A stretch of 64,000 nt of DNA. Source: a bacterium (GTDB taxonomy: Bacteria; SAR324; NAC60-12). Numbering within the stretch: position 1 is the stretch's first letter; each line of letters opens with the position of its first letter. Shown in pieces: positions 1-64,000 of the stretch. Below the pieces are notes generated by a model. The model was not told the DNA's origin and searched no databases. It worked only from the letters and a program-made list of their open reading frames with translations. The translations under genes were made by a program, and so were the position numbers. Where the stretch lies: positions 64,001 to 128,000 of the forward strand of contig CBDDTI010000745.1 of NCBI GenBank assembly GCA_965233585.1, read 5' to 3'.

Positions 1-2
1 AG

Positions 3-728
3 GGATTGAAAGGTGTAGGTCGTGTTGGCTGTCGTACTTGTGCCTGACCAGAATCCATTGCCTATTTTGTAGGAGACTTCATAGCCTGAAATGCTACCGT
101 CAGAGTCTGTGGCTGCAGTCCATGAGACTTTGATGCTGTCTGCAGTGACATCGCTGGTGCTGATGTTGCTCGGTTTTTCAGGTGGTTTGTTGGCAGCATA
201 AGAGTCTGGAAAGTTGACTTCGTCAATCCAAGCGGCATCGCTTCCTCCGCTTACGTGGTCGTCTTTCTGGTAGCACCATTTGAAGGTGTGACTTCCAGCC
301 GAGACAGCATAGCTGGCTTGTGTCCAGCCGATGTTTCCACTTTTGCCACCTAGCTTTTCAGCAGAGTCAATGTAGAAGAAGAGTTCGTCATAATTTTGTT
401 CTGAACTGACTTTGTATTGAAATTCTACGTTTCCAGCCGAGACATTGCGTGTGGTTTGGACGCAGGTTTGTTGATTGTTGCCAATGTTTGCAGACTTGAG
501 GCTTTTGGAAGTGTTGTTTGCCCCGCCAGAGACAACAGACCAGTTGCCTGTTAAGCCATTTGGCTTATTGCCGTTGTCAAAGTTCCAAGTGCCTGCTTGG
601 CTGACTTCGTTTTCTTCTTCTGAAAATTTTGAAAAACCTGAAGTTTCTGAAGTGTTGAGATTATCCCAGTTACAACCACCGAAGACTAGCACGATTAAAA
701 ACGAATAGATGAAAAATTTCATGTTCAT
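3..728 (-). CDS. Probable separate FN3-domain lipoprotein start, in frame with the ORF above (3'-partial)
   Basis: MNMKFFIYSFLIVLVFGGC is a typical lipoprotein signal. It is followed by a beta-rich domain (YKVSSEQNYDELFFYID, FKWCYQKD) and an FN3 domain (IKVSWTAATDSDG). Confidence 0.6.
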   Translation of the reverse strand, partial: MNMKFFIYSFLIVLVFGGCNWDNLNTSETSGFSKFSEEENEVSQAGTWNFDNGNKPNGLTGNWSVVSGGANNTSKSLKSANIGNNQQTCVQTTRNVSAGNVEFQYKVSSEQNYDELFFYIDSAEKLGGKSGNIGWTQASYAVSAGSHTFKWCYQKDDHVSGGSDAAWIDEVNFPDSYAANKPPEKPSNISTSDVTADSIKVSWTAATDSDGSISGYEVSYKIGNGFWSGTSTTANTTYTFQS

Positions 729-2795
729 TGTGTTGTTTTGAATTAAAAATTTAAAGAAGCAAAAGATGTTTGTGCACATTCCCCTCTCTACATTCTCTTG
801 CAGTCTAGCACAGGTACAAAAAAACACAAGACTAATCTTAGGATAAAAGTGAGATTGTGGGTCAAGTTCAGCAATGGCATCATCGCCAAAACTAAAGGGG
901 CTGTTGCAGTTGGTTTTGGTTGTGCCAGCATCTTTGGAGCATTCATAGCTGCTGCCTGAAGTCATCATAAAAGTCAGGCTTCTAGCAGAGACAGCAAGCG
1001 CAGTTGGTGCATTGGGTGCAGTGCTGACAGCCGTGCTTTGTTGGTAAGCACTCCAGTCTCCCTCGTCATCTTTGGCACGAACACGGAAGGTGTAGCTGGT
1101 GTTAGGCTGGAGTGATTGAAAAGTGTAGGTTGTGCTAGCTGTCATGCTTGTTCCTGTCCAGAATCCATCACCTGCTTTGTAAGATATTTCATAGTTTGCA
1201 ACAATGACTCCGTCAGAATCTGTGGCAGCAGACCATGAAACCTTGATACTGGAGCCTGTCACTTGGCTGGTGCTGATGGTGCTTGGTTTGCTGGGTGGTT
1301 GATTGGCGGCTTCAAGCGTCTGGACAGGCTTGCTTTCTTCATAATCACTCCAAGCATTTTCATCATCTTTGGCACGGACACGAAAGGTGTAGCTGGTTTC
1401 TGCTTGCAATCCAGAGACGATGACGTTTGTTTGAGTGGTGTCTGTGCCGACTTGCCAGTTTCCGTTGCCTGTTTTGTGAGAGACCTCATAACCTGTCACC
1501 TGCCCGTCAGCGTCTGCAGAAGGTGACCAACTGAACTGCAAACTATTAGAGGTCACTTGGCTAATCTTCAAGTCTTCTGGCTTCTCTGGCTCTTGATTCT
1601 TCGCAACAACGGCATTGACCAAGTCCTTCGTCAGCGTCAAATTCTTGTTCAATGTAAACTTCACATTCGTGTTTTTGTCTAGTTTAAAAGGCTTACTCCG
1701 AATCAAAGTTTGACCTGTGTCTAAACTGACCACAGAAAAGAAGAAGTCATTAGCATTCCCGTTAGGATAATGCCTTCCGTTGACTAAAATCATCTTGAAA
1801 TTGCTATCGTCCTTGTTCAAATCTGGACAACTGCATTCTACATTAAACAACGCCTCATCGCTGTTTCTCACGGTCAGCATCACATCTTGGTCAGAAGAGT
1901 TGAGAAAGTTGATTTTTGCCACGCTCAAGACTTGTTGTTCAGGAATGATGACTCGTTTTTTGTCATCTTTGTTAAAGACTAGATTCTTCACAAGGACAGG
2001 ATTTTGGAAGTCAATCTCTCCTGCATCTGTGTGCGGATAAAACATCAGCAGTCTAGCACCGACAGGAATCTTGATTCGGTAGTTCAGTTCCTTGCTAGCA
2101 ATGACGCCAATTTGCTGATTCTGCGAACTCCCTTGAAAAATAGAGACCTTCTCATCACGATTGTTTCGCACCAGCAAGATGCCATAGTCTGACTTGGACT
2201 CCTCAGTGCCTATCACAAAACTGGATTTGGCTGATGGAATGAACCCACTTTGCATAAAAGCCGTTGGCATTTGGGAATCCTCGCAGTCTGCTTTAAAATA
2301 GTCTTGCACGGCTGGCATCTTGAAGGCGAACACGGTGACGATGGAACTCGTTCTTTTGGAAACGTCCACTTTGACCCCTTTCTGCTTGGCGCCAATGACA
2401 GCAATCACATCGTCAGTATTTAGATTGCTGGAATACGAAAGCAGGACATCTTGACCCAGTGAATTGAAGATGGCAAGGTTGCCTGTGCCTTGCGTCAGGG
2501 CTTGGGGAATCTCCAGACACACCGACTCGCCTGACTCTTTTTCTTGCGTCGCAGCGGTGTGTTTGGCTGACACTGACACAGCACCATCTTCACCGCAGCC
2601 AATCAAAACACTGAAGCACAGCAGAAGCGAACATTTTTTTAAGAATGTTGAGGGTTTGAGGAACGATGCCAGAATCTTTTTGACATCAATCTCCTTTCTG
2701 TTTTTCAAGAAGGAGGGTTGAGGGAACGATGCCAAAGCATCAGTGCAGGACACAACTGCTTGGGAAAACATGTTGATTGTACGAAATGCAAACAT
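3..2795 (-). CDS. Large secreted lipoprotein with fibronectin type III domains; open to the left window edge (3'-partial)
   Basis: Absent from the ORF track because it has no stop in the window. Manual translation: ATG at 2795 after GGAG, lipobox-like SLLLCFSVLIGC near 2600, FN3 motifs (SWSPSADADG, YTFRVRAKDD, LQPNTSYTFRVRA). The frame stays open into a second lipoprotein-like start at 728. Confidence 0.7.
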   Translation of the reverse strand, partial: MFAFRTINMFSQAVVSCTDALASFPQPSFLKNRKEIDVKKILASFLKPSTFLKKCSLLLCFSVLIGCGEDGAVSVSAKHTAATQEKESGESVCLEIPQALTQGTGNLAIFNSLGQDVLLSYSSNLNTDDVIAVIGAKQKGVKVDVSKRTSSIVTVFAFKMPAVQDYFKADCEDSQMPTAFMQSGFIPSAKSSFVIGTEESKSDYGILLVRNNRDEKVSIFQGSSQNQQIGVIASKELNYRIKIPVGARLLMFYPHTDAGEIDFQNPVLVKNLVFNKDDKKRVIIPEQQVLSVAKINFLNSSDQDVMLTVRNSDEALFNVECSCPDLNKDDSNFKMILVNGRHYPNGNANDFFFSVVSLDTGQTLIRSKPFKLDKNTNVKFTLNKNLTLTKDLVNAVVAKNQEPEKPEDLKISQVTSNSLQFSWSPSADADGQVTGYEVSHKTGNGNWQVGTDTTQTNVIVSGLQAETSYTFRVRAKDDENAWSDYEESKPVQTLEAANQPPSKPSTISTSQVTGSSIKVSWSAATDSDGVIVANYEISYKAGDGFWTGTSMTASTTYTFQSLQPNTSYTFRVRAKDDEGDWSAYQQSTAVSTAPNAPTALAVSARSLTFMMTSGSSYECSKDAGTTKTNCNSPFSFGDDAIAELDPQSHFYPKISLVFFCTCARLQENVERGMCTNIFCFFKFLIQNNTMNMKFFIYSFLIVLVFGGCNWDNLNTSETSGFSKFSEEENEVSQAGTWNFDNGNKPNGLTGNWSVVSGGANNTSKSLKSANIGNNQQTCVQTTRNVSAGNVEFQYKVSSEQNYDELFFYIDSAEKLGGKSGNIGWTQASYAVSAGSHTFKWCYQKDDHVSGGSDAAWIDEVNFPDSYAANKPPEKPSNISTSDVTADSIKVSWTAATDSDGSISGYEVSYKIGNGFWSGTSTTANTTYTFQS

Positions 2796-3136
2796 TTGAT
2801 GGACTCCATGAGAGGTGAAACAAAACAACAGCACCCCCTGCGGGTGCTGTCACACGAAAAACTCCCCTCTTGAAATGAAAACCTCATTTGTTTTCAAGAT
2901 GAGAGTTTTGCGAAAAGCCAAAACGGGCATTATGCACGTACAAAAAAAAAACAAGCCAACGTTTTTAATTTTTGGGTCATTTTTTAGTTTTTTAAGGAAT
3001 TTTGAAGATTTTTTGTCAAAGGAATGTCTTTGGGAAGTCAGGAAAGATGCGGGTTAAAGACATTCCGAAAAAAATTTAAGGAATTTTGAAGATTTTTCAA
3101 AAAAATTGGAAAATTGAATAGGTTGGGAGAAAAGAG

Positions 3137-3454
3137 AGATGGCGGGTCAAGGTGAGCAATGAAAGGGGGAATGAGGAAAAGAAGAGATTGCGGGTCAAGC
3201 CCGCAATGACGGTTTTCAAGGTGAGCGATGACGAAAAGACACGCCTACAAAACCTCTCAGTCATTCCGTGCTTGATGCGGAATCTATCCTAAACCAAGCA
3301 CAGATTCCTAACTTGACTGGATTCCTGCTTTCGCAGGAATGACTAAGTTCAAGGTGAGCAATGACCAAAGACAAGGTGTTTCAATTCCCCTCTGACAAGA
3401 GGCAGTGTTCACTGAAGGGGAATAAGAAGACGAAAAGACAAAGCCCGCAATGAC
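3137..3454. repeat. Cluster 1 of CGTC/GTCATT-tagged palindromic (REP-like) elements
   Basis: Several copies of GTCATT-stem-loop-AATC in both orientations, e.g. agattgcgggtcaagcccgcaatgac, gtcattccgtgcttgatgcggaatct, ggattcctgctttcgcaggaatgac. Confidence 0.85.
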
Positions 3455-3480
3455 AAAAAGACAGTTTTTTGATTCAAAAA

Positions 3481-6189
3481 CTATTCTTTCAAAGACCCAT
3501 CTGCTTTTAACTTCAGCACCCAAACATCGCTTTTACCTGCCCCTTTGCTTTCCGTGCTTCCTGCCACTGCCAAGCCTCCATCTGCCGTCTGAATGATGGA
3601 ACGAGCCACGTCCGAAGACCTTCCACCGAATGTTTTGTCCCAGATCAAATTGCCTGACTTGTCTAACTTCAAAACCCAAACATCACGAAAACCTGCCCCT
3701 TTGCTGCCAGTGTACCCTGCAATGGCAAAGCCTCCGTCTGTTGTCTGAATGATGGAATGAGCCTTGTCCTCATTACTTCCGCCAAAGGTCTTGTCCCAAA
3801 GCAAGTTGCCTGATCCGTCTAACTTCAGCACCCAAAAATCCCAATCACCTGCCCCTTTGCCGTAAGTGTAACCTGCAATGGCAAAGCCTCCGTCTGTTGT
3901 CTGAATGATGGAATGAGCCTTGTCCTCATTACTTCCGCCAAAGGTCTTGTCCCAAAGCAAGTTGCCTGATCCGTCTAACTTCAGCACCCAAACATCTTCT
4001 TGACCTGCCCCTTTGCTGCCAGTGTACCCTGCAATGGTAAGTCCTCCATCTGCTGTCTGGGCGATGGAATAAGCACTGTCCCAATCACTTCCTCCGAATG
4101 TTTTGTCCCAAAGCAAGTTGCCTGACTTGTCTAACTTCAGCACCCAAACATCGCTTTTACCTGCCCCTTTGCTTTCCGTGTACCCTGCAATGGCAAGTCC
4201 TCCATCTGCTGTCTGGGTGATGGAATAAGCCCAGTCCGAATTACTTCCGCCAAAGGTCTTGTCCCAGAGAAGCCTGCCTGACTTGTCTAACTTCAGCACC
4301 CAAACATCACTAAAACCTGCCCCTTTGCTTTTAGTGTAACCTACAATGGCAAGTCCTCCATCTGCTGTCTGAGTGATGGAATAAGCCTTGTCCTCATTAC
4401 TTCCGCCAAAGGTCTTGTCCCAGAGTAAGTTGCCTGACTTGTCTAACTTCAGCACCCAAATATCATTATAAGAGGAATCTTTGCTCGTGACTCCTGCAAT
4501 GGCAAGTCCTCCATCTGCTGTCTGAATGATGGAATGAGCCTTGTCCCTCATATTTCCGCCAAAGGTCTTGTCCCAGTTCGGTAAAAATAGGATTTTTTGT
4601 TGAAGTTTTGCGATGGTGGTTGGGTCTGTACCCGCTTTCTCTAGTTCTTGAATAGATTGCTTGGCTTGTTTGAAGTGTCCTTGGGCGATATAGAGTTCAA
4701 TTTGAGCGATTTGAAAGAATTGAGGGTCGTCTCCTTCAATCTCCCAGTCCAGCAGAAAGTCAGTGGCTTCGTCAAGTTTTTGTTCTCTGATGAGCTTTCT
4801 GAGGTTGGCAAGTTTGAGTTGCCTTGCCTGCAAGTTTTTTTCACTTTGTGAGAATCGTTTGCCCCAAGAACTTGCTAGCTCCCAGTTGTCTTGCATTCTG
4901 TCAGGGTATCCTTGTTGAAAGTTCTGCTCTGCCGCCATCAAATCCAGCTGAATGGCTAAGGCAAACAAAGCCACCACATGCGGATGCTGGGCATGGTGTT
5001 CTGCCAAAGAGTCAAGTTTGTTCCAAAGTGCATTGTCTCGTTCTGATTCAAAGTTGATTCTCTTTTTATTGTCAGAAAGTTGGTAACGGATGGGATTTTG
5101 GTTGTTGATGCGTGTTTGGAGGTCTTGTTGAACGGGGTTGATGACAAAGTTGCGTGCATAGCCTGATTGGGGGTAATCTTTGATGAGCGTTTGCTTAGCA
5201 GATTCTGCTCGGTCGTTTAAGTTTTTCTTTTTGGCAAGCAAGTATCGTTTGTAAAGTTTGACTGCTTGCGGGTCTTCGTTGCTGGCATTGGGTGGAGGTG
5301 GAGGTGGCAAGGCAGTTTGCTGTGCAATTTGTTCTTGTGTGATTGCTGTGTTTTCTGCTTCTTGCGGTTGACTTTGCCAGTGAGTGAGTTGTTCGTCTGC
5401 TTGCTGGCGGAGAGATTCGTCTTGTGTAGAAAAAGGGTTGTTTGCCTGATAGCTTTCTTTGAATTGTTGCCACGTTTGAATCTTGAGTTTGGTAGCAATG
5501 TTGCCTTGTTGCATCTGTTGGATTTTGTCAAAGTTTGCTTGCATCTGTTGTTGCCAGAGTTGCCACTCTTTTTTGATTTGGGTGAGTTGTCTGTTGGCTT
5601 GGTCTTGTTGCTGTGCTTGTTGCAAGAGAGTTGTCAGGTCTTCGTTGGTCTGGGCTTTGGGTGCTTTGCCAAAGCTGAGTCTGATGCCGATGCGGTCGTT
5701 GTCATTGTTATTGTTATTGTCAGGAGTTTTGTCTTTTTGGCATGCGGGAGTGTCGTTGGGATAGGTTTGGCAGATGTCTTTGCGTTTGTCAGGCAAGGCA
5801 CGGTGCAGTGCCTGAAGCATGGCAGGTTGGAATCCGCCTGAATCGCTGGCATAGCCATTTAATCCCTCCCCACGCAATGCGACTAAAACCCCAGATTCTT
5901 CTTGCGAGGCAAAGACTTCATAAAAGCAGGCATCTGCACTGGCACCTCCTGCGGGAATCGGTTGCACTTTCTTCACAAATTGAGAGATTAGCGAAAGCGA
6001 GACGTTCGCCAGCTTCTGCTTGTCAAAATGTTCTGCCTTAGCTTGTACCGCCACGTAGCAGGTTTTTGCCAATGCTGTTGATGGTGTCATCAAGATTGAC
6101 GATGCGACGAATGATGAAGCTGTCCCTAATGAAACAACAAAGGTTTTGGTGATGAAAGTTTTGGTGATGATTTCTTTTAGTGTTGTCAT
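3481..6189 (-). CDS. Secreted multidomain protein: helical/TPR-like middle region and C-terminal 7-repeat beta-propeller
   Basis: 902-aa ORF with a signal-like N-terminus, Q-rich helical region and seven ~52-aa WDKTFGG...DVWVLKLD repeats. Confidence 0.8.
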   Translation of the reverse strand: MTTLKEIITKTFITKTFVVSLGTASSFVASSILMTPSTALAKTCYVAVQAKAEHFDKQKLANVSLSLISQFVKKVQPIPAGGASADACFYEVFASQEESGVLVALRGEGLNGYASDSGGFQPAMLQALHRALPDKRKDICQTYPNDTPACQKDKTPDNNNNNDNDRIGIRLSFGKAPKAQTNEDLTTLLQQAQQQDQANRQLTQIKKEWQLWQQQMQANFDKIQQMQQGNIATKLKIQTWQQFKESYQANNPFSTQDESLRQQADEQLTHWQSQPQEAENTAITQEQIAQQTALPPPPPPNASNEDPQAVKLYKRYLLAKKKNLNDRAESAKQTLIKDYPQSGYARNFVINPVQQDLQTRINNQNPIRYQLSDNKKRINFESERDNALWNKLDSLAEHHAQHPHVVALFALAIQLDLMAAEQNFQQGYPDRMQDNWELASSWGKRFSQSEKNLQARQLKLANLRKLIREQKLDEATDFLLDWEIEGDDPQFFQIAQIELYIAQGHFKQAKQSIQELEKAGTDPTTIAKLQQKILFLPNWDKTFGGNMRDKAHSIIQTADGGLAIAGVTSKDSSYNDIWVLKLDKSGNLLWDKTFGGSNEDKAYSITQTADGGLAIVGYTKSKGAGFSDVWVLKLDKSGRLLWDKTFGGSNSDWAYSITQTADGGLAIAGYTESKGAGKSDVWVLKLDKSGNLLWDKTFGGSDWDSAYSIAQTADGGLTIAGYTGSKGAGQEDVWVLKLDGSGNLLWDKTFGGSNEDKAHSIIQTTDGGFAIAGYTYGKGAGDWDFWVLKLDGSGNLLWDKTFGGSNEDKAHSIIQTTDGGFAIAGYTGSKGAGFRDVWVLKLDKSGNLIWDKTFGGRSSDVARSIIQTADGGLAVAGSTESKGAGKSDVWVLKLKADGSLKE
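3484..4576 (-). repeat. Seven tandem ~156-bp coding repeats (propeller blades)
   Basis: gccaaaggtcttgtcccaaa recurs at 3781 and 3937 (period 156 bp); blades are near-identical at DNA level. Confidence 0.9.
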
Positions 6190-6497
6190 GGCTTTTTGAA
6201 ATGATGATGCTTGATGATGGATTTTTTTTGATGCCTTGATGATAGACTTTTTGGTTTCTTTTTTTTGGATTTGAGAGTTGAGTTTTGGGTGTTGTCATCG
6301 TTTCACATGTAAATTTTGGCAAAAAAGGTTTCAGTGTATTTTGTTTGATTTTGGATTTCAAGGTTTTGGTGGTGTCTTGGCAGATGATTTGAATTTGGAC
6401 AAATGTTGTGAAGCCTACGTGAAATGAAGACAGTTTTTGCAATTTGGGCAAAAAGTGCTAACATCATTAGTAGTCAACCCAGTACAGAGAGTATCAA

Positions 6498-8600
6498 ATG
6501 CCTCTTCAATATTCTGTTTCACAAATTGAGCAAAAGTTAAGAACTTATCTTTCTCAGCATTCTTCAGTAGAGGAACAGAAGTTATTGGGCTATGCTTTAG
6601 AAGACATCAAGCATCATCATAATAACTTCCGCAAAGATGGGTCTCCGTATTATTTGCACCCCATGAGGATTGCGTTGAAAGTCTGTGAATATGGATTTGA
6701 AGGCAGGGTTGTCATTGCCTCTCTTTTGCATGACTTGCTGGAAGACACGGCTGTTGATGAAAAGACGATGCGTGAGCGATACGGTGAATGGTATGTGCAA
6801 ACCGTAGATGGTTTAAGCAAGGTCAAAGCTCATCTGTCAGAAACACATCACAAACTGCTCTACACTTCTTTTAAGCATTCGTCTGCTGTCTTTTTCATCA
6901 AGCTCTTTGACCGTTGGGATAACTTGAAGGATATGAAGCTCATTAGAACAAGTAAAAGGAAGCGGATTGGCAAAGAATCGCTTTACGGCTATTTGCCAAT
7001 TATTCGTGGGTTGGGCTTGGAAACCATGTCATACGACTATGAGAAGGTTTGTTTTCGCTACATGTACCCCAAGACGTTTACTTATCTTGAGAAAAAACTT
7101 TTAACGTTAAGGCAAGAGCAAGCGACCCGAGTGTGGGAGTTGACCCAAGGTTTACAAAAATTGATGAACTCTGAAGGCATTGAAGGGAAAATCTTGATTC
7201 AATGGTTTCAGCCTTCAGATTTTTTAAGAGACCAAGAGACTTCTGAGACGTCTTTAAGGAAAGTAAAACGAGTGTTGAAAGGTTTGCGAATCATTGTAGG
7301 TTCTAAGAAGGAGTGCTATCAAGTTTTAGGCATGGTTCACTTGAATCATCAAGTGTCGCCAAGACAAGCAAGGGATTACATTGCTAACCCCCTTTATAAT
7401 GGTTATTGCAGATTGCAAACAGAAATCATTCATCATCTAAGTCCTGTCAGGATTGAAATTGCAGACTACCATTCTAACGAATTGAGTTGTAAGGGCATCA
7501 TTGCTTATTGGCAATCTAATCAAGATGCCTCTTGTTATCAAAATTATTTGGCTGAACTAGAATCTCTTTTGACTTCGGATACTAAACATTTTGATTTAAG
7601 AATTGCCGAGCTTTTTAAACAATCTCAACAAGGTCGTATTCAAGTGCTTGTCGGAGAAGAGGGTCAAAATGTCTCCTTACCTCAAAATGCAACGGTGCTG
7701 GATTTGGCATATTATGTTTCAACCGAATTAGGACATCACTGTGCAGGTGGTTTGTTGCAAAAATCTGGAGTGCAAGAGCGTGTCTCAAGGGGTTTTCATT
7801 TACAAGATGGGCATTGGATCAAAATTTTGCAAGATGAGACGTTGCTAGCCAATGAATCGTGGCGTGTGCATACCTCAACCCAATATGCCAAGTTGCTTTT
7901 AGAAAAGCGATTGGATCAACAAGCCTCATCAGAGGCAGAAAGGCTGGGGAAAAAATTATTTGATGCCTTTTTGAATAACAAGGGTAAATGTCCTGAAGAA
8001 GTGAGGCAAAGCCTGCAATTTCAAGAGATTTTAGAAGAGAAGGGTTGGGATCTTGGGAGTTTTTTTAGAAAGATTGGCAGAGGGAATCTGGGAGTTTCAA
8101 GATTTTTATACGAGCATCAAATTCTTATGAAAAGAAAAGTGTTTGTTCTGCCATTTCTAACCAATGCTGACCAAGAAACGGTGGCAATTAAAGATTTGGG
8201 GCTTTCTTTGCTTAACTTTGCCAAGTGTTGCCAAGTGTTGCCGAATGATGCTTGTTTGGGAGTCCGCTATCATGCTGCTGAAGAGTTGGAGATTCACCGC
8301 AGGAGTTGCAAAAAAATACCTGAATTTTCTGACGCTATTGCGATTAAATGGAGTCTTAAAGAAAGGCAACTTGAAGACAAAGAGATTATTTTGGTGCATT
8401 CTAAACGCCGTGAAAACTTGTATAAAATCTGGGATATTTTGGGAAATGTACAATGCCATTACTTCAAATCTTCTATGCTTTCTGATAAAGAAATGAAAAC
8501 GACCCTCCAAATTCAAAACATCTCGCAAACAGCACTCATCAATCTTTTGAAGAGATTTAGAAGAATGAGGTCAGTCAAACGTTTCTCAGTGTCTTGGTAA
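6498..8600 (+). CDS. spoT: Long RelA/SpoT homolog (HD hydrolase, degenerate synthetase, TGS, ZFD and ACT-like regions)
   Basis: RKDGSPYYLHP, LLHDLLEDT, IKLFDRWDN hydrolase motifs; DYIANP.YNGY; TGS-like LPQNATVLDLAY; FAKCC zinc-finger motif. Confidence 0.8.
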   Translation: MPLQYSVSQIEQKLRTYLSQHSSVEEQKLLGYALEDIKHHHNNFRKDGSPYYLHPMRIALKVCEYGFEGRVVIASLLHDLLEDTAVDEKTMRERYGEWYVQTVDGLSKVKAHLSETHHKLLYTSFKHSSAVFFIKLFDRWDNLKDMKLIRTSKRKRIGKESLYGYLPIIRGLGLETMSYDYEKVCFRYMYPKTFTYLEKKLLTLRQEQATRVWELTQGLQKLMNSEGIEGKILIQWFQPSDFLRDQETSETSLRKVKRVLKGLRIIVGSKKECYQVLGMVHLNHQVSPRQARDYIANPLYNGYCRLQTEIIHHLSPVRIEIADYHSNELSCKGIIAYWQSNQDASCYQNYLAELESLLTSDTKHFDLRIAELFKQSQQGRIQVLVGEEGQNVSLPQNATVLDLAYYVSTELGHHCAGGLLQKSGVQERVSRGFHLQDGHWIKILQDETLLANESWRVHTSTQYAKLLLEKRLDQQASSEAERLGKKLFDAFLNNKGKCPEEVRQSLQFQEILEEKGWDLGSFFRKIGRGNLGVSRFLYEHQILMKRKVFVLPFLTNADQETVAIKDLGLSLLNFAKCCQVLPNDACLGVRYHAAEELEIHRRSCKKIPEFSDAIAIKWSLKERQLEDKEIILVHSKRRENLYKIWDILGNVQCHYFKSSMLSDKEMKTTLQIQNISQTALINLLKRFRRMRSVKRFSVSW

Positions 8601-8684
8601 CGTTGACCTAGAATTTTAGTGCATCAATGACACTTTTCTTGAATCTCATGCAAATCAGGCTTCTTTCAATCTACATTATGTGTC

Positions 8685-9143
8685 ATGCGTCAGATTAGGG
8701 TGATCACAGTTGGGAAACGTCAGTCTGATGATTTGCAAGTAGGAATTGACAATTATTTGGGAAGAATCAAACATTTTGCTGACATTGAGTTGGTCTATTT
8801 GAAGCATCAGTCTGGCAATCTCAAAAAGCGTCAAAAGCAAGAAACCGCTGCCATTTTAGAAAAGCTGAATGCCCAAGAAATCTGTTGTATTTTAGATGCA
8901 CATGCCCCACAAAAGACGTCAGAACAATTTGCCTCATGGATTCAAGACCAATTTTCAACCCATTCGTTGTGTTTTGTCATAGGTGGTGCGTATGGTCTTG
9001 ACCTGACCATGTTGCAACACCATCAACACCTCAGTTTGTCTTCAATGACTTTCACCCATCAAATGACCCGCCTGATTCTTGTAGAGCAGATTTATCGTGC
9101 TTTCCAGATCATTGAAGGCACGCCTTACCATCATTCAAACTAA
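8685..9143 (+). CDS. rlmH: 23S rRNA (pseudouridine-1915-N3)-methyltransferase
   Basis: FVIGGAYG, LSLSSMTFTHQMTRLILVEQIYRA...PYH SPOUT motifs. Confidence 0.93.
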   Translation: MRQIRVITVGKRQSDDLQVGIDNYLGRIKHFADIELVYLKHQSGNLKKRQKQETAAILEKLNAQEICCILDAHAPQKTSEQFASWIQDQFSTHSLCFVIGGAYGLDLTMLQHHQHLSLSSMTFTHQMTRLILVEQIYRAFQIIEGTPYHHSN

Positions 9144-9144
9144 T

Positions 9145-10326
9145 ATGCGTTTTCTGCTCAAATTCTGTTTATTATTGACTCTTTTGACATTTTTAGGATA
9201 TTGGAGTTTTCTCAATCAACGTACGGTGGCACTCGGAGTGATAGGAGACCACACTTTACATCTGCCCCTTTGGTTGATTGTCATCTCTGGCTTTCTTTCA
9301 GGCTTCTTTTTGTGTTGGATTCTCAATGTTTGGAGAATGCCTTCCCGCTTCCTTCAAAACTGGAGGCAAAGGCAACTTGCCAAAAAATCTTTGCAAGAGT
9401 CAGATTTGTTGCAATCGTTAAGGCAAGCCTGTTTGTCTGGTGATGTGCGTACGGCAAAAAGAATTGGGTCAAGGTTTCACATTCAAAAATTGCCGCTGAT
9501 GTCTCGTACGTGGCTGCTTGACGTTCGCTTTGCCTTTGAACCTGCTCACAGCATCTTTGCAGAGTACAGAGCCTTGCGTCAGCAGTTTCCCAATCATTTG
9601 GAAGTGTTATTGCCTTATCAGCGGCTTGCTTTACAGCTCAAGGATTGGAGTTTAGCCAAAATTCTGGGGCGTGAGATTTTGGAAATTGAGCCGAAGCATC
9701 CGCAGGCTTTACAAGGTCTTGCTCAGGCGGCAAGGTCTTGTGGGAATTGGCACGAGGCAGAGTCTTGGTATCAGCAGTTGTTGGCACATTATCCTGATGG
9801 TGCATTGGCAGAGCTTGTGCGTCCTTTGTATGAAGATTGTTTGGAGAAGCTTTTGGAGCATTCTATTTTGCCAAATCGTCAAGAAGGGGTTCTGGTTCAA
9901 ACACCTTCCTTTTCCAAGATTCAAGCAAGACAGGAGTTAGCCAATCAAAATTTTTTAAAGGCGGCAAAAATTCTGCAAGAGGCATACTATCAAACCCTTT
10001 CGCCAAGTTTGTTGTCAGAGCTGGAGGAGGTGTTTTTTCAGTCAGGAGAACATCAGAAGATTCAAAAAATCCTTGAGACTATTTTCAAAAAATTGCCTTC
10101 TATTGCAACCAAACTCTCATCAGCAAGACTACTCTTTCGCCAAAAACAGCTTCATGCAGCTCAAGCTGTTTTGCATGAAGTCAAAGACCAGTATGCAAAC
10201 CTTGCCAAAGAATATTATGAACTTTGCTACAAGATTTCATTACATCTTGACGATTCACAAGGTGCGTTAGAGGCGGCAAATCATTTGTTGAACCCACCAC
10301 CTGCATTAACCTACCATGCTGTTTGA
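9145..10326 (+). CDS. Membrane-anchored TPR protein with LapA-like N-terminal TM hairpin
   Basis: ATG at 9145 just after the rlmH stop; TM-NQRTV...LPLWLIVISGFLSG pattern, then TPR-like helices (EIEPKHPQALQGLA). Confidence 0.6.
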   Translation: MRFLLKFCLLLTLLTFLGYWSFLNQRTVALGVIGDHTLHLPLWLIVISGFLSGFFLCWILNVWRMPSRFLQNWRQRQLAKKSLQESDLLQSLRQACLSGDVRTAKRIGSRFHIQKLPLMSRTWLLDVRFAFEPAHSIFAEYRALRQQFPNHLEVLLPYQRLALQLKDWSLAKILGREILEIEPKHPQALQGLAQAARSCGNWHEAESWYQQLLAHYPDGALAELVRPLYEDCLEKLLEHSILPNRQEGVLVQTPSFSKIQARQELANQNFLKAAKILQEAYYQTLSPSLLSELEEVFFQSGEHQKIQKILETIFKKLPSIATKLSSARLLFRQKQLHAAQAVLHEVKDQYANLAKEYYELCYKISLHLDDSQGALEAANHLLNPPPALTYHAV

Positions 10327-10981
10327 TGAGGTCTGTCGTATCTTAAAAGAGTTTCAAATTAGCATCTCTCCACAGCAAAAAAAATCGTTACTTGCCTATC
10401 ATTCAACTCTTTTAGAATGGAACACGAAGGTCAATTTGATTTCTAGGAAGCATGAGTCATTATTTTGGGAGCAACACCTTTTGCATTCTTTATCACTTTT
10501 AGCATATTTCCCGATTGCTCAAGGTGCATCAGTTTGCGATTTTGGCACAGGTGGAGGTCTGCCCGGTCTTCCGATTGCCATCGTGCGTCCTGACTTGCAA
10601 ATGACTTTGTTGGACTCTATTCAAAAGAAAACAACAGTTTTAAAAGACATATTGCGAACACTGCATTTGCAGGGTCTTGGTTTGTTGAATGTTCAAGTGG
10701 CATCGGGTCGTGGGGAGGATTTGGGAAGGCAAAGTCAGTATGCTCGCAAATTTGATGTAATTTTGGCTCGCGCAGTGAGTTCCTTGAGCAACATAGAATT
10801 ATGGACAAGGCATTTACGCAAGCCTCATTCTACTATTTATGCTTACAAGGGGGGTGATTTAAGCCAAGAGATTCGTGAGTTGAGACAGCAAACCTCCCGC
10901 TTCAAAACCATTCAAGAACAATCTATTGAGTTTGCAATGTTTGCAGAAAGTGACAAAAAAATTGTGGCACTCCATTTTTAG
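10316..10981 (+). CDS. rsmG: 16S rRNA m7G527 methyltransferase
   Basis: WNTKVNLIS, HLLHSL, DFGTGGGLPGLPIAI, ARAV, YKG motifs. Confidence 0.93.
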   Translation: MLFDEVCRILKEFQISISPQQKKSLLAYHSTLLEWNTKVNLISRKHESLFWEQHLLHSLSLLAYFPIAQGASVCDFGTGGGLPGLPIAIVRPDLQMTLLDSIQKKTTVLKDILRTLHLQGLGLLNVQVASGRGEDLGRQSQYARKFDVILARAVSSLSNIELWTRHLRKPHSTIYAYKGGDLSQEIRELRQQTSRFKTIQEQSIEFAMFAESDKKIVALHF

Positions 10982-10994
10982 CTCATTTTAGTCC

Positions 10995-11339
10995 ATGAAC
11001 AGCATCGTTTTAAGTCTTATTTTCTTTGGGGTGTTTGGTGCGATTTGGGGAAGTTTTTTAAATGTTTGCATAGACCGTTTGTTGCACCATTCAAAGAACA
11101 CTTCCAAACGTGCGATGCCTGAAGGCTGTAGGTCCTTGATGATTCCCACACGTTCTTTTTGCTTTGCCTGTGGCAAAACGCTTGCGTGGTATGACAATAT
11201 TCCGATTGTCTCTTATGTCATTTTGTCTGGCAGATGTCGTCATTGCCTTGTTCCGTATGGAGTTCGTTCTTTATGGACTGAATTATGTTGCCTCTGCTTT
11301 TTTGCCATTTTTGGAACGTTTTTGACCCAAAACTTTTAA
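10995..11339 (+). CDS. Stand-alone N-terminal Zn-binding domain of prepilin peptidase (A24_N)
   Basis: GSFLNVCIDRL, RSFCFACGKTLAWYDNIPIVSY...GRCRHC; ends before the aspartic peptidase domain. Confidence 0.8.
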   Translation: MNSIVLSLIFFGVFGAIWGSFLNVCIDRLLHHSKNTSKRAMPEGCRSLMIPTRSFCFACGKTLAWYDNIPIVSYVILSGRCRHCLVPYGVRSLWTELCCLCFFAIFGTFLTQNF

Positions 11340-11346
11340 CGCTGTT

Positions 11347-12330
11347 ATGACCAAAACAGTTCTCATTCAGGTTGCGAAATTCTCTTTAGTTGGTGGGATT
11401 CTCTATTATTTGTATGCTACCGATAGGTTGAATTTAGAAAAACTCTTACTTTTAGCCCAGTCGGGTTTTTTATTGGTGGCAATTCTTGGCACTTTTTTAT
11501 TTGTGCTTTTGCCCCTCAATACACTGCGTTGGAGTCTTTTGCTAAAAGGGCTGGGGGTCAAGATTCCCTTCAAATCTGCATTTTTGCTCACATGGACAGG
11601 GTTCTTTTTTAACACGATTCTACCCGGTGCTGTCAGTGGAGATGTCGTGAAAGGGTATTACTTGGACAAAATGAAGTTGGGCATGAGTAAAACAGAGCTT
11701 GTCGTGTCGCTGGTCATTGATCGTTTAGTGGGGCTTTTTGGGTTAATTTTTATTGGAATGATTGGCTTACTTTCTAACTTGGAATGGATTCAATCAGACG
11801 TTGCTTTGATGAAACTTGGGGCAATTTTGGTGTTTTTGTTTGCAGGCACTTTGACTTTTTATGCGGTGATTCTCATGCCTTCTTTGAGGAAAAATCGGCA
11901 TCGCAAAGTTGTCAAATATTTAACAATGTTGCCCATGCCTAAGTTTTTAAAAAAGGTCTATCTGGCTTTCAAAAAATACGAACATCACAAAAGCATCTTA
12001 CTTTACACATTACTGCTTTCTATTGGCATTCATCTCATCACGTCTTTAATCTTTATCTATCTTGCAAGGGAGATAGGAATTTTGATTCAGTTAAGCTCCC
12101 AAATGACTTTGATGCCTCTGGGACTGATTACTATTAGTCTTCCCATTGCCCCTGCTGGAATTGGGGTTGGGCATATTGCATTTGAGACACTTTATTCACT
12201 GGCAGGCAGTCGTGGCGGTGCAGATGTCTTTAACTTATTTGTGGCAACACAGGTCAGCATTTATCTTTTAGGATTCATTCCCTATCTTTTGCTCAGCCGT
12301 CTTTATCCTAAAAATCAAACAACACTATGA
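11347..12330 (+). CDS. Lysylphosphatidylglycerol synthase TM / UPF0104 flippase-like membrane protein
   Basis: RW..LL, FFNTILPGAVSGDVVK, DRLVG, LPIAPAGIG motifs; multiple TM segments. Confidence 0.8.
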   Translation: MTKTVLIQVAKFSLVGGILYYLYATDRLNLEKLLLLAQSGFLLVAILGTFLFVLLPLNTLRWSLLLKGLGVKIPFKSAFLLTWTGFFFNTILPGAVSGDVVKGYYLDKMKLGMSKTELVVSLVIDRLVGLFGLIFIGMIGLLSNLEWIQSDVALMKLGAILVFLFAGTLTFYAVILMPSLRKNRHRKVVKYLTMLPMPKFLKKVYLAFKKYEHHKSILLYTLLLSIGIHLITSLIFIYLAREIGILIQLSSQMTLMPLGLITISLPIAPAGIGVGHIAFETLYSLAGSRGGADVFNLFVATQVSIYLLGFIPYLLLSRLYPKNQTTL

Positions 12331-12788
12331 AACTTGGAACATTAACTTATTTGGAACACCAAAATCAAACGTTGCTCCTGCATCGTCAAAAAGATGACGA
12401 ACATCAAGGACTTTGGCTTGCACCCGGTGGCAAGGTAGAACCTCACGAGTCTCCTTACGAGGCTGCCATTCGTGAAGTACAAGAAGAAACAGGCTTGCAT
12501 GTGTTGTCTATGACATTAAAAGGCATTCTGACCTTTCCTGATGAACACGGCAAGTCTCCTTTTGGCGATTTATGGCATGTCTTTGTGTTTCATTCTTCAA
12601 AATTTAGGGGCAGGCTTCAATCTTCATCAGAAGGTCAAGTTTGTTGGATTGATCTTGACAAACTGGAGCAACTTCCTATGTGGGAGGGAGATTATCTTTT
12701 CACCAAAAAAGTTTTTGAAGAATCCCTGTTTTTTGGAAAGTTTCAATACGAAGGCACGACTTTGTTAGAACAACAATTTTGGAGTTGA
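12327..12788 (+). CDS. NUDIX hydrolase, MutT/MutX-like 8-oxo-dGTPase
   Basis: Nudix box GGKVEPHESPYEAAIREVQEETG; C-terminal LPMWEGD. Confidence 0.85.
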   Translation: MKLGTLTYLEHQNQTLLLHRQKDDEHQGLWLAPGGKVEPHESPYEAAIREVQEETGLHVLSMTLKGILTFPDEHGKSPFGDLWHVFVFHSSKFRGRLQSSSEGQVCWIDLDKLEQLPMWEGDYLFTKKVFEESLFFGKFQYEGTTLLEQQFWS

Positions 12789-12834
12789 TGGATTAATTAT
12801 TGATTGATGAATCGGTCTTCTTTTTCCAGATGAC

Positions 12835-13143
12835 TCAACACCCTGACTTTCCTTGTTCCTTCATCAAGGCATCTTGACGAATTTTCTGAATGGCTCGTTT
12901 GTAGTTACTTTCTGGGAAAATTTCTTGCTGTCTTGTGTCTTGCACACTTGATTCTTTTTCAATTTGCAGATGACATGTTGCACAAAGCGGAATCAAATTT
13001 TCTTCATGATTATTCTTGGGGTTGCCGTCTATGTGATGCGTTTGCAACAAATCGCTTGAGGCACACCTCGCACACTTCCACCCAAATTTTTCTCTGATGA
13101 GTTTAGAAATCGTGTCCCATTCAGGGTGATAGCGATGATCCAT
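12835..13143 (-). CDS. Small HNH endonuclease-domain protein
   Basis: CARC...THHIDGNPKNN..ENLIPLCATCH. Confidence 0.85.
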   Translation of the reverse strand: MDHRYHPEWDTISKLIREKFGWKCARCASSDLLQTHHIDGNPKNNHEENLIPLCATCHLQIEKESSVQDTRQQEIFPESNYKRAIQKIRQDALMKEQGKSGC

Positions 13144-13248
13144 AAGACACTTTTTATAAAAATTTTTAAGGAAGTCTTTCAGAATGGACTGATTCTAGCA
13201 TAAGGGGCTTTTAAAAGCTATTTCACAGAGAAAAATGGAGAAAATAAG

Positions 13249-14439
13249 ATGGCACAAGAAGACAAAGACTTAGACTTAGACTCATTGGATTTAGATGCTG
13301 ATTTTGATGGGTTGGGAGATGATGACTTTTCTCTTGATGATTCAGGAGACGATGCCCTTGCAGGAGAAGATTTTAACTTTGAAGACTCTGATGAGACTGG
13401 TTTCAGTGTTGATGACCTTGACTTTCAAGAAGCAACAGACTCTGATGATGAAGGCTTAGAACCAGAGCCTTTTGGTTTAGGAGAAGATTTGGAAGAAGAT
13501 TTAGGGTCTTTTGATGATGGGTTGTCGCTTGATGACTTGGAAAGTGGCGATATGGAAGACGTTGGTGCTGAACCAGAGCTTTCTGCACAAGACGAAATTG
13601 GAGATTTTGAAGATGACTTTGCTCTGAATGATGAGGAAGGTGTTGATGAGTTTTCAATGGATGCCGAATCTTCTATACAAGAAGATGAGTTTTCAATGGA
13701 GACAGAGCTTGATGCAAGTGTAGAAGATGAGTTTGTGTCTGACGATCAAGTGATGGAGCTTTCAGAGGAAGACCAAGAACCTTTGCAGTTTGATTTGGCA
13801 GGAGAAGCTGACGAATTAGAGCAAGGTATAGAAGTAGAAAGTTTAGAAGAATTGGGAGATTTGTCTTTAGCTGATGACGAATCAACGCTTCTTCTTTCAA
13901 ATGAAGAAGTTGCAGATGAGTTTTTGGAAGATAGTGAGTCGTTGGGTTTTCAAGATGAACCTTTGGAAGATAGTGAGTCGTTGGGTTTTCAAGATGAACC
14001 TTTGGAAGAAGACGTTTTTAGCGTCGTACAAGAAGGTGGTTTGTTAGACTTAGATAGTCCTTTTGAAGAAGTCAGTGCAAATGACCTTGACCTTGATGAC
14101 CTTTCTTTGATTCCTGAGGAACTAGATGAACCCGCTACCATTGACCCAACACCAGGCTTAGGGCTTGCAACTGCCGAAGTTGAAGAGCGGTCTGAACAAA
14201 AAATTGCCCCAGAACTTTTGATGAGTTTGGAACACGAGATTTCCATAGAAGTAGGCAAAGCCACCTTGAAAGGCAATGAGATTGCAGACCTTTCTTATGG
14301 AAGCGTCATTCTTTTAGACAAGGAGGCAGGAGATGCAGTAGATTTAACCTTGAACGGACAAGTTCTTGCTCATGGTGAAGTGGTCTTGATTAATAATGAC
14401 AGGCTTGGGGTGCGTGTCATCGGTTTAAACGCAGGGTAA
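13249..14439 (+). CDS. fliN: FliN/SpoA-domain switch protein with very long acidic N-terminal extension
   Basis: C-terminal ~75 aa ISIEVG...GSVILLDKEAGDAVDLTLNGQVLAHGEVVLINNDRLGVRV; the preceding ~320 aa are D/E-rich low complexity. Confidence 0.7.
   Translation: MAQEDKDLDLDSLDLDADFDGLGDDDFSLDDSGDDALAGEDFNFEDSDETGFSVDDLDFQEATDSDDEGLEPEPFGLGEDLEEDLGSFDDGLSLDDLESGDMEDVGAEPELSAQDEIGDFEDDFALNDEEGVDEFSMDAESSIQEDEFSMETELDASVEDEFVSDDQVMELSEEDQEPLQFDLAGEADELEQGIEVESLEELGDLSLADDESTLLLSNEEVADEFLEDSESLGFQDEPLEDSESLGFQDEPLEEDVFSVVQEGGLLDLDSPFEEVSANDLDLDDLSLIPEELDEPATIDPTPGLGLATAEVEERSEQKIAPELLMSLEHEISIEVGKATLKGNEIADLSYGSVILLDKEAGDAVDLTLNGQVLAHGEVVLINNDRLGVRVIGLNAG
13924..14008 (+). repeat. 39-bp perfect in-frame tandem duplication (LEDSESLGFQDEP x2)
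   Basis: ttggaagatagtgagtcgttgggttttcaagatgaacct occurs twice in tandem. Confidence 0.9.
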
Positions 14440-14443
14440 ACCA

Positions 14444-15337
14444 ATGTTGTCCAATCAAAAATTTCAGTCCGTAGAGCCGTTCCAACTGGCACAATCCCAA
14501 ATCACTGTTGGCAAATTTCCAATCCTTGATGTCATCGCCAAACGTTGGGGACAGTTTGCTGAAAATACTGTTTATCAACAAACGGGGCTGGCATGTGATG
14601 TCTCTGCGTTTCCCGTAGCTCATCAAAGATTTGCAGATTATTTAGGAGACCATTCTGAACCAAGTCTGACTTATCTACTGGAATTGAACAACTCTGCTAA
14701 AGCCTTGTTTCACATAGAACATCAGCTCGTCAATGTTCTCAACTCCCATTCAAAAGTGTTGCGATTTGTCGGGTCGCTTCTGCTTGATTTTCAAAATTCG
14801 TGGTATGGCATCAGCACTCTTCACATCTCTGTTCAAAAGACGACCAAACGTGCAAAAATCATGTTGCCTTTTGAACACTGCTTGCGTTTCATTCTGGTCT
14901 TGGAGTTTGAGCATTCAAAAACTTTGATTGAATTTTGCTCACCTTATTCTGCCTTGGATTCTACTTTAAAATTAGACTCGTGCCGTTTATTACCCAGCTT
15001 GTCCATTCATCAAAAACAAAATGAACACCGTGCGAGGTTAGAACATCTTCTTGAAAACTGTCAGTACCCCATTCACGCAGAACTTGGATATGCTGTTTTG
15101 CCGAAAAAAGGCAACGCTTCCTATCTGAAAGTGGGAGACGTCTTGCCTGTTTATTCTGCAGTAGGAGACCAAGCGACTGTCAAGGTTGCTCAACAAGCAT
15201 CGTTTTCAGGCACTGTTGGAATGACTGAAAATCATTACTCTATTCGCTTGAATGCAAACTTCGTTGAAAAAGAACAAGAACATCGGACACGTCTCAAAAA
15301 ATTTGCCCCTGCTATTTGGCCCCAAGTTTCTGTTTGA
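14444..15337 (+). CDS. fliM: Divergent FliM-like flagellar switch protein
   Basis: GKFPILDVIAKRW, FADYL, PYSALD in the middle domain; C-terminal SpoA-like HAELG...LKVGDVL...FSGTVG. Confidence 0.55.
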   Translation: MLSNQKFQSVEPFQLAQSQITVGKFPILDVIAKRWGQFAENTVYQQTGLACDVSAFPVAHQRFADYLGDHSEPSLTYLLELNNSAKALFHIEHQLVNVLNSHSKVLRFVGSLLLDFQNSWYGISTLHISVQKTTKRAKIMLPFEHCLRFILVLEFEHSKTLIEFCSPYSALDSTLKLDSCRLLPSLSIHQKQNEHRARLEHLLENCQYPIHAELGYAVLPKKGNASYLKVGDVLPVYSAVGDQATVKVAQQASFSGTVGMTENHYSIRLNANFVEKEQEHRTRLKKFAPAIWPQVSV

Positions 15338-15393
15338 AAAAATTTCTCTCACATGAGAGAATGGAAGTTTTTGCTTAATTTTCCGAGTTCAAC

Positions 15394-15528
15394 ATGAAAC
15401 GCACTTATCAACCAAATAACCGTAGAAGAAAAAAGAAGCACGGATTCCGTGCGCGTATGGCAACACGTTTTGGAAGAGCCATTATTCGCCGCCGCCGTGC
15501 TAAAGGAAGAAAACGTCTGACAGTTTGA
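15394..15528 (+). CDS. rpmH: 50S ribosomal protein L34
   Basis: Manual translation [44 protein letters not shown]; below the ORF-track cutoff. Confidence 0.97.
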
Positions 15529-15878
15529 TGCCCTCTTCCACATTCCCTAGATGTTTAAGACTGTCAGACAAGCAAGCCATTAGCCTGCTTTTTCAAAACG
15601 GGTCGTTTTTTCGTTTAGGTTGTTTTTCAGCCAAATGCCGTTTGACTCAACACCCTCACAGCCGTTTTTTAATCACAGCCAGCAAAGCATCGGGAAACTC
15701 TCCTCAGCGCAACCGCTTCAAAAGACTCATCAGGGAAGCTATCCGTTTGAATCAGCACCGTTTACAACAGAGCTACGATATTTGCGTCTTTATTAAAAAA
15801 AAGCCGACGTTTGCCTTGACGTTGCATTTTGTAGAGCGACAAATTTTATGGCTTTTTGACAAACTGAACGCTTTTTGA
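15528..15878 (+). CDS. rnpA: Ribonuclease P protein component
   Basis: RNRFKRLIREAIR motif; directly follows rpmH with stop/start overlap. Confidence 0.92.
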   Translation: MPSSTFPRCLRLSDKQAISLLFQNGSFFRLGCFSAKCRLTQHPHSRFLITASKASGNSPQRNRFKRLIREAIRLNQHRLQQSYDICVFIKKKPTFALTLHFVERQILWLFDKLNAF

Positions 15879-15895
15879 CTCTCTAAAAATCATCT

Positions 15896-17623
15896 ATGGA
15901 AAAAAACTCACTTTTAGCAATCGTTTTATCTGTTTTGGTCATTGTTGGTTGGAGCTGGTTATTTCCCCCACCACCCCCTGTTCCGACTGCCCCAACACCA
16001 CAGCAAAGCACCCAAAACCAGACTGCCTCAACCCAACCTACACCCCAGCAGGCACTGCCAACAACTTCAGAAACTGCACCCTTACCGAACTTAAATTTAT
16101 CCTCAAATCAAGCAGAAAACATTACGATTGAAACTGAGCAATACATTGCGACTTTGTCTTCCCAAGGTGGTGTGCTTTCCAGTTTGCTTTTAAAAAATTA
16201 TGAACATTTCAAAAAAAATACAGGATTAGCAAATTGGATTCCACAACTTGAGTGGGTGTTTGGTCAATCTTCTCCTGACTTTCAGACTTCACAAAATCGT
16301 GTGGAAATGGTCAAAAAGCATTTTGACATTCCAACTTTAGGCGTGATTTTCCCAGACTCTCCTGAACTGACAAGAGAATTTAATGCACTGCCTTTTTATA
16401 GCAATACCTCTACTGATGAGCTAAAAACTTCAGATTTTCCCAAACAAGTTGTATTGACCTCTCCTGTGCATCGTGGTTTGCAAGTGATGAAAACCCTCAC
16501 TTTTTCAGCAGACAATTTTATTCTGAATTATGACGTTGCAGTGATCAATCGTTCAGAACAAGCCCGTCCAACTCAAATCCGCTTACAATTAGGAGAGGGC
16601 AGAATCCCTGAACTTGCTAAAAACCGCCCCATTGGTTACACGCACATTGGTCCTATGTATCTCATGGAAGAGGTAGAAACCACAGATTTTGATGAGTTAG
16701 TCGTCAATGATTTTGCAGTGCCACTGCAAGCAAAGTGGTTTGGGTTGACTGACCAATACTTCATTTCTGTTGCCAAAGCATTGAGTCCTATTGAGGGGGG
16801 GGTATTTTCTGCAAAATCTTCATCGGGTCGGTTAGTCAGCGAAACAGAAGCCTATGTCGGTGCTAATTTGCCTGCTGTCATCATTCAACCCAACAAAATG
16901 GTAGAGGCAAAGTTTCTGCTGTATTATGGACCAAAGAACCAAGATGACATGCAAAGTTTTGGAGACAAGCTAGAGCTTTCAATGGATTTGACGCTTGAAG
17001 TGGTGGCAATGCCTTTGCTTCAGTTGCTTCTTTGGATTGAGTCTTATGTTCATAACTACGGTATTGCGATTATTTTATTGACTGTGATTGTGAGAGTGGT
17101 GCTGTTTCCTATTACCTATCGTGGTTCAAAAAACATGAAACGTATGCAACAGCTTCAACCCAAAATCACCAAATTAAGAGACCGCTACAAAGATAAAAAA
17201 GAAAAGCTGAATACAGAGATGATGAGCCTTTTTAAACGAAACAAGGTGAATCCTGTCAGTGGCTGTTTACCAATGCTTTTGCAAATCCCAATCTTTTTTG
17301 GGTTGTATAGTGCGTTGTCTAGTGCAGTAGAATTGAGACATGAGCCATTTTTCTTATGGATGCACGATTTGTCTGCCCCTGATGGCTTTGGTGTGCTTCC
17401 TGTGGCGATGGGAGTCAGCATGTATTTTATTCAACGTATGACCCCAACAGGCATGATGGATCCGATGCAAGTGAAGATGATGCGGCTGTTCCCTTTGATT
17501 TTTACCGTCTTCACTTTTGGCTTTCCTGCAGGACTCACGCTTTATTGGGTCACAAGTAACATTTTGTCCATTGGGCAACAGTATGTCATCAATCGCATCA
17601 AACTCCCTGATGCCAAAGACTGA
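15896..17623 (+). CDS. yidC: Membrane protein insertase YidC
   Basis: NYGIAIILLTVIVR, NPVSGCLPMLLQIPIFF, PAGLTLYWVTSN; rpmH-rnpA-yidC synteny. Confidence 0.95.
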   Translation: MEKNSLLAIVLSVLVIVGWSWLFPPPPPVPTAPTPQQSTQNQTASTQPTPQQALPTTSETAPLPNLNLSSNQAENITIETEQYIATLSSQGGVLSSLLLKNYEHFKKNTGLANWIPQLEWVFGQSSPDFQTSQNRVEMVKKHFDIPTLGVIFPDSPELTREFNALPFYSNTSTDELKTSDFPKQVVLTSPVHRGLQVMKTLTFSADNFILNYDVAVINRSEQARPTQIRLQLGEGRIPELAKNRPIGYTHIGPMYLMEEVETTDFDELVVNDFAVPLQAKWFGLTDQYFISVAKALSPIEGGVFSAKSSSGRLVSETEAYVGANLPAVIIQPNKMVEAKFLLYYGPKNQDDMQSFGDKLELSMDLTLEVVAMPLLQLLLWIESYVHNYGIAIILLTVIVRVVLFPITYRGSKNMKRMQQLQPKITKLRDRYKDKKEKLNTEMMSLFKRNKVNPVSGCLPMLLQIPIFFGLYSALSSAVELRHEPFFLWMHDLSAPDGFGVLPVAMGVSMYFIQRMTPTGMMDPMQVKMMRLFPLIFTVFTFGFPAGLTLYWVTSNILSIGQQYVINRIKLPDAKD

Positions 17624-17668
17624 TTGGGTTAAAGGTCTGTCGCTCATTCTCATTCAATATGAGCATTT

Positions 17669-19516
17669 ATGAATTTAGAGTCAAATTTTTTCCGTCCTGT
17701 CAGGCAGTTTTTTCAAACTGACATCTTCCAATCCCGCCCTTCCTCCGATATTCCTAACACATTATGGACATTCATTTGGTATTACACTTGCCAATTTAAA
17801 GCACTTTTGTTGGCGATGGTCTTTCTATATGGTGGCTTAGCCATCACCAATAGCACTTTGTTTTGGTATGTGGGGGAATTGGTGCAAGATGGTCAATACA
17901 CATTGGCAATGATTGTTTTAGGGGTAGGTGTCATGCTCGGTTGGCTTTGCTTTCACTTCTTATCTGACGTGACCAATCTTTTGGTTTTTAGACCTTACAT
18001 GAGCAATCGCATCTTCCGTCAACTTTACTGGCATACTTGCAAACACAGCATTGCTTATTTCCAAAATGACTTTTCTGGCAGGCTTTCTACCAAAGTCAAT
18101 CAAACTGCCAATTCTGTGCGTGAATTTATTTTGACCGTGGTGAACGTCTTTTTATACATTGGCACGTTTTTCATCACCAACATCTGGTTCATGCAGAGAG
18201 TACACATGGCTTTTGCAGTCGCTCCTCTTCTTTGGGGAATTGGGTTTATCATCGTCATCAAGTGGCTTTCTTCTAAGTTGCGTCGGCGTGCCAAAGAACA
18301 AGCAGAAAGCACCAGCATTTTAAGAGGACATGTCGTAGATAGCTTTTCTAACATCATTGCCACCAAATATTTCAATCGCGGGGACTTTGAAGAAAGCCGC
18401 ATGATTCGCTTGTTAGAAAACCAGAGTCATGCCAACTTTAGAACGATGTCTGTCATGTGGTCTATCAGCACCCTCGTCAATGTCTTGAATACCTTTTTAT
18501 TGACTGCCACCGTGGCTGTTGGATACTGGTTGATTGAGTATCAACAAATCGTGGGCATTGAAAGTTTAGCCATGACTCTTCCTATGATTTTACAATCAGT
18601 CATGCAGTCCAGAAGATTGATGTTTGAAGCCTCTCGCTTGTCAGAAACAGTTGGCACGATAGAAGATGGCGTTCACACCTTGCTTGTTCCACACACCGTG
18701 CAAGATGAACCTCATGCCAAAGACTTGCTTATCACTCCACAAACGGCATCTATTGAATTTCAAAACGTCTGTTTTGCTTATCACCAAGCCAGTGAACCTG
18801 TTTTGAAGGATTTTCATCTGACAATCAAAGCGGGGGAAAAAGTTGGTTTGGTTGGGTCAAGTGGTGCAGGGAAAACAACACTCATCAATCTCATTTTACG
18901 TTCTTACGACATTGATTCAGGTCAGATTTTGGTAGCAAACCAAGACATTGCTCACCTCAAACAAAATCATCTACGTTCTCATATCAGCATCATCACGCAA
19001 GAAAGCTACCTATTCAATCGGAGTGTCAAAGACAACATTGCTTACGGAAGAAGCGATGTGAGTGATGATGAAATCATTGATGCGGCAAAACAAGCCTTTG
19101 CACATGAATTTATCATGGAACTGCTAGACCATCGTGGAAACAAAGGCTACGATGCAAGAGTTGGCGAACGGGGCGTCAAACTGTCAGGCGGACAAAAACA
19201 AAGGCTTAACATTGCACGTTCCATTCTTAAAAATGCCACAATCCTTTTGATGGACGAGGCAACCTCTGCTCTTGATAGCGAAAGTGAGTATGCCATTCAA
19301 CAAGCTCTGTCTTCTATCATACAAGGTAAGACTGTTTTGATGATTGCGCATCGGTTAAGCACTTTGTTATTGATGGACAAATTGGTTGTCATGGATCAAG
19401 GACAAATTGTAGAAATGGGGTCGCATCAAGAACTCCTTCAAAAAACTGACGGAATCTATGCAAAACTTTGGGCGATGCAGTCAGGGGGCTTTCTTCCTGA
19501 ACCTGACACGTTGTAA
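17669..19516 (+). CDS. ABC exporter, fused permease/ATPase
   Basis: TM domain plus Walker A GSSGAGKT, signature LSGGQKQR, Walker B LLMDEATSALD, IAHRLST. Confidence 0.92.
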   Translation: MNLESNFFRPVRQFFQTDIFQSRPSSDIPNTLWTFIWYYTCQFKALLLAMVFLYGGLAITNSTLFWYVGELVQDGQYTLAMIVLGVGVMLGWLCFHFLSDVTNLLVFRPYMSNRIFRQLYWHTCKHSIAYFQNDFSGRLSTKVNQTANSVREFILTVVNVFLYIGTFFITNIWFMQRVHMAFAVAPLLWGIGFIIVIKWLSSKLRRRAKEQAESTSILRGHVVDSFSNIIATKYFNRGDFEESRMIRLLENQSHANFRTMSVMWSISTLVNVLNTFLLTATVAVGYWLIEYQQIVGIESLAMTLPMILQSVMQSRRLMFEASRLSETVGTIEDGVHTLLVPHTVQDEPHAKDLLITPQTASIEFQNVCFAYHQASEPVLKDFHLTIKAGEKVGLVGSSGAGKTTLINLILRSYDIDSGQILVANQDIAHLKQNHLRSHISIITQESYLFNRSVKDNIAYGRSDVSDDEIIDAAKQAFAHEFIMELLDHRGNKGYDARVGERGVKLSGGQKQRLNIARSILKNATILLMDEATSALDSESEYAIQQALSSIIQGKTVLMIAHRLSTLLLMDKLVVMDQGQIVEMGSHQELLQKTDGIYAKLWAMQSGGFLPEPDTL

Positions 19517-19543
19517 GCAACAGTGTTCAAAGGATTGCTTGAG

Positions 19544-20560
19544 ATGCTGTTCAAATGTCTCCAATTCCTTACCTTCCTTTTCCTTTTTCATCTTTTTTTG
19601 AAACAGACAGCCGATGCTACTGAGTATGGAGGGCTGGAGTGTTTTACTGTTGCATTGGCAGAGGGTTATGTTCCAGGGGCAGGTTATCTTTACACGAGGC
19701 AATGGGATAAAGTGGCAGTCTTTGGCTCTGTCCGTTGGTTAGCAAGACTCAAAAAAAGTGAGTTACAAGCAAAAGATGACTTCCAAAAGAACGTTGAGAA
19801 TAAGTACATTGAATATTTAGAACACCAAGAGACTGATGATGATGAAAATCCCGGAAGAACACATTACTTTTTCAATCGTTCTACTATGGACTTTCACGCT
19901 TACGATAACTTTGACGCCAAGATGGGTTGGGGAACAGGCTGGGATATTTATGCCCACGACTGCCAAAACAGCCCAGAGGTTTATGGTGTTATTGCCTCTC
20001 CTTTTGATGTCAAGCATTGGTATAGCAACTGGATGGTCTGGACGGGACTGGCTGTTGCCGTTTATGTAGGTATGAACAATGATGAATATCTCCATTTAGG
20101 AAGTGGTGCAACCCTCCAAGACTATTTGCAAGGGCAAACGTTTAGCTCAGTTGCCAATGGTTTTGGTGAAGAAGCTCTTTTGAGGGGCAGGATTCAAAAA
20201 GGCATGTCCGATTTTTTTGGTAATAGGCATATTGGCATTTGGGCGTCAAACTTTCTTTTCATGCTTCTTGACCATCAATACGGCATGCAAAATAGATTGG
20301 GTAACGCTTTAGTGGGTGTCTATTTCGGATATGTTTACCAGCCTAGTGACCAAGAACATGACTTAAAATCTGCTGTGGCACTGCACAGCTGGTGGAGCTT
20401 TATCCTCTATTCTTACCGTGCTAAGATGTACGAAGAACGTCAGGAGGCTTTTGATACTGCAAAAGATGGTAAGGAACTCACCAGAGACTTTTATGCAAGG
20501 CAAACCAAAATCCGTCAGACTCAAAAGTTTCAATTCATCAACTGGACTCTCACATTTTAA
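19544..20560 (+). CDS. CPBP (CAAX/Abi-family) intramembrane glutamic protease-like protein, copy 1
   Basis: EEALLRG, ALHSWWS; N-terminal PGAGYLY motif; paralog of 20684-21688. Confidence 0.7.
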   Translation: MLFKCLQFLTFLFLFHLFLKQTADATEYGGLECFTVALAEGYVPGAGYLYTRQWDKVAVFGSVRWLARLKKSELQAKDDFQKNVENKYIEYLEHQETDDDENPGRTHYFFNRSTMDFHAYDNFDAKMGWGTGWDIYAHDCQNSPEVYGVIASPFDVKHWYSNWMVWTGLAVAVYVGMNNDEYLHLGSGATLQDYLQGQTFSSVANGFGEEALLRGRIQKGMSDFFGNRHIGIWASNFLFMLLDHQYGMQNRLGNALVGVYFGYVYQPSDQEHDLKSAVALHSWWSFILYSYRAKMYEERQEAFDTAKDGKELTRDFYARQTKIRQTQKFQFINWTLTF

Positions 20561-20564
20561 TCGT

Positions 20565-20711
20565 ATGAAACTCAAAACATTATTTTTACCCTTTAAACAA
20601 CTGTTGTCTGTCATCTCTTCAATGGCAACTTTGTCTTGCACACTGAGCTATGACCCTTTAAGCCAAAGAAAAAACTGTTTGAGATGCTGTTCAAATGTCT
20701 CCAATTCTTGA
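20565..20711 (+). pseudogene. Truncated duplicate of the 5' end of the lipoprotein gene at 21693
   Basis: MKLKTLFLPFKQLLSVISSMATLSCTLSYDPL matches MKFKTLLLPLKRLLSIIPSMATLSCTLTYDPL, then diverges at the duplication junction. Confidence 0.8.
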
Positions 20712-21688
20712 CCTTTCTGTTCTTTCTCAATGGTCTTTTGAAACAGACAACCGATGCGGCTGAATATGGGAAAGTAGAGTGTTTTTCTGCTGCAGTGGTA
20801 GAGGTTTTTATCCCAGGAGTCGGTTATCTTTACACGGGACAATGGGATAAGGTGGCAGTCTTTGGCTCTGCTCGTTGGGTAGCAAAAGTCAAAAAAAGTG
20901 AGTTACAAGAGAACGATGACTTTCAAGAAGACATCTTGAGTTTGGAATACCAAGAGACTGGTGATGATGAAAATCCCGGAAGAACGCATGGCTTCTTGAA
21001 TCGTTCTACCATGAATTTTGACGCTTATGACAACTTTGACGTCAAAATAGGTTGGGGAACAGGCTGGGATATTTATGCCCACGACTGCCAAAACAGCCCA
21101 GAGGTTTATGATGTCATTGCTTCTCCTTTTGATATAGGGCATTGGTATGACAACTGGATGGTTTGGACGGGGCTGGCGGTTGTCATTTATTCAGGCATGA
21201 ACAGCGATGAATACCTCCACTTAGGAGGTGGTGCAACCCGTGAAGAATATTTACAAGGGCAGGTGTTCAGCTCATTGATTGCCAATGGTTTTGGTGAAGA
21301 AGCCCTTTTTAGAGGTGGACTGCAAAAGTCTCTGTTTGATTGGTCTGGCAATCGGCATGTTGCTATCTGGACGTCAAACGTTGTTTTTGGGCTTGCCCAT
21401 CAGACACACAACACACAGGACAAAATTGGTGCCGCCTTGATTGGTGTCTATTTCGGATATATTTACCAACCTAACGAGCAGGAATATGATTTAAAATCTG
21501 CTGTGGCTTTGCACGGCTGGTGGAACTTTATTCTCAATTATTATCGTGCTAAGATGTATGAAGAACGTCAGGAGGCTTTTGATACTGCAAAAGATGGTAA
21601 GGAACTTACCAGAGACTTTTATGCAAGGCAAACCAGAATACGGCAGACTCAAAAATTTCAACTCATCAACTGGACTCTCACATTTTAA
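20684..21688 (+). CDS. CPBP (CAAX/Abi-family) intramembrane glutamic protease-like protein, copy 2
   Basis: Canonical EEALFRG, FGLAH and ALHGWWN motifs. Confidence 0.78.
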   Translation: MLFKCLQFLTFLFFLNGLLKQTTDAAEYGKVECFSAAVVEVFIPGVGYLYTGQWDKVAVFGSARWVAKVKKSELQENDDFQEDILSLEYQETGDDENPGRTHGFLNRSTMNFDAYDNFDVKIGWGTGWDIYAHDCQNSPEVYDVIASPFDIGHWYDNWMVWTGLAVVIYSGMNSDEYLHLGGGATREEYLQGQVFSSLIANGFGEEALFRGGLQKSLFDWSGNRHVAIWTSNVVFGLAHQTHNTQDKIGAALIGVYFGYIYQPNEQEYDLKSAVALHGWWNFILNYYRAKMYEERQEAFDTAKDGKELTRDFYARQTRIRQTQKFQLINWTLTF

Positions 21689-21692
21689 TCGT

Positions 21693-22334
21693 ATGAAATT
21701 CAAAACACTACTTTTACCCCTCAAACGTTTGTTATCAATTATCCCTTCAATGGCAACTTTGTCTTGCACACTGACCTATGACCCTTTAAACCAAGATTAT
21801 GAGAAGATCCAATTCACTGTCAAAGGGCAATGTGCAGAAATGTCTGGCGTGATTGATAGTCAGATCTTGGACAAACTGAAAGCACTCAAAAAAGACGCCC
21901 CTCAAGTTCATACCATCATCATGCTTGACGTACCCGGGTCATTAGATGACGATGCCAATCTTGAGGCTGCTGATTACATTCGTAGCAAAGGGTTCAACAC
22001 ACATTTACCTGCACATGCCGAGATTTCTTCTGGTGGGACAGACTTCTTTTTGGCAGGGGTTCAAAGGAGTGTTGAAAAAGGAGCAAAAGTAGGTGTACAT
22101 TCTTGGGCAGGACAAGACGATGACGGCAACTGGATTTTTGCCAAAGACATTCCCAAAGATGATGAATCTCACCAACTATTTCTTGACTATTACAAAAAGA
22201 TAGGAATCTCTGAAGATTTTTATTGGTTCACTTTAGACGCAGCACCTGCTGATGACATACATTGGATGAACTGGGAAGAGATGCAAAAATATTCAGTCTT
22301 CAATTCATCAACCCCTCCCAACTGCAAAGAATAA
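21693..22334 (+). CDS. Putative lipoprotein with ClpP/crotonase-like fold (COG3904-like)
   Basis: Lipobox-like ATLSC; MSGVID, PGS.DD.ANL, SSGGTDFFLAG..R, GVHSW motifs. Confidence 0.65.
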   Translation: MKFKTLLLPLKRLLSIIPSMATLSCTLTYDPLNQDYEKIQFTVKGQCAEMSGVIDSQILDKLKALKKDAPQVHTIIMLDVPGSLDDDANLEAADYIRSKGFNTHLPAHAEISSGGTDFFLAGVQRSVEKGAKVGVHSWAGQDDDGNWIFAKDIPKDDESHQLFLDYYKKIGISEDFYWFTLDAAPADDIHWMNWEEMQKYSVFNSSTPPNCKE

Positions 22335-22378
22335 AGCCATTCTGGAAAGCCTGATTCCTCACTTTTTCCTCACTCCCC

Positions 22379-22790
22379 CGTCATTGCTCACCTTGACCCG
22401 CAATCTCCCTTCGTTTCATTCTGTTTTCACTCGTTTTTGAGATTCCGTGTCAGGCACCGAATGACAATAGTTGTCATTCCTGCGAAAGCTCCGAATCTAT
22501 GCTTGGTTTGGTGATAGATTCCGTGTCAGGCACGGAATGACTTAGAAGGTGCAGGCTTATCTTTTCGTCATTGCGGGCTTGACCCGCAATCTCACTCTTG
22601 TTTTTTGAGATTCCGTTCAAGCAAGGAATGACGGAGGGCGTTTGCAGGCTTGACCTGCAATCTCTTCTTTTCTCAATCTTCCCTTTTTCTTTTCTTCGTT
22701 GTAGGCTCGTTTTTTTGTCATTCCTGCGAAAGCAAGAATCCAGTCATGTAGGAATCTGTGCTATGTTGACGATGGATTCCGTGTCAAGCA
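22379..22790. repeat. Cluster 2 of CGTC-tagged palindromic elements, abutting the broken cas1
   Basis: cgtcattgcgggcttgacccgcaatct, gtcattcctgcgaaagc, gattccgtgtcaggcacggaatgac; the last element stops mid-palindrome at 22790. Confidence 0.88.
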
Positions 22791-23233
22791 GAGTGAAGGC
22801 AGATTCTATTAATTGTTTGCTGGATATTGGCTATACTTTGTTGTTTAACTTGATTGAGGCTCTTTTGCAGATTTACGGGTTTGATTTGTATCGTGGTGTG
22901 TATCACAAAGAGTTTTTTCAACGCAAGGCGTTGGTTTGTGATTTGATAGAGCCGTTCCGTCCTTTGATTGATTACAGGACACGCAAGGCGTATCAGCTGG
23001 GACAAGTGAAAGAAGAAGATTTTAAGGTCATCAACAATCAATATAAACTTTTTGGCAAAGACGCCAAGCCTTACACTCAACTTTATATGGAGGTTTTGCT
23101 GGAGTATAAGATAGAGATGTTTTTGTATATGCAAAGTTATTATCGTTCTTTTATGAGGGACAAGCCCATTGCGGACTACCCTGTTTTTAGCATGAGGCGT
23201 CAGGCAAAGAATGAAACCAAGCAAATTCAATAG
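22790..23233 (+). pseudogene. cas1: 3' half of a type V-A-associated Cas1; N-terminal half missing
   Basis: RVKADSINCLLDIGYTLLFN...GFDLYRGVYH...ALVCDLIEPFR is the Cas1 catalytic C-terminal region. Upstream in-frame sequence is REP DNA. Confidence 0.88.
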
Positions 23234-23245
23234 AGGAGGTATGAC

Positions 23246-23521
23246 ATGTTGATTGTGACGTATGATATTTCAGAGACACCTTTGCGGACAAGGTTCTCAG
23301 AGTTTCTTAAAAAATTTGGCTACCGTCTGCAATATTCAGTCTTTGAGATTGAAAATAGCAAACGAATTTTGGACTTGATTGAAACGCAGATAGAGACAGA
23401 CTTTAGCAAATCGTTTAGCCAGTCAGACAGCATCATCATTTTTAATTTAAGCCAACAATGCAAAATCACACGTTTTGGTTATGCCAAAAATGATGAGTCT
23501 GATTTGATAATGATCTCTTGA
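23246..23521 (+). CDS. cas2: CRISPR-associated Cas2
   Basis: MLIVTYDIS...LKKFGYRLQYSVFE; GGAGG RBS; lies between cas1 and the array. Confidence 0.95.
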   Translation: MLIVTYDISETPLRTRFSEFLKKFGYRLQYSVFEIENSKRILDLIETQIETDFSKSFSQSDSIIIFNLSQQCKITRFGYAKNDESDLIMIS

Positions 23522-23794
23522 CTTGTGAGATAAGAACGTTTAGAATGGCTGACTTGTCTATTAGGCTAAAGTCTATCGTGCTTTTTTAGGCAATTTTGGT
23601 CGCACTTTTAAAAGCCTTCTTTGGGTCTTGACTGTTGTCAATGTGTGGGGTGCGAAGTGAGGAGTGATACCGCTGATGGATCGCTTCTTTCTTGAAAAAT
23701 TGCAAACCTCGGTCTTAATGGCAGAAATCGCTCAAAATTCGCACTTTTGTCTTTGTTTTTTCACCAAGATATGCGGGTTGCAGGCATGTTATCT
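23522..23794 (+). promoter_or_regulatory. CRISPR leader
   Basis: Non-coding 273 bp between cas2 and the first repeat; the only variant repeat is at the far end of the array. Confidence 0.75.
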
Positions 23795-26716
23795 GTCTAA
23801 TAGACTTATTTAATTTCTACTGTTGTAGATACAGATTAGTTTTCAATTTGTCAAAAAAGTCTAATAGACTTATTTAATTTCTACTGTTGTAGATATTTTG
23901 TTTCCTTTAGTTTAAATTTTGTCTAATAGACTTATTTAATTTCTACTGTTGTAGATAAAAAATGAAACATGTTGTTCTCCTTGTCTAATAGACTTATTTA
24001 ATTTCTACTGTTGTAGATTAATTGGGACTTCAGGCAGTGAATCGTCTAATAGACTTATTTAATTTCTACTGTTGTAGATGGATTCTCTGAAAGCTGGAAA
24101 AGTAAGTCTAATAGACTTATTTAATTTCTACTGTTGTAGATATCATCTGTGTCTTTCATTAGATGATGGTCTAATAGACTTATTTAATTTCTACTGTTGT
24201 AGATCCTTTAGTTTTATGGTTGTTAAAATCATGTCTAATAGACTTATTTAATTTCTACTGTTGTAGATTTGAATCGGATTGACTGATTCAATGTTGTCTA
24301 ATAGACTTATTTAATTTCTACTGTTGTAGATGCTTCAGCTTTTTCTCGCTCTTGATAAAGTCTAATAGACTTATTTAATTTCTACTGTTGTAGATCAAAT
24401 ATTGAGACTAATGATGTTAATGTCTAATAGACTTATTTAATTTCTACTGTTGTAGATAAATGACAGTTTGCCGTTGATTCATCTGCGTCTAATAGACTTA
24501 TTTAATTTCTACTGTTGTAGATCATAGTGCATAAATTGCAATATTCGTGTCTAATAGACTTATTTAATTTCTACTGTTGTAGATTTCACAGAAAAAGAAA
24601 GGACTAATTTGTCTAATAGACTTATTTAATTTCTACTGTTGTAGATATGAGGTATTCTACTCTAATACCGTCGTCTAATAGACTTATTTAATTTCTACTG
24701 TTGTAGATACAGACCTACGCCTTTAAATTTTGATGTCTAATAGACTTATTTAATTTCTACTGTTGTAGATTTGGTGTAAACAATGCAGGATTTGCCTGTC
24801 TAATAGACTTATTTAATTTCTACTGTTGTAGATAAACCTAGATGCGTCAAAATTTAAGGGTCTAATAGACTTATTTAATTTCTACTGTTGTAGATACTTA
24901 TCTTATATTCTTTTCAAGTCGTCTAATAGACTTATTTAATTTCTACTGTTGTAGATAGGTAAACATGAAAGAAAAACTAAACGAGTCTAATAGACTTATT
25001 TAATTTCTACTGTTGTAGATAACAGCTCCAACCTAGTAATATAGTTTTTGTCTAATAGACTTATTTAATTTCTACTGTTGTAGATAACACTAGTTTTACA
25101 TCATACATATTGTCTAATAGACTTATTTAATTTCTACTGTTGTAGATATAGTCCGCCTTTTAATAATATTCAAAGTCTAATAGACTTATTTAATTTCTAC
25201 TGTTGTAGATGTGGTATGAGTCTTTTGGTTTTGAGCGTCTAATAGACTTATTTAATTTCTACTGTTGTAGATATCTATAAAAACCTTCAAGACTTAGAAG
25301 TCTAATAGACTTATTTAATTTCTACTGTTGTAGATAGAAGTCAGGAAAATAGTTACTTGACCGTCTAATAGACTTATTTAATTTCTACTGTTGTAGATAG
25401 AAGTCAGGAAAATAGTTACTTGACCGTCTAATAGACTTATTTAATTTCTACTGTTGTAGATCACGTCCAAACCAGTAATCTTAAAATGTCTAATAGACTT
25501 ATTTAATTTCTACTGTTGTAGATAGTGGGGGGTCTGGGGGATTCATCCCCCGTCTAATAGACTTATTTAATTTCTACTGTTGTAGATCTACCCCGTCCAA
25601 CACCAACCCGATAGCGTCTAATAGACTTATTTAATTTCTACTGTTGTAGATGTGATCTTTGCACTCTCGCTAAACTTGTCTAATAGACTTATTTAATTTC
25701 TACTGTTGTAGATAGTACTCAACCCTAAAACGATCTATTGGTCTAATAGACTTATTTAATTTCTACTGTTGTAGATAAATATGTATATCATCAACCCGCT
25801 AATGTCTAATAGACTTATTTAATTTCTACTGTTGTAGATATAGCTACCCAGCCCCCATCATACCCACGTCTAATAGACTTATTTAATTTCTACTGTTGTA
25901 GATGCCATCATGCCTGCCTGTTGATGAGAGTCTAATAGACTTATTTAATTTCTACTGTTGTAGATTGCACTGAATAGTGAGAGTAAAGTCGTGTCTAATA
26001 GACTTATTTAATTTCTACTGTTGTAGATCGTTTAACAGATTAAACAAAATCAAGGTCTAATAGACTTATTTAATTTCTACTGTTGTAGATATTCCTGAAA
26101 TGTTTTTGATTTTTCGAGTCTAATAGACTTATTTAATTTCTACTGTTGTAGATATACAGAAGACATTGACATATATCTAGTCTAATAGACTTATTTAATT
26201 TCTACTGTTGTAGATAAATCAAAGAAGGCGTAAGCCACTATGGTCTAATAGACTTATTTAATTTCTACTGTTGTAGATTGGGATGATGATACAGATGACT
26301 CTTTTGTCTAATAGACTTATTTAATTTCTACTGTTGTAGATCGTTTAACAGATTAAACAAAATCAAGGTCTAATAGACTTATTTAATTTCTACTGTTGTA
26401 GATATTCCTGAAATGTTTTTGATTTTTCGAGTCTAATAGACTTATTTAATTTCTACTGTTGTAGATATACAGAAGACATTGACATATATCTAGTCTAATA
26501 GACTTATTTAATTTCTACTGTTGTAGATAAATCAAAGAAGGCGTAAGCCACTATGGTCTAATAGACTTATTTAATTTCTACTGTTGTAGATTGGGATGAT
26601 GATACAGATGACTCTTTTGTCTAATAGACTTATTTAATTTCTACTGTTGTAGATATAGTTTTTACCTTTATTTAAAGTTAGTCTAATAGACCTATTTAAT
26701 TTCTACTGTTGTAGAT
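23795..26716 (+). CRISPR. Type V-A (Cas12a-type) array: 47 x 36-nt repeat GTCTAATAGACTTATTTAATTTCTACTGTTGTAGAT, 46 spacers of about 25-29 nt
   Basis: Counted directly. The 3' 19 nt AATTTCTACTGTTGTAGAT is the conserved Cas12a crRNA handle. The terminal repeat (26681-26716) has one T>C change. Confidence 0.98.
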
Positions 26717-26880
26717 AAGATATGGGGTGAAATTATAATAGAGAAATTTTTGCATTTTCAAATTTTTTCAAAATAAGCTAACAGTAAAAAATCAGTTTCC
26801 ATAAAATTATGTTACTTAATTTTTATCTTTAAATCTCAAAACCTAAATCATCTTTTTTAGCATCAAGTAAGCCTTTTTAT

Positions 26881-27132
26881 TTATATTTTTTCAAACATAA
26901 TTTCAAATAATTTTAAAAAAATTTTCAGAATTTTATAGTCTCTTTCGTATAGTTCAAAGATGTTTTTATTTGCTTTGAATAAGTTACGCTTTTTACAATC
27001 TTTGACTAAATTATCAATAGCGTCTGGTTTCTCTTTTGAATTTGAAATCTTGTGTTCCCATTCAATAGAATCTTTCAATCCATAATAGGCATATGAATCA
27101 TCAGAATTGACCAAAAGTTTGTTTTCTCTCAA
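26881..27132 (-). pseudogene. Very AT-rich ORF fragment of unknown function downstream of the array
   Basis: 83-aa K/I/N-rich ORF with TTG start and an in-frame stop shortly upstream; surrounded by decayed coding-like DNA. Confidence 0.35.
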
Positions 27133-27256
27133 TAAACTTGAAGGAGATAAGTCCCTTTCTATAAATCAAGACGTTGTAACAATACCTGTAACAAATCAAC
27201 AATGAAAAAACTTTTAAAACCTCAAGAAACTTTTGATGTGAAGAAGTATGGTTTTA

Positions 27257-27355
27257 GCTTAAGTGTTCTTAGCTTGAGAACAGCGGTCAAGCTTAAATGG
27301 TTGAGACATTGTTTTGAGCGCTTAAGCGTTCTTAGCTTGAGAACAGCGGTCAAGC
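27257..27355. repeat. 36-bp direct repeat pair (1 mismatch) separated by a 27-bp unique insert
   Basis: gcttaag(t/c)gttcttagcttgagaacagcggtcaagc at 27257-27292 and 27320-27355; the second copy contains the stop and last codons of the dehydrogenase gene. Confidence 0.92.
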
Positions 27356-30177
27356 AGATAAAGGATAGAAAAATAAGGAATCCCGCTTTGTTCGCTTAAT
27401 CCAATTTCACATGAAATACTGTTAGAAAATCCTTCTTGACACGTTTGGACTTCACCTTTGAGATTGATAAGAGCTTGCTCATTCAATTCAGGATTGAAGA
27501 AGCCTTTGTCTCCCGCAAAACCACAACACGTTACTTCTTTAGGTTCAACAATTTCGCTTGCACAAAGCTGGGCAATATGTCGTAAGTCTTGACCGATTCC
27601 TAGCTTTTGACCACTGCATACATTGTGAAGAGCCACCTTCGTTTGTCTCTTAGTGATTTGAAACTTGTCAAGAAGGAATTTCCTAGCAAATTTAACTGCG
27701 TCATAGATGTTCAAGCGGCTGTCCAAAGTGTTCAACATGGTATAAGTGCAAGGGCTAATATCAACGCAGATTGGATAAACACCCTGATTGGAAGCCACTA
27801 AAAGAGCCTGTTCCAGTTCTTGATATTTGATTGATGCAGCCTCATCAAATCCCTTTGAAGAAAAAGCCATACCACAACAAAGCGATTTTGTATTTTCAGG
27901 ATAAACGACCTCATAATTTGCTTTTTCAAAAAGAGAGTGCATCACCTCTGGTAAGGTTCTTTGGTCTTGATGATAACTTGTAGGAGCAAAGAGCCGAGAA
28001 AGACAACTGGGAAAATAAACGACTTTTTGTGTGTGAAGTGAAGCAGAAATTTTGGGAGTTTTGAAAGGTTGAATCCTGCTACTGGGAGTGTATTGCAAAA
28101 AAACGGGTGATCCTAAATGTTGATGGCTTTTTTGAGTCAGTGCTTTCAAATTTCGCTTTCCTATGACACTAGAAACCAAGTCTATTGTTTTAAGACCTAC
28201 CTTTGCTCCAAAAAGCACAGAACTAAAATTTCTGGCAATCAGTTTTGCTATTTTGTGTTGTGTTGAAGAATGACGTTGTTTTTTGAGAACTTTGATCAAT
28301 TTTCCTGTGTCAATAGAAACTGGGCAGACCGTCTCACAAAGTCCGCAAGTCGCACAAGTGGCATTGCCATCATACTGATAGACTGCATCTAGCTTTTTGA
28401 ATGCTTCTGGGCTGTACTTTGCCTTAAAATCTTCTAGGTAACGATTGATTACAATTCTTTGTCTAGGTGTGAAGGTTAGTTGTTGTGAAGGACAAACCCG
28501 CTCACAAAAACCACATTCAATACATTTATCAATCAAATCGTGGGTGGTGGGCATTTCCTTAAAATTCTTGAGATGGACTTTTTGGTCATCATTCAAGATG
28601 ACACCCGGATTGATGAGATTGTCAGGATCAAAAAGTGCCTTGACTTCTTTCATCAACTGATATGCTTCTTTTCCCCATTCTTGTTCCACAAAACCTGCCA
28701 TATTGCGACCTGTTGAATGCTCGGCTTTGAGAGAACCATTCAGTTTAAGAGTCATTGCAACTACATCTTTTATGAAGGCTTCATAACGTTCTATTTCACT
28801 AGCAATGGTGAAATCTTGACAAATGACAAAATGGACATTCCCATCTAGCACATGACCAATGACGATTCCATTGTTATAGCGATGCTTGACAAACAAATCT
28901 TGTAGTTGTTCTACGCCAGAATTTAATGATTCAATAGGAAAAGCAATGTCTTCAATCAAATAGGTTGTTCCTAGTTTTCTAATCTGACCAAGAGAAGGCA
29001 TGATGCCTTTTCTGATTTTCCAGTAATTTCCATAAATCTTGGCATCTTTTGTAAATTCTATGGGTTGTAAATGGTTCAAACCTTCAAGGTTTTGAGTGAT
29101 AGTTTGAATCTGTTGGTTTAACGTGTCTTGTTGATTAGAAACGGTTTGCACCAATAATGCACAAGCTCCTTCAGGTAATGTTTTAAAATAACTAGGTGCA
29201 ATAGGTTGGTCTTCAGCCGAACGCAGAGCGGAACGATCCATCAATTCTGCGGCATTGACAATGCTTCTGATTGTGTTGAGTTTCTCTGCTGCCAGACAAG
29301 CGGTACTGACAGAATCAAAAATGACCAATGCACTAGCTTTATGAGTGGGTTCATCTACTGTTTCCAAAATCACTTCTAACAAAACTGCTAGAGTTCCTTC
29401 TGCTCCTACAATCAGGTGTTTCAAAATTTCAAAGGGGTCTTCAAAATCAACAAAAGCATTGAGGCTATAACCTGTCGTGTTCTTGATGGCATACTTTCTT
29501 TGAATTTTTTCTTTCAATGGTTGATTCTTCTCAATCCTTTGCGCAATGTCTGCTAATCCTTTTAATAAATGTTGATGAGTTTTTTGAAAAGATGCCTTGC
29601 TGTCTGCATCAGCAGTATCCAAAACACTTCCGTCAGCAAAAGCTAACTTGGCGTCCTTGATTGTCTGATAGCTATTTTGAGTGATTCCACAACACATGCC
29701 ACTGGCATTATTGCTGACAATACCACCAATCATCGCTGAAGCAAGAGAAGCAGGGTCTGGTCCGATTTTCTTCCCTAAAGGAGCTAACAGCTCATTGACA
29801 TATTCGGCTCTCAAACCGGGTTCTAAACGGATCGCTTTGCCTTCTTCTAAAATCTCATAATTTCTAAAGCCCCAATCTAGTGCAATCAAAACCGATTCAC
29901 TCAAGGTTTGACCACTTAAAGATGTTCCACCTGCCTTGATAGTGAAAGGCAAATGAAATTCCAAGGCAGTCTTAATACAGAGCATCAATTCTTTTTGATT
30001 GAGCGGTTTTAGCACAATTTGGGGAGTGATTCTATAAAGCGAAGCATCTGTTCCATACGCCAAAGTATGCACAGGGTCAGAAAAGACGCGTTTTGTGTCC
30101 ATTTGACTACGAATGGACTGTTCAAAATTTTGGTAAGATTGCATTGATTTTGATGAGGTTTCGCGAGCAAGAGACAT
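27322..30177 (-). CDS. FAD-binding and Fe-S-binding oxidoreductase, Fe-S D-lactate dehydrogenase type
   Basis: AGGTSLSGQ, GPDPAS, GGIVSNNASG, SLKAEHSTGRN, two ferredoxin motifs (CIECGFCERVCP, CATCGLCETVCP), CCG domains. Confidence 0.88.
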   Translation of the reverse strand: MSLARETSSKSMQSYQNFEQSIRSQMDTKRVFSDPVHTLAYGTDASLYRITPQIVLKPLNQKELMLCIKTALEFHLPFTIKAGGTSLSGQTLSESVLIALDWGFRNYEILEEGKAIRLEPGLRAEYVNELLAPLGKKIGPDPASLASAMIGGIVSNNASGMCCGITQNSYQTIKDAKLAFADGSVLDTADADSKASFQKTHQHLLKGLADIAQRIEKNQPLKEKIQRKYAIKNTTGYSLNAFVDFEDPFEILKHLIVGAEGTLAVLLEVILETVDEPTHKASALVIFDSVSTACLAAEKLNTIRSIVNAAELMDRSALRSAEDQPIAPSYFKTLPEGACALLVQTVSNQQDTLNQQIQTITQNLEGLNHLQPIEFTKDAKIYGNYWKIRKGIMPSLGQIRKLGTTYLIEDIAFPIESLNSGVEQLQDLFVKHRYNNGIVIGHVLDGNVHFVICQDFTIASEIERYEAFIKDVVAMTLKLNGSLKAEHSTGRNMAGFVEQEWGKEAYQLMKEVKALFDPDNLINPGVILNDDQKVHLKNFKEMPTTHDLIDKCIECGFCERVCPSQQLTFTPRQRIVINRYLEDFKAKYSPEAFKKLDAVYQYDGNATCATCGLCETVCPVSIDTGKLIKVLKKQRHSSTQHKIAKLIARNFSSVLFGAKVGLKTIDLVSSVIGKRNLKALTQKSHQHLGSPVFLQYTPSSRIQPFKTPKISASLHTQKVVYFPSCLSRLFAPTSYHQDQRTLPEVMHSLFEKANYEVVYPENTKSLCCGMAFSSKGFDEAASIKYQELEQALLVASNQGVYPICVDISPCTYTMLNTLDSRLNIYDAVKFARKFLLDKFQITKRQTKVALHNVCSGQKLGIGQDLRHIAQLCASEIVEPKEVTCCGFAGDKGFFNPELNEQALINLKGEVQTCQEGFSNSISCEIGLSEQSGIPYFSILYLLDRCSQAKNA

Positions 30178-30356
30178 ATTTTTGAAATGAAAGAGTTTTG
30201 AAGTTTTAGCAATGATAGGACAATTTTATAAGATTTAAAATATTAAAAAGCTTGACTTTTGATTCAAAATGTTGTAAACATATCAATTACACTCATTTTT
30301 TTGTTAGGCTTGGGGGAGTGTATCTTAATTTTTCAACTTTTTGCAATGGTTTCTAC

Positions 30357-30752
30357 ATGATAAAAATGATTCATTCCATGATTCGGGTCAAAAATCTTGA
30401 AGACTCGGTCAAGTTTTATGAACAGGTCTTGAACTTTAGAGTCAAAGATCGTTTTGACTTTGATGGATTCACTTTGGTGTATCTGGGTGATGAAAGTTCT
30501 CACTTTGAATTAGAATTGACTCACAATCACGATAACACTGAGGGTTATGAATTAGGTACTGCTTACGGGCATCTTGCTGTCACCACAGAAGACTTAGAGC
30601 AGGCTTTTAAAAAAGCTCAAGATTGCGGTGTAGAACCTACACCAATCAAAGAGTTTTTTCGGGAGGGGCAGTTGATGGCAAGATTCTTTTTTGTGCAAGA
30701 CCCTGATGGTTACAAGACAGAAGTTTTGCAACGGCATGGACGCTATGTTTAA
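30357..30752 (+). CDS. VOC-family protein, lactoylglutathione lyase (glyoxalase I)-like
   Basis: HSMIRV..LEDSVKFY, ELELTHN, YGHLAV, FVQDPDGYKTE. Confidence 0.85.
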   Translation: MIKMIHSMIRVKNLEDSVKFYEQVLNFRVKDRFDFDGFTLVYLGDESSHFELELTHNHDNTEGYELGTAYGHLAVTTEDLEQAFKKAQDCGVEPTPIKEFFREGQLMARFFFVQDPDGYKTEVLQRHGRYV

Positions 30753-30814
30753 CGTTCTTTTGGGACTGAACAATTTTTTTTGAAAACTTGATAAACAATT
30801 CATCTAAAGGAGTT

Positions 30815-31312
30815 ATGATGAAAAATCAAACTACTCGTATTGACCGGAGGACTTTTTTCAAAGGTTCGGGTCAGGTCATTGTTGGACTCTCTGCTAGCTC
30901 ATTGATTCCACAGCTAGCTTGGGCAAAAACCGATGAGGTGGAAACTTTAGCTCAATTGATTTTTGAGATGTTTCCCCATCCACAAGTGCCAATGAAATAT
31001 TACAAACAAACGGCTCAAAGTCTTTTTGATCAAGCCAAAGGCAAGTCTGAATTGCAAAAAACACTTGGGCAAGGCATACAAACGGCTCATTCCTTTTATG
31101 GAAAACCTTTTAACACTTTGACTAGCCGTAAGAAAGAATTGGTCATGGATCGCTTACGTCCTACTGATTTTTACAGCACAGTTCGTGGTCATACTGTGGG
31201 CTACTTTTACAACATTCAAGGCGTTTGGTCATACTTCGGTTACGAAGGTTCTTCCTTTGAAAAAGGTGGTTATATTGACCGTGGGCTTGATGATATTTTT
31301 TGGTTGAATTGA
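30815..31312 (+). CDS. Tat-exported small subunit of a GMC dehydrogenase (gluconate 2-DH subunit 3-like)
   Basis: DRRTFFK twin-arginine signal; C-terminal FGYEG.S..KGGY..RG.DDI.W; precedes a GMC flavoprotein. Confidence 0.7.
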   Translation: MMKNQTTRIDRRTFFKGSGQVIVGLSASSLIPQLAWAKTDEVETLAQLIFEMFPHPQVPMKYYKQTAQSLFDQAKGKSELQKTLGQGIQTAHSFYGKPFNTLTSRKKELVMDRLRPTDFYSTVRGHTVGYFYNIQGVWSYFGYEGSSFEKGGYIDRGLDDIFWLN

Positions 31313-31344
31313 AAATACCCTAACACAATACAGAAGGAGAACCC

Positions 31345-32916
31345 ATGAAAAAATTTGATTTGAACAACGGCGATGTTGTAGTGATTATCGGCTCTGGCGC
31401 AGGAGGTGGAACTCTAGCCCATGAGCTTGCAGAACGTGGAATTGATACGATCTGTTTGGAAGCAGGAAAGCATTTGAATTGGCGTACTGATTTTGCCAAT
31501 GATGAATGGGATATGTTTGGAAAAACTGCTTGGTTGGACAAACGTACTACTTCTGGAACTTGGCGAGTGGCTCAAGATTTTCCAAACCTACCTACTTGGA
31601 TTTGTAAAACTGTGGGTGGGTCAACTTTACATTGGGCAGGAGCGAGCTTGAGATTCCAAGAACATGAATTTAAAGCGAGGACGCACTATGGCGATTTGAA
31701 AGGTGCAAATCTTTTGGATTGGCCTATTGAATTGGCAGACTTGGAAAAATACTATACCCGTGCTGAAGATAAAATGGGAGTTACGCGTACTCACAACATT
31801 CCTCCCTTGCCTGAAAGCAACAATTATAAGGTCTTTGAAGCAGGAGCTAAGAAGATGGGCTATAAAAAGGTGCATAATGGCAGAATGGCGATAAACTCTC
31901 AGCCACGAGATGGACGCGGAGCTTGTCGTCAATTAGGATTCTGTTTTCAAGGCTGCCGTATGGGAGCAAAGTGGTCTACACTCTATTCCGAAATTCCCAA
32001 AGCAATCAAGACGGGTCACTTTGAATTGCGTTCAGAAGCTCATGTTTTAAAAATCACACATGATCGTCAAGGCAAGGTGAATGGAGTGATTTATGCGGAC
32101 AGTCAAGGGAAACAACATTTGCAAAAAGCAAAAGTAGTTTCTGTTGCAGCCAATTCTATTGAAAGCCCAAGACTGTTGCTCAATTCTGCTTCTAATATGT
32201 TCCCAAATGGTTTAGCCAATTCATCAGGTCAAGTTGGGAAAAACTACATGAGGCACATGACAGGTTCGGTGTATGCCATTTTTGAAAATCCTGTTCATAT
32301 GTACCGTGGAACGACGATGGCAGGCATCATCACTGATGAATCTAGGCTAGATACCAAACGTGGTTTTGTGGGTGGTTATGAGATGGAAACTCTTTCACTA
32401 GGAGTGCCTTTCATGGCGGCATTTCTCAATCCCGGAGCATCAGGAGCTTACTTTGCTCATCTGATGGACGGTTATGAAAATATGGCTGGAATGTGGTTGG
32501 TCGGAGAAGACATGCCACAAGAAAGCAACCGAATCACCTTGCATGCTACCGAAAAAGATCAGTATGACATGCCTATTCCCAATGTTCACTTTGACGACCA
32601 TCCCAATGATATTGCGATGAGAAATCATGCCTACCGTTCAGGGTCCGGCATTTATCAAGTGTTGGGAGCAAAAGATGTCATTGAAACTCCTCCCTATCCT
32701 TCAACTCACAATTTAGGAACAAATCGTATGTCTAAAAATCCTAGAGATGGCGTGGTGAACCAATGGGGGCAGAGTCATGACATTGACAATTTGTTCATCT
32801 CCGATGGCAGTCAATTCACCACAGGAGCCGCTGAAAATCCTACGCTGACGATTGTTAGTTTGGCAATCAGACAAGCCGAATACCTCAGTGCTGAATTGAA
32901 AAAAGGCAATATCTGA
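31345..32916 (+). CDS. GMC-family oxidoreductase flavoprotein
   Basis: IIGSGAGGG, VGGSTLHW, CRQLGFCFQGC, HNLGTNRM, NPTLTI. Confidence 0.92.
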   Translation: MKKFDLNNGDVVVIIGSGAGGGTLAHELAERGIDTICLEAGKHLNWRTDFANDEWDMFGKTAWLDKRTTSGTWRVAQDFPNLPTWICKTVGGSTLHWAGASLRFQEHEFKARTHYGDLKGANLLDWPIELADLEKYYTRAEDKMGVTRTHNIPPLPESNNYKVFEAGAKKMGYKKVHNGRMAINSQPRDGRGACRQLGFCFQGCRMGAKWSTLYSEIPKAIKTGHFELRSEAHVLKITHDRQGKVNGVIYADSQGKQHLQKAKVVSVAANSIESPRLLLNSASNMFPNGLANSSGQVGKNYMRHMTGSVYAIFENPVHMYRGTTMAGIITDESRLDTKRGFVGGYEMETLSLGVPFMAAFLNPGASGAYFAHLMDGYENMAGMWLVGEDMPQESNRITLHATEKDQYDMPIPNVHFDDHPNDIAMRNHAYRSGSGIYQVLGAKDVIETPPYPSTHNLGTNRMSKNPRDGVVNQWGQSHDIDNLFISDGSQFTTGAAENPTLTIVSLAIRQAEYLSAELKKGNI

Positions 32917-33119
32917 AACCTAATTAGTTTGAAAACATAGCTAAGCCACAATTCAAAGTGGTTTAGCTGTAACAAAGGCTTCGGTATCCCTCTTTAGAGA
33001 CCCTAAGTTTAAAATCCAGATTATTCTTTAGAAAGCCTTGCAATATAAGGATTTTCTTGATATAAGGGTGTTTTATTTGTCCATTGAAGCCAAACAAAGA
33101 ATCATTAAAAGCTAGAATA

Positions 33120-33148
33120 TTGACAGGTTCAAATATGGGGTTTAGGAT
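33120..33148 (+). promoter_or_regulatory. Putative sigma70 promoter
   Basis: TTGACA-17 nt-TAGGAT upstream of the small Cys-rich gene. Confidence 0.45.
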
Positions 33149-33183
33149 ATTTCCTAATAGTTATCAAATCGTAGGTGAACTTT

Positions 33184-33387
33184 ATGGTCAATCTGGAATC
33201 AAAAATGACTTGTCCTCATTGCCAGCATTCAAAAGTAGAAACGATGCCCGAAGACTCTTGCATGTTTTTCTATGAGTGTGAGGCGTGCGAAGAGGTTTTG
33301 CGACCTCTGGAGGGAGACTGCTGTGTTTTTTGCTCGTACGGCAGTGAAAAATGCCCACCAATTCAACTGGGAAATGAGTGTTGTTGA
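33184..33387 (+). CDS. GDCCVxC-domain small metal-binding protein
   Basis: TCPHC...ETMP..SC.FFYECEAC..VLRP..GDCCVFCSYG..KCPPIQ. Confidence 0.85.
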   Translation: MVNLESKMTCPHCQHSKVETMPEDSCMFFYECEACEEVLRPLEGDCCVFCSYGSEKCPPIQLGNECC

Positions 33388-33405
33388 ATATGGTTTCCAA
33401 GCGAA

Positions 33406-33425
33406 GCACTCCTCTGGAGTGCTTG
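33406..33425. terminator. Hairpin between convergent genes
   Basis: aagcactcc-tct-ggagtgctt perfect inverted repeat (edges approximate). Confidence 0.6.
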
Positions 33426-33431
33426 ATGAGG

Positions 33432-33863
33432 TTATTTGACTGTGATGTTTATTTTTTTAGACATCACTGGTTTGCTGTGTGGAATATGGACGAAGTTACC
33501 TAAAAGCAACTGGAGGGTATGCTTTCCTTTGGGAAGTTTCAACATGACTTCTGTTTGACCCTTACCAAAATGTCTGATTTGTTCAGTTGTTGGCAATGGT
33601 GTTGTAAAGTTAACCGTTGAGACATCTACATTGATCAGTAAATGATGATGACCCGTGTCTTCCGCATTCACACCGGCAGGTGCAATTCCCATCCCCTTCA
33701 GACCAAATTGAACTTTGAAGTTTTCACTCACTGTCTGCCCATCTTTCAGGTTGATGAAATAGACCTCTGCCCCTTTGGGAGCTTTTGAGATCAACTCGTT
33801 TCCAAACGCAGTCATTGAAGCAAATCCCATCAAGACAGCGGCAATTATACCAGATTTTTTCAT
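33432..33863 (-). CDS. DUF4399-domain secreted protein
   Basis: Signal peptide; VYFINLKDG, PAG...TGHHHLLI, HFGKGQTE, GKHTLQLLLG; GAGGAG RBS. Confidence 0.85.
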   Translation of the reverse strand: MKKSGIIAAVLMGFASMTAFGNELISKAPKGAEVYFINLKDGQTVSENFKVQFGLKGMGIAPAGVNAEDTGHHHLLINVDVSTVNFTTPLPTTEQIRHFGKGQTEVMLKLPKGKHTLQLLLGNFVHIPHSKPVMSKKINITVK

Positions 33864-34097
33864 ATCTAACTCCTCAAGCATTGCGTCCTATTTATGAAAG
33901 CCAGATTTCCACGGACGTGAACAGAAATCTAACGATTAAAAAACTAGTTCCAGATTATAAGCTATAAATTTAGAAGTCAATAAAAAAATGTTAATACTAC
34001 TTTTTTAACTATCAATTTCAAAACTCCAGACCTCCTTAACTATGGAAAGGATTGACAAGATTTAAAATTCAAGATGAGCGAAGTCAAAAATTTTTGT

Positions 34098-34124
34098 TCA
34101 AGATTTTTGAGCCGATGCCGATAC
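34098..34124 (+). promoter_or_regulatory. Sigma28 (FliA) promoter of flagellin
   Basis: TCAA-N15-GCCGATAC versus consensus TAAA-N15-GCCGATAA, 60 bp upstream of the flagellin ATG. Confidence 0.75.
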
Positions 34125-34184
34125 AAAGACAAAAGGGCAATCAAGCCATTATGAGTCAATCATTCACCAAAGAAGGAGTACATT

Positions 34185-35789
34185 ATGGGAATGAGTATTA
34201 GAAACAACATCTCTTCGTTAAATTCTTTGAGACATACAACAGAGAATTACAAAGGGATCAAAGGAAACATTGAGCGACTAAGCTCTGGATTGAAAATTAA
34301 CCGTGCATCAGATAGTCCTGCAACATTGATTGCATCGGAACGTCTAAGAAGCCAAGTGGTCAGCATGAAACAAGCACTTGAGAATGCAGAAAGCTCTGTG
34401 ACGATGGTGCAAACCGCAGAAGGTGCCTTGAATGAAGTCAGCGCCATGCTAATCAATATCAGACAGCTTGCAGTGCATGCAGCAAATGAAGCCATTAATG
34501 ACCGTGCCATGTTAGCGGCAGACCAAAATGAGATTTCTCATCTGTTGGAGTCTATTGACAGAATTGGGGCAAACACCATGTATAATTCCAACAACTTGTT
34601 AGATGGTAGCAATGGTGCAAGTGGTGTGGCAGTTGGTCCGCATTTGGAGTTCGTGACAGCAACTCCTGATACAGCCACCTCACCTGAAGAAGGCTTTAAA
34701 GTCAACATCACTCAAGTTGCAACACGTGCCAATATTGAAGGCACACAAGCGATTGACCTGAACAACATTGAAAATGGTGTCAAGTTGATTGTCACTGAAA
34801 AAGGAAGAAGTGCTGTTTTAGACACGAGCAAAGGAGATTTGGGAGAAGGGATTCAAAAACTCATCAAGAATGCCAAACTTGACCCACAAACTTTCCCGCC
34901 TGAGGAAGCATCTGTGAAAATCAGAAACATGGTGGCAAGATCACTTCAGAAAAAAATCAACGAAGCGAATATTGAAGTTGATGTGTCTCTCAATGCTCAA
35001 GGATTGATCAAGTTGAGGCATCGTGAGTTTGGAGACGACCCCTCTTTTTCTGCAACAAGTTCTCTTGCTCAAGTGCTTTCTCCAGAGGCAAATGTTGCCA
35101 AGTCTTCTGTACCGGGTAAAGATGTTGAAGGCACAATCAATGGAGAAACCGCACTGGGAGAAGGGCAATTTTTAAATGCAGTAGAAGGCACAACCATTGA
35201 GGGACTCAGCATTCAATATACCCGCACGCTTGGTGATACCGTCAAACCTGTTTTTGACCAATCAGGAAATTTGATGGGAATGGAAACAGTGTCAGAAAGC
35301 AATGCAGAGGTGGCATCTAAACCCATTGAAGGCTATGTGCATGTCAATCAGTCTTCAATCAATTTTCAAATTGGACCACAAGAAAAGCAATTTACACAGC
35401 TTTCTATTGGCTCAACACGAATCAACAAGCTGGCTCGTGGACTCCAAAATAACAGTGGTTTTGAAAGCCTTGAAGATATTGATGTCAGAACGATGCAAGG
35501 CGCCCGTGATGCGATGAAGTTGGTTGACCGTGCGATTGATGAGGTTTCAGACGCCCGTGCAGAATTGGGGTCGTTTCAGAAAAATGCACTGGAAAGCAAC
35601 ATGAACAGCTTGCGTATTGCAGAAGAAAACTTGACCCAAGCAGAGTCAACCATTCGCGATGCTGACATGGCAGAAGAGATGTCAGAACTCACAGGTGGAC
35701 AAATTTTGCTTTCCTCTAGCACCGCCATGCTAGCACAAGCCAATCAAGTACCTCAATCTGTGCTTGGGTTGGTAACAGGTCAGGGATAA
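34185..35789 (+). CDS. fliC: Flagellin
   Basis: IERLSSGLKINRASD, QTAEGALNE; C-terminal RAELGSFQ, AESTIRDADMAEE, AMLAQANQ. Confidence 0.93.
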   Translation: MGMSIRNNISSLNSLRHTTENYKGIKGNIERLSSGLKINRASDSPATLIASERLRSQVVSMKQALENAESSVTMVQTAEGALNEVSAMLINIRQLAVHAANEAINDRAMLAADQNEISHLLESIDRIGANTMYNSNNLLDGSNGASGVAVGPHLEFVTATPDTATSPEEGFKVNITQVATRANIEGTQAIDLNNIENGVKLIVTEKGRSAVLDTSKGDLGEGIQKLIKNAKLDPQTFPPEEASVKIRNMVARSLQKKINEANIEVDVSLNAQGLIKLRHREFGDDPSFSATSSLAQVLSPEANVAKSSVPGKDVEGTINGETALGEGQFLNAVEGTTIEGLSIQYTRTLGDTVKPVFDQSGNLMGMETVSESNAEVASKPIEGYVHVNQSSINFQIGPQEKQFTQLSIGSTRINKLARGLQNNSGFESLEDIDVRTMQGARDAMKLVDRAIDEVSDARAELGSFQKNALESNMNSLRIAEENLTQAESTIRDADMAEEMSELTGGQILLSSSTAMLAQANQVPQSVLGLVTGQG

Positions 35790-35808
35790 ATCCAGATGTA
35801 CTCCTATC

Positions 35809-35840
35809 GGTGAGGGTCTCAAAATCAGGGACTCTCACCA
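35809..35840 (+). terminator. Putative terminator hairpin after flagellin
   Basis: ggtgagggtctc...gggactctcacc stem with G-U pairs, followed by a pyrimidine-rich tract. Confidence 0.45.
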
Positions 35841-35961
35841 CCTCCTTTCAAGTCTTTTATCAAAGACAATCTTTTGAAATCAGAAAGACAATCTTTCTAC
35901 ACCAACTCCCTCAATTTGCTTTTTCTAATTCTTGCTTTGGATTTGATTGCGTTTCATCAAA

Positions 35962-37257
35962 TCAAACTAACTGACCAATCAGTGTCTCGCCCTCTATGCT
36001 AACTAATTGTGTCGCTTTGATTTGCCTTTGAAGACTTTGAGAGTGTCCTTGTTGGAGTTTGACCTTCATGTAGTTATCGGTATATCCATAAAGGCTTCCG
36101 TCAGGTTTGAGACTTTCCCAAAGGACTTGTTTCGTTTGACCCAAAAATTGAGCATAAAACTGGCTTCTCTTGACTTGGCTGAGGTTGCGGAGTTTTAACG
36201 TCCGTTCTTTTTTCACCGATGCAGGAACGGGATTTTCCATGCGTGCGGCTGGTGTACCTCTTCTTTCAGAAAAAGGGAAGACATGAAAATAAGTAAAGGG
36301 CAAAGATTGTAACAAATCAAAAGTTTGCTCAAACTGTTGTTCTGTCTCGTCTGGAAAGCCTGCCATGACGTCAGTTCCAAGTCCCAAATGGGGTACCAAA
36401 GATAAGGCAAGTTGGACTTCTTCAAGATATTCTTTTGAGGAATAACGTCTTTTCATTTTTGTCAAGATGTCATCAGAGCCTGACTGCAAAGGTAAGTGTA
36501 AAAACGGCACAAGATTATGATGCTTGTCAGCCATACGTTCAAAAAGTTCTTGAGGCACTGTTGTTGGTTCAATGGAACTAATCCGAAGCCTTTTGAGGTT
36601 GGGAAGAGAATTTAAAACATCAAGCACATCAAGTAACGTCTTTTCTTCTTCATGGTAGTCTCCAATGTTGACACCTGTTAGCACGACTTCCTGAACACCT
36701 TGTTTGACCAGCTGTTTCGCTTCTGCCAGCAAATCCTGAAAATCTCTTGCACGGCTTCTACCCCTTGAAAAAGGAATGATGCAAAAAGAACACATGAAGT
36801 TACAACCATCTTGCACCTTAAGATGTGCGCGGGTGGTTTGGTGAGGAAAAGAAATGGCAGGCTGAGTGAAGTTTGTTTTGGAAATTTTAGGAACAACAAC
36901 AAGAGTCTTCTCGCGATGAAGAGATTGCTGTAAATAGTTGGCAAGTTGCATTTTTTCAGCATTGCCAAGCACAAGACGCACCCCCTCTATTTCTTGGACA
37001 ACCTTTGCCGCAACCTGTGAATAACAACCAACGACGGCAATCATGGCATTTGGATTTTTACGATGCAAAGAACGAATCCATTGACGATTTTTTGCATCGC
37101 TCAACGACGTGACAGTGCAGGTGTTGATGACGTAGATGTCAGCGGGCGATTCAACAGAAACAAGTTGGTATCCTCGGTTGAGAACACTTTGAATCATGGC
37201 GTCTGTTTCAGAGTGATTCAGACGGCAGCCAAAGGTGTGAAAGGCAATGGTCTGCAT
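35962..37257 (-). CDS. mtaB: tRNA t6A37 methylthiotransferase
   Basis: TFGCRLNHSET, INTCTVT, KVQDGCNFMCSFCIIP..RG, RISSIEP, HVFPFSER.GT.A. Confidence 0.9.
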   Translation of the reverse strand: MQTIAFHTFGCRLNHSETDAMIQSVLNRGYQLVSVESPADIYVINTCTVTSLSDAKNRQWIRSLHRKNPNAMIAVVGCYSQVAAKVVQEIEGVRLVLGNAEKMQLANYLQQSLHREKTLVVVPKISKTNFTQPAISFPHQTTRAHLKVQDGCNFMCSFCIIPFSRGRSRARDFQDLLAEAKQLVKQGVQEVVLTGVNIGDYHEEEKTLLDVLDVLNSLPNLKRLRISSIEPTTVPQELFERMADKHHNLVPFLHLPLQSGSDDILTKMKRRYSSKEYLEEVQLALSLVPHLGLGTDVMAGFPDETEQQFEQTFDLLQSLPFTYFHVFPFSERRGTPAARMENPVPASVKKERTLKLRNLSQVKRSQFYAQFLGQTKQVLWESLKPDGSLYGYTDNYMKVKLQQGHSQSLQRQIKATQLVSIEGETLIGQLV

Positions 37258-38411
37258 CAGTTTTCTCGCAGGAAAACAAGGCGGTTGCCTGCTGATTCTT
37301 GTGAGATGATAGGAATGTTTTTTTTGATAAGGCTACGTCTGATTTGTCTTCTCAAACGGCTTTTAGAAGTGGCAGAAAAAAGCTCAATTTCTAAGTATTC
37401 TGGTGAGTTTTTAAGTTCGCTCAAACTTTTAAAACCCTGCATGCTTTCCAGATAGTCTAAAATTTCATCTTCTTCATCTTGGTTAAACTTACGAAAAACC
37501 ATCAAATAGGCAAATCCTTGGTCTCCAAGCTGTTCGTAATAATCGGTAATTTGGAAAATGGCATCTGATGCAGACTGCTTTGCCGCACGGCTTCCTGCTG
37601 TTTTTAAGCCACGATGCACATCAAAGTCTCCTGCGTTCCCTGCAAACAATTCTTTTTCTTGGCCTAGTGAATCAGCAATTTGACGACCTGAACTGACATC
37701 ATAAACGCTGAGCCTGACGTCAGCTTTCACCGCATTAAACATACCTGTTAATTTTCCACGTTTGCCTGCAATGACTTCCACTGCCACCAAAATCTCTGCA
37801 CGATGTTCTAAGGCAATCGCTAAAAGGGGTTCTGCAGGTCGGTCAATTTGTGCAGAAAGCTCAATCGTTCGGTAAACATCTTCAGAAATTTGTTCATTGA
37901 AAACACGGAAGCCTGATTTGTTAAATTCTTGACGCAGAACAGAAATGATGGTAGGGATTCCTTGAAACTTTCGCTTGAGTGCCTTAGGGTCTTTTTTATG
38001 GTAGATGATCATCAGACGTTTGTTGCCTACTTTTTTGTGTAAAAGTCTCATGGCAGAAAGTTTGTCAGAAATATTTTTTGTAGAGACTTCTGCCTTGATG
38101 GTGACATAGTACGTGATGCGTTGGGCGTCTTGCCCTTCCTCTACGATTTCATAACTGGTGATGAACCCACGGCTGGCGCTGTAAATCTCATCTCGGATAA
38201 TCTGAAAGTTTTCTGAAAGCGTTCGGGAGTCAATCAATGCACCAACTCCTTGCTCTACCGCTTGCCTCTGTGCATTGATGAGTGCTTGGTCTCTTGCAGA
38301 ATTGATGTTGCCTTGATAGATTTCTGCGCTGCCTCTGACTGTCACCGTATTGGCAAAAAGAGAAGCTACGCTTAAAAAACCTAAAATAAAAATGCCAAAG
38401 ATTGTTTTCAT
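37257..38411 (-). CDS. Secreted protein with FlgT-N/LPP20-like N-terminal domain
   Basis: Signal peptide then VTVRGSA...ARDQALINAQRQAVEQGVG. Confidence 0.55.
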   Translation of the reverse strand: MKTIFGIFILGFLSVASLFANTVTVRGSAEIYQGNINSARDQALINAQRQAVEQGVGALIDSRTLSENFQIIRDEIYSASRGFITSYEIVEEGQDAQRITYYVTIKAEVSTKNISDKLSAMRLLHKKVGNKRLMIIYHKKDPKALKRKFQGIPTIISVLRQEFNKSGFRVFNEQISEDVYRTIELSAQIDRPAEPLLAIALEHRAEILVAVEVIAGKRGKLTGMFNAVKADVRLSVYDVSSGRQIADSLGQEKELFAGNAGDFDVHRGLKTAGSRAAKQSASDAIFQITDYYEQLGDQGFAYLMVFRKFNQDEEDEILDYLESMQGFKSLSELKNSPEYLEIELFSATSKSRLRRQIRRSLIKKNIPIISQESAGNRLVFLREN

Positions 38412-38448
38412 AAATTAAAAAATAGTGAAGTGATCCTTTGAGGTCAAT

Positions 38449-38754
38449 TTATTCTTTTTGATACCAATCATCGTATTCTCCAAGTGGACGTCTGAATGTA
38501 AATTCAAATGGGTCAACAACAAGAGTCTCCCAAACTTCTCCTGTGTTTGAGAAAATTGTAAAGGGTAGGGTGACAACAAAAATAGACCCACCTAAAACAG
38601 TAGCGACCAGACTGAGCGGACGTATCACCAAGCCATCAAGTGCCATACCTGTCGCACTAGGGGCATCTATGTTGTCTTGTTGTGCAAAAGCTGTTGTCCA
38701 CAGGAACAAGCAGACCACAACCCAAACCAAGAGACGAGAAAAACGAAGACGCAT
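38449..38754 (-). CDS. Small conserved membrane protein
   Basis: Signal peptide plus D.LVIRP...TVLG..IFVVTLPF...LVVDP.EFTF.RPLG pattern. Confidence 0.7.
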   Translation of the reverse strand: MRLRFSRLLVWVVVCLFLWTTAFAQQDNIDAPSATGMALDGLVIRPLSLVATVLGGSIFVVTLPFTIFSNTGEVWETLVVDPFEFTFRRPLGEYDDWYQKE

Positions 38755-38857
38755 GAGTTACCTTTTTATTTCACACCAAATCCGATATAGTAAACATGCC
38801 AAACAGATTGGCACAAGCTAGATACTCTACCAAATTGTCCTGACAAACTCAAGAATT

Positions 38858-40270
38858 ATGACGCTCAATAAAAAAAATCTTTTGATCTTCTTCATCCTTG
38901 TTTTTTTTGGAACTTTCTTGCTTTCGTTTGCAGTTGTAGGAATCCATGACTCAGACCATGTGATCTCTACCAAACAGCTGACACAATTGAGTCAATTAGG
39001 CAATAAAGTGACAGACCTTCTGGAAATGGAAGAAGCAGAAAAGACCGAGTCTTTAAATAAGATGATAGACAAGCAAGAATCTGGATTTGTCGGTATGCTT
39101 TACAGGAATTGGGAAGTGAAACTTGGAGAAAATGGCAAGAAACGTTCTCAATTTTTTTCATGGAGTGGAGACTCAGAAGTCGCTATGCTCATTCCTGTTG
39201 GGAAAGCTGAAATCAAAGGGGCTGTGGTGGTGCAAATTCCAACACAAAATCCTGTTTCTATCATCATGATTGGTCGCCTCATGGTGGCTTTTGCTGTTGC
39301 CTTATTTGGAGTGGTGTGTGTGATATGGTTCAAGGTCGGGCAGACCACCAAGGAGATTGACCACCTATGCCAAGAATTTACCAGATACCGCCGTCAACAT
39401 GATTCATCAGACCTTGTGGTGCTACAACAAAAATTTGCAACCCCTTTTCAAAAACGCACTTATATTTTGCAGCAGATTTGGGAACAGTTTCTTTCAACAC
39501 AGAAACTGCTCAAAGAACAGGTCAATAAACTTGAAGAAACTGTTGAAGAACTTGAAGTGGCAAAACGCAAAGAACAACGTTTTGCTGTCATCGGACAAGC
39601 TGTTGCCAAAGTAGGACATGACATGGGTAATTCTAATGCGGCATTGAGTTCGTATGTGGAGTTAATTTTGAAAAGTCTTAGTAGAGAACCTTCATTGTCA
39701 AATGAAATGCAGAAAGTGCTTGCATTCGTGCAACGTATGCAGATTGTCGTCAGCACTTTGAATGCACTCAAAAACAATTTAATGGACTTCATCAGTGGCA
39801 ACAGCAACGTCAATCCTGCCCCGTACTATTTGGAAGAATTGCTGCATAAGGTAGATGCTAATTTGGGGTTCATTGACAAACAAAGAGACCAAATTGACAT
39901 TCAGCTCAACATGCCCGAAAAATTACAGGTGCGTCTTGACATTGAGCAAATGACGCGAGTCATCGTCAACTTGGTCAAAAATGCTTGGCAGAAGCTCAAT
40001 GCGACAGGGGGGCAAATTAAGGTTGCTTTTGTCCAGCAAGGGCAAAGTCTTGTCATCTCAATAGAAGACGACGGTGATGTGATTCCTGATTCCATTTTTC
40101 ATTCATTGTTTCAAGTGCTAGCCACAGAAGGTAAGGCAGAGGGCGTTGGCGTTGGGCTTTCTGTTTGCAAACAAATCATTGAGGCTCATCAAGGAAAGAT
40201 TACCGCAGAAAATCTGTCTGATAGCAAAGGCGTCAAGTTCTCTATCCTCATTCCTGACTCTGTGGTTTAG
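38858..40270 (+). CDS. Membrane sensor histidine kinase (no adjacent response regulator)
   Basis: Two TM segments, H-box GHDMGN, N-box NLVKNA, EDDG, GVGVGL, HQGKI. Confidence 0.9.
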   Translation: MTLNKKNLLIFFILVFFGTFLLSFAVVGIHDSDHVISTKQLTQLSQLGNKVTDLLEMEEAEKTESLNKMIDKQESGFVGMLYRNWEVKLGENGKKRSQFFSWSGDSEVAMLIPVGKAEIKGAVVVQIPTQNPVSIIMIGRLMVAFAVALFGVVCVIWFKVGQTTKEIDHLCQEFTRYRRQHDSSDLVVLQQKFATPFQKRTYILQQIWEQFLSTQKLLKEQVNKLEETVEELEVAKRKEQRFAVIGQAVAKVGHDMGNSNAALSSYVELILKSLSREPSLSNEMQKVLAFVQRMQIVVSTLNALKNNLMDFISGNSNVNPAPYYLEELLHKVDANLGFIDKQRDQIDIQLNMPEKLQVRLDIEQMTRVIVNLVKNAWQKLNATGGQIKVAFVQQGQSLVISIEDDGDVIPDSIFHSLFQVLATEGKAEGVGVGLSVCKQIIEAHQGKITAENLSDSKGVKFSILIPDSVV

Positions 40271-40342
40271 GCTTGATGAAAAAATGCAAAAGTGCTAGGG
40301 TTAGCCCGAATCATTCAATTTATTCAAGAACAAATTTTCAAG

Positions 40343-42397
40343 ATGAGCAATGTAAGAAATGCAAGAAATGCGATAATTCTGATTTTTTGTCTCATCAGCT
40401 TCCCTTTGCCTACTTTGGCGCAATCCCAGCTCCAGTGGAAAAAATCCTCAAACATCAATTTTGCTGAAGCCTTTGAAAGTTTGACGCTTTACGATGCCTT
40501 GACTCAACTCACCAAAAACTATTTGCAAAATCCTCAAGTCGTCAAAGTTGACCCAAGCCTTGCCGAAGAAGCCTTTGACTTACAAGGGGGGAGTTCTAAT
40601 GCCGAAACTGCCTTTTACTGGATTTTGGGCAAGTATTCACTTGGCTTGATTTGGGAAGACCAACAGGCAACAATCCTACCAAAATCATCGCTTTGGACAC
40701 AACAACCTTATCAAAAAACAATCATCTCTCCTATTGAATTGGGTGAAGTTTTAGATGAAATGCAAGAACAAGGTCGCGTCACAATCATTCGTGCCACACA
40801 AAATATTGACAATGTTTTTGTCAGTGAAAGTCTTGACTTCAAATCTATTCAACAGGGCTTACAAACGTTTGCCAAGCAGTATCAGTGGAAAATGAAATAC
40901 AGCTCTGATGAACATATTGTTTATTTTGAAGACCTTCCTGCTACCATTCTCAAAAGCATTCAGCTCCAAAATATCCCACAAACAGAAGCGCAAGAAATCC
41001 TTAAACAAGCCACTGAACTATTGGAAGAATCTGCCTTGCCAAACATCATCTATCCCAGCAAGAACCTTGTCATTCTCAAAGGTGAGACACAAGCTGTTGA
41101 AACTCTTGCAACTATGCTTAAAGAGTTAGATGCTCAATATCAAAAACCTGTTTCTTTGGAACAAGAGACATTAGATTCTATCTATTTACAATCTTTGACG
41201 GAGTCAGTTTTTCAAGACCAAATTTTGCCAATACTAGAAGAAGATGAAAACTTGAAGCAGGTCAAATTGCGTTGGCAAAAGCTGGAGGCAGGCAGTTTAT
41301 TAACGCTTTATGGTCAGAAAGAAGATGTCTCAAGGCTGAAAGTTTTGATGCAAGGCTATGATGAAGTGAAGTATGACAATCCGTTGCAAGTTGTGCATCG
41401 GTTGAGTTTTGACTATGTTCCTGTTTACGATAAAAAATTTATGAGCGAGGGCGAATCAATCACGCAAGTTGGAGCAGGTCAAAAACTTCAGAATTTACTC
41501 TCATCTTCATTCAGTCAAACTTTAGAAGATGACACCCCCGAATTTACGCTTTCTGTTGAACCTGCCAGCAATGCGTTGATCTTTCAAGGATCTTCGCAAG
41601 TCTTTTCTCATCTCAGGCAAATCAAAAATGTGTTAGACCAGCCTCCCCAACTTGTGGAAATTGAAGCCTACATCTTTGAAACATCAGAGAAATTTTCAAG
41701 AAGAATTGGCTTTGAAATGAGGGCTACGGGAGCAGGTCCCAATATTCAGTCTGCGGAGATACCCAGTGAGTCTTTTGCTGTGAGGAACATCATTGGGGCA
41801 AAGTCGTTGAGGGTGTCAACGCTACTTCAACTCATGGAACAGGAAGGCAAAGGCAGGGTGCTTTCACGACCAAAAGTGATTACTTTGAACAACAAAGAAG
41901 CAGAAATTCAAAGCGGAGATGTCATCCACATTAGACATAAAACATTGTCAGGCAAAGAAGCGTTTCAGAGGTTCAATGTTGGCGTCACGCTCAAGGTCAC
42001 CCCACGTGTGATAGAAACAGACAATCCCCAAAAAACTGCAATTAAGCTATTTGTTTTTGCAGAAAGCAGTTCGTTTGTAGAAGGTGTGCCATTGGGTGAT
42101 TTGCCAAGAACCAATAGCCAAAGTGCCAAAAGTGAAGTCATTGTTAAGAATGGCGAACCTTTTTTATTAGGGGGGTTGATTAGACAACATGCTAGAGAAT
42201 CAGAACAAGGAATCCCTTTTTTAAAAGATATTCCAATACTCGGTGCTTTTTTCAGGAACTCTCAATCTGACAATCAGCTCAATCATATCATGGTTTTTGT
42301 CACTCCTACTTTAGTCACCAAAACATCTCAACTACTGCCTAAAGTCAAAGATTTCATTCAAACAGAATCTGAAGAAGAAACAAACAAAAACGATTAA
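40343..42397 (+). CDS. Secretin with SctC/YscC-like periplasmic domains
   Basis: Secretin domain (VLSRPKVITLNNKEA, GVTLKVTP, LLGGLI, IPFLKDIPILGAFFR); N-terminal domains resemble T3SS secretins. Confidence 0.8.
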   Translation: MSNVRNARNAIILIFCLISFPLPTLAQSQLQWKKSSNINFAEAFESLTLYDALTQLTKNYLQNPQVVKVDPSLAEEAFDLQGGSSNAETAFYWILGKYSLGLIWEDQQATILPKSSLWTQQPYQKTIISPIELGEVLDEMQEQGRVTIIRATQNIDNVFVSESLDFKSIQQGLQTFAKQYQWKMKYSSDEHIVYFEDLPATILKSIQLQNIPQTEAQEILKQATELLEESALPNIIYPSKNLVILKGETQAVETLATMLKELDAQYQKPVSLEQETLDSIYLQSLTESVFQDQILPILEEDENLKQVKLRWQKLEAGSLLTLYGQKEDVSRLKVLMQGYDEVKYDNPLQVVHRLSFDYVPVYDKKFMSEGESITQVGAGQKLQNLLSSSFSQTLEDDTPEFTLSVEPASNALIFQGSSQVFSHLRQIKNVLDQPPQLVEIEAYIFETSEKFSRRIGFEMRATGAGPNIQSAEIPSESFAVRNIIGAKSLRVSTLLQLMEQEGKGRVLSRPKVITLNNKEAEIQSGDVIHIRHKTLSGKEAFQRFNVGVTLKVTPRVIETDNPQKTAIKLFVFAESSSFVEGVPLGDLPRTNSQSAKSEVIVKNGEPFLLGGLIRQHARESEQGIPFLKDIPILGAFFRNSQSDNQLNHIMVFVTPTLVTKTSQLLPKVKDFIQTESEEETNKND

Positions 42398-42524
42398 AAT
42401 TGGTTTCAATGTTCCCCCTTTTTTTCTTTTCTGGTCAAGTGGTGGCTTTTAGTGAAGTGTCAAATATGATACAATCCTACAACCTTTGCAAAAACGCCAG
42501 AACAGCAACATTTTTCAATCAAGA

Positions 42525-42833
42525 ATGACCTCCATCAACTTCTTAGAACAACTTTTTGAAATCATCAAAGACCGAAAACTCAAACAACCAGCAGGGTCTT
42601 ACACCACCTCTTTATTTCAGGAAGGAGTGGAAAAAATACTTGCAAAGGTAGAAGAAGAATCTGGTGAGGTTTTACATGCAACACGCAACGAGACGGCACA
42701 AAGGCTGGTAGAAGAAAGTGCAGATTTGCTCTTTCATTTGTTGGTCTTATTGGTCAATCAGCAAATAGAACTTCAAGAAGTCATTGAGGAATTAAAGAAA
42801 CGTTCTGGAGCTTCTGGTGCGAATCATTCTTAA
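42525..42833 (+). CDS. hisE: Phosphoribosyl-ATP pyrophosphatase
   Basis: SYTTSLF..G..KILAKVEEESGEV, EESADLLFHLLVLL. Confidence 0.92.
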   Translation: MTSINFLEQLFEIIKDRKLKQPAGSYTTSLFQEGVEKILAKVEEESGEVLHATRNETAQRLVEESADLLFHLLVLLVNQQIELQEVIEELKKRSGASGANHS

Positions 42834-42958
42834 TATCTCAAAGACTAATTTAACAAGGAGAACTTGCAATTTTGTGTTGGGCTGTGTTAGCTTTGTCAAG
42901 TTTATTTTCAACTTTCTTTAAAAGAACAACATGTATGAGTTTTTAACACTTCTTTCAT

Positions 42959-43759
42959 TTGGAGGCATTTCTGCTGTTTATCTTGCCATCTTTTGGTTTT
43001 GCGAAAAAAAGCTTATTCCAAATCAGTCAACTTGAGTTTAAAAGTCTCTGTGTCTTTGCTATCGTTTCTTTTTTGACAGCTTGCTCTCAAAGCCTTCCTG
43101 CACTAAAGAAACAAACCTTTTTATCCTCCGAATCACTGACTCCATACTTTGCCAAAGGAAGGGTGTTTTTAAGGGTGGACAAGAAAAAGATTTCTGGGGA
43201 GTTTGAGCTAATGATTGTGGAAGGGCAGATGCTCTTTCGTGCAATCCGTCCCGTGATAGGTGGCACAATTTATGAGGTGCGTGCAAATTCTGAAAAGTTG
43301 ATGATCGTTGATTTTTCAGAAGAAAAGTATCTTCTGACGCAAAATACTCAAGAGGTTCGCCAGCGATTTCTAGGCATAGATATTGAGATTAAGGAGCTTT
43401 TTTGGCTCTTGCATGGTCAGATTGAGTCAAAGCACTTTGCAAGTTATGGAGGGCAACAGAGGAGTGACAACTCATTTGAGTTGAGTCAAAGAAACACTTG
43501 GCTTCATCTCAATCAAACACAAGATGCTCTCCAAGAGATGAAAAAATTTTCTCAAAGCGGTCTGATTTATTCTGCAAAAATTAGCCAGTATCAAAATTTT
43601 TCTGGCAAAAAATATCCTGCATTGATTGACATTCAGCAATCTCGCCAGAACCGTATGAAACTTGCCATTACCGAAGTTTCTTCAGAACCTCCTCCATTCC
43701 CAGACTTCTCACCTCCTCCTGATATTTCTGAAGAAATTCTGTTTTCTTCAGAAGAATGA
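42959..43759 (+). CDS. Putative lipoprotein, LolB/DUF4292-like fold (start uncertain)
   Basis: Lipobox LTAC then a beta-rich domain ending YQNFSGKKYPALIDI. Confidence 0.5.
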   Translation: MEAFLLFILPSFGFAKKSLFQISQLEFKSLCVFAIVSFLTACSQSLPALKKQTFLSSESLTPYFAKGRVFLRVDKKKISGEFELMIVEGQMLFRAIRPVIGGTIYEVRANSEKLMIVDFSEEKYLLTQNTQEVRQRFLGIDIEIKELFWLLHGQIESKHFASYGGQQRSDNSFELSQRNTWLHLNQTQDALQEMKKFSQSGLIYSAKISQYQNFSGKKYPALIDIQQSRQNRMKLAITEVSSEPPPFPDFSPPPDISEEILFSSEE

Positions 43760-43832
43760 GAGGCAACGATGTTGGAGGGAGGGTTAACTTTGTGGGAAGA
43801 ATTGTTGCAGGACTAAGCGGTTGGTGTTTCAG

Positions 43833-44321
43833 TCACAACGCTTCAGAAATTTCTTGGAAGGGGTCATTTTTTGTGTCAAAAAACGTTTCAGGAACACCTA
43901 ATGCTTTGGAGATACGACCCAATGATGAGGTGTCCACTTCAATCGTATGAGACTCCCAACTTTTGACTGTTTGAATGGCAAAACCAAACTCGTAAGAAAA
44001 TGATTCAATAGACAAACCCCTCAAGAGCCTTGCATATTTAATTCGGTCTCCAATTCTGTCTAAATCAAGGTTTGAATCAAGCCCGATGTCTTTGATGTCC
44101 ACACAAAGAACTTTGGCGATTTCACTGTATTTGGTGAGCTTGGGGGTAGAATGTCCTGTCTCCCAATTTTTGACAGCAGTGAGAGAGACTTTGAGTTTCC
44201 TCGCAAAATCTTTACGACTCAAACCCGCTTTTTCTCTCCACTGAAGAATCTTTTGACCTAGCGACTCCTGTTCATCATTCTCTTGAGTCTTGATTTCTTC
44301 CTTTGCAATGTTTTGATTCAT
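43833..44321 (-). CDS. XRE-family regulator with two tandem HTH domains
   Basis: LGQKI..WREKAGLS...VKNWETG and IGDRIKYARLLRGLS...VKSWES. Confidence 0.88.
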   Translation of the reverse strand: MNQNIAKEEIKTQENDEQESLGQKILQWREKAGLSRKDFARKLKVSLTAVKNWETGHSTPKLTKYSEIAKVLCVDIKDIGLDSNLDLDRIGDRIKYARLLRGLSIESFSYEFGFAIQTVKSWESHTIEVDTSSLGRISKALGVPETFFDTKNDPFQEISEAL

Positions 44322-44454
44322 GGGGATAATCTCCGTTTGGTAACGATGTGAGACTAGACATTCTATCGTTTTACCAGATATTGGTCAACATCAGGTCAAA
44401 TTGTAGTAATTTGTGTTGGACTTTCTACAACTTCTTGATAGAATTGTCCGATTT

Positions 44455-45132
44455 ATGTCTGTTGCTCTTGTGATTCTCGCAGCGGGAAAAGGGACTCGCA
44501 TCGGGGGCGTACAAAACAAAGTTTGGATAGAGTTAGATAGTAAGCCTCTGTGGCAGTATTGTTTGGAAGTTTTTTTGCAATACGATGTCATTGAAGAAAT
44601 TTACTGGGTTTGTTCTCAAGTAGATTATCCCGCATTTGAAAACAAACTTTCTCCCTACAAAAAAGTAAAAATTGTGATTGGGGGTCAAAATCGCCAAGAG
44701 TCTTCCTACCAAGGTGTGCAACAGATTGAAGCCAGTCAGTTTCAGACCACCTTGATTCACGATGCCGCACGTGCATTTTGCCCGAATTCTGTTGTGAGTT
44801 GTGTTTTAGAAAAATGCCGTACTGCGAAAGCTGTGGTCCCTGTGATTCCAATGCAGGATACGATTCGTCAAATGTCTCATCATCAATCTAAACTCTTGGA
44901 CCGCAACACCCTTTTTGCCGTACAAACACCTCAAGGGTTTGATACAGGTGTTTTGAAGCATGCTCATCAAGTTGGTTTTCAGCATTCGGAATCTGCCGCC
45001 ACAGATGATGCCAGCTTGGTAGAGCGTGTAGGAGTGCCAATTATCCATGCAGAAGGAAGCCCATTTAATTTGAAGATTACAACTCATTATGATTTAAAAG
45101 TTGCTCAATGTTTTTTACAAAATTCTGTTTAA
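44455..45132 (+). CDS. ispD: 2-C-methyl-D-erythritol 4-phosphate cytidylyltransferase
   Basis: ILAAGKGTR, GGQNRQES, IHDAAR, VQTPQGF, TDDASL, NLKITT..DL. Confidence 0.94.
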   Translation: MSVALVILAAGKGTRIGGVQNKVWIELDSKPLWQYCLEVFLQYDVIEEIYWVCSQVDYPAFENKLSPYKKVKIVIGGQNRQESSYQGVQQIEASQFQTTLIHDAARAFCPNSVVSCVLEKCRTAKAVVPVIPMQDTIRQMSHHQSKLLDRNTLFAVQTPQGFDTGVLKHAHQVGFQHSESAATDDASLVERVGVPIIHAEGSPFNLKITTHYDLKVAQCFLQNSV

Positions 45133-47741
45133 AATTATTCATTTTATTGATTTTATTTTACTCCAGTTTATTCGCACAAGAAAGCAGTCTCAACTTCCCC
45201 TCCACTGTGACACTTAAACAATTTTTGGATATTGTTGCCCGTGAAACTAACACAGTGTTCATTTACGATGGGTCTTTGTTGAGAGGAGAGCTTGCTATCA
45301 CTGCTCCGCCAAATCTTTCTGCAAGCCCCCAAGACATTTTTGTTGTCTTTGAAAAATTATTGAGAAGTCAAGGGCTGACACTTTCACGCAAAGAAAACAA
45401 TATGGTGCAAATTCTGCCAGTGCAAGAAGCCCGTTTTTTCAAGACACCTATTGAATTGGAATACAACAAGGAAGGCAACCCTGCAGACTATGTGGTGCAG
45501 ATGGTCAAGCTCAAGTATGCTGATGTGAACCAAATCAAGGGTGTCATCACTCCCTTTACACAGACGACAACGATTTTAAATTACGACCCTTTAGATTTGC
45601 TCATCTTGGTTGACACTCGTGCAAACATCAATAGACTGATGGATTTGATTGAAACTTTGGATGTTGATGAGGGAGAAGATAAGCTGATTGCCACGTTTAG
45701 AGACCTCAAGTATGTTTCTGTTGGCGATGCACAAAATCTTTTAAATACCATCTCTTCTAACTTGACTGGCAAAGGGCGAAAAGACATTATTCATCTTGTG
45801 CCTGTGAATGCAAAAAATCAGCTTGCTCTCATTGCGACACAAAAAACGACAGATCGCTTGATGGCGTTACTTGATGAAATTGATACCCCCAATGCCAAAG
45901 GAGTGATGATTTCATTTCATCAAGTCAAGAATGCTTCTGCTGCACAAATTGCAAATTTGTTGGGGCAAATCTTTCAATCGCCCCCGGCGATTCTAAAAGA
46001 TGGTCAGCTCAAAAACCCAGATTTTCAGCCAATCCCCCCAAAAATCATTCCCATTGCCGAGGCTAATATCCTTGTGATTTTGGCAACACCTTCTTTAACT
46101 CAAGACATGGTTCACTTGATAGAACAAGTGGATATTGTCAAAGAAAATGTTCAGCTCAAATTGCACCCGCTCAAATATGCCTCTGCACAAGTCTTAGCCC
46201 CCTTACTTTCTAATATTTTCACAAATCAAGTCGTTGCAGGTCAGGACAAAGGAGCAACAGCACCCAATAGCCCTACTAAAATCATTGCAGAATCCAGAAT
46301 CAATGCACTGATTATGATTGCCACACAAAAAGTGATAGATAAAGTCTTGATGCTGGTGTCAGAGCTTGATATTCCAGAAGGAGATGCAGAGTTGAAGGTT
46401 GTGCCTTTGAGGTATGCGACTGCATCTAAAATTCAAACTATTATCACTCAAGTCCTCAATCAAGCCAATGTTGCCCAAGCAGGGCAAGAAGGAGGCGGTG
46501 CTACTTCTTCTCAAAAACTTGTTGTCACAACTGACACCCGCTTGAATGCCCTGATTATTTATGCCAATTCAACTCACATGCAACAAGCCTTAGAGTTGGT
46601 GAAGCAGTTAGACGTTGATGCAAGGGAAAGTCGTGGAAATTTTAAAATTTATGAATTGCAATATGCAGTTGCAGAAAATGTGGTCAAAACGCTTTCAAAG
46701 TTGACTGGTAATATTGCAGAAGTCTCTAAAACTGGCAAAGCTCCAAACCCTGAAGCCCAACCCAATAACAGTCAAATTTCAATCAGTGAAGACCAATCTA
46801 CTAATTCTTTAATCGTTTTTGGACCTTCAGAAATCTTTTCTACACTTGATAAAATCATTGCACAGCTAGATGTGCCACGGGTGCAAGTTTACATTGAAGC
46901 ACTGGTCATGGAAACGAATCTGAATAAAAGCCTTGATTTTGGCATTGATTGGACTAGCACGACTCCTACTCCTTCAGGTGATGGACTTGTGACCACAGGA
47001 TTCCCTAATGGCTCGCCATTGACATTGGAAGGTGCAACACAGAAAGCAGGTGGTCATGCAATCGGAGTGATAGGAGGGGGAGCATTGAAGTTTGAAGACA
47101 AAACTTTTTTGAGCTTTGGGGCTTTTATCAGGGCATCGCAAAATGACTCAGACATCAACGTCCTAGCACACCCTGAATTGATGATGCTGAACAATCAAAA
47201 ATCACTCATCAATGTCTCACGTGTCATTCCCGTTGCAACCAATACCACCATTGATGCTGGTGGAAGGGTCACAGACCAAATAGAGTTTCGTGACGTCGGT
47301 GTCATCTTGAGTATCCGCCCTCAAGTCAGCGGAGACAATCATATCCGTTTAGAAATTGAGCAAAAATCAAGTGACGTCTCGCCTGTTGCCGTGGGGCAGT
47401 CCAATGCGATTACAACATTCAAAAGAGAACTCCAAACCACTGTCATTAGTGAGAATAACTCTATTATCGTTTTAGGTGGTTTGTTAAATGAGCAAATTAC
47501 ACAAGCAGAAAATAAAATACCGGGGCTGGGAGACATTCCTTTGTTGGGCTGGTTCTTCCGTTCTGAAAGAAACACCTATCAAAAAACAAATCTACTGATG
47601 TTCATACGTCCCAGAATCGTACGAAATCGCAACGATATGATTCAGGTCACAGAACAAGCAAAGACACGTTACAAACGAGCCAACGAAAGCAAAAAATCTT
47701 TCAGAGAAATGCTTGATGAACTGCAATCTACTACACCTTAA
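45108..47741 (+). CDS. gspD: Type II secretion secretin with an extended series of N domains
   Basis: Repeated LKYA...N.LI...LD N-domains, QVYIEALVME, FRDVGVILSIRPQ, KIPGLGDIPLLGWFFR, KTNLLMFIRPRI. Confidence 0.85.
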   Translation: MFFTKFCLKLFILLILFYSSLFAQESSLNFPSTVTLKQFLDIVARETNTVFIYDGSLLRGELAITAPPNLSASPQDIFVVFEKLLRSQGLTLSRKENNMVQILPVQEARFFKTPIELEYNKEGNPADYVVQMVKLKYADVNQIKGVITPFTQTTTILNYDPLDLLILVDTRANINRLMDLIETLDVDEGEDKLIATFRDLKYVSVGDAQNLLNTISSNLTGKGRKDIIHLVPVNAKNQLALIATQKTTDRLMALLDEIDTPNAKGVMISFHQVKNASAAQIANLLGQIFQSPPAILKDGQLKNPDFQPIPPKIIPIAEANILVILATPSLTQDMVHLIEQVDIVKENVQLKLHPLKYASAQVLAPLLSNIFTNQVVAGQDKGATAPNSPTKIIAESRINALIMIATQKVIDKVLMLVSELDIPEGDAELKVVPLRYATASKIQTIITQVLNQANVAQAGQEGGGATSSQKLVVTTDTRLNALIIYANSTHMQQALELVKQLDVDARESRGNFKIYELQYAVAENVVKTLSKLTGNIAEVSKTGKAPNPEAQPNNSQISISEDQSTNSLIVFGPSEIFSTLDKIIAQLDVPRVQVYIEALVMETNLNKSLDFGIDWTSTTPTPSGDGLVTTGFPNGSPLTLEGATQKAGGHAIGVIGGGALKFEDKTFLSFGAFIRASQNDSDINVLAHPELMMLNNQKSLINVSRVIPVATNTTIDAGGRVTDQIEFRDVGVILSIRPQVSGDNHIRLEIEQKSSDVSPVAVGQSNAITTFKRELQTTVISENNSIIVLGGLLNEQITQAENKIPGLGDIPLLGWFFRSERNTYQKTNLLMFIRPRIVRNRNDMIQVTEQAKTRYKRANESKKSFREMLDELQSTTP

Positions 47742-47801
47742 TTTGTTCTTTGGTTAGCTTCTAAAATTCAATCCTTGCTTTAACATTTTTTCTCTTTTTA
47801 A

Positions 47802-48959
47802 ATGCCTTTCAGCTTACCTATCCCCTTACTTGACCTTCATTCTCAACTAGCCCCAATCCGTCAAGAACTTCTTGATGCCATGACAGAAGTGCTAGATTCT
47901 GGTCAATATATTTTAGGTCAAAAAGTTGAGGCTTTAGAAGAAGCTGTTGCTGATTTAGTTGGCACTCGTTACGCAGTGGGTGTGTCATCTGGGACAGATG
48001 CGTTATTGGTGGTTCTTGATGCACTTGGTGTGGGTCATGGCGATGTTGTCCTTACTTCAGATTTTTCGTTCTTTGCGTCTGCTGGTGTGATTGCAAGACT
48101 TGGAGCAACTCCTATCTTTGTTGACATTGATCCAATCACTTATAATCTTTCACCGATTCATCTGCAAAAAACACTTGAGCAACTTCCTGATGTCAAGAAA
48201 GTGAAAGCCATCATGCCTGTCCATTTATACGGACAATGTGCCTCAATGCAAGAGATTTTAGCGATTGCCAAGTCATACAACTTGCCTGTCGTGGAAGATG
48301 CGGCACAAGCGATTGGTGCAACAATGAATTTAAAAGGTCAGCTTGTTTCTGCAGGAAGCATGGGAATTTGTGGGTGTTTTTCTTTTTTTCCAAGTAAAAA
48401 TCTGGGAGTGTTGGGAGATGGTGGCATGGTCACGACAAACGATCAAGCACTGGCAACATTGATTAAACAAAAACGTATGCACGGAGAATCACAAGCCTAT
48501 CAACATGAAACGATTGGGGGAAACTTCCGTCTTGACCCACTTCAAGCCGCTGTGGCATTGGTCAAACTTCCTCATCTCAAAACATGGCAGAACTCACGGG
48601 CAGACAACGCCAACTACTATCGCCAACTTTTCTTGCAAAACAATTTAGAACATCTCTGTCCAACAGAAGTACATCAAGGAGGACATGTTTACAATCAGTT
48701 TGTGATTCGCACACCCAAACGTGACGCACTTCAAACATTCTTACAAAACAAACAAATTGCCTCACGCGTTTACTATCCAATCCCTTTCCACAAGCAACCT
48801 TGCTTCCAAAAGTTTCAACAACTTGACGGCATCTTTCCTGAATCTCTTCGTGCATCGCAAGAAGTCCTTGCACTGCCTGTTTATCCCGAATTATCAAAGG
48901 ACGCACAACATTATATTGTAGAAAGCATTGCTGGATTCTTTGCCTCCCACCCAGATTAA
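47802..48959 (+). CDS. DegT/DnrJ/EryC1/StrS PLP aminotransferase
   Basis: SSGTDAL, PVHLYGQ, EDAAQAIG, FSFFPSKNLG..GDGG. Confidence 0.93.
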   Translation: MPFSLPIPLLDLHSQLAPIRQELLDAMTEVLDSGQYILGQKVEALEEAVADLVGTRYAVGVSSGTDALLVVLDALGVGHGDVVLTSDFSFFASAGVIARLGATPIFVDIDPITYNLSPIHLQKTLEQLPDVKKVKAIMPVHLYGQCASMQEILAIAKSYNLPVVEDAAQAIGATMNLKGQLVSAGSMGICGCFSFFPSKNLGVLGDGGMVTTNDQALATLIKQKRMHGESQAYQHETIGGNFRLDPLQAAVALVKLPHLKTWQNSRADNANYYRQLFLQNNLEHLCPTEVHQGGHVYNQFVIRTPKRDALQTFLQNKQIASRVYYPIPFHKQPCFQKFQQLDGIFPESLRASQEVLALPVYPELSKDAQHYIVESIAGFFASHPD

Positions 48960-50299
48960 TGTCTCCATTTGTCAAAGAATTTACAGGAGTTTTGATTCCT
49001 GTGTTGATGATGATTGTGTTGCATCTGACAACCAACATCATTGACGGCTTTTTCATTGGTAATTTTGTTGGTGAAATTGCATTGGCAGGAGTGCAGTTTG
49101 TCGCCCCTGTGATGAGCATGATTTTTGCCACGTCGCTAGTTATCGCAAGTGGTTGTGCCACTATGGTTGGCATTGCAATAGGTGCTAAAAAAGATGACGA
49201 TGCCAATCAAGCCTTTGCTCATGGCTGGTTCTGCTGTTTGTTGCTCAGCTTTTTGTTAATGATTGTTGGAACATGGGGTATTGAATGGATTCTTAACCTG
49301 CTTAATGCAACACCAGTCATTTGGAATGATTCACATGACTATCTAGCTATCAGACTGAAGTACAGCGGTTTTTTTGCAGGATTGGTCTTGTTGGAAAGTG
49401 CGTTGCGCAATGACGGACAAGCCAAACAAGCCTCATGCTGCGTCGCCTTTGGGGCATTAATCAATTTGATTTGCACCTATTTTTTTGTGAAAAATTGGGG
49501 GGTGTCAGGTGTGGCAGCTGCAACAATCTTGTCCGAAGTCTTGACTGTGTTGATGATGGTTGTGCTGATTTTGAGGAAAAAAGGAGTGCTTCAGTTCGTT
49601 AAGCCTATTTGGAATGTCAAGCAAATATGGAACATTGTCTATAATGGCTCATCTGATGGAATGACAGGAGTTTCAAACAGCATTGTTTTTTATGCGTTTA
49701 ACTTGACCTTGCTTGAAAATTTTGGGGAGTTAGGAGTGGCTTCTTATGCAGTCATCAACTACCTTTCACTTAGCTTTTTTATGATCAACATTTCCCTTTG
49801 CATCACCATGCAAACCTTTGTCAGTCGTTCTTATGGTGCAGGGGACTATCAACAAGTTTTAAGGTCTTTTTATTTTTCTTTCAAAGTTTCTGCAGCGGTG
49901 AGTCTGATGATTTATCTCTTCATTGCATGGCAAGGAAGAAGTCTTGCAGGGTTGTTCGTCAATGACCTTGAAATGATTGAGATGATCTATCAAGGCTTTT
50001 TAATTTATGGCATCGGTTTTGGATTTTTAATTTTTAGCTATTTGGCAACTATTTTTTTGACAGCACTACACCAGCCTTTGCCTTCTCTTGTGATTGCTCT
50101 TTGTGAAAATTTGATTTTCATTTTGATCGCTCTACTCGTCTTGCCTTCCTTGTTAGGAAGTGTTGGAGTTTGGGCAAGTCTTCCTGTTGCAGAATGTTTA
50201 GCACTTGCTGTCAGTGTTCCCCTCTTTTTGAAGCAGAGAAAAAGATTAAAACTTAAAAGGCAAGAAACAACATGCCTGAGGGGGCAATCTTATCCTTAG
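48959..50299 (+). CDS. MATE-family efflux transporter
   Basis: IDGFFIGNFVGEIALAG, LRNDG, WGVSGVAAAT, GVWASLPVAE; about 12 TM segments. Confidence 0.88.
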   Translation: MSPFVKEFTGVLIPVLMMIVLHLTTNIIDGFFIGNFVGEIALAGVQFVAPVMSMIFATSLVIASGCATMVGIAIGAKKDDDANQAFAHGWFCCLLLSFLLMIVGTWGIEWILNLLNATPVIWNDSHDYLAIRLKYSGFFAGLVLLESALRNDGQAKQASCCVAFGALINLICTYFFVKNWGVSGVAAATILSEVLTVLMMVVLILRKKGVLQFVKPIWNVKQIWNIVYNGSSDGMTGVSNSIVFYAFNLTLLENFGELGVASYAVINYLSLSFFMINISLCITMQTFVSRSYGAGDYQQVLRSFYFSFKVSAAVSLMIYLFIAWQGRSLAGLFVNDLEMIEMIYQGFLIYGIGFGFLIFSYLATIFLTALHQPLPSLVIALCENLIFILIALLVLPSLLGSVGVWASLPVAECLALAVSVPLFLKQRKRLKLKRQETTCLRGQSYP

Positions 50300-50323
50300 A
50301 ATCTACCCCTCTTCTTGTCAAAG

Positions 50324-51709
50324 TCATGCAACCTCAATGACTCCCATCATGCCAGACACCTGATGCCCCAAAATATGGCAATGAAACATCCACAAACCTT
50401 CATTATCTGCAACAAAAGCGATGTCAGCACTTTCACGTGGGTTTAAAAACACAGTATCGCTCCAGTAAGGGTTTTTCAATGCTTTTTGATTGAATGACAA
50501 CACTTGAAAAGTATGCCCATGAAAATGAATAGGGTGAGCAAAGCTAGTGTCATTGACCATCTTAAAAAGATAGGATTGATTCTTCTTGAGCGAAAGAATG
50601 GGTTTTTTGTTATCTGATGACTCCTTCATAGAAAAATCATTGATTGACCAAAAGACTTGGCTCATCATTCCTCTCATCATGCCAAGCCCCATCATTCCAC
50701 CTTTTAGAACGACTTCATGTTCTTTGGCAAGATTCAGATTCGGCTTGGCAAGAGGGTTTTCAGGCAAAGCGGGTGGAGGTGTTTGCAACCTAGAAGCACG
50801 GATTGCACGACCTTTGGGCTGAATACTAAAAAGCTGTGCGGTCATTTGATTGTTGAAAACTCCATTTGTTCGGTCAACAACAATCAAAGGCTTTTGGGTG
50901 GCTGGAACATCTACTACAACATCTATACGCATGCCAGAGCCAATTAGCCACGGTTTGTAAGGTTGCGGGGGAACAGGGTGTCCGTCAATGGCAATGAGTG
51001 TTGCATGCTCAAACTGACTAAAATCGGGTGTAAAATCTCTGGCGGTACAGCCATTAATGATTCGCAAACGTACGCGTGAATGAGGTGCAAAAGAAAAGGC
51101 TGGACGATAAAGCCCATTGGCAGTTGTGACGTTTCCCCAACGTCCTGCGTGTGACATCTCGTGCCAGTTTTTAAAGTCATCATCAATTTGAAAACGACGA
51201 TCCAATAGCCAATCTTTAATGACGATAGTCTGGTCTGCATCAACAGGGTATGCCTTCGGTTCTTTGATAATCAATGCACCCAATAATCCCCGCCCTAATT
51301 GTTCAGCACTGTTGGTGTGAGGGTGATACCAGTAAGTTCCTGCATCGTGAGACGCAAATTGGTAGCGGAAACTTTCACCTTCCAAAATTGGTTTTTGTGT
51401 CAGATGAGGTACTCCGTCCATTGCATTTGGAACACGCACTCCGTGCCAATGGACAGTCATGTTTTGGTCTATGTCATTTTTGACCAAAATTGAAAGCTCT
51501 TCTCCTTGTTCTGCCACAAGGACAGGGGAAAATGCGTTCTTTTGAAATGACCAAACTTCTGTTGCAGATTCACCCGGTATCAGATTGAGGCGTGTCTTTT
51601 GAGCATGCAGTCTGCTGGTGGGGCTTGCAAATAACATTTGCGAAAAAGGTGCGGTTGTCAACATTGCAGAAGAGGCAACGGCTGTTTTTAAAAAAGTTCT
51701 TCGTTTCAT
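50324..51709 (-). CDS. Tat-exported multicopper oxidase
   Basis: KRRTFLK signal; HWHG, YHPH, HPIHFHG, HCHILGH..SGM copper motifs. Confidence 0.93.
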   Translation of the reverse strand: MKRRTFLKTAVASSAMLTTAPFSQMLFASPTSRLHAQKTRLNLIPGESATEVWSFQKNAFSPVLVAEQGEELSILVKNDIDQNMTVHWHGVRVPNAMDGVPHLTQKPILEGESFRYQFASHDAGTYWYHPHTNSAEQLGRGLLGALIIKEPKAYPVDADQTIVIKDWLLDRRFQIDDDFKNWHEMSHAGRWGNVTTANGLYRPAFSFAPHSRVRLRIINGCTARDFTPDFSQFEHATLIAIDGHPVPPQPYKPWLIGSGMRIDVVVDVPATQKPLIVVDRTNGVFNNQMTAQLFSIQPKGRAIRASRLQTPPPALPENPLAKPNLNLAKEHEVVLKGGMMGLGMMRGMMSQVFWSINDFSMKESSDNKKPILSLKKNQSYLFKMVNDTSFAHPIHFHGHTFQVLSFNQKALKNPYWSDTVFLNPRESADIAFVADNEGLWMFHCHILGHQVSGMMGVIEVA

Positions 51710-51756
51710 AATATGATTGATAGTTTGGGGGTTAAGAGTAGTTTCATGGTCAAAAT

Positions 51757-52986
51757 CTAACGTATGATAAAATCTTTAATCTGAATGTTCTCAAATTTAG
51801 CAAGACCATTCTTGTTTCTTGGGACGTAAACCACCGCTTGAATTTCTGCCTGAATGCCATCAGCTTCTGCAATCAGACGAATGTCATACCATTGGCTGTA
51901 AAAAATAAAAATGTTGCGGAGGAATCCTTCATTCGTCACTTGGTTAGTGACTTGGTCAATCTGAGAGTTTTTCGTATAGCGAGGGCGTACCCCTTTGTTG
52001 TCTTTTTTCAAAAGTTCTGACGCAATGCTGTCTGCAAAGGGAATCAAATTTTGTAAAGTTTTAGGGGGAGGGCGTTCTCTTTGTTGACGGTAGTATTCAG
52101 AATTTTCGTCAAATCTCCTGATAAATTCAGCGATTTCTCCCTCCGTCGCAAGATTGATATTGATGCGTGGCTCGGCTTCTCCTGTTCTGCTGGTGTCTCC
52201 TACCTCATGCACTGTGAAGTATTTTTGCCATGTTTCATCAGGCACTTGGCTTTCTGCCACTCCTTGAATCAGCCGAATTTCAGATAGGCGGTCAAGCCTG
52301 CGGTTTTTAATGGTCAGGTCAGGTGCAGGTCTAAACTGAATGTATGCCTCTCCTTCAACCCCTGTAATCCCAATTTCTGACTGATAAGGGCTTCCATTGT
52401 CCTTCGCATCCATCCAGTCAAAGATGGCGGCATACATGCTTGTAATTTCTTTAAAACTCAAATACCGACTTCTCTCACGTTGGGAATCCTCGCTTGTGAT
52501 AGAGACAGGAATCTGCCGCATGATGTTATAAAACTCATTGAACACTTTGCGATCGTCAGTGGTATCACTGTCTCTTGTGTTGCCTCGTGTCTGCATACGG
52601 TTCAGGTTAAAGAGGTGATCAATGGGTCTGATGTAAGGTGTGTAAAGAATGGCATCATCAAGGTCTGGAATGACGCCTTGAGGCAGGGCAATTAAGTCAG
52701 GGGACGGATTTAAAATGGAAGGGTCTTGAATACCAGCAAGTTTTTGAATTTGTGACATGCCTGTAAAAAGACGCCTTTCATCTTGTGCCAAGGCAACTAA
52801 AACCGCTTTGAATAATGACTTGACCACAGAACGTGCTATGAAGGCAGAACGGTAGTTGTAAATTGTTCTGTTTTCCAGCGAGGCTTCGTAAAAGAATGTT
52901 GTTGACAGAAGTGAGATTAACGCCAAAATGACCATAGCCATAATCAAAGCAACCCCTCTTCTTGTCCGATTAGTGAGCATCATCAA
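51757..52986 (-). CDS. gspK: Type II secretion minor pseudopilin K
   Basis: RRGVALIMAMVIL prepilin-like start; IFDWMD, NR.LD.LSEIRLIQG, RININLAT. Confidence 0.8.
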   Translation of the reverse strand: MMMLTNRTRRGVALIMAMVILALISLLSTTFFYEASLENRTIYNYRSAFIARSVVKSLFKAVLVALAQDERRLFTGMSQIQKLAGIQDPSILNPSPDLIALPQGVIPDLDDAILYTPYIRPIDHLFNLNRMQTRGNTRDSDTTDDRKVFNEFYNIMRQIPVSITSEDSQRERSRYLSFKEITSMYAAIFDWMDAKDNGSPYQSEIGITGVEGEAYIQFRPAPDLTIKNRRLDRLSEIRLIQGVAESQVPDETWQKYFTVHEVGDTSRTGEAEPRININLATEGEIAEFIRRFDENSEYYRQQRERPPPKTLQNLIPFADSIASELLKKDNKGVRPRYTKNSQIDQVTNQVTNEGFLRNIFIFYSQWYDIRLIAEADGIQAEIQAVVYVPRNKNGLAKFENIQIKDFIIR

Positions 52987-53539
52987 TCATCTTTAAATTA
53001 ACACCACTGAGCCAGTCATGGATTCCTCTTTTCTCTTTAGAAAAAAAGATCAACAGCAAAGGCAGTGCAAAAAACATCATTAACCAAGCAAAACAGGATT
53101 CTCGCAACAAAAATCTCCAAAAAATTAAAAAAGAAGAGCGGGAAGTAAAGGTCATACCATAAACCCACTTCCCCGGTGAAGTCCCACATAAACTGTGAAA
53201 AATGACAAAATACAAAATGCTGACGAATAAATAAGGCATCAGCAGTAAGAATAAATCATCTTGCGGTATATATTCAATCCAAATAATAAATTTTTGTTGA
53301 TAAAAAATTTTATTAAAAATTAAGAACCAGAGACCAATGATGAGATAGTCCAACAAGCAGGCAAGGAGTCGTCTGAAAAGAGAGGCAGGAAGGTAGGAGG
53401 TCTCAATTTGCAATGGTGAAAGGGCTTGGGATTGCCTTGCTTTGCCACAAAGAGAACAATGTTTTTGAGAGCTGTATAAGGGGTTTGCACAAGCCTTGCA
53501 AATCCCTGTTTGTGTCAAGAGATGGATTGGGACATTCAT
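52970..53539 (-). CDS. RDD-family membrane protein with N-terminal zinc ribbon
   Basis: CKAC...CSLCG; ASLFRRLLACLLD, GTSPGK, KRGIHDWLSG. Confidence 0.85.
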   Translation of the reverse strand: MNVPIHLLTQTGICKACANPLYSSQKHCSLCGKARQSQALSPLQIETSYLPASLFRRLLACLLDYLIIGLWFLIFNKIFYQQKFIIWIEYIPQDDLFLLLMPYLFVSILYFVIFHSLCGTSPGKWVYGMTFTSRSSFLIFWRFLLRESCFAWLMMFFALPLLLIFFSKEKRGIHDWLSGVNLKMIDDAH

Positions 53540-53548
53540 GGGGTTGTT

Positions 53549-54841
53549 TTAGTCTGAAAGACGTTCAATGGACGCACCAAGTGCATTGAGCCGAGTGTCA
53601 ATGGCTTCATACCCTCTGTCAATTTGATGCACGTTGTGGATCGTCGTTTGACCTTCTGCACACATTGCCGCAATCAACAATGCCATACCTGCACGAATGT
53701 CTGGAGAGACCACAGTAGAACCATGCAACAGAGTCGGTCCAGAGATGACGGCACGATGAGGGTCGCACAGCACTATTTTTGCCCCCATTCCGATTAAATG
53801 GTCAATCCAGTATAAACGGCTTTCAAACAACCTTTCGTGAATCAGCAATGTCCCATGACATTGTGTTGCAAGGACTAGTAAGATGCTCATCAAATCAGCA
53901 GGAAAGGCAGGCCAAACAGAATCTGAAAATTGAGGAATAGAGTTTGACCAGCCTGTCCTCACGGACAAACCTTGTTTGGCAGAAATATGCAAAGCATTTT
54001 CATCAACTTTGACCTTCACACCAAGACGCTTAAAATACTCTAAAATCAGATGCAAATGATGCACACCCGCTTCTTTGATGAGTAAATCGCTGGACGTAGC
54101 TGCTGCCAAACCAATGAATGACCCTACTTCAATGTGGTCTGGTTGGATGGTGTATTCCCCACCGTGTAAGGTATTCACACCAATCACTTCCAACTTGTTT
54201 GTCCCAATGCCTGAAATCCTTGCACCCAGTGAATTGAGAAAATGGCACAACCCTTGTACATGAGGTTCACAGGCGGCATGATAAATCGTTGTTCTTCCTT
54301 CTGCCAGAACTGATGCCATCAAAAGATTTTCTGTTGCCATGACACTTGCCTCGTTCAAATGTAAATCGCAACCCGTGAGTTGTGTGCAACGCATGCTGTA
54401 AATTTTGTCTTCTGAAAAAGTAATCGTTGCACCCAGTTTTTCTAAAGCGTCAAGGTGTGTGTCAAGAGGTCGTATGCCAATCCTGTCCCCGCCTGGCACA
54501 GGAAGTTTGACAGAACCAAGCCTCGCAAGCATAGCACCTGCCAGCAAAAATGACCCGCGAATCCTTGAGGCATGTTTGAGTGAAAGCTGGTCTTGTGTCA
54601 CTTCTTTGGCATGGACTTCAAGCGTGTGTGTGTCAACTGGTTTGATGCACACCCCGAGCTGAGTCAATAAATGTTGCAGGTCTTGAATGTCTTTGATGTG
54701 AGGAATGTTTTTCAGCAGAACCGCTTCTTTCGTCAAGAGACACGCTGCCAAAATTGGCAGGGCTTCATTTTTGTTGCCTGATGGCGTGATTGCTCCTTGT
54801 AAACGATTTCTGCCTTGAACAATAAATTTTTGATAAATCAT
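53549..54841 (-). CDS. murA: UDP-N-acetylglucosamine 1-carboxyvinyltransferase (Asp at the active-site Cys position)
   Basis: GNKNEALP, PGGDRIG.RPLDTH, SVMATEN, AACEPH, PDIRAG, IDRGYE. Confidence 0.95.
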   Translation of the reverse strand: MIYQKFIVQGRNRLQGAITPSGNKNEALPILAACLLTKEAVLLKNIPHIKDIQDLQHLLTQLGVCIKPVDTHTLEVHAKEVTQDQLSLKHASRIRGSFLLAGAMLARLGSVKLPVPGGDRIGIRPLDTHLDALEKLGATITFSEDKIYSMRCTQLTGCDLHLNEASVMATENLLMASVLAEGRTTIYHAACEPHVQGLCHFLNSLGARISGIGTNKLEVIGVNTLHGGEYTIQPDHIEVGSFIGLAAATSSDLLIKEAGVHHLHLILEYFKRLGVKVKVDENALHISAKQGLSVRTGWSNSIPQFSDSVWPAFPADLMSILLVLATQCHGTLLIHERLFESRLYWIDHLIGMGAKIVLCDPHRAVISGPTLLHGSTVVSPDIRAGMALLIAAMCAEGQTTIHNVHQIDRGYEAIDTRLNALGASIERLSD

Positions 54842-54919
54842 AAGGTGTTGTCAAGCAATAGTCTTACGTCAAGAGTATTACAAAAAGTCTGTTTTTTCCA
54901 ATTTTTTATACCCTTTCCC

Positions 54920-55750
54920 CGTCATTTCTTACCTTGACCCGCAATCTCTCTACTGCCGTCATTCGGAGCGAAAGCTCCGAATCCATGCTATGTTGACGAT
55001 AGATTCCGTGTCAAGCACGGAATGACGGGAGCATCATTGCTCATTTTGAAAACCGTCATTCCGCACTTGATGCGGAATCTCAAAAGAAGTGAACGAAGGA
55101 AAAAAGAGAGATTGCAGGTCAAGCCCGCAATGACATTTTTCAAGGTGAACCATGACGAAAAGACAAGCCTGCAACCTCCCTGTCATTCCGCACTTGATGC
55201 GGAATCCACTAGCAGTTAGAGGATAGATTCCTGTCGTGCCTCTCTCAGTCATTCCGCACTTGATGCGGAATCTCAAACGCCCTCCGTCATTCCGCACTTG
55301 ATGCGGAATCTATTACCAAACCAAGCATGGATTCCTGCTTGCGCTCCGAATGACAAAGACAGAGGCAACAATGACCAAAGGCAAAACTGCAACACTCACG
55401 TCATTCCGCACTTGATGCGGAATCTCAAAAAAAGTGAACGAAGAAAAAAAGAGAGATTGCGGGTCAAGCCCGCAATGACGCGGGAATGAGAAAAAGAGCA
55501 AAATCCCCTGTCATTCCGCACTTGATGCGGAATCTCAAAAAAAGGCGTTGTTGGCAAAAAGATAAGGAAGATTGCGGGTCAAGCCCGCAATGACTTTTTT
55601 CAAGGTCAGCAATGACGAAAAGACACGCCTACAAAACCTCTCAGTCATTCCGTGCCTCTCTCAGTCATTCCATGCTTGATGCGGAATCTCAAAAAACAAA
55701 AGTTGTTTAGGAAAAAAATAAGAGATTCCGTGTCAAACGCGGAATGACTT
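54920..55750. repeat. Cluster 3 (largest, about 15 units) of CGTC-tagged palindromic elements
   Basis: Many gtcattccgcacttgatgcggaatct copies alternate with inverted agattgcgggtcaagcccgcaatgac copies. Confidence 0.92.
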
Positions 55751-55796
55751 GAACACAAGCCATCGGTGACTCAAAGAGTAGATTGCAAAGTGTTGG

Positions 55797-56765
55797 TCAC
55801 TTGTTGTGCAACTTGACTTGTTGTTCAATCCAATAATATGTTTTTTGGAGACCTTCTTTGAGGGGTAAGGTGGGTTGCCAGTTGAGTGTTTGTTGAATGA
55901 GTCGGTTGTCGGAGTTCCTGCCCCTGACGCCGAGAGGTCCTGAAATATGCTTGAGTTTCAGGTTTTTGCCTGCAATGTTCATAATGAGAGAGGCTAGTTG
56001 ATTGATGCTGACCATTTCTTCAGAGCCGATGTTGACAGGACCTTGAAAGTCAGAACGCATGAGACGGATTGTGCCTTCTACACATTCATCAACATAAAGA
56101 AAAGAGCGAGTTTGCTGACCATCTCCCCAAATTTCAATAGAGCTACCATCGTCAGCTTGTGCGATTTTTCTACAAAGTGCAGCAGGTGCCTTCTCACGTC
56201 CGCCTTGCCACGTTCCGTAAGGTCCAAAGATGTTGTGGTAACGTGCGATGTGGCATTGCATGTGATGACAGCGGTTGTAAGTCAAAAACAATCGTTCGCT
56301 GAACAACTTCTCCCAGCCATATTCGCTGTCAGGTGCGGCAGGGTAGGCGCTTTCTTCACTGCAAATGGGATTGTCAAGGTCTTCTTGGTTGTAGGCGGGG
56401 TACATGCAAGCGGAGGAAGAATAGAAGACACGTTTGATGTTGCGTTGGTGGCAGGTTTTAAGAACGTTGAGGTTGATTAAAGCGGAGTTGTGCAAAATCT
56501 CAGCATCGTTGTCGCCAGTGAAGACAAAACCTGCACCGCCCATGTCCGCTGCCAGCTGATACACTTCATCAAATCTTCTATCCACAACTTGTTGCACGAC
56601 TGACCAATCACGTAAATCTCCCACCAAAAAGTCATCTGCTTGCGTGTCTTGAAATTCAGGAAATTTGAGGTCAACACCTCTCACCCAACTGCCTTCTGCT
56701 TTGAGAGTTCTGACAAGTTGATTGCCAATAAAACCACCTGCACCACAAACTAAGATTTTTTTCAC
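55797..56765 (-). CDS. NAD-dependent epimerase/dehydratase, GDP-mannose 3,5-epimerase-like
   Basis: GAGGFIG, QLAADMGGAG, YSSSACMYP, YGWEKLFSE, GGREKAPAALCRK, GVRGRNSDN. Confidence 0.88.
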   Translation of the reverse strand: MKKILVCGAGGFIGNQLVRTLKAEGSWVRGVDLKFPEFQDTQADDFLVGDLRDWSVVQQVVDRRFDEVYQLAADMGGAGFVFTGDNDAEILHNSALINLNVLKTCHQRNIKRVFYSSSACMYPAYNQEDLDNPICSEESAYPAAPDSEYGWEKLFSERLFLTYNRCHHMQCHIARYHNIFGPYGTWQGGREKAPAALCRKIAQADDGSSIEIWGDGQQTRSFLYVDECVEGTIRLMRSDFQGPVNIGSEEMVSINQLASLIMNIAGKNLKLKHISGPLGVRGRNSDNRLIQQTLNWQPTLPLKEGLQKTYYWIEQQVKLHNK

Positions 56766-56819
56766 TGCAATTCTCCTTCAATTTTCTAAAAAAAGTCTGA
56801 AACGTCCAAAAATTAAATT

Positions 56820-57860
56820 TTACTTTTTAGACTTGGTTGGCGGTTCTTGTTCGGCAGGTTCTGCTTCAGGTTGAACAAGATGATGTTTGAGTTGAATTTC
56901 TTTGAAGATTTGGTCAATCATGTCTGGATTTTCAAGGAGGAATTTCTCAGAGTTGTCCTTGCCCTGACCAATCCTTGTTTCTTGATAAGAATACCAAGTG
57001 CCGCTCCTTTGAATGACTCCTGAGGTGACACCCACGTCTAATAAACTTCCAATTTTAGAGATGCCTTGCCCGTAAATTAGGTCAAGTTCTACTTCTTGAA
57101 AAGGGGGAGCGACTTTGTTTTTGACAACTTTGATCTTCACTTTGTGTCCAACTGCTTGGTCTCCCTTCTTAATGAGAGTGGACTTTCTGACATCAAGTCG
57201 GATACTGGAATAAAATTTGAGTGCATTGCCCCCTGTTGTTGTCTCAGGGTTTCCAAACATCACGCCAATTTTCATACGTAGCTGATTGATAAAAATAAAA
57301 ATCGTGTTGGACTTGGCAACAGAGCCTGTGAGCTTTCGCAGTGCTTTTGACATCAGGCGTGCTTGAAGACCAACTTGATTGTCCCCCATCTCTCCCTCTA
57401 GCTCACTTTTGGGGACAAGAGCTGCCACAGAGTCCACGACGACAATATCCACTGCATTACTGCTGACCAGCATGTCTGCAATTTCAAGGGCTTGTTCACC
57501 AAAGTCAGGTTGGGAGACGAGCAAATCTTTAATGTTGACACCCAATCGTTTGGCATTGGCTTTGTCAAGGGCATGTTCTGCATCAATAAAAGCAGCAGTG
57601 CCTCCTTGTTTCTGGACTTCTGCCACTGCGCACAAAGCCAGAGTTGTCTTGCCAGAAGATTCAGGACCGTAAATTTCTGTAATCCGTCCTTTGGGCAGCC
57701 CACCAATTCCAAGCGCAACGTCCAAGCCGATGATTCCCACACTGCAACACGGAAACTGCACCGTAGAGTCATCTAGTTTCATAATAGAACCCTTGCCAAA
57801 TTGACGGTCTATTTGAGAAATTGCCGCTTCCAACGCCTGTTGTCTTTCTTGTTCAAACAT
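56820..57860 (-). CDS. recA: Recombinase A
   Basis: [44 protein letters not shown]; start placed at the ATG following AAGGAG. Confidence 0.98.
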
Positions 57861-58131
57861 AAAACTCCTTTGAATATCAGTCATCTCCTTCTGTCTCAAT
57901 ATGACTTGCTGACTAAAAGCGAATCAGTATAACACATCGCAACTCCAATGAAAAATGATAACTTCCTTGCTTTTTTTCTTGTTGTGAGTCAGCCTGCTTG
58001 CTGATTTTGGAGGTTCTGAATCAAGCACGCCATGACGTGAAAATTGAGGAGAATGAGAAAAAACAGCCTACAAAGTGGGGAAGCCACGTCTGAAATGATT
58101 GACTTGAACGTTTTTGAACTGGTGAAGAAGT

Positions 58132-58416
58132 TTATTTTTGGGGTAGGGCAGACACAGACCTGCCGTGAAAAATATAGAAGGACTTTTTGAGGTCAAAATG
58201 GCAAATCAGCTCATAGATTACCCGACCGTGATTAAAAACTGTGATTTTCTGCTTATCTGGATGAAAGGGAGTCACCTCAAACTTAATAGATTTGACAGCG
58301 ATTGCATAACAAACTCTTGTAACCCTTTGAATTTTAAATTTATCTGATTTGAGCAGAAAAGATGGAGCGAACTCAACAGAAACTGACTGGATTTGTTGAT
58401 AAAACTCCCTACACAA
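58132..58416 (-). CDS. Hypothetical protein overlapping the Panacea gene; candidate toxin
   Basis: 94-aa basic ORF whose TTG start overlaps the Panacea gene end by 8 bp. Confidence 0.5.
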   Translation of the reverse strand: MCREFYQQIQSVSVEFAPSFLLKSDKFKIQRVTRVCYAIAVKSIKFEVTPFHPDKQKITVFNHGRVIYELICHFDLKKSFYIFHGRSVSALPQK

Positions 58417-58960
58417 GACCTAGCTCCCTATCAAGTTCTGCAAGTTGTTCAGGAGTCATGGCATGGTATTCATCAATGGCTTGTTGGCTTGTTTTCTTAG
58501 CTTCTTCAAGAATGGGTTGAAGATGTTTGATGTAGTATTTGGCAATGTGGTCAATTTCAATGACACCGTGTTTTTTTCTATTCCATGTACTTGTCCACGG
58601 AGTGTTTTGCTTATGAGTAAAGTCTGAAAGAGTAAAGCCATGAAATATACCATACTTACTATACACAAGGTCTATGATATTTTGATGATCTATGTCGCCA
58701 ATAGAATCGTAAGATTGAAGTGGCAGAGTCACAGGCTGGCTGCCATAATGCCCCAGTTCTTCGTAAAGACTTGGAATGACGGGACCGTGCCTCCACGCTT
58801 GGGTGTCATCAAAGTAAATCGGGCTATTGAGCAATGCAAGAGAAAACCCTTGAGCAATATAAACTAGCTTTTGCAACTGCATGTTGGTCAACTGCCTGCC
58901 TTCTTTCCATGCGAGGTCAAGAAACGCATTAGCCACAGCATGTGCAGATACAGGCGTCAT
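58409..58960 (-). CDS. Panacea (DUF4065/SocA/GepA-like) antitoxin-domain protein
   Basis: VANAFL, LTNMQLQKLVYIAQG, QAWRHGPVIPSLY, LSDFTHKQNTPW. Confidence 0.9.
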   Translation of the reverse strand: MTPVSAHAVANAFLDLAWKEGRQLTNMQLQKLVYIAQGFSLALLNSPIYFDDTQAWRHGPVIPSLYEELGHYGSQPVTLPLQSYDSIGDIDHQNIIDLVYSKYGIFHGFTLSDFTHKQNTPWTSTWNRKKHGVIEIDHIAKYYIKHLQPILEEAKKTSQQAIDEYHAMTPEQLAELDRELGLV

Positions 58961-59332
58961 ACACTCTTCCGATATTGGTCAAACAGTGAATTGAATTTTT
59001 TCATAAGACGGATTATATCGCTTTTTGATATGTTGGACAACCATTGTCAAACCTAAAGTTCTAAGAACGCCATTGATTCAAATTTAAAAGTACTGCAAAA
59101 GACTTTAGGCATTAAATTTGAAATGCAGACATAAAAAAGACTTGCCAAGCGGGGTTGCTAGAGTCTTCAATAAAAACAGACTGGTTGTAAAAAACTCTGA
59201 TATGCCATCATTTTTTGAAGAAGGCAAACAACCATCAAAATTTTCAACTTCACGCAATGTCATTCGCATTGAGAATTGTGCTGTTTGGTCAAATGAGACA
59301 CAAACGAATTTTTAAAATTATTATGAGGTCTA

Positions 59333-59992
59333 GTGCAAACATTATCATTTAATGAATACTTGAAATTAACAAATACTCTGTCAGCATTGGTCTTAAATGA
59401 GACAAGAGTCAATACTGTTTTTGTAACCTTCCCCAGAGGTGGGGCTGTGTTGTTAAAGTCTGTGGAGCAAACTTTGATGATGAAAGATATTGTCTTTGTG
59501 GATTTGAGAAAACAAGTGGACTACAAAAAGTTGAATGATTCATTGTGTCCTTACGAAGCAATCTTCATTGTAGATGACATTCTTGACACTGGCAAAACAA
59601 TCGCAAACTTTTTAGAGGGCATTGAAAGTCCGATTAGGAATAGAATGAAGATGTTCACTCTGCACAAAAATATCCATGCACCTGATTTAGATTTCCCTCA
59701 TTTTTATTTAGAAAAGTCTGCTGAATGGATTGCTTACCCTTATGAACTAGGTGAAGAAAGTCGTCATCAGCTTTATGAATACTCTAAACAAGACTCCAAT
59801 CCCCTAGAAAATCTGTCTTCTTGGGAATTGGTAGAAGAATTTAGACGTGTTGCACCTGAAGATGTCCCCGATTCTTTTGTCATTCAATGGCATTCTAGTT
59901 TTCAAGAGTTTGTCAGAGATGTTGCATTTTCACATTATTTCAACACAAATTACGCGATGACTTCTTCCCAAAAACAATGTGTTTTTATTTAA
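59333..59992 (+). CDS. Type I phosphoribosyltransferase with a C-terminal extension
   Basis: PRGG, PRPP-binding IFIVDDILDTGKT, WIAYPYE. Confidence 0.8.
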   Translation: MQTLSFNEYLKLTNTLSALVLNETRVNTVFVTFPRGGAVLLKSVEQTLMMKDIVFVDLRKQVDYKKLNDSLCPYEAIFIVDDILDTGKTIANFLEGIESPIRNRMKMFTLHKNIHAPDLDFPHFYLEKSAEWIAYPYELGEESRHQLYEYSKQDSNPLENLSSWELVEEFRRVAPEDVPDSFVIQWHSSFQEFVRDVAFSHYFNTNYAMTSSQKQCVFI

Positions 59993-60041
59993 AAACCAAA
60001 AACTTTTGATATTCTGAAAAAGAGTTGCTACGAGAAAGTTG

Positions 60042-60252
60042 AGATAGCGGGTCAAGGTGAGCGATGACGGTTTTCAAGATGAGCAGAACCCTCCCGTCAC
60101 TTGAGTGCTTGACACGGAATCCATCGTCAACATAGCATGGATTCCTAAATTGACTGGATTCGGGGCTTTGGCAGGAATGACAATCCTGTCATTCCGTGCT
60201 TGACACGGAATCTCAAACGTCCTCCGTCATTCCGCACTTGATACGGAATCTC
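60042..60252. repeat. Cluster 4 of CGTC-tagged palindromic elements
   Basis: gtcattccgtgcttgacacggaatct, cgtcattccgcacttgatacggaatct, and a tgcttgacacggaatccatcgtcaacatagca module shared with clusters 2 and 3. Confidence 0.88.
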
Positions 60253-60463
60253 AAAAACAAGAGTGAGGACAGAATGCCATGCCACGATTGAATGAAATGA
60301 AATGAAATGATTGGTTGGTTTTCTTGGAAGAGCTAACTTGTGCAAGGTCAATTCTGAAAGACAGCACCCCACACAAGCCAGAGAAAGGTAAGAGTTGACT
60401 TAAGCGCAAGGAGCAATTTCACAGAGAGATTGCCCCCACACGCACAAGCCAGAGAGAGTCAGC

Positions 60464-63400
60464 TTAGTTCTGCTCTGTGTAAAACCACTCTATTCCGTGA
60501 TTTGAAAAATAGTTGCCAGAGGCACTATTAGCCAAGAAATAAAGTTTGTTGCCAACAACAGTGGGGTGAGTGATGTAGTCATTGGTTTGTTTGGTAAACC
60601 CATAACGTTTGAGGTCAGTTTCTTTAAAAACTTCCTTCGCACCCTCTTTCTTCACAAACACCTCAAACTTGGTAATGACAAACAAGTGTTCTTTATCATC
60701 ACTATTTTTGACCACTGCCAAGTTGACACCACTATCAGCACCATAATCTACAACCGTTGCCTTGCCTTCATTACCATTGGTCATGTCAACAGAATACAAC
60801 TTGCCTGCAATCAGCACATAGTATGAACTACCCACTTTGGCGGCTTTGAATGCTGCATCAGCTTTCACAGCAGTACCACCATCATCCTTGACTTGTGTGG
60901 CTGTTGTGCCTTTGGTCACAAAGAGTTTTGTGGTTGTATGTTGTACGACAAACAACGCATCACCAGCAAGAACTGGCTTTGCAGTGGTAACGTCTGGTTT
61001 GAGAGTTGCGCTGTTGCCTTTGATTTCTGTTGCTCCATTTAGTGTTGTGCTTGTAGCATCAGCTAATTTAGCAGCACCAACAGCAATGATTTTATTACCT
61101 AGCACATGTAAACCTGATACATCACCAACCTTGTCACCAGCATTATCATCATCATCTGCAACAATGACTGGATCTAAATTACTACCAGTTCCCAGATAAA
61201 CAGCATTGTCATTGTTGTCAATACCATACAATTTACCACCAACAACGGTTAGACCACCAGCACCAGCCTTTAATGTATGAGAAGTAGTACCATCAACTTT
61301 AAAAATTTCAGAAATCACCACAGGGTCAGCTGTGACATCAGCAATTTTGTATAACTTGCCAGCGTAAAAATAGACCTTGTTACCATCTGCCGCGATAGAC
61401 GTAACAGTGTGCTTGCCAAGAACTTTGGTGTTTGCTTTTGTTCCGTCACTTTCCCAGAGATACGAACCGCTGCCAAAATACAACTTGCCTCCAACATGCA
61501 CTGCTTGCCCATCGACGATTGTGACGTGTTGTGGATTGAGTAAGCGATGTTTGGTCTCACCACTTGAAAAGGCAATACCAGGGTTGTCTTTATAGGTTGG
61601 ACTTACAGCACCTTTGACTACAAAAAGATGTAGCTTGTCTCCTGTAGCTTTGCCTGCATTGTCATAAGTACTGACAACTTGTTTTTTTATTTGTTCCTTA
61701 TTACCTAATAAACCTCTGCCTTTGAAATTTATGCCATCACTGAGGATTGTTTCATTTCCTTCTTTGTCAATAAAGGCAAGATCGCTGGCATCAGATTTGG
61801 CATCAATTACAAAGATTCCCGTCTTTGCTTCCACAAGGGTGACATCTGTTTTTGCAGCAATGGTGATTGATGAAACTCCTTTTAGTTTGACTGCAGCAGA
61901 ATCTGATGCTGTTGCTTGTGCTGCTGCTGCCATTGCAACGTTTGCCAAAAGGTCTTTACCAGCAGTTGTTTTGGTCTTTGGAGCTGTTCCTCCACCATTG
62001 AGAAACAAAACATCACCAACTGCCACTGCTTGAGGGGCTGTATCATCAAAGTTTAAAGTTGATTCGCCTAGATCTTCAACATCGCCATTTTCTTTAACAA
62101 AGTACAGGTCGCTTTTGCTGACACCAGCTGTAAAACCAATGACAAAGATTCCTGTCTCTCCTTTCTCAAAGGAGACTTTGTCTTTTGTTACTGCCATAGC
62201 AACGGTATTGAGTTTAACTAGATCCATTGCCGTTGTTTTTTTGACTATGGCGACTTCTTTTTGACCATTGCCACCAGTATCAGTGACCAATTTACCTGAG
62301 TTTCCACCACCAGTAAGAAGCAACGTATCACCAATAACAGCAGTAGTTGGGGCTGTGCCATCAAAGTTCGTATTTGAGTGTTTGACGCTTGTAGCATTAT
62401 TGCCTGTTGTGGGAGCAAAAAACAACTTGCTCTTAGCTTTTAAAGCTGTGTGATCAATCACAAAGATTCCTGTCTTTGCTTTGACAAAAGAGACATTTGC
62501 TGGTGTGGTAATAGACGAACTTCCAACTAATCCTAGTTTGGTTGGTTGAACTTGTGGTGCAGCTTGTCCTGGTTTGAGCACCGATACTACTTTGGCTCTT
62601 CCGACCTGCTTTTCAAGGTCAACTTTGTTACCTGCACCATCATCGGAGATTGTTGCATTTGAACCACCACCACTGAGAAACAAAGTATCATCAACTACTA
62701 CTGCTTGGGGGGCTGTATCTTTGAAGTCCATACCTGTTTCTGCTAGGTTTTGAACATCGCCTGTTGTGGGAACAAAGGCGAGAACGCTTTTAGCACCTCC
62801 AGCTGTTGCAGTTGCATCAATCACAAAGACGCCTGTCTTTCCTTTCACAAAGGAGGTTTTAGCACCTACCACGTTGAATGCAACTTTGGCTGGTAAAGTA
62901 ACAGCATCTATTTTTCCTCCTGCTGTGACTCTTGCGACATGTGTAATAAGAGACGTTGCGCCTTTGATAATTGCAGATGCATTATCTTCATGGAGAAACA
63001 AAGTATCGCCAATGACTTCTATGTTTTTAGGATTTGCGCCTTTGAACTCCAACTTGTCATCTGCTGCTAGGTTTTCAACAGTGCCATCGTTTTTAACAAA
63101 GAAAAGTTTGCTACCGCTATCAGTATTGTCAATGACAAAGACGCCTGTTGCTGCTGGCTCAATTTTGTCTATGGTTGCAGTTAAATCTACTTTGACAGCC
63201 ATATCGTCAGCATTGACGAAATAGAGGTCATTACTCACATTGAAGAACACAGTTGGAGGTGTGCCTGCTGTTGTTTTGTAATAGTTAGTTACTACACCCA
63301 AAGCGCTCCAGTTTTCCAACTCACTAGCTTTGCCATCATTCAACACTCCGATATTGGTAAAGGTACCGTTAGCATTTTTATCAAGGTCAAAAATGACACG

Positions 63401-64000
63401 GTCATAGCCTGCAACCTCTCCAGCTTTGGCTTTCTGAATCACATTGACATCACCAACTTTAATACTGGCAGTTGTCGCTCCTAAATTGTCAGTAAATTTA
63501 GCTTGATAGGCAAGTTGAGCAGGGGCGTTGTTGCCAGCTTGTCCAGCCTGTCCATTAGAACCATCAGCACCGTTACAGACGTAAGTGGTTTTGAGGACGG
63601 TGTCTTTGGCATCAAACTTTGTTTTGTCATCTTTTCCAGTTTCAGTGTAGAAGTTGACTTGGACGCCTCCGACAGTTTTGCAGTAGGCGGCTGATGTGCC
63701 TGCATTAGTGACGGCTGGTTTGACTTTCGTGTTGTCTTTGACTAGCAGTTTGACTTGTGCGGAAGTGGGAGTTCCTGAAAAGCTGACAGTGTGGACTTTG
63801 GTGTAGTCGCCTTTTGCACCAGCAGCGCCTGCAGCACCTTTTGCCCCATCGCAGACGTATTCGGTTTTTGCGACCTCATCGCCTTCCAGCTTGCCATCAG
63901 CATTTTTGTCTATGCCCATTTTGATTTCCACCCCTGCACGCCCTTGACACTCTTTCATAGACATAGACTCTGCGTCACTGCTGGCGTCAAAGGCAGTTTT
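60464..64000 (-). CDS. Large surface/adhesin-like protein (5'-partial) with Cys-flanked/collagen-like N-terminal repeats and beta-rich repeats
   Basis: Frame stays open to 64000. C...GV.I..G.D.N.DG.L...EV...YVCDG and G-X-Y stretches; about five TG(I/V)FVI...DTLFL repeats; LWESDGT motif. Confidence 0.8.
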   Translation of the reverse strand, partial: KTAFDASSDAESMSMKECQGRAGVEIKMGIDKNADGKLEGDEVAKTEYVCDGAKGAAGAAGAKGDYTKVHTVSFSGTPTSAQVKLLVKDNTKVKPAVTNAGTSAAYCKTVGGVQVNFYTETGKDDKTKFDAKDTVLKTTYVCNGADGSNGQAGQAGNNAPAQLAYQAKFTDNLGATTASIKVGDVNVIQKAKAGEVAGYDRVIFDLDKNANGTFTNIGVLNDGKASELENWSALGVVTNYYKTTAGTPPTVFFNVSNDLYFVNADDMAVKVDLTATIDKIEPAATGVFVIDNTDSGSKLFFVKNDGTVENLAADDKLEFKGANPKNIEVIGDTLFLHEDNASAIIKGATSLITHVARVTAGGKIDAVTLPAKVAFNVVGAKTSFVKGKTGVFVIDATATAGGAKSVLAFVPTTGDVQNLAETGMDFKDTAPQAVVVDDTLFLSGGGSNATISDDGAGNKVDLEKQVGRAKVVSVLKPGQAAPQVQPTKLGLVGSSSITTPANVSFVKAKTGIFVIDHTALKAKSKLFFAPTTGNNATSVKHSNTNFDGTAPTTAVIGDTLLLTGGGNSGKLVTDTGGNGQKEVAIVKKTTAMDLVKLNTVAMAVTKDKVSFEKGETGIFVIGFTAGVSKSDLYFVKENGDVEDLGESTLNFDDTAPQAVAVGDVLFLNGGGTAPKTKTTAGKDLLANVAMAAAAQATASDSAAVKLKGVSSITIAAKTDVTLVEAKTGIFVIDAKSDASDLAFIDKEGNETILSDGINFKGRGLLGNKEQIKKQVVSTYDNAGKATGDKLHLFVVKGAVSPTYKDNPGIAFSSGETKHRLLNPQHVTIVDGQAVHVGGKLYFGSGSYLWESDGTKANTKVLGKHTVTSIAADGNKVYFYAGKLYKIADVTADPVVISEIFKVDGTTSHTLKAGAGGLTVVGGKLYGIDNNDNAVYLGTGSNLDPVIVADDDDNAGDKVGDVSGLHVLGNKIIAVGAAKLADATSTTLNGATEIKGNSATLKPDVTTAKPVLAGDALFVVQHTTTKLFVTKGTTATQVKDDGGTAVKADAAFKAAKVGSSYYVLIAGKLYSVDMTNGNEGKATVVDYGADSGVNLAVVKNSDDKEHLFVITKFEVFVKKEGAKEVFKETDLKRYGFTKQTNDYITHPTVVGNKLYFLANSASGNYFSNHGIEWFYTEQN

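Follow-up and report, generated by a model that had tools for sequence, protein, structure and literature searches.

In the DNA analysed here (a stretch of 64 kb, hereafter the window), the end of a dehydrogenase gene is present twice, as two 36-nt copies placed around a unique insert of 27 nt, and we consider this 36 + 27 + 36 structure to be probably a natural fossil of off-target spacer integration by a type V-A Cas1-Cas2 complex. Off-target integration is the best explanation, since both lengths match those of the resident CRISPR array, the flank is identical to the end of the array leader and stands in register with the unit, the unit is symmetric about its own centre, the insert is unique, and the array lies nearby. 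The unit is a scar and not a functional array, because the repeat sequence of the array is absent from it and the cas genes of the locus have decayed.

Results

The two copies of the unit (Table 1) agree at all but one of their 36 positions (T at 27264 against C at 27327), and their starts are 63 nt apart, which gives the insert its 27 nt. Since the bases immediately outside both ends differ, these lengths are exact, at 36 nt for the duplication and 27 nt for the insert. These results confirm an earlier description of the locus made from the sequence alone (hereafter the sequence-only reading), in which two 36-bp copies with one mismatch were said to flank a unique 27-mer; its placement of the structure at about 540 bp from an array with a 36-bp repeat and a mean spacer of about 27 also agrees with our measurements, as copy 1 begins 541 bp past the last array repeat, and the array has a repeat of 36 nt and a mean spacer of 26.7 nt. 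The duplicated segment, with its exact boundaries, has the length of the resident repeat, and the length of the insert is the second commonest among the array spacers (16 of 46), which range from 25 to 29 nt.

Table 1. Coordinates of the features at the duplicated gene end, the CRISPR array and the cas locus (positions in the window)
Feature	Position	Strand	Remarks
cas1 fragment	22598-23233	+	C-terminal part only
cas2	23246-23521	+	91 aa; TIGR01573 at 44.4 bits (cut-off 24.5); PF09827
Leader	23522-23794	+	273 nt; last six bases (23789-23794) TTATCT
Resident CRISPR array	23795-26716	+	47 repeats of 36 nt, 46 spacers of 25-29 nt
AT-rich stretch between last repeat and copy 1	26717-27256		25% GC, against ~39-42% in neighbouring genes
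Copy 1 of the 36-nt unit	27257-27292	-	Non-coding; putative leader-distal pseudo-repeat; one substitution relative to copy 2, at 27264
Insert (putative spacer)	27293-27319		27 nt; unique in the window
Copy 2 of the 36-nt unit	27320-27355	-	Native 3' end of the dehydrogenase gene; putative leader-proximal pseudo-repeat
FAD-binding and Fe-S dehydrogenase gene (GlcD/GlpC-like fusion)	27322-30177	-	951 aa; left intact by the proposed event
Leader-like hexamer	27356-27361	-	Reads TTATCT; abuts the first base (G) of the unit

Block shuffling of the window (20 replicates) gave best 36-nt self-matches of 22-24 of 36 positions at offsets of 58-69, against the 35 observed, and a chance origin of the paired 36-mers is excluded. 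Outside the zones of repeat elements, no other A-B-A structure or scar was found in the window; moreover, a comparison with 23 unrelated loci (~445 kb) found no comparable repeat-insert-repeat structure, except for two 24-25-nt repeats in one locus (L016). The 63-nt period covers only 99 nt, that is, 1.57 units, and a 63-bp tandem duplication was considered and rejected, the insert being unlike either flank (P 0.05-0.6). On the plus strand, a 65-aa open reading frame (27202-27399) runs antisense over the whole scar, with the 63-nt addition in frame; no homologue of it was found in a large protein collection (115 candidates compared, none scored), and it is probably spurious.

The dehydrogenase matches the GlcD, YdiJ and GlpC profile models, all of them under their curated cut-offs, and its homologues are named in their sources as D-lactate dehydrogenase or as FAD-binding and (Fe-S)-binding domain protein. 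Copy 2 consists of the last 10 codons of the gene, the stop codon and two more bases, and the encoded protein ends in ...LDRCSQAKNA. Both of the nearest homologues (P0003, with 66% identity, and P0004, with 53%) retain the motif ...YLLDRCS and vary in the last five residues, and a D-x-C-S/T tail was seen in most of 21 more distant dehydrogenase loci examined. The scan of genome contigs for the dehydrogenase yielded 23 loci, all with at most 47% identity, and the nearest homologue, at 66%, came from the protein search. Since the tail that it encodes is conserved in homologues, the 36-mer is host coding sequence, and the conserved LDRCS tail supports the earlier view that one copy is the real 3' end of the gene and that the unit is host sequence. 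A dispersed REP-like family was also considered for the 36-mer and rejected, as the window holds no further copy with fewer than 14 mismatches on either strand (14 being the next-best match) and the unit encodes the conserved tail; the 36-mer is native gene sequence, and not a dispersed element. The dehydrogenase protein is unchanged because the duplicated segment holds the last 10 codons and the stop codon. The same reading had called the event harmless on the ground that the end of the reading frame is regenerated, and this stands for the protein; the scar itself is presumably neutral.

On the minus strand, the hexamer beside copy 2, together with the first base of the unit (TTATCT + G), is identical to the real leader-repeat junction at 23789-23795; in the plus-strand orientation, the length of the leader-suffix match is zero. 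For a suffix match of at least 6 nt in either orientation, the empirical P is 4.3e-4 (60,179 window positions). The heptamer TTATCT-G occurs nine times on the two strands of the 64-kb window, both junction sites included. The location of this flank implies a pseudo-leader inside the gene and on the minus strand, which is the opposite of the orientation assumed in the sequence-only reading.

The 36-mer also has dyad symmetry about its exact centre, where 11 of 18 pairs are complementary (P = 1.5e-3, the frequency of such a score in the window), and none of the neighbouring registers, 24 even and 12 odd, scores above 9. Pairing is strongest at the ends of the unit (positions 1-4, 6, 8 and 9). 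The corresponding scores are 10/18 for copy 1 and 7/18 for the real array repeat, the ends of which are symmetric. As the unit forms no stable hairpin, recognition by a protein complex with two-fold symmetry suits this dyad better than a DNA structure does. About eight features were tested, of which the leader hexamer and the dyad passed at P <=1.5e-3; both were chosen post hoc, and the two statistics outlast a simple correction for about eight tests, yet they need discounting.

Folding of the transcript bears on whether the two copies are a selected functional duplication, such as two protein-binding sites or a structured 3' UTR of the dehydrogenase mRNA, or else a two-repeat mini-array of another CRISPR type. 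The 141-nt minus-strand RNA that spans the unit reaches -24.7 kcal/mol (z = -2.6; a single one of 200 shuffles did as well), and its advantage over the shuffles comes from pairing between the two quasi-palindromic copies. The single 36-mers, on the other hand, gave z values of -0.6 and -0.8, with 54 and 38 of 200 shuffles as good, no terminator-like site was present in 26600-27600, and the search of 22000-28000 against Rfam gave no match. Furthermore, the variation of the last five residues in the two nearest homologues tells against selection on the segment, and the 35/36 identity argues for a recent duplication rather than for conserved paired sites. A selected structure or a mini-array of another type is, on this evidence, unlikely, with a slim chance of being correct.

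Integrative elements typically leave direct repeats that regenerate the 3' end of a gene. The structure described here is similar in having direct repeats, one of which regenerates a gene end, and it could be read as an attL/attR remnant of such an element, nearly all of which was deleted so that 27 bp were left. It differs in that there is no element and just 27 bp between the repeats, and that no integrase or recombinase was found among the 19 open reading frame translations scanned near the site (the window has 45 open reading frames of at least 150 aa). In addition, one copy alone would be expected after normal excision, a spacer-sized residue between repeat-sized cores would be an extra coincidence, and the leader-like hexamer and the centred symmetry would be left unexplained. 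An att remnant is unlikely as well, and its chance is slimmer still.

The pseudo-repeat itself has no likeness to the true repeat. The two sequences are identical at 7 of 36 positions on the plus strand and at 11 of 36 on the minus strand, which is the level of chance; the first six bases agree at four and three positions, respectively, the last six at one and two, and the terminal TCTA motif is missing from the pseudo-repeat. The similarity between the GCTTAA start of the unit and the GTCTAA start of the array repeat, to which attention had been drawn before, thus comes to 4/6 within a unit that is at chance level as a whole, and it does not hold up as evidence. As regards a functional array of the resident V-A system, the pseudo-repeats do not carry the repeat sequence of that system.

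The resident array is well preserved, with 46 of its 47 repeats identical and one change in the last. Its 46 spacers, of which 40 are distinct, measure 26 nt (19 spacers), 27 nt (16), 28 nt (7), 25 nt (2) or 29 nt (2), with a mean of 26.7 nt. Within the array, a 313-bp block made up of five repeat-spacer units is doubled in tandem at 26029-26654, and one spacer is present twice in succession at 25336-25425; these internal duplications are the result of recombination within the array, and not of acquisition. We take the 3' half of the array repeat to be the Cas12a crRNA handle.

The cas locus is incomplete. The cas1 fragment matches positions 182-316 of 317 in the type V Cas1 model TIGR04329 (E 7.7e-58; 196 bits, under the 300-bit cut-off) and positions 180-279 of 283 in PF01867, and the assignment to subtype V-A is based on this Cas1 family and on the 36-nt repeat. 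Neither cas12a nor cas4 was found among the 19 distinct translations scanned, which included all four of at least 900 aa (out of the 45 open reading frames of at least 150 aa in the window). The array is therefore attached to a decayed adaptation module and is effectively an orphan array. REP-like palindromic dispersed elements (~25 nt, in several variants) are clustered at 22340-22700 and at 54900-55760; the former cluster lies directly upstream of the cas1 fragment, where the cas operon breaks off, which suggests that the palindromic elements mark or mediated the loss of cas12a, cas4 and the 5' part of cas1. In the AT-rich stretch on the other side of the array, an 83-aa open reading frame (26881-27132, minus strand) has no family match and is possibly a gene remnant carried in with the CRISPR segment.

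The source may be a metagenome-assembled sequence, as the lineage appears to be uncultured, and an assembly or sequencing artefact could give a false local duplication. Nevertheless, the copies differ at one base and lie around 27 unique bases, which is not something that assemblers invent, and the dehydrogenase reading frame, the flanks and the 2.9-kb array of 47 repeats are coherently assembled. An artefact is very unlikely.

The insert contains 33% GC, and the spacers average 35%. The insert ends in the same 9 nt as the spacer at 25211-25236, with which 20 positions align if two gaps are allowed (anchored P ~9e-4; local-alignment P ~0.02), in the plus orientation, that is, opposite to the leader-like flank. 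As far as the sequence goes, the shared 9 nt hint at a spacer-like origin of the insert. Other sources within the window were tried and rejected: for the interior of the gene (29067-29095), which gave the best window alignment, P was 0.33 and not significant, and for the leader, the cas region and the trailer there was no significant alignment, the longest exact k-mer in common with the window being 10 nt.

Searches for a protospacer of the 27-mer gave best E values of 3 among phages and 0.6 among plasmids, both at the level of chance. No convincing protospacer was found for the whole array among phages and plasmids either; the best phage matches had E values of 0.3-0.9, and the best plasmid match (43 nt, 88.6%, E = 0.02) was to a Campylobacter plasmid. 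The lack of protospacers is unsurprising, since the lineage is uncultured. The SAR324-like lineage of the window is poorly sampled; its YidC (15896-17623) has 85% identity to one metagenome protein and ~44-52% to proteins of the SAR324 cluster.

The main alternative to off-target integration is a duplication plus filler unrelated to CRISPR, in which illegitimate or homology-facilitated recombination, or break repair, joined a second gene end 27 bp downstream; such an event could date from the acquisition of the AT-rich CRISPR segment, and the values of 36 and 27 would then be a coincidence. Copy 1 does lie at a compositional boundary, between the 25% GC stretch and the genes of ~39-42% GC, the cas locus has been rearranged (cas1 truncated, repeat elements at 22340-22700), and the pseudo-repeat is unlike the true repeat, all of which would suit a duplication of this kind. 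It nevertheless needs four coincidences, namely a duplication of 36 nt, an insert within 25-29 nt, the leader hexamer (P = 4.3e-4) and the dyad (P = 1.5e-3); moreover, no template for the insert was found in the window, and the ~445 kb of other loci contain no comparable structure. We regard a CRISPR-unrelated origin as possible but doubtful.

Some further features of the window were noted away from the scar. A minus-strand open reading frame of 902 aa (3481-6189) contains near-perfect tandem repeats of 153-156 nt, especially at 3709-4424, with a weak Kelch-like match, and may encode a repetitive surface or secreted protein; beside it, the open reading frame at 3-2834 has fibronectin type III domains. 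A 39-nt tandem repeat (13922-13971) lies inside a FliN/SctQ-like open reading frame of 396 aa (13249-14439). The FliM- and FliN-like matches of this region are far under the curated cut-offs, and for this reason we call the switch or secretion-ring proteins divergent.

Discussion

How the type V-A Cas1-Cas2 complex integrates spacers has been described for Francisella novicida U112, and in that report the leader side is attacked first, integration depends on positions -3 to -1 of the leader and 1-6 of the repeat, and a ruler puts the second cut at a distance of one repeat length (PMC13034035). According to the same work, the repeat's first six bases are indispensable to Cas1-Cas2 in vitro, Cas1 recognises a TCTA motif at both repeat ends that is required in vitro, and full-site integration was obtained with prespacers of 27-29 nt only (PMC13034035). 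The event proposed here would resemble canonical V-A integration in the leader-side attack coming first, the role of the last bases of the leader, the ruler spacing of one repeat length, the prespacer of ~27-29 nt and the symmetric ends (PMC13034035; PMC9419969). It is unlike the canonical reaction portrayed there in that the target is not a CRISPR repeat, has no TCTA and matches three to four of the first six repeat bases, and in that the product has no crRNA handle and cannot serve Cas12a.

From the observed geometry, the native origin of the unit, the leader hexamer, the centred dyad, the unique insert and the decayed cas locus, we infer which enzyme acted, in which orientation and in what sequence of steps, and that the scar is neutral, as follows. 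A Cas1-Cas2 complex loaded with a 27-nt prespacer would have bound on the minus strand where the dehydrogenase gene ends, at a place where TTATCT followed by G would mimic the real leader-repeat junction. The leader-side attack would have taken place at the TTATCT/G junction, and the built-in ruler would have set the second attack 36 bp away on the other strand, possibly aided by the symmetric ends of the segment. Repair of the gaps would then have duplicated the 36-bp segment on either side of the insert. The resulting scar would have been neutral, with the protein unchanged, and the pseudo-repeats, having no Cas12a crRNA handle, would be expected to give no guide RNA. The decay of the cas operon, with the loss of cas12a, cas4 and the 5' part of cas1, would have come afterwards.

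Several observations count against off-target integration. The pseudo-repeat is unlike the true repeat and, by the strict in vitro rules of Francisella, would be a poor site. No protospacer for the 27-mer was found among phages and plasmids, and the likeness of the insert to the spacer at 25211-25236 runs counter to the orientation of the leader-like flank. Moreover, cas1 is truncated and neither cas4 nor cas12a stands by the array, so that the enzyme has to be assumed for the past or for elsewhere in the genome; besides, proximity to the array is not predicted by the known mechanism. The earlier proposal of a fossil off-target acquisition by this V-A integrase is thus retained as the best explanation, now with the leader hexamer and the dyad in its favour, although the integrase is not intact at this locus, where the C-terminal part of cas1 and cas2 are what is left.

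Events of this kind have been reported under experimental conditions. In Escherichia coli, over-expressed type I-E Cas1-Cas2 is reported, in papers that cite the study, to have integrated spacers off target and thereby to have created new repeat-spacer-repeat units, or "neo-CRISPR" loci (Nivala, Shipman and Church 2018). The scar shares with those loci, as so described, the spacer-sized insert, the repeat-length duplication of host sequence and the position outside the array, and it differs in being a natural and fixed event, of class 2 type V-A, with a 36-nt ruler and in an uncultured bacterium. In a study of Pyrococcus furiosus, the off-target sites of Cas1-Cas2 in vitro were non-CRISPR DNA sharing features of the repeat or of the leader junction (PMC6698737). 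Those were plasmid events in vitro, with the system of an archaeal type I/III host, whereas here a single fossil in vivo is concerned. Furthermore, one preprint describes the evidence for natural off-target integration in two other species as circumstantial. In the main texts of the literature searched, we found no report of a natural off-target integration scar of a type V system. The scar is a probable further example of the kind of event known from E. coli type I-E and from P. furiosus in vitro.

Casposons use Cas1-family integrases and have target-site duplications of ~14-15 bp. The scar is similar to their insertions in that staggered cuts by a Cas1-family enzyme would be repaired into direct repeats, and unlike them in its 36-bp duplication and 27-bp insert, which match CRISPR adaptation.

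A further proposal, for which we see about an even chance, is that the structure represents the natural and fixed birth of a CRISPR-like unit, made from the end of a host gene by a class 2 V-A complex in an uncultured SAR324-like bacterium. Were this so, the structure would document in vivo what the integrase requires: the hexamer, the symmetric ends and the 36-bp ruler would suffice for targeting, TCTA would be dispensable, and the distance of 541 bp would hint at a local search for targets.

Conclusion

In brief, the structure suggests a simple genome-wide screen, applicable to other systems, for repeat-length duplications around spacer-length inserts beside a leader-like flank. If the scar is genuine and natural, adaptation complexes do at times insert spacers into host genes under natural conditions, and this example would reveal target features that are sufficient in vivo. 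It would further mean that repeat-spacer-repeat units can come from ordinary host sequence, which bears on the origin of arrays and of their repeats.
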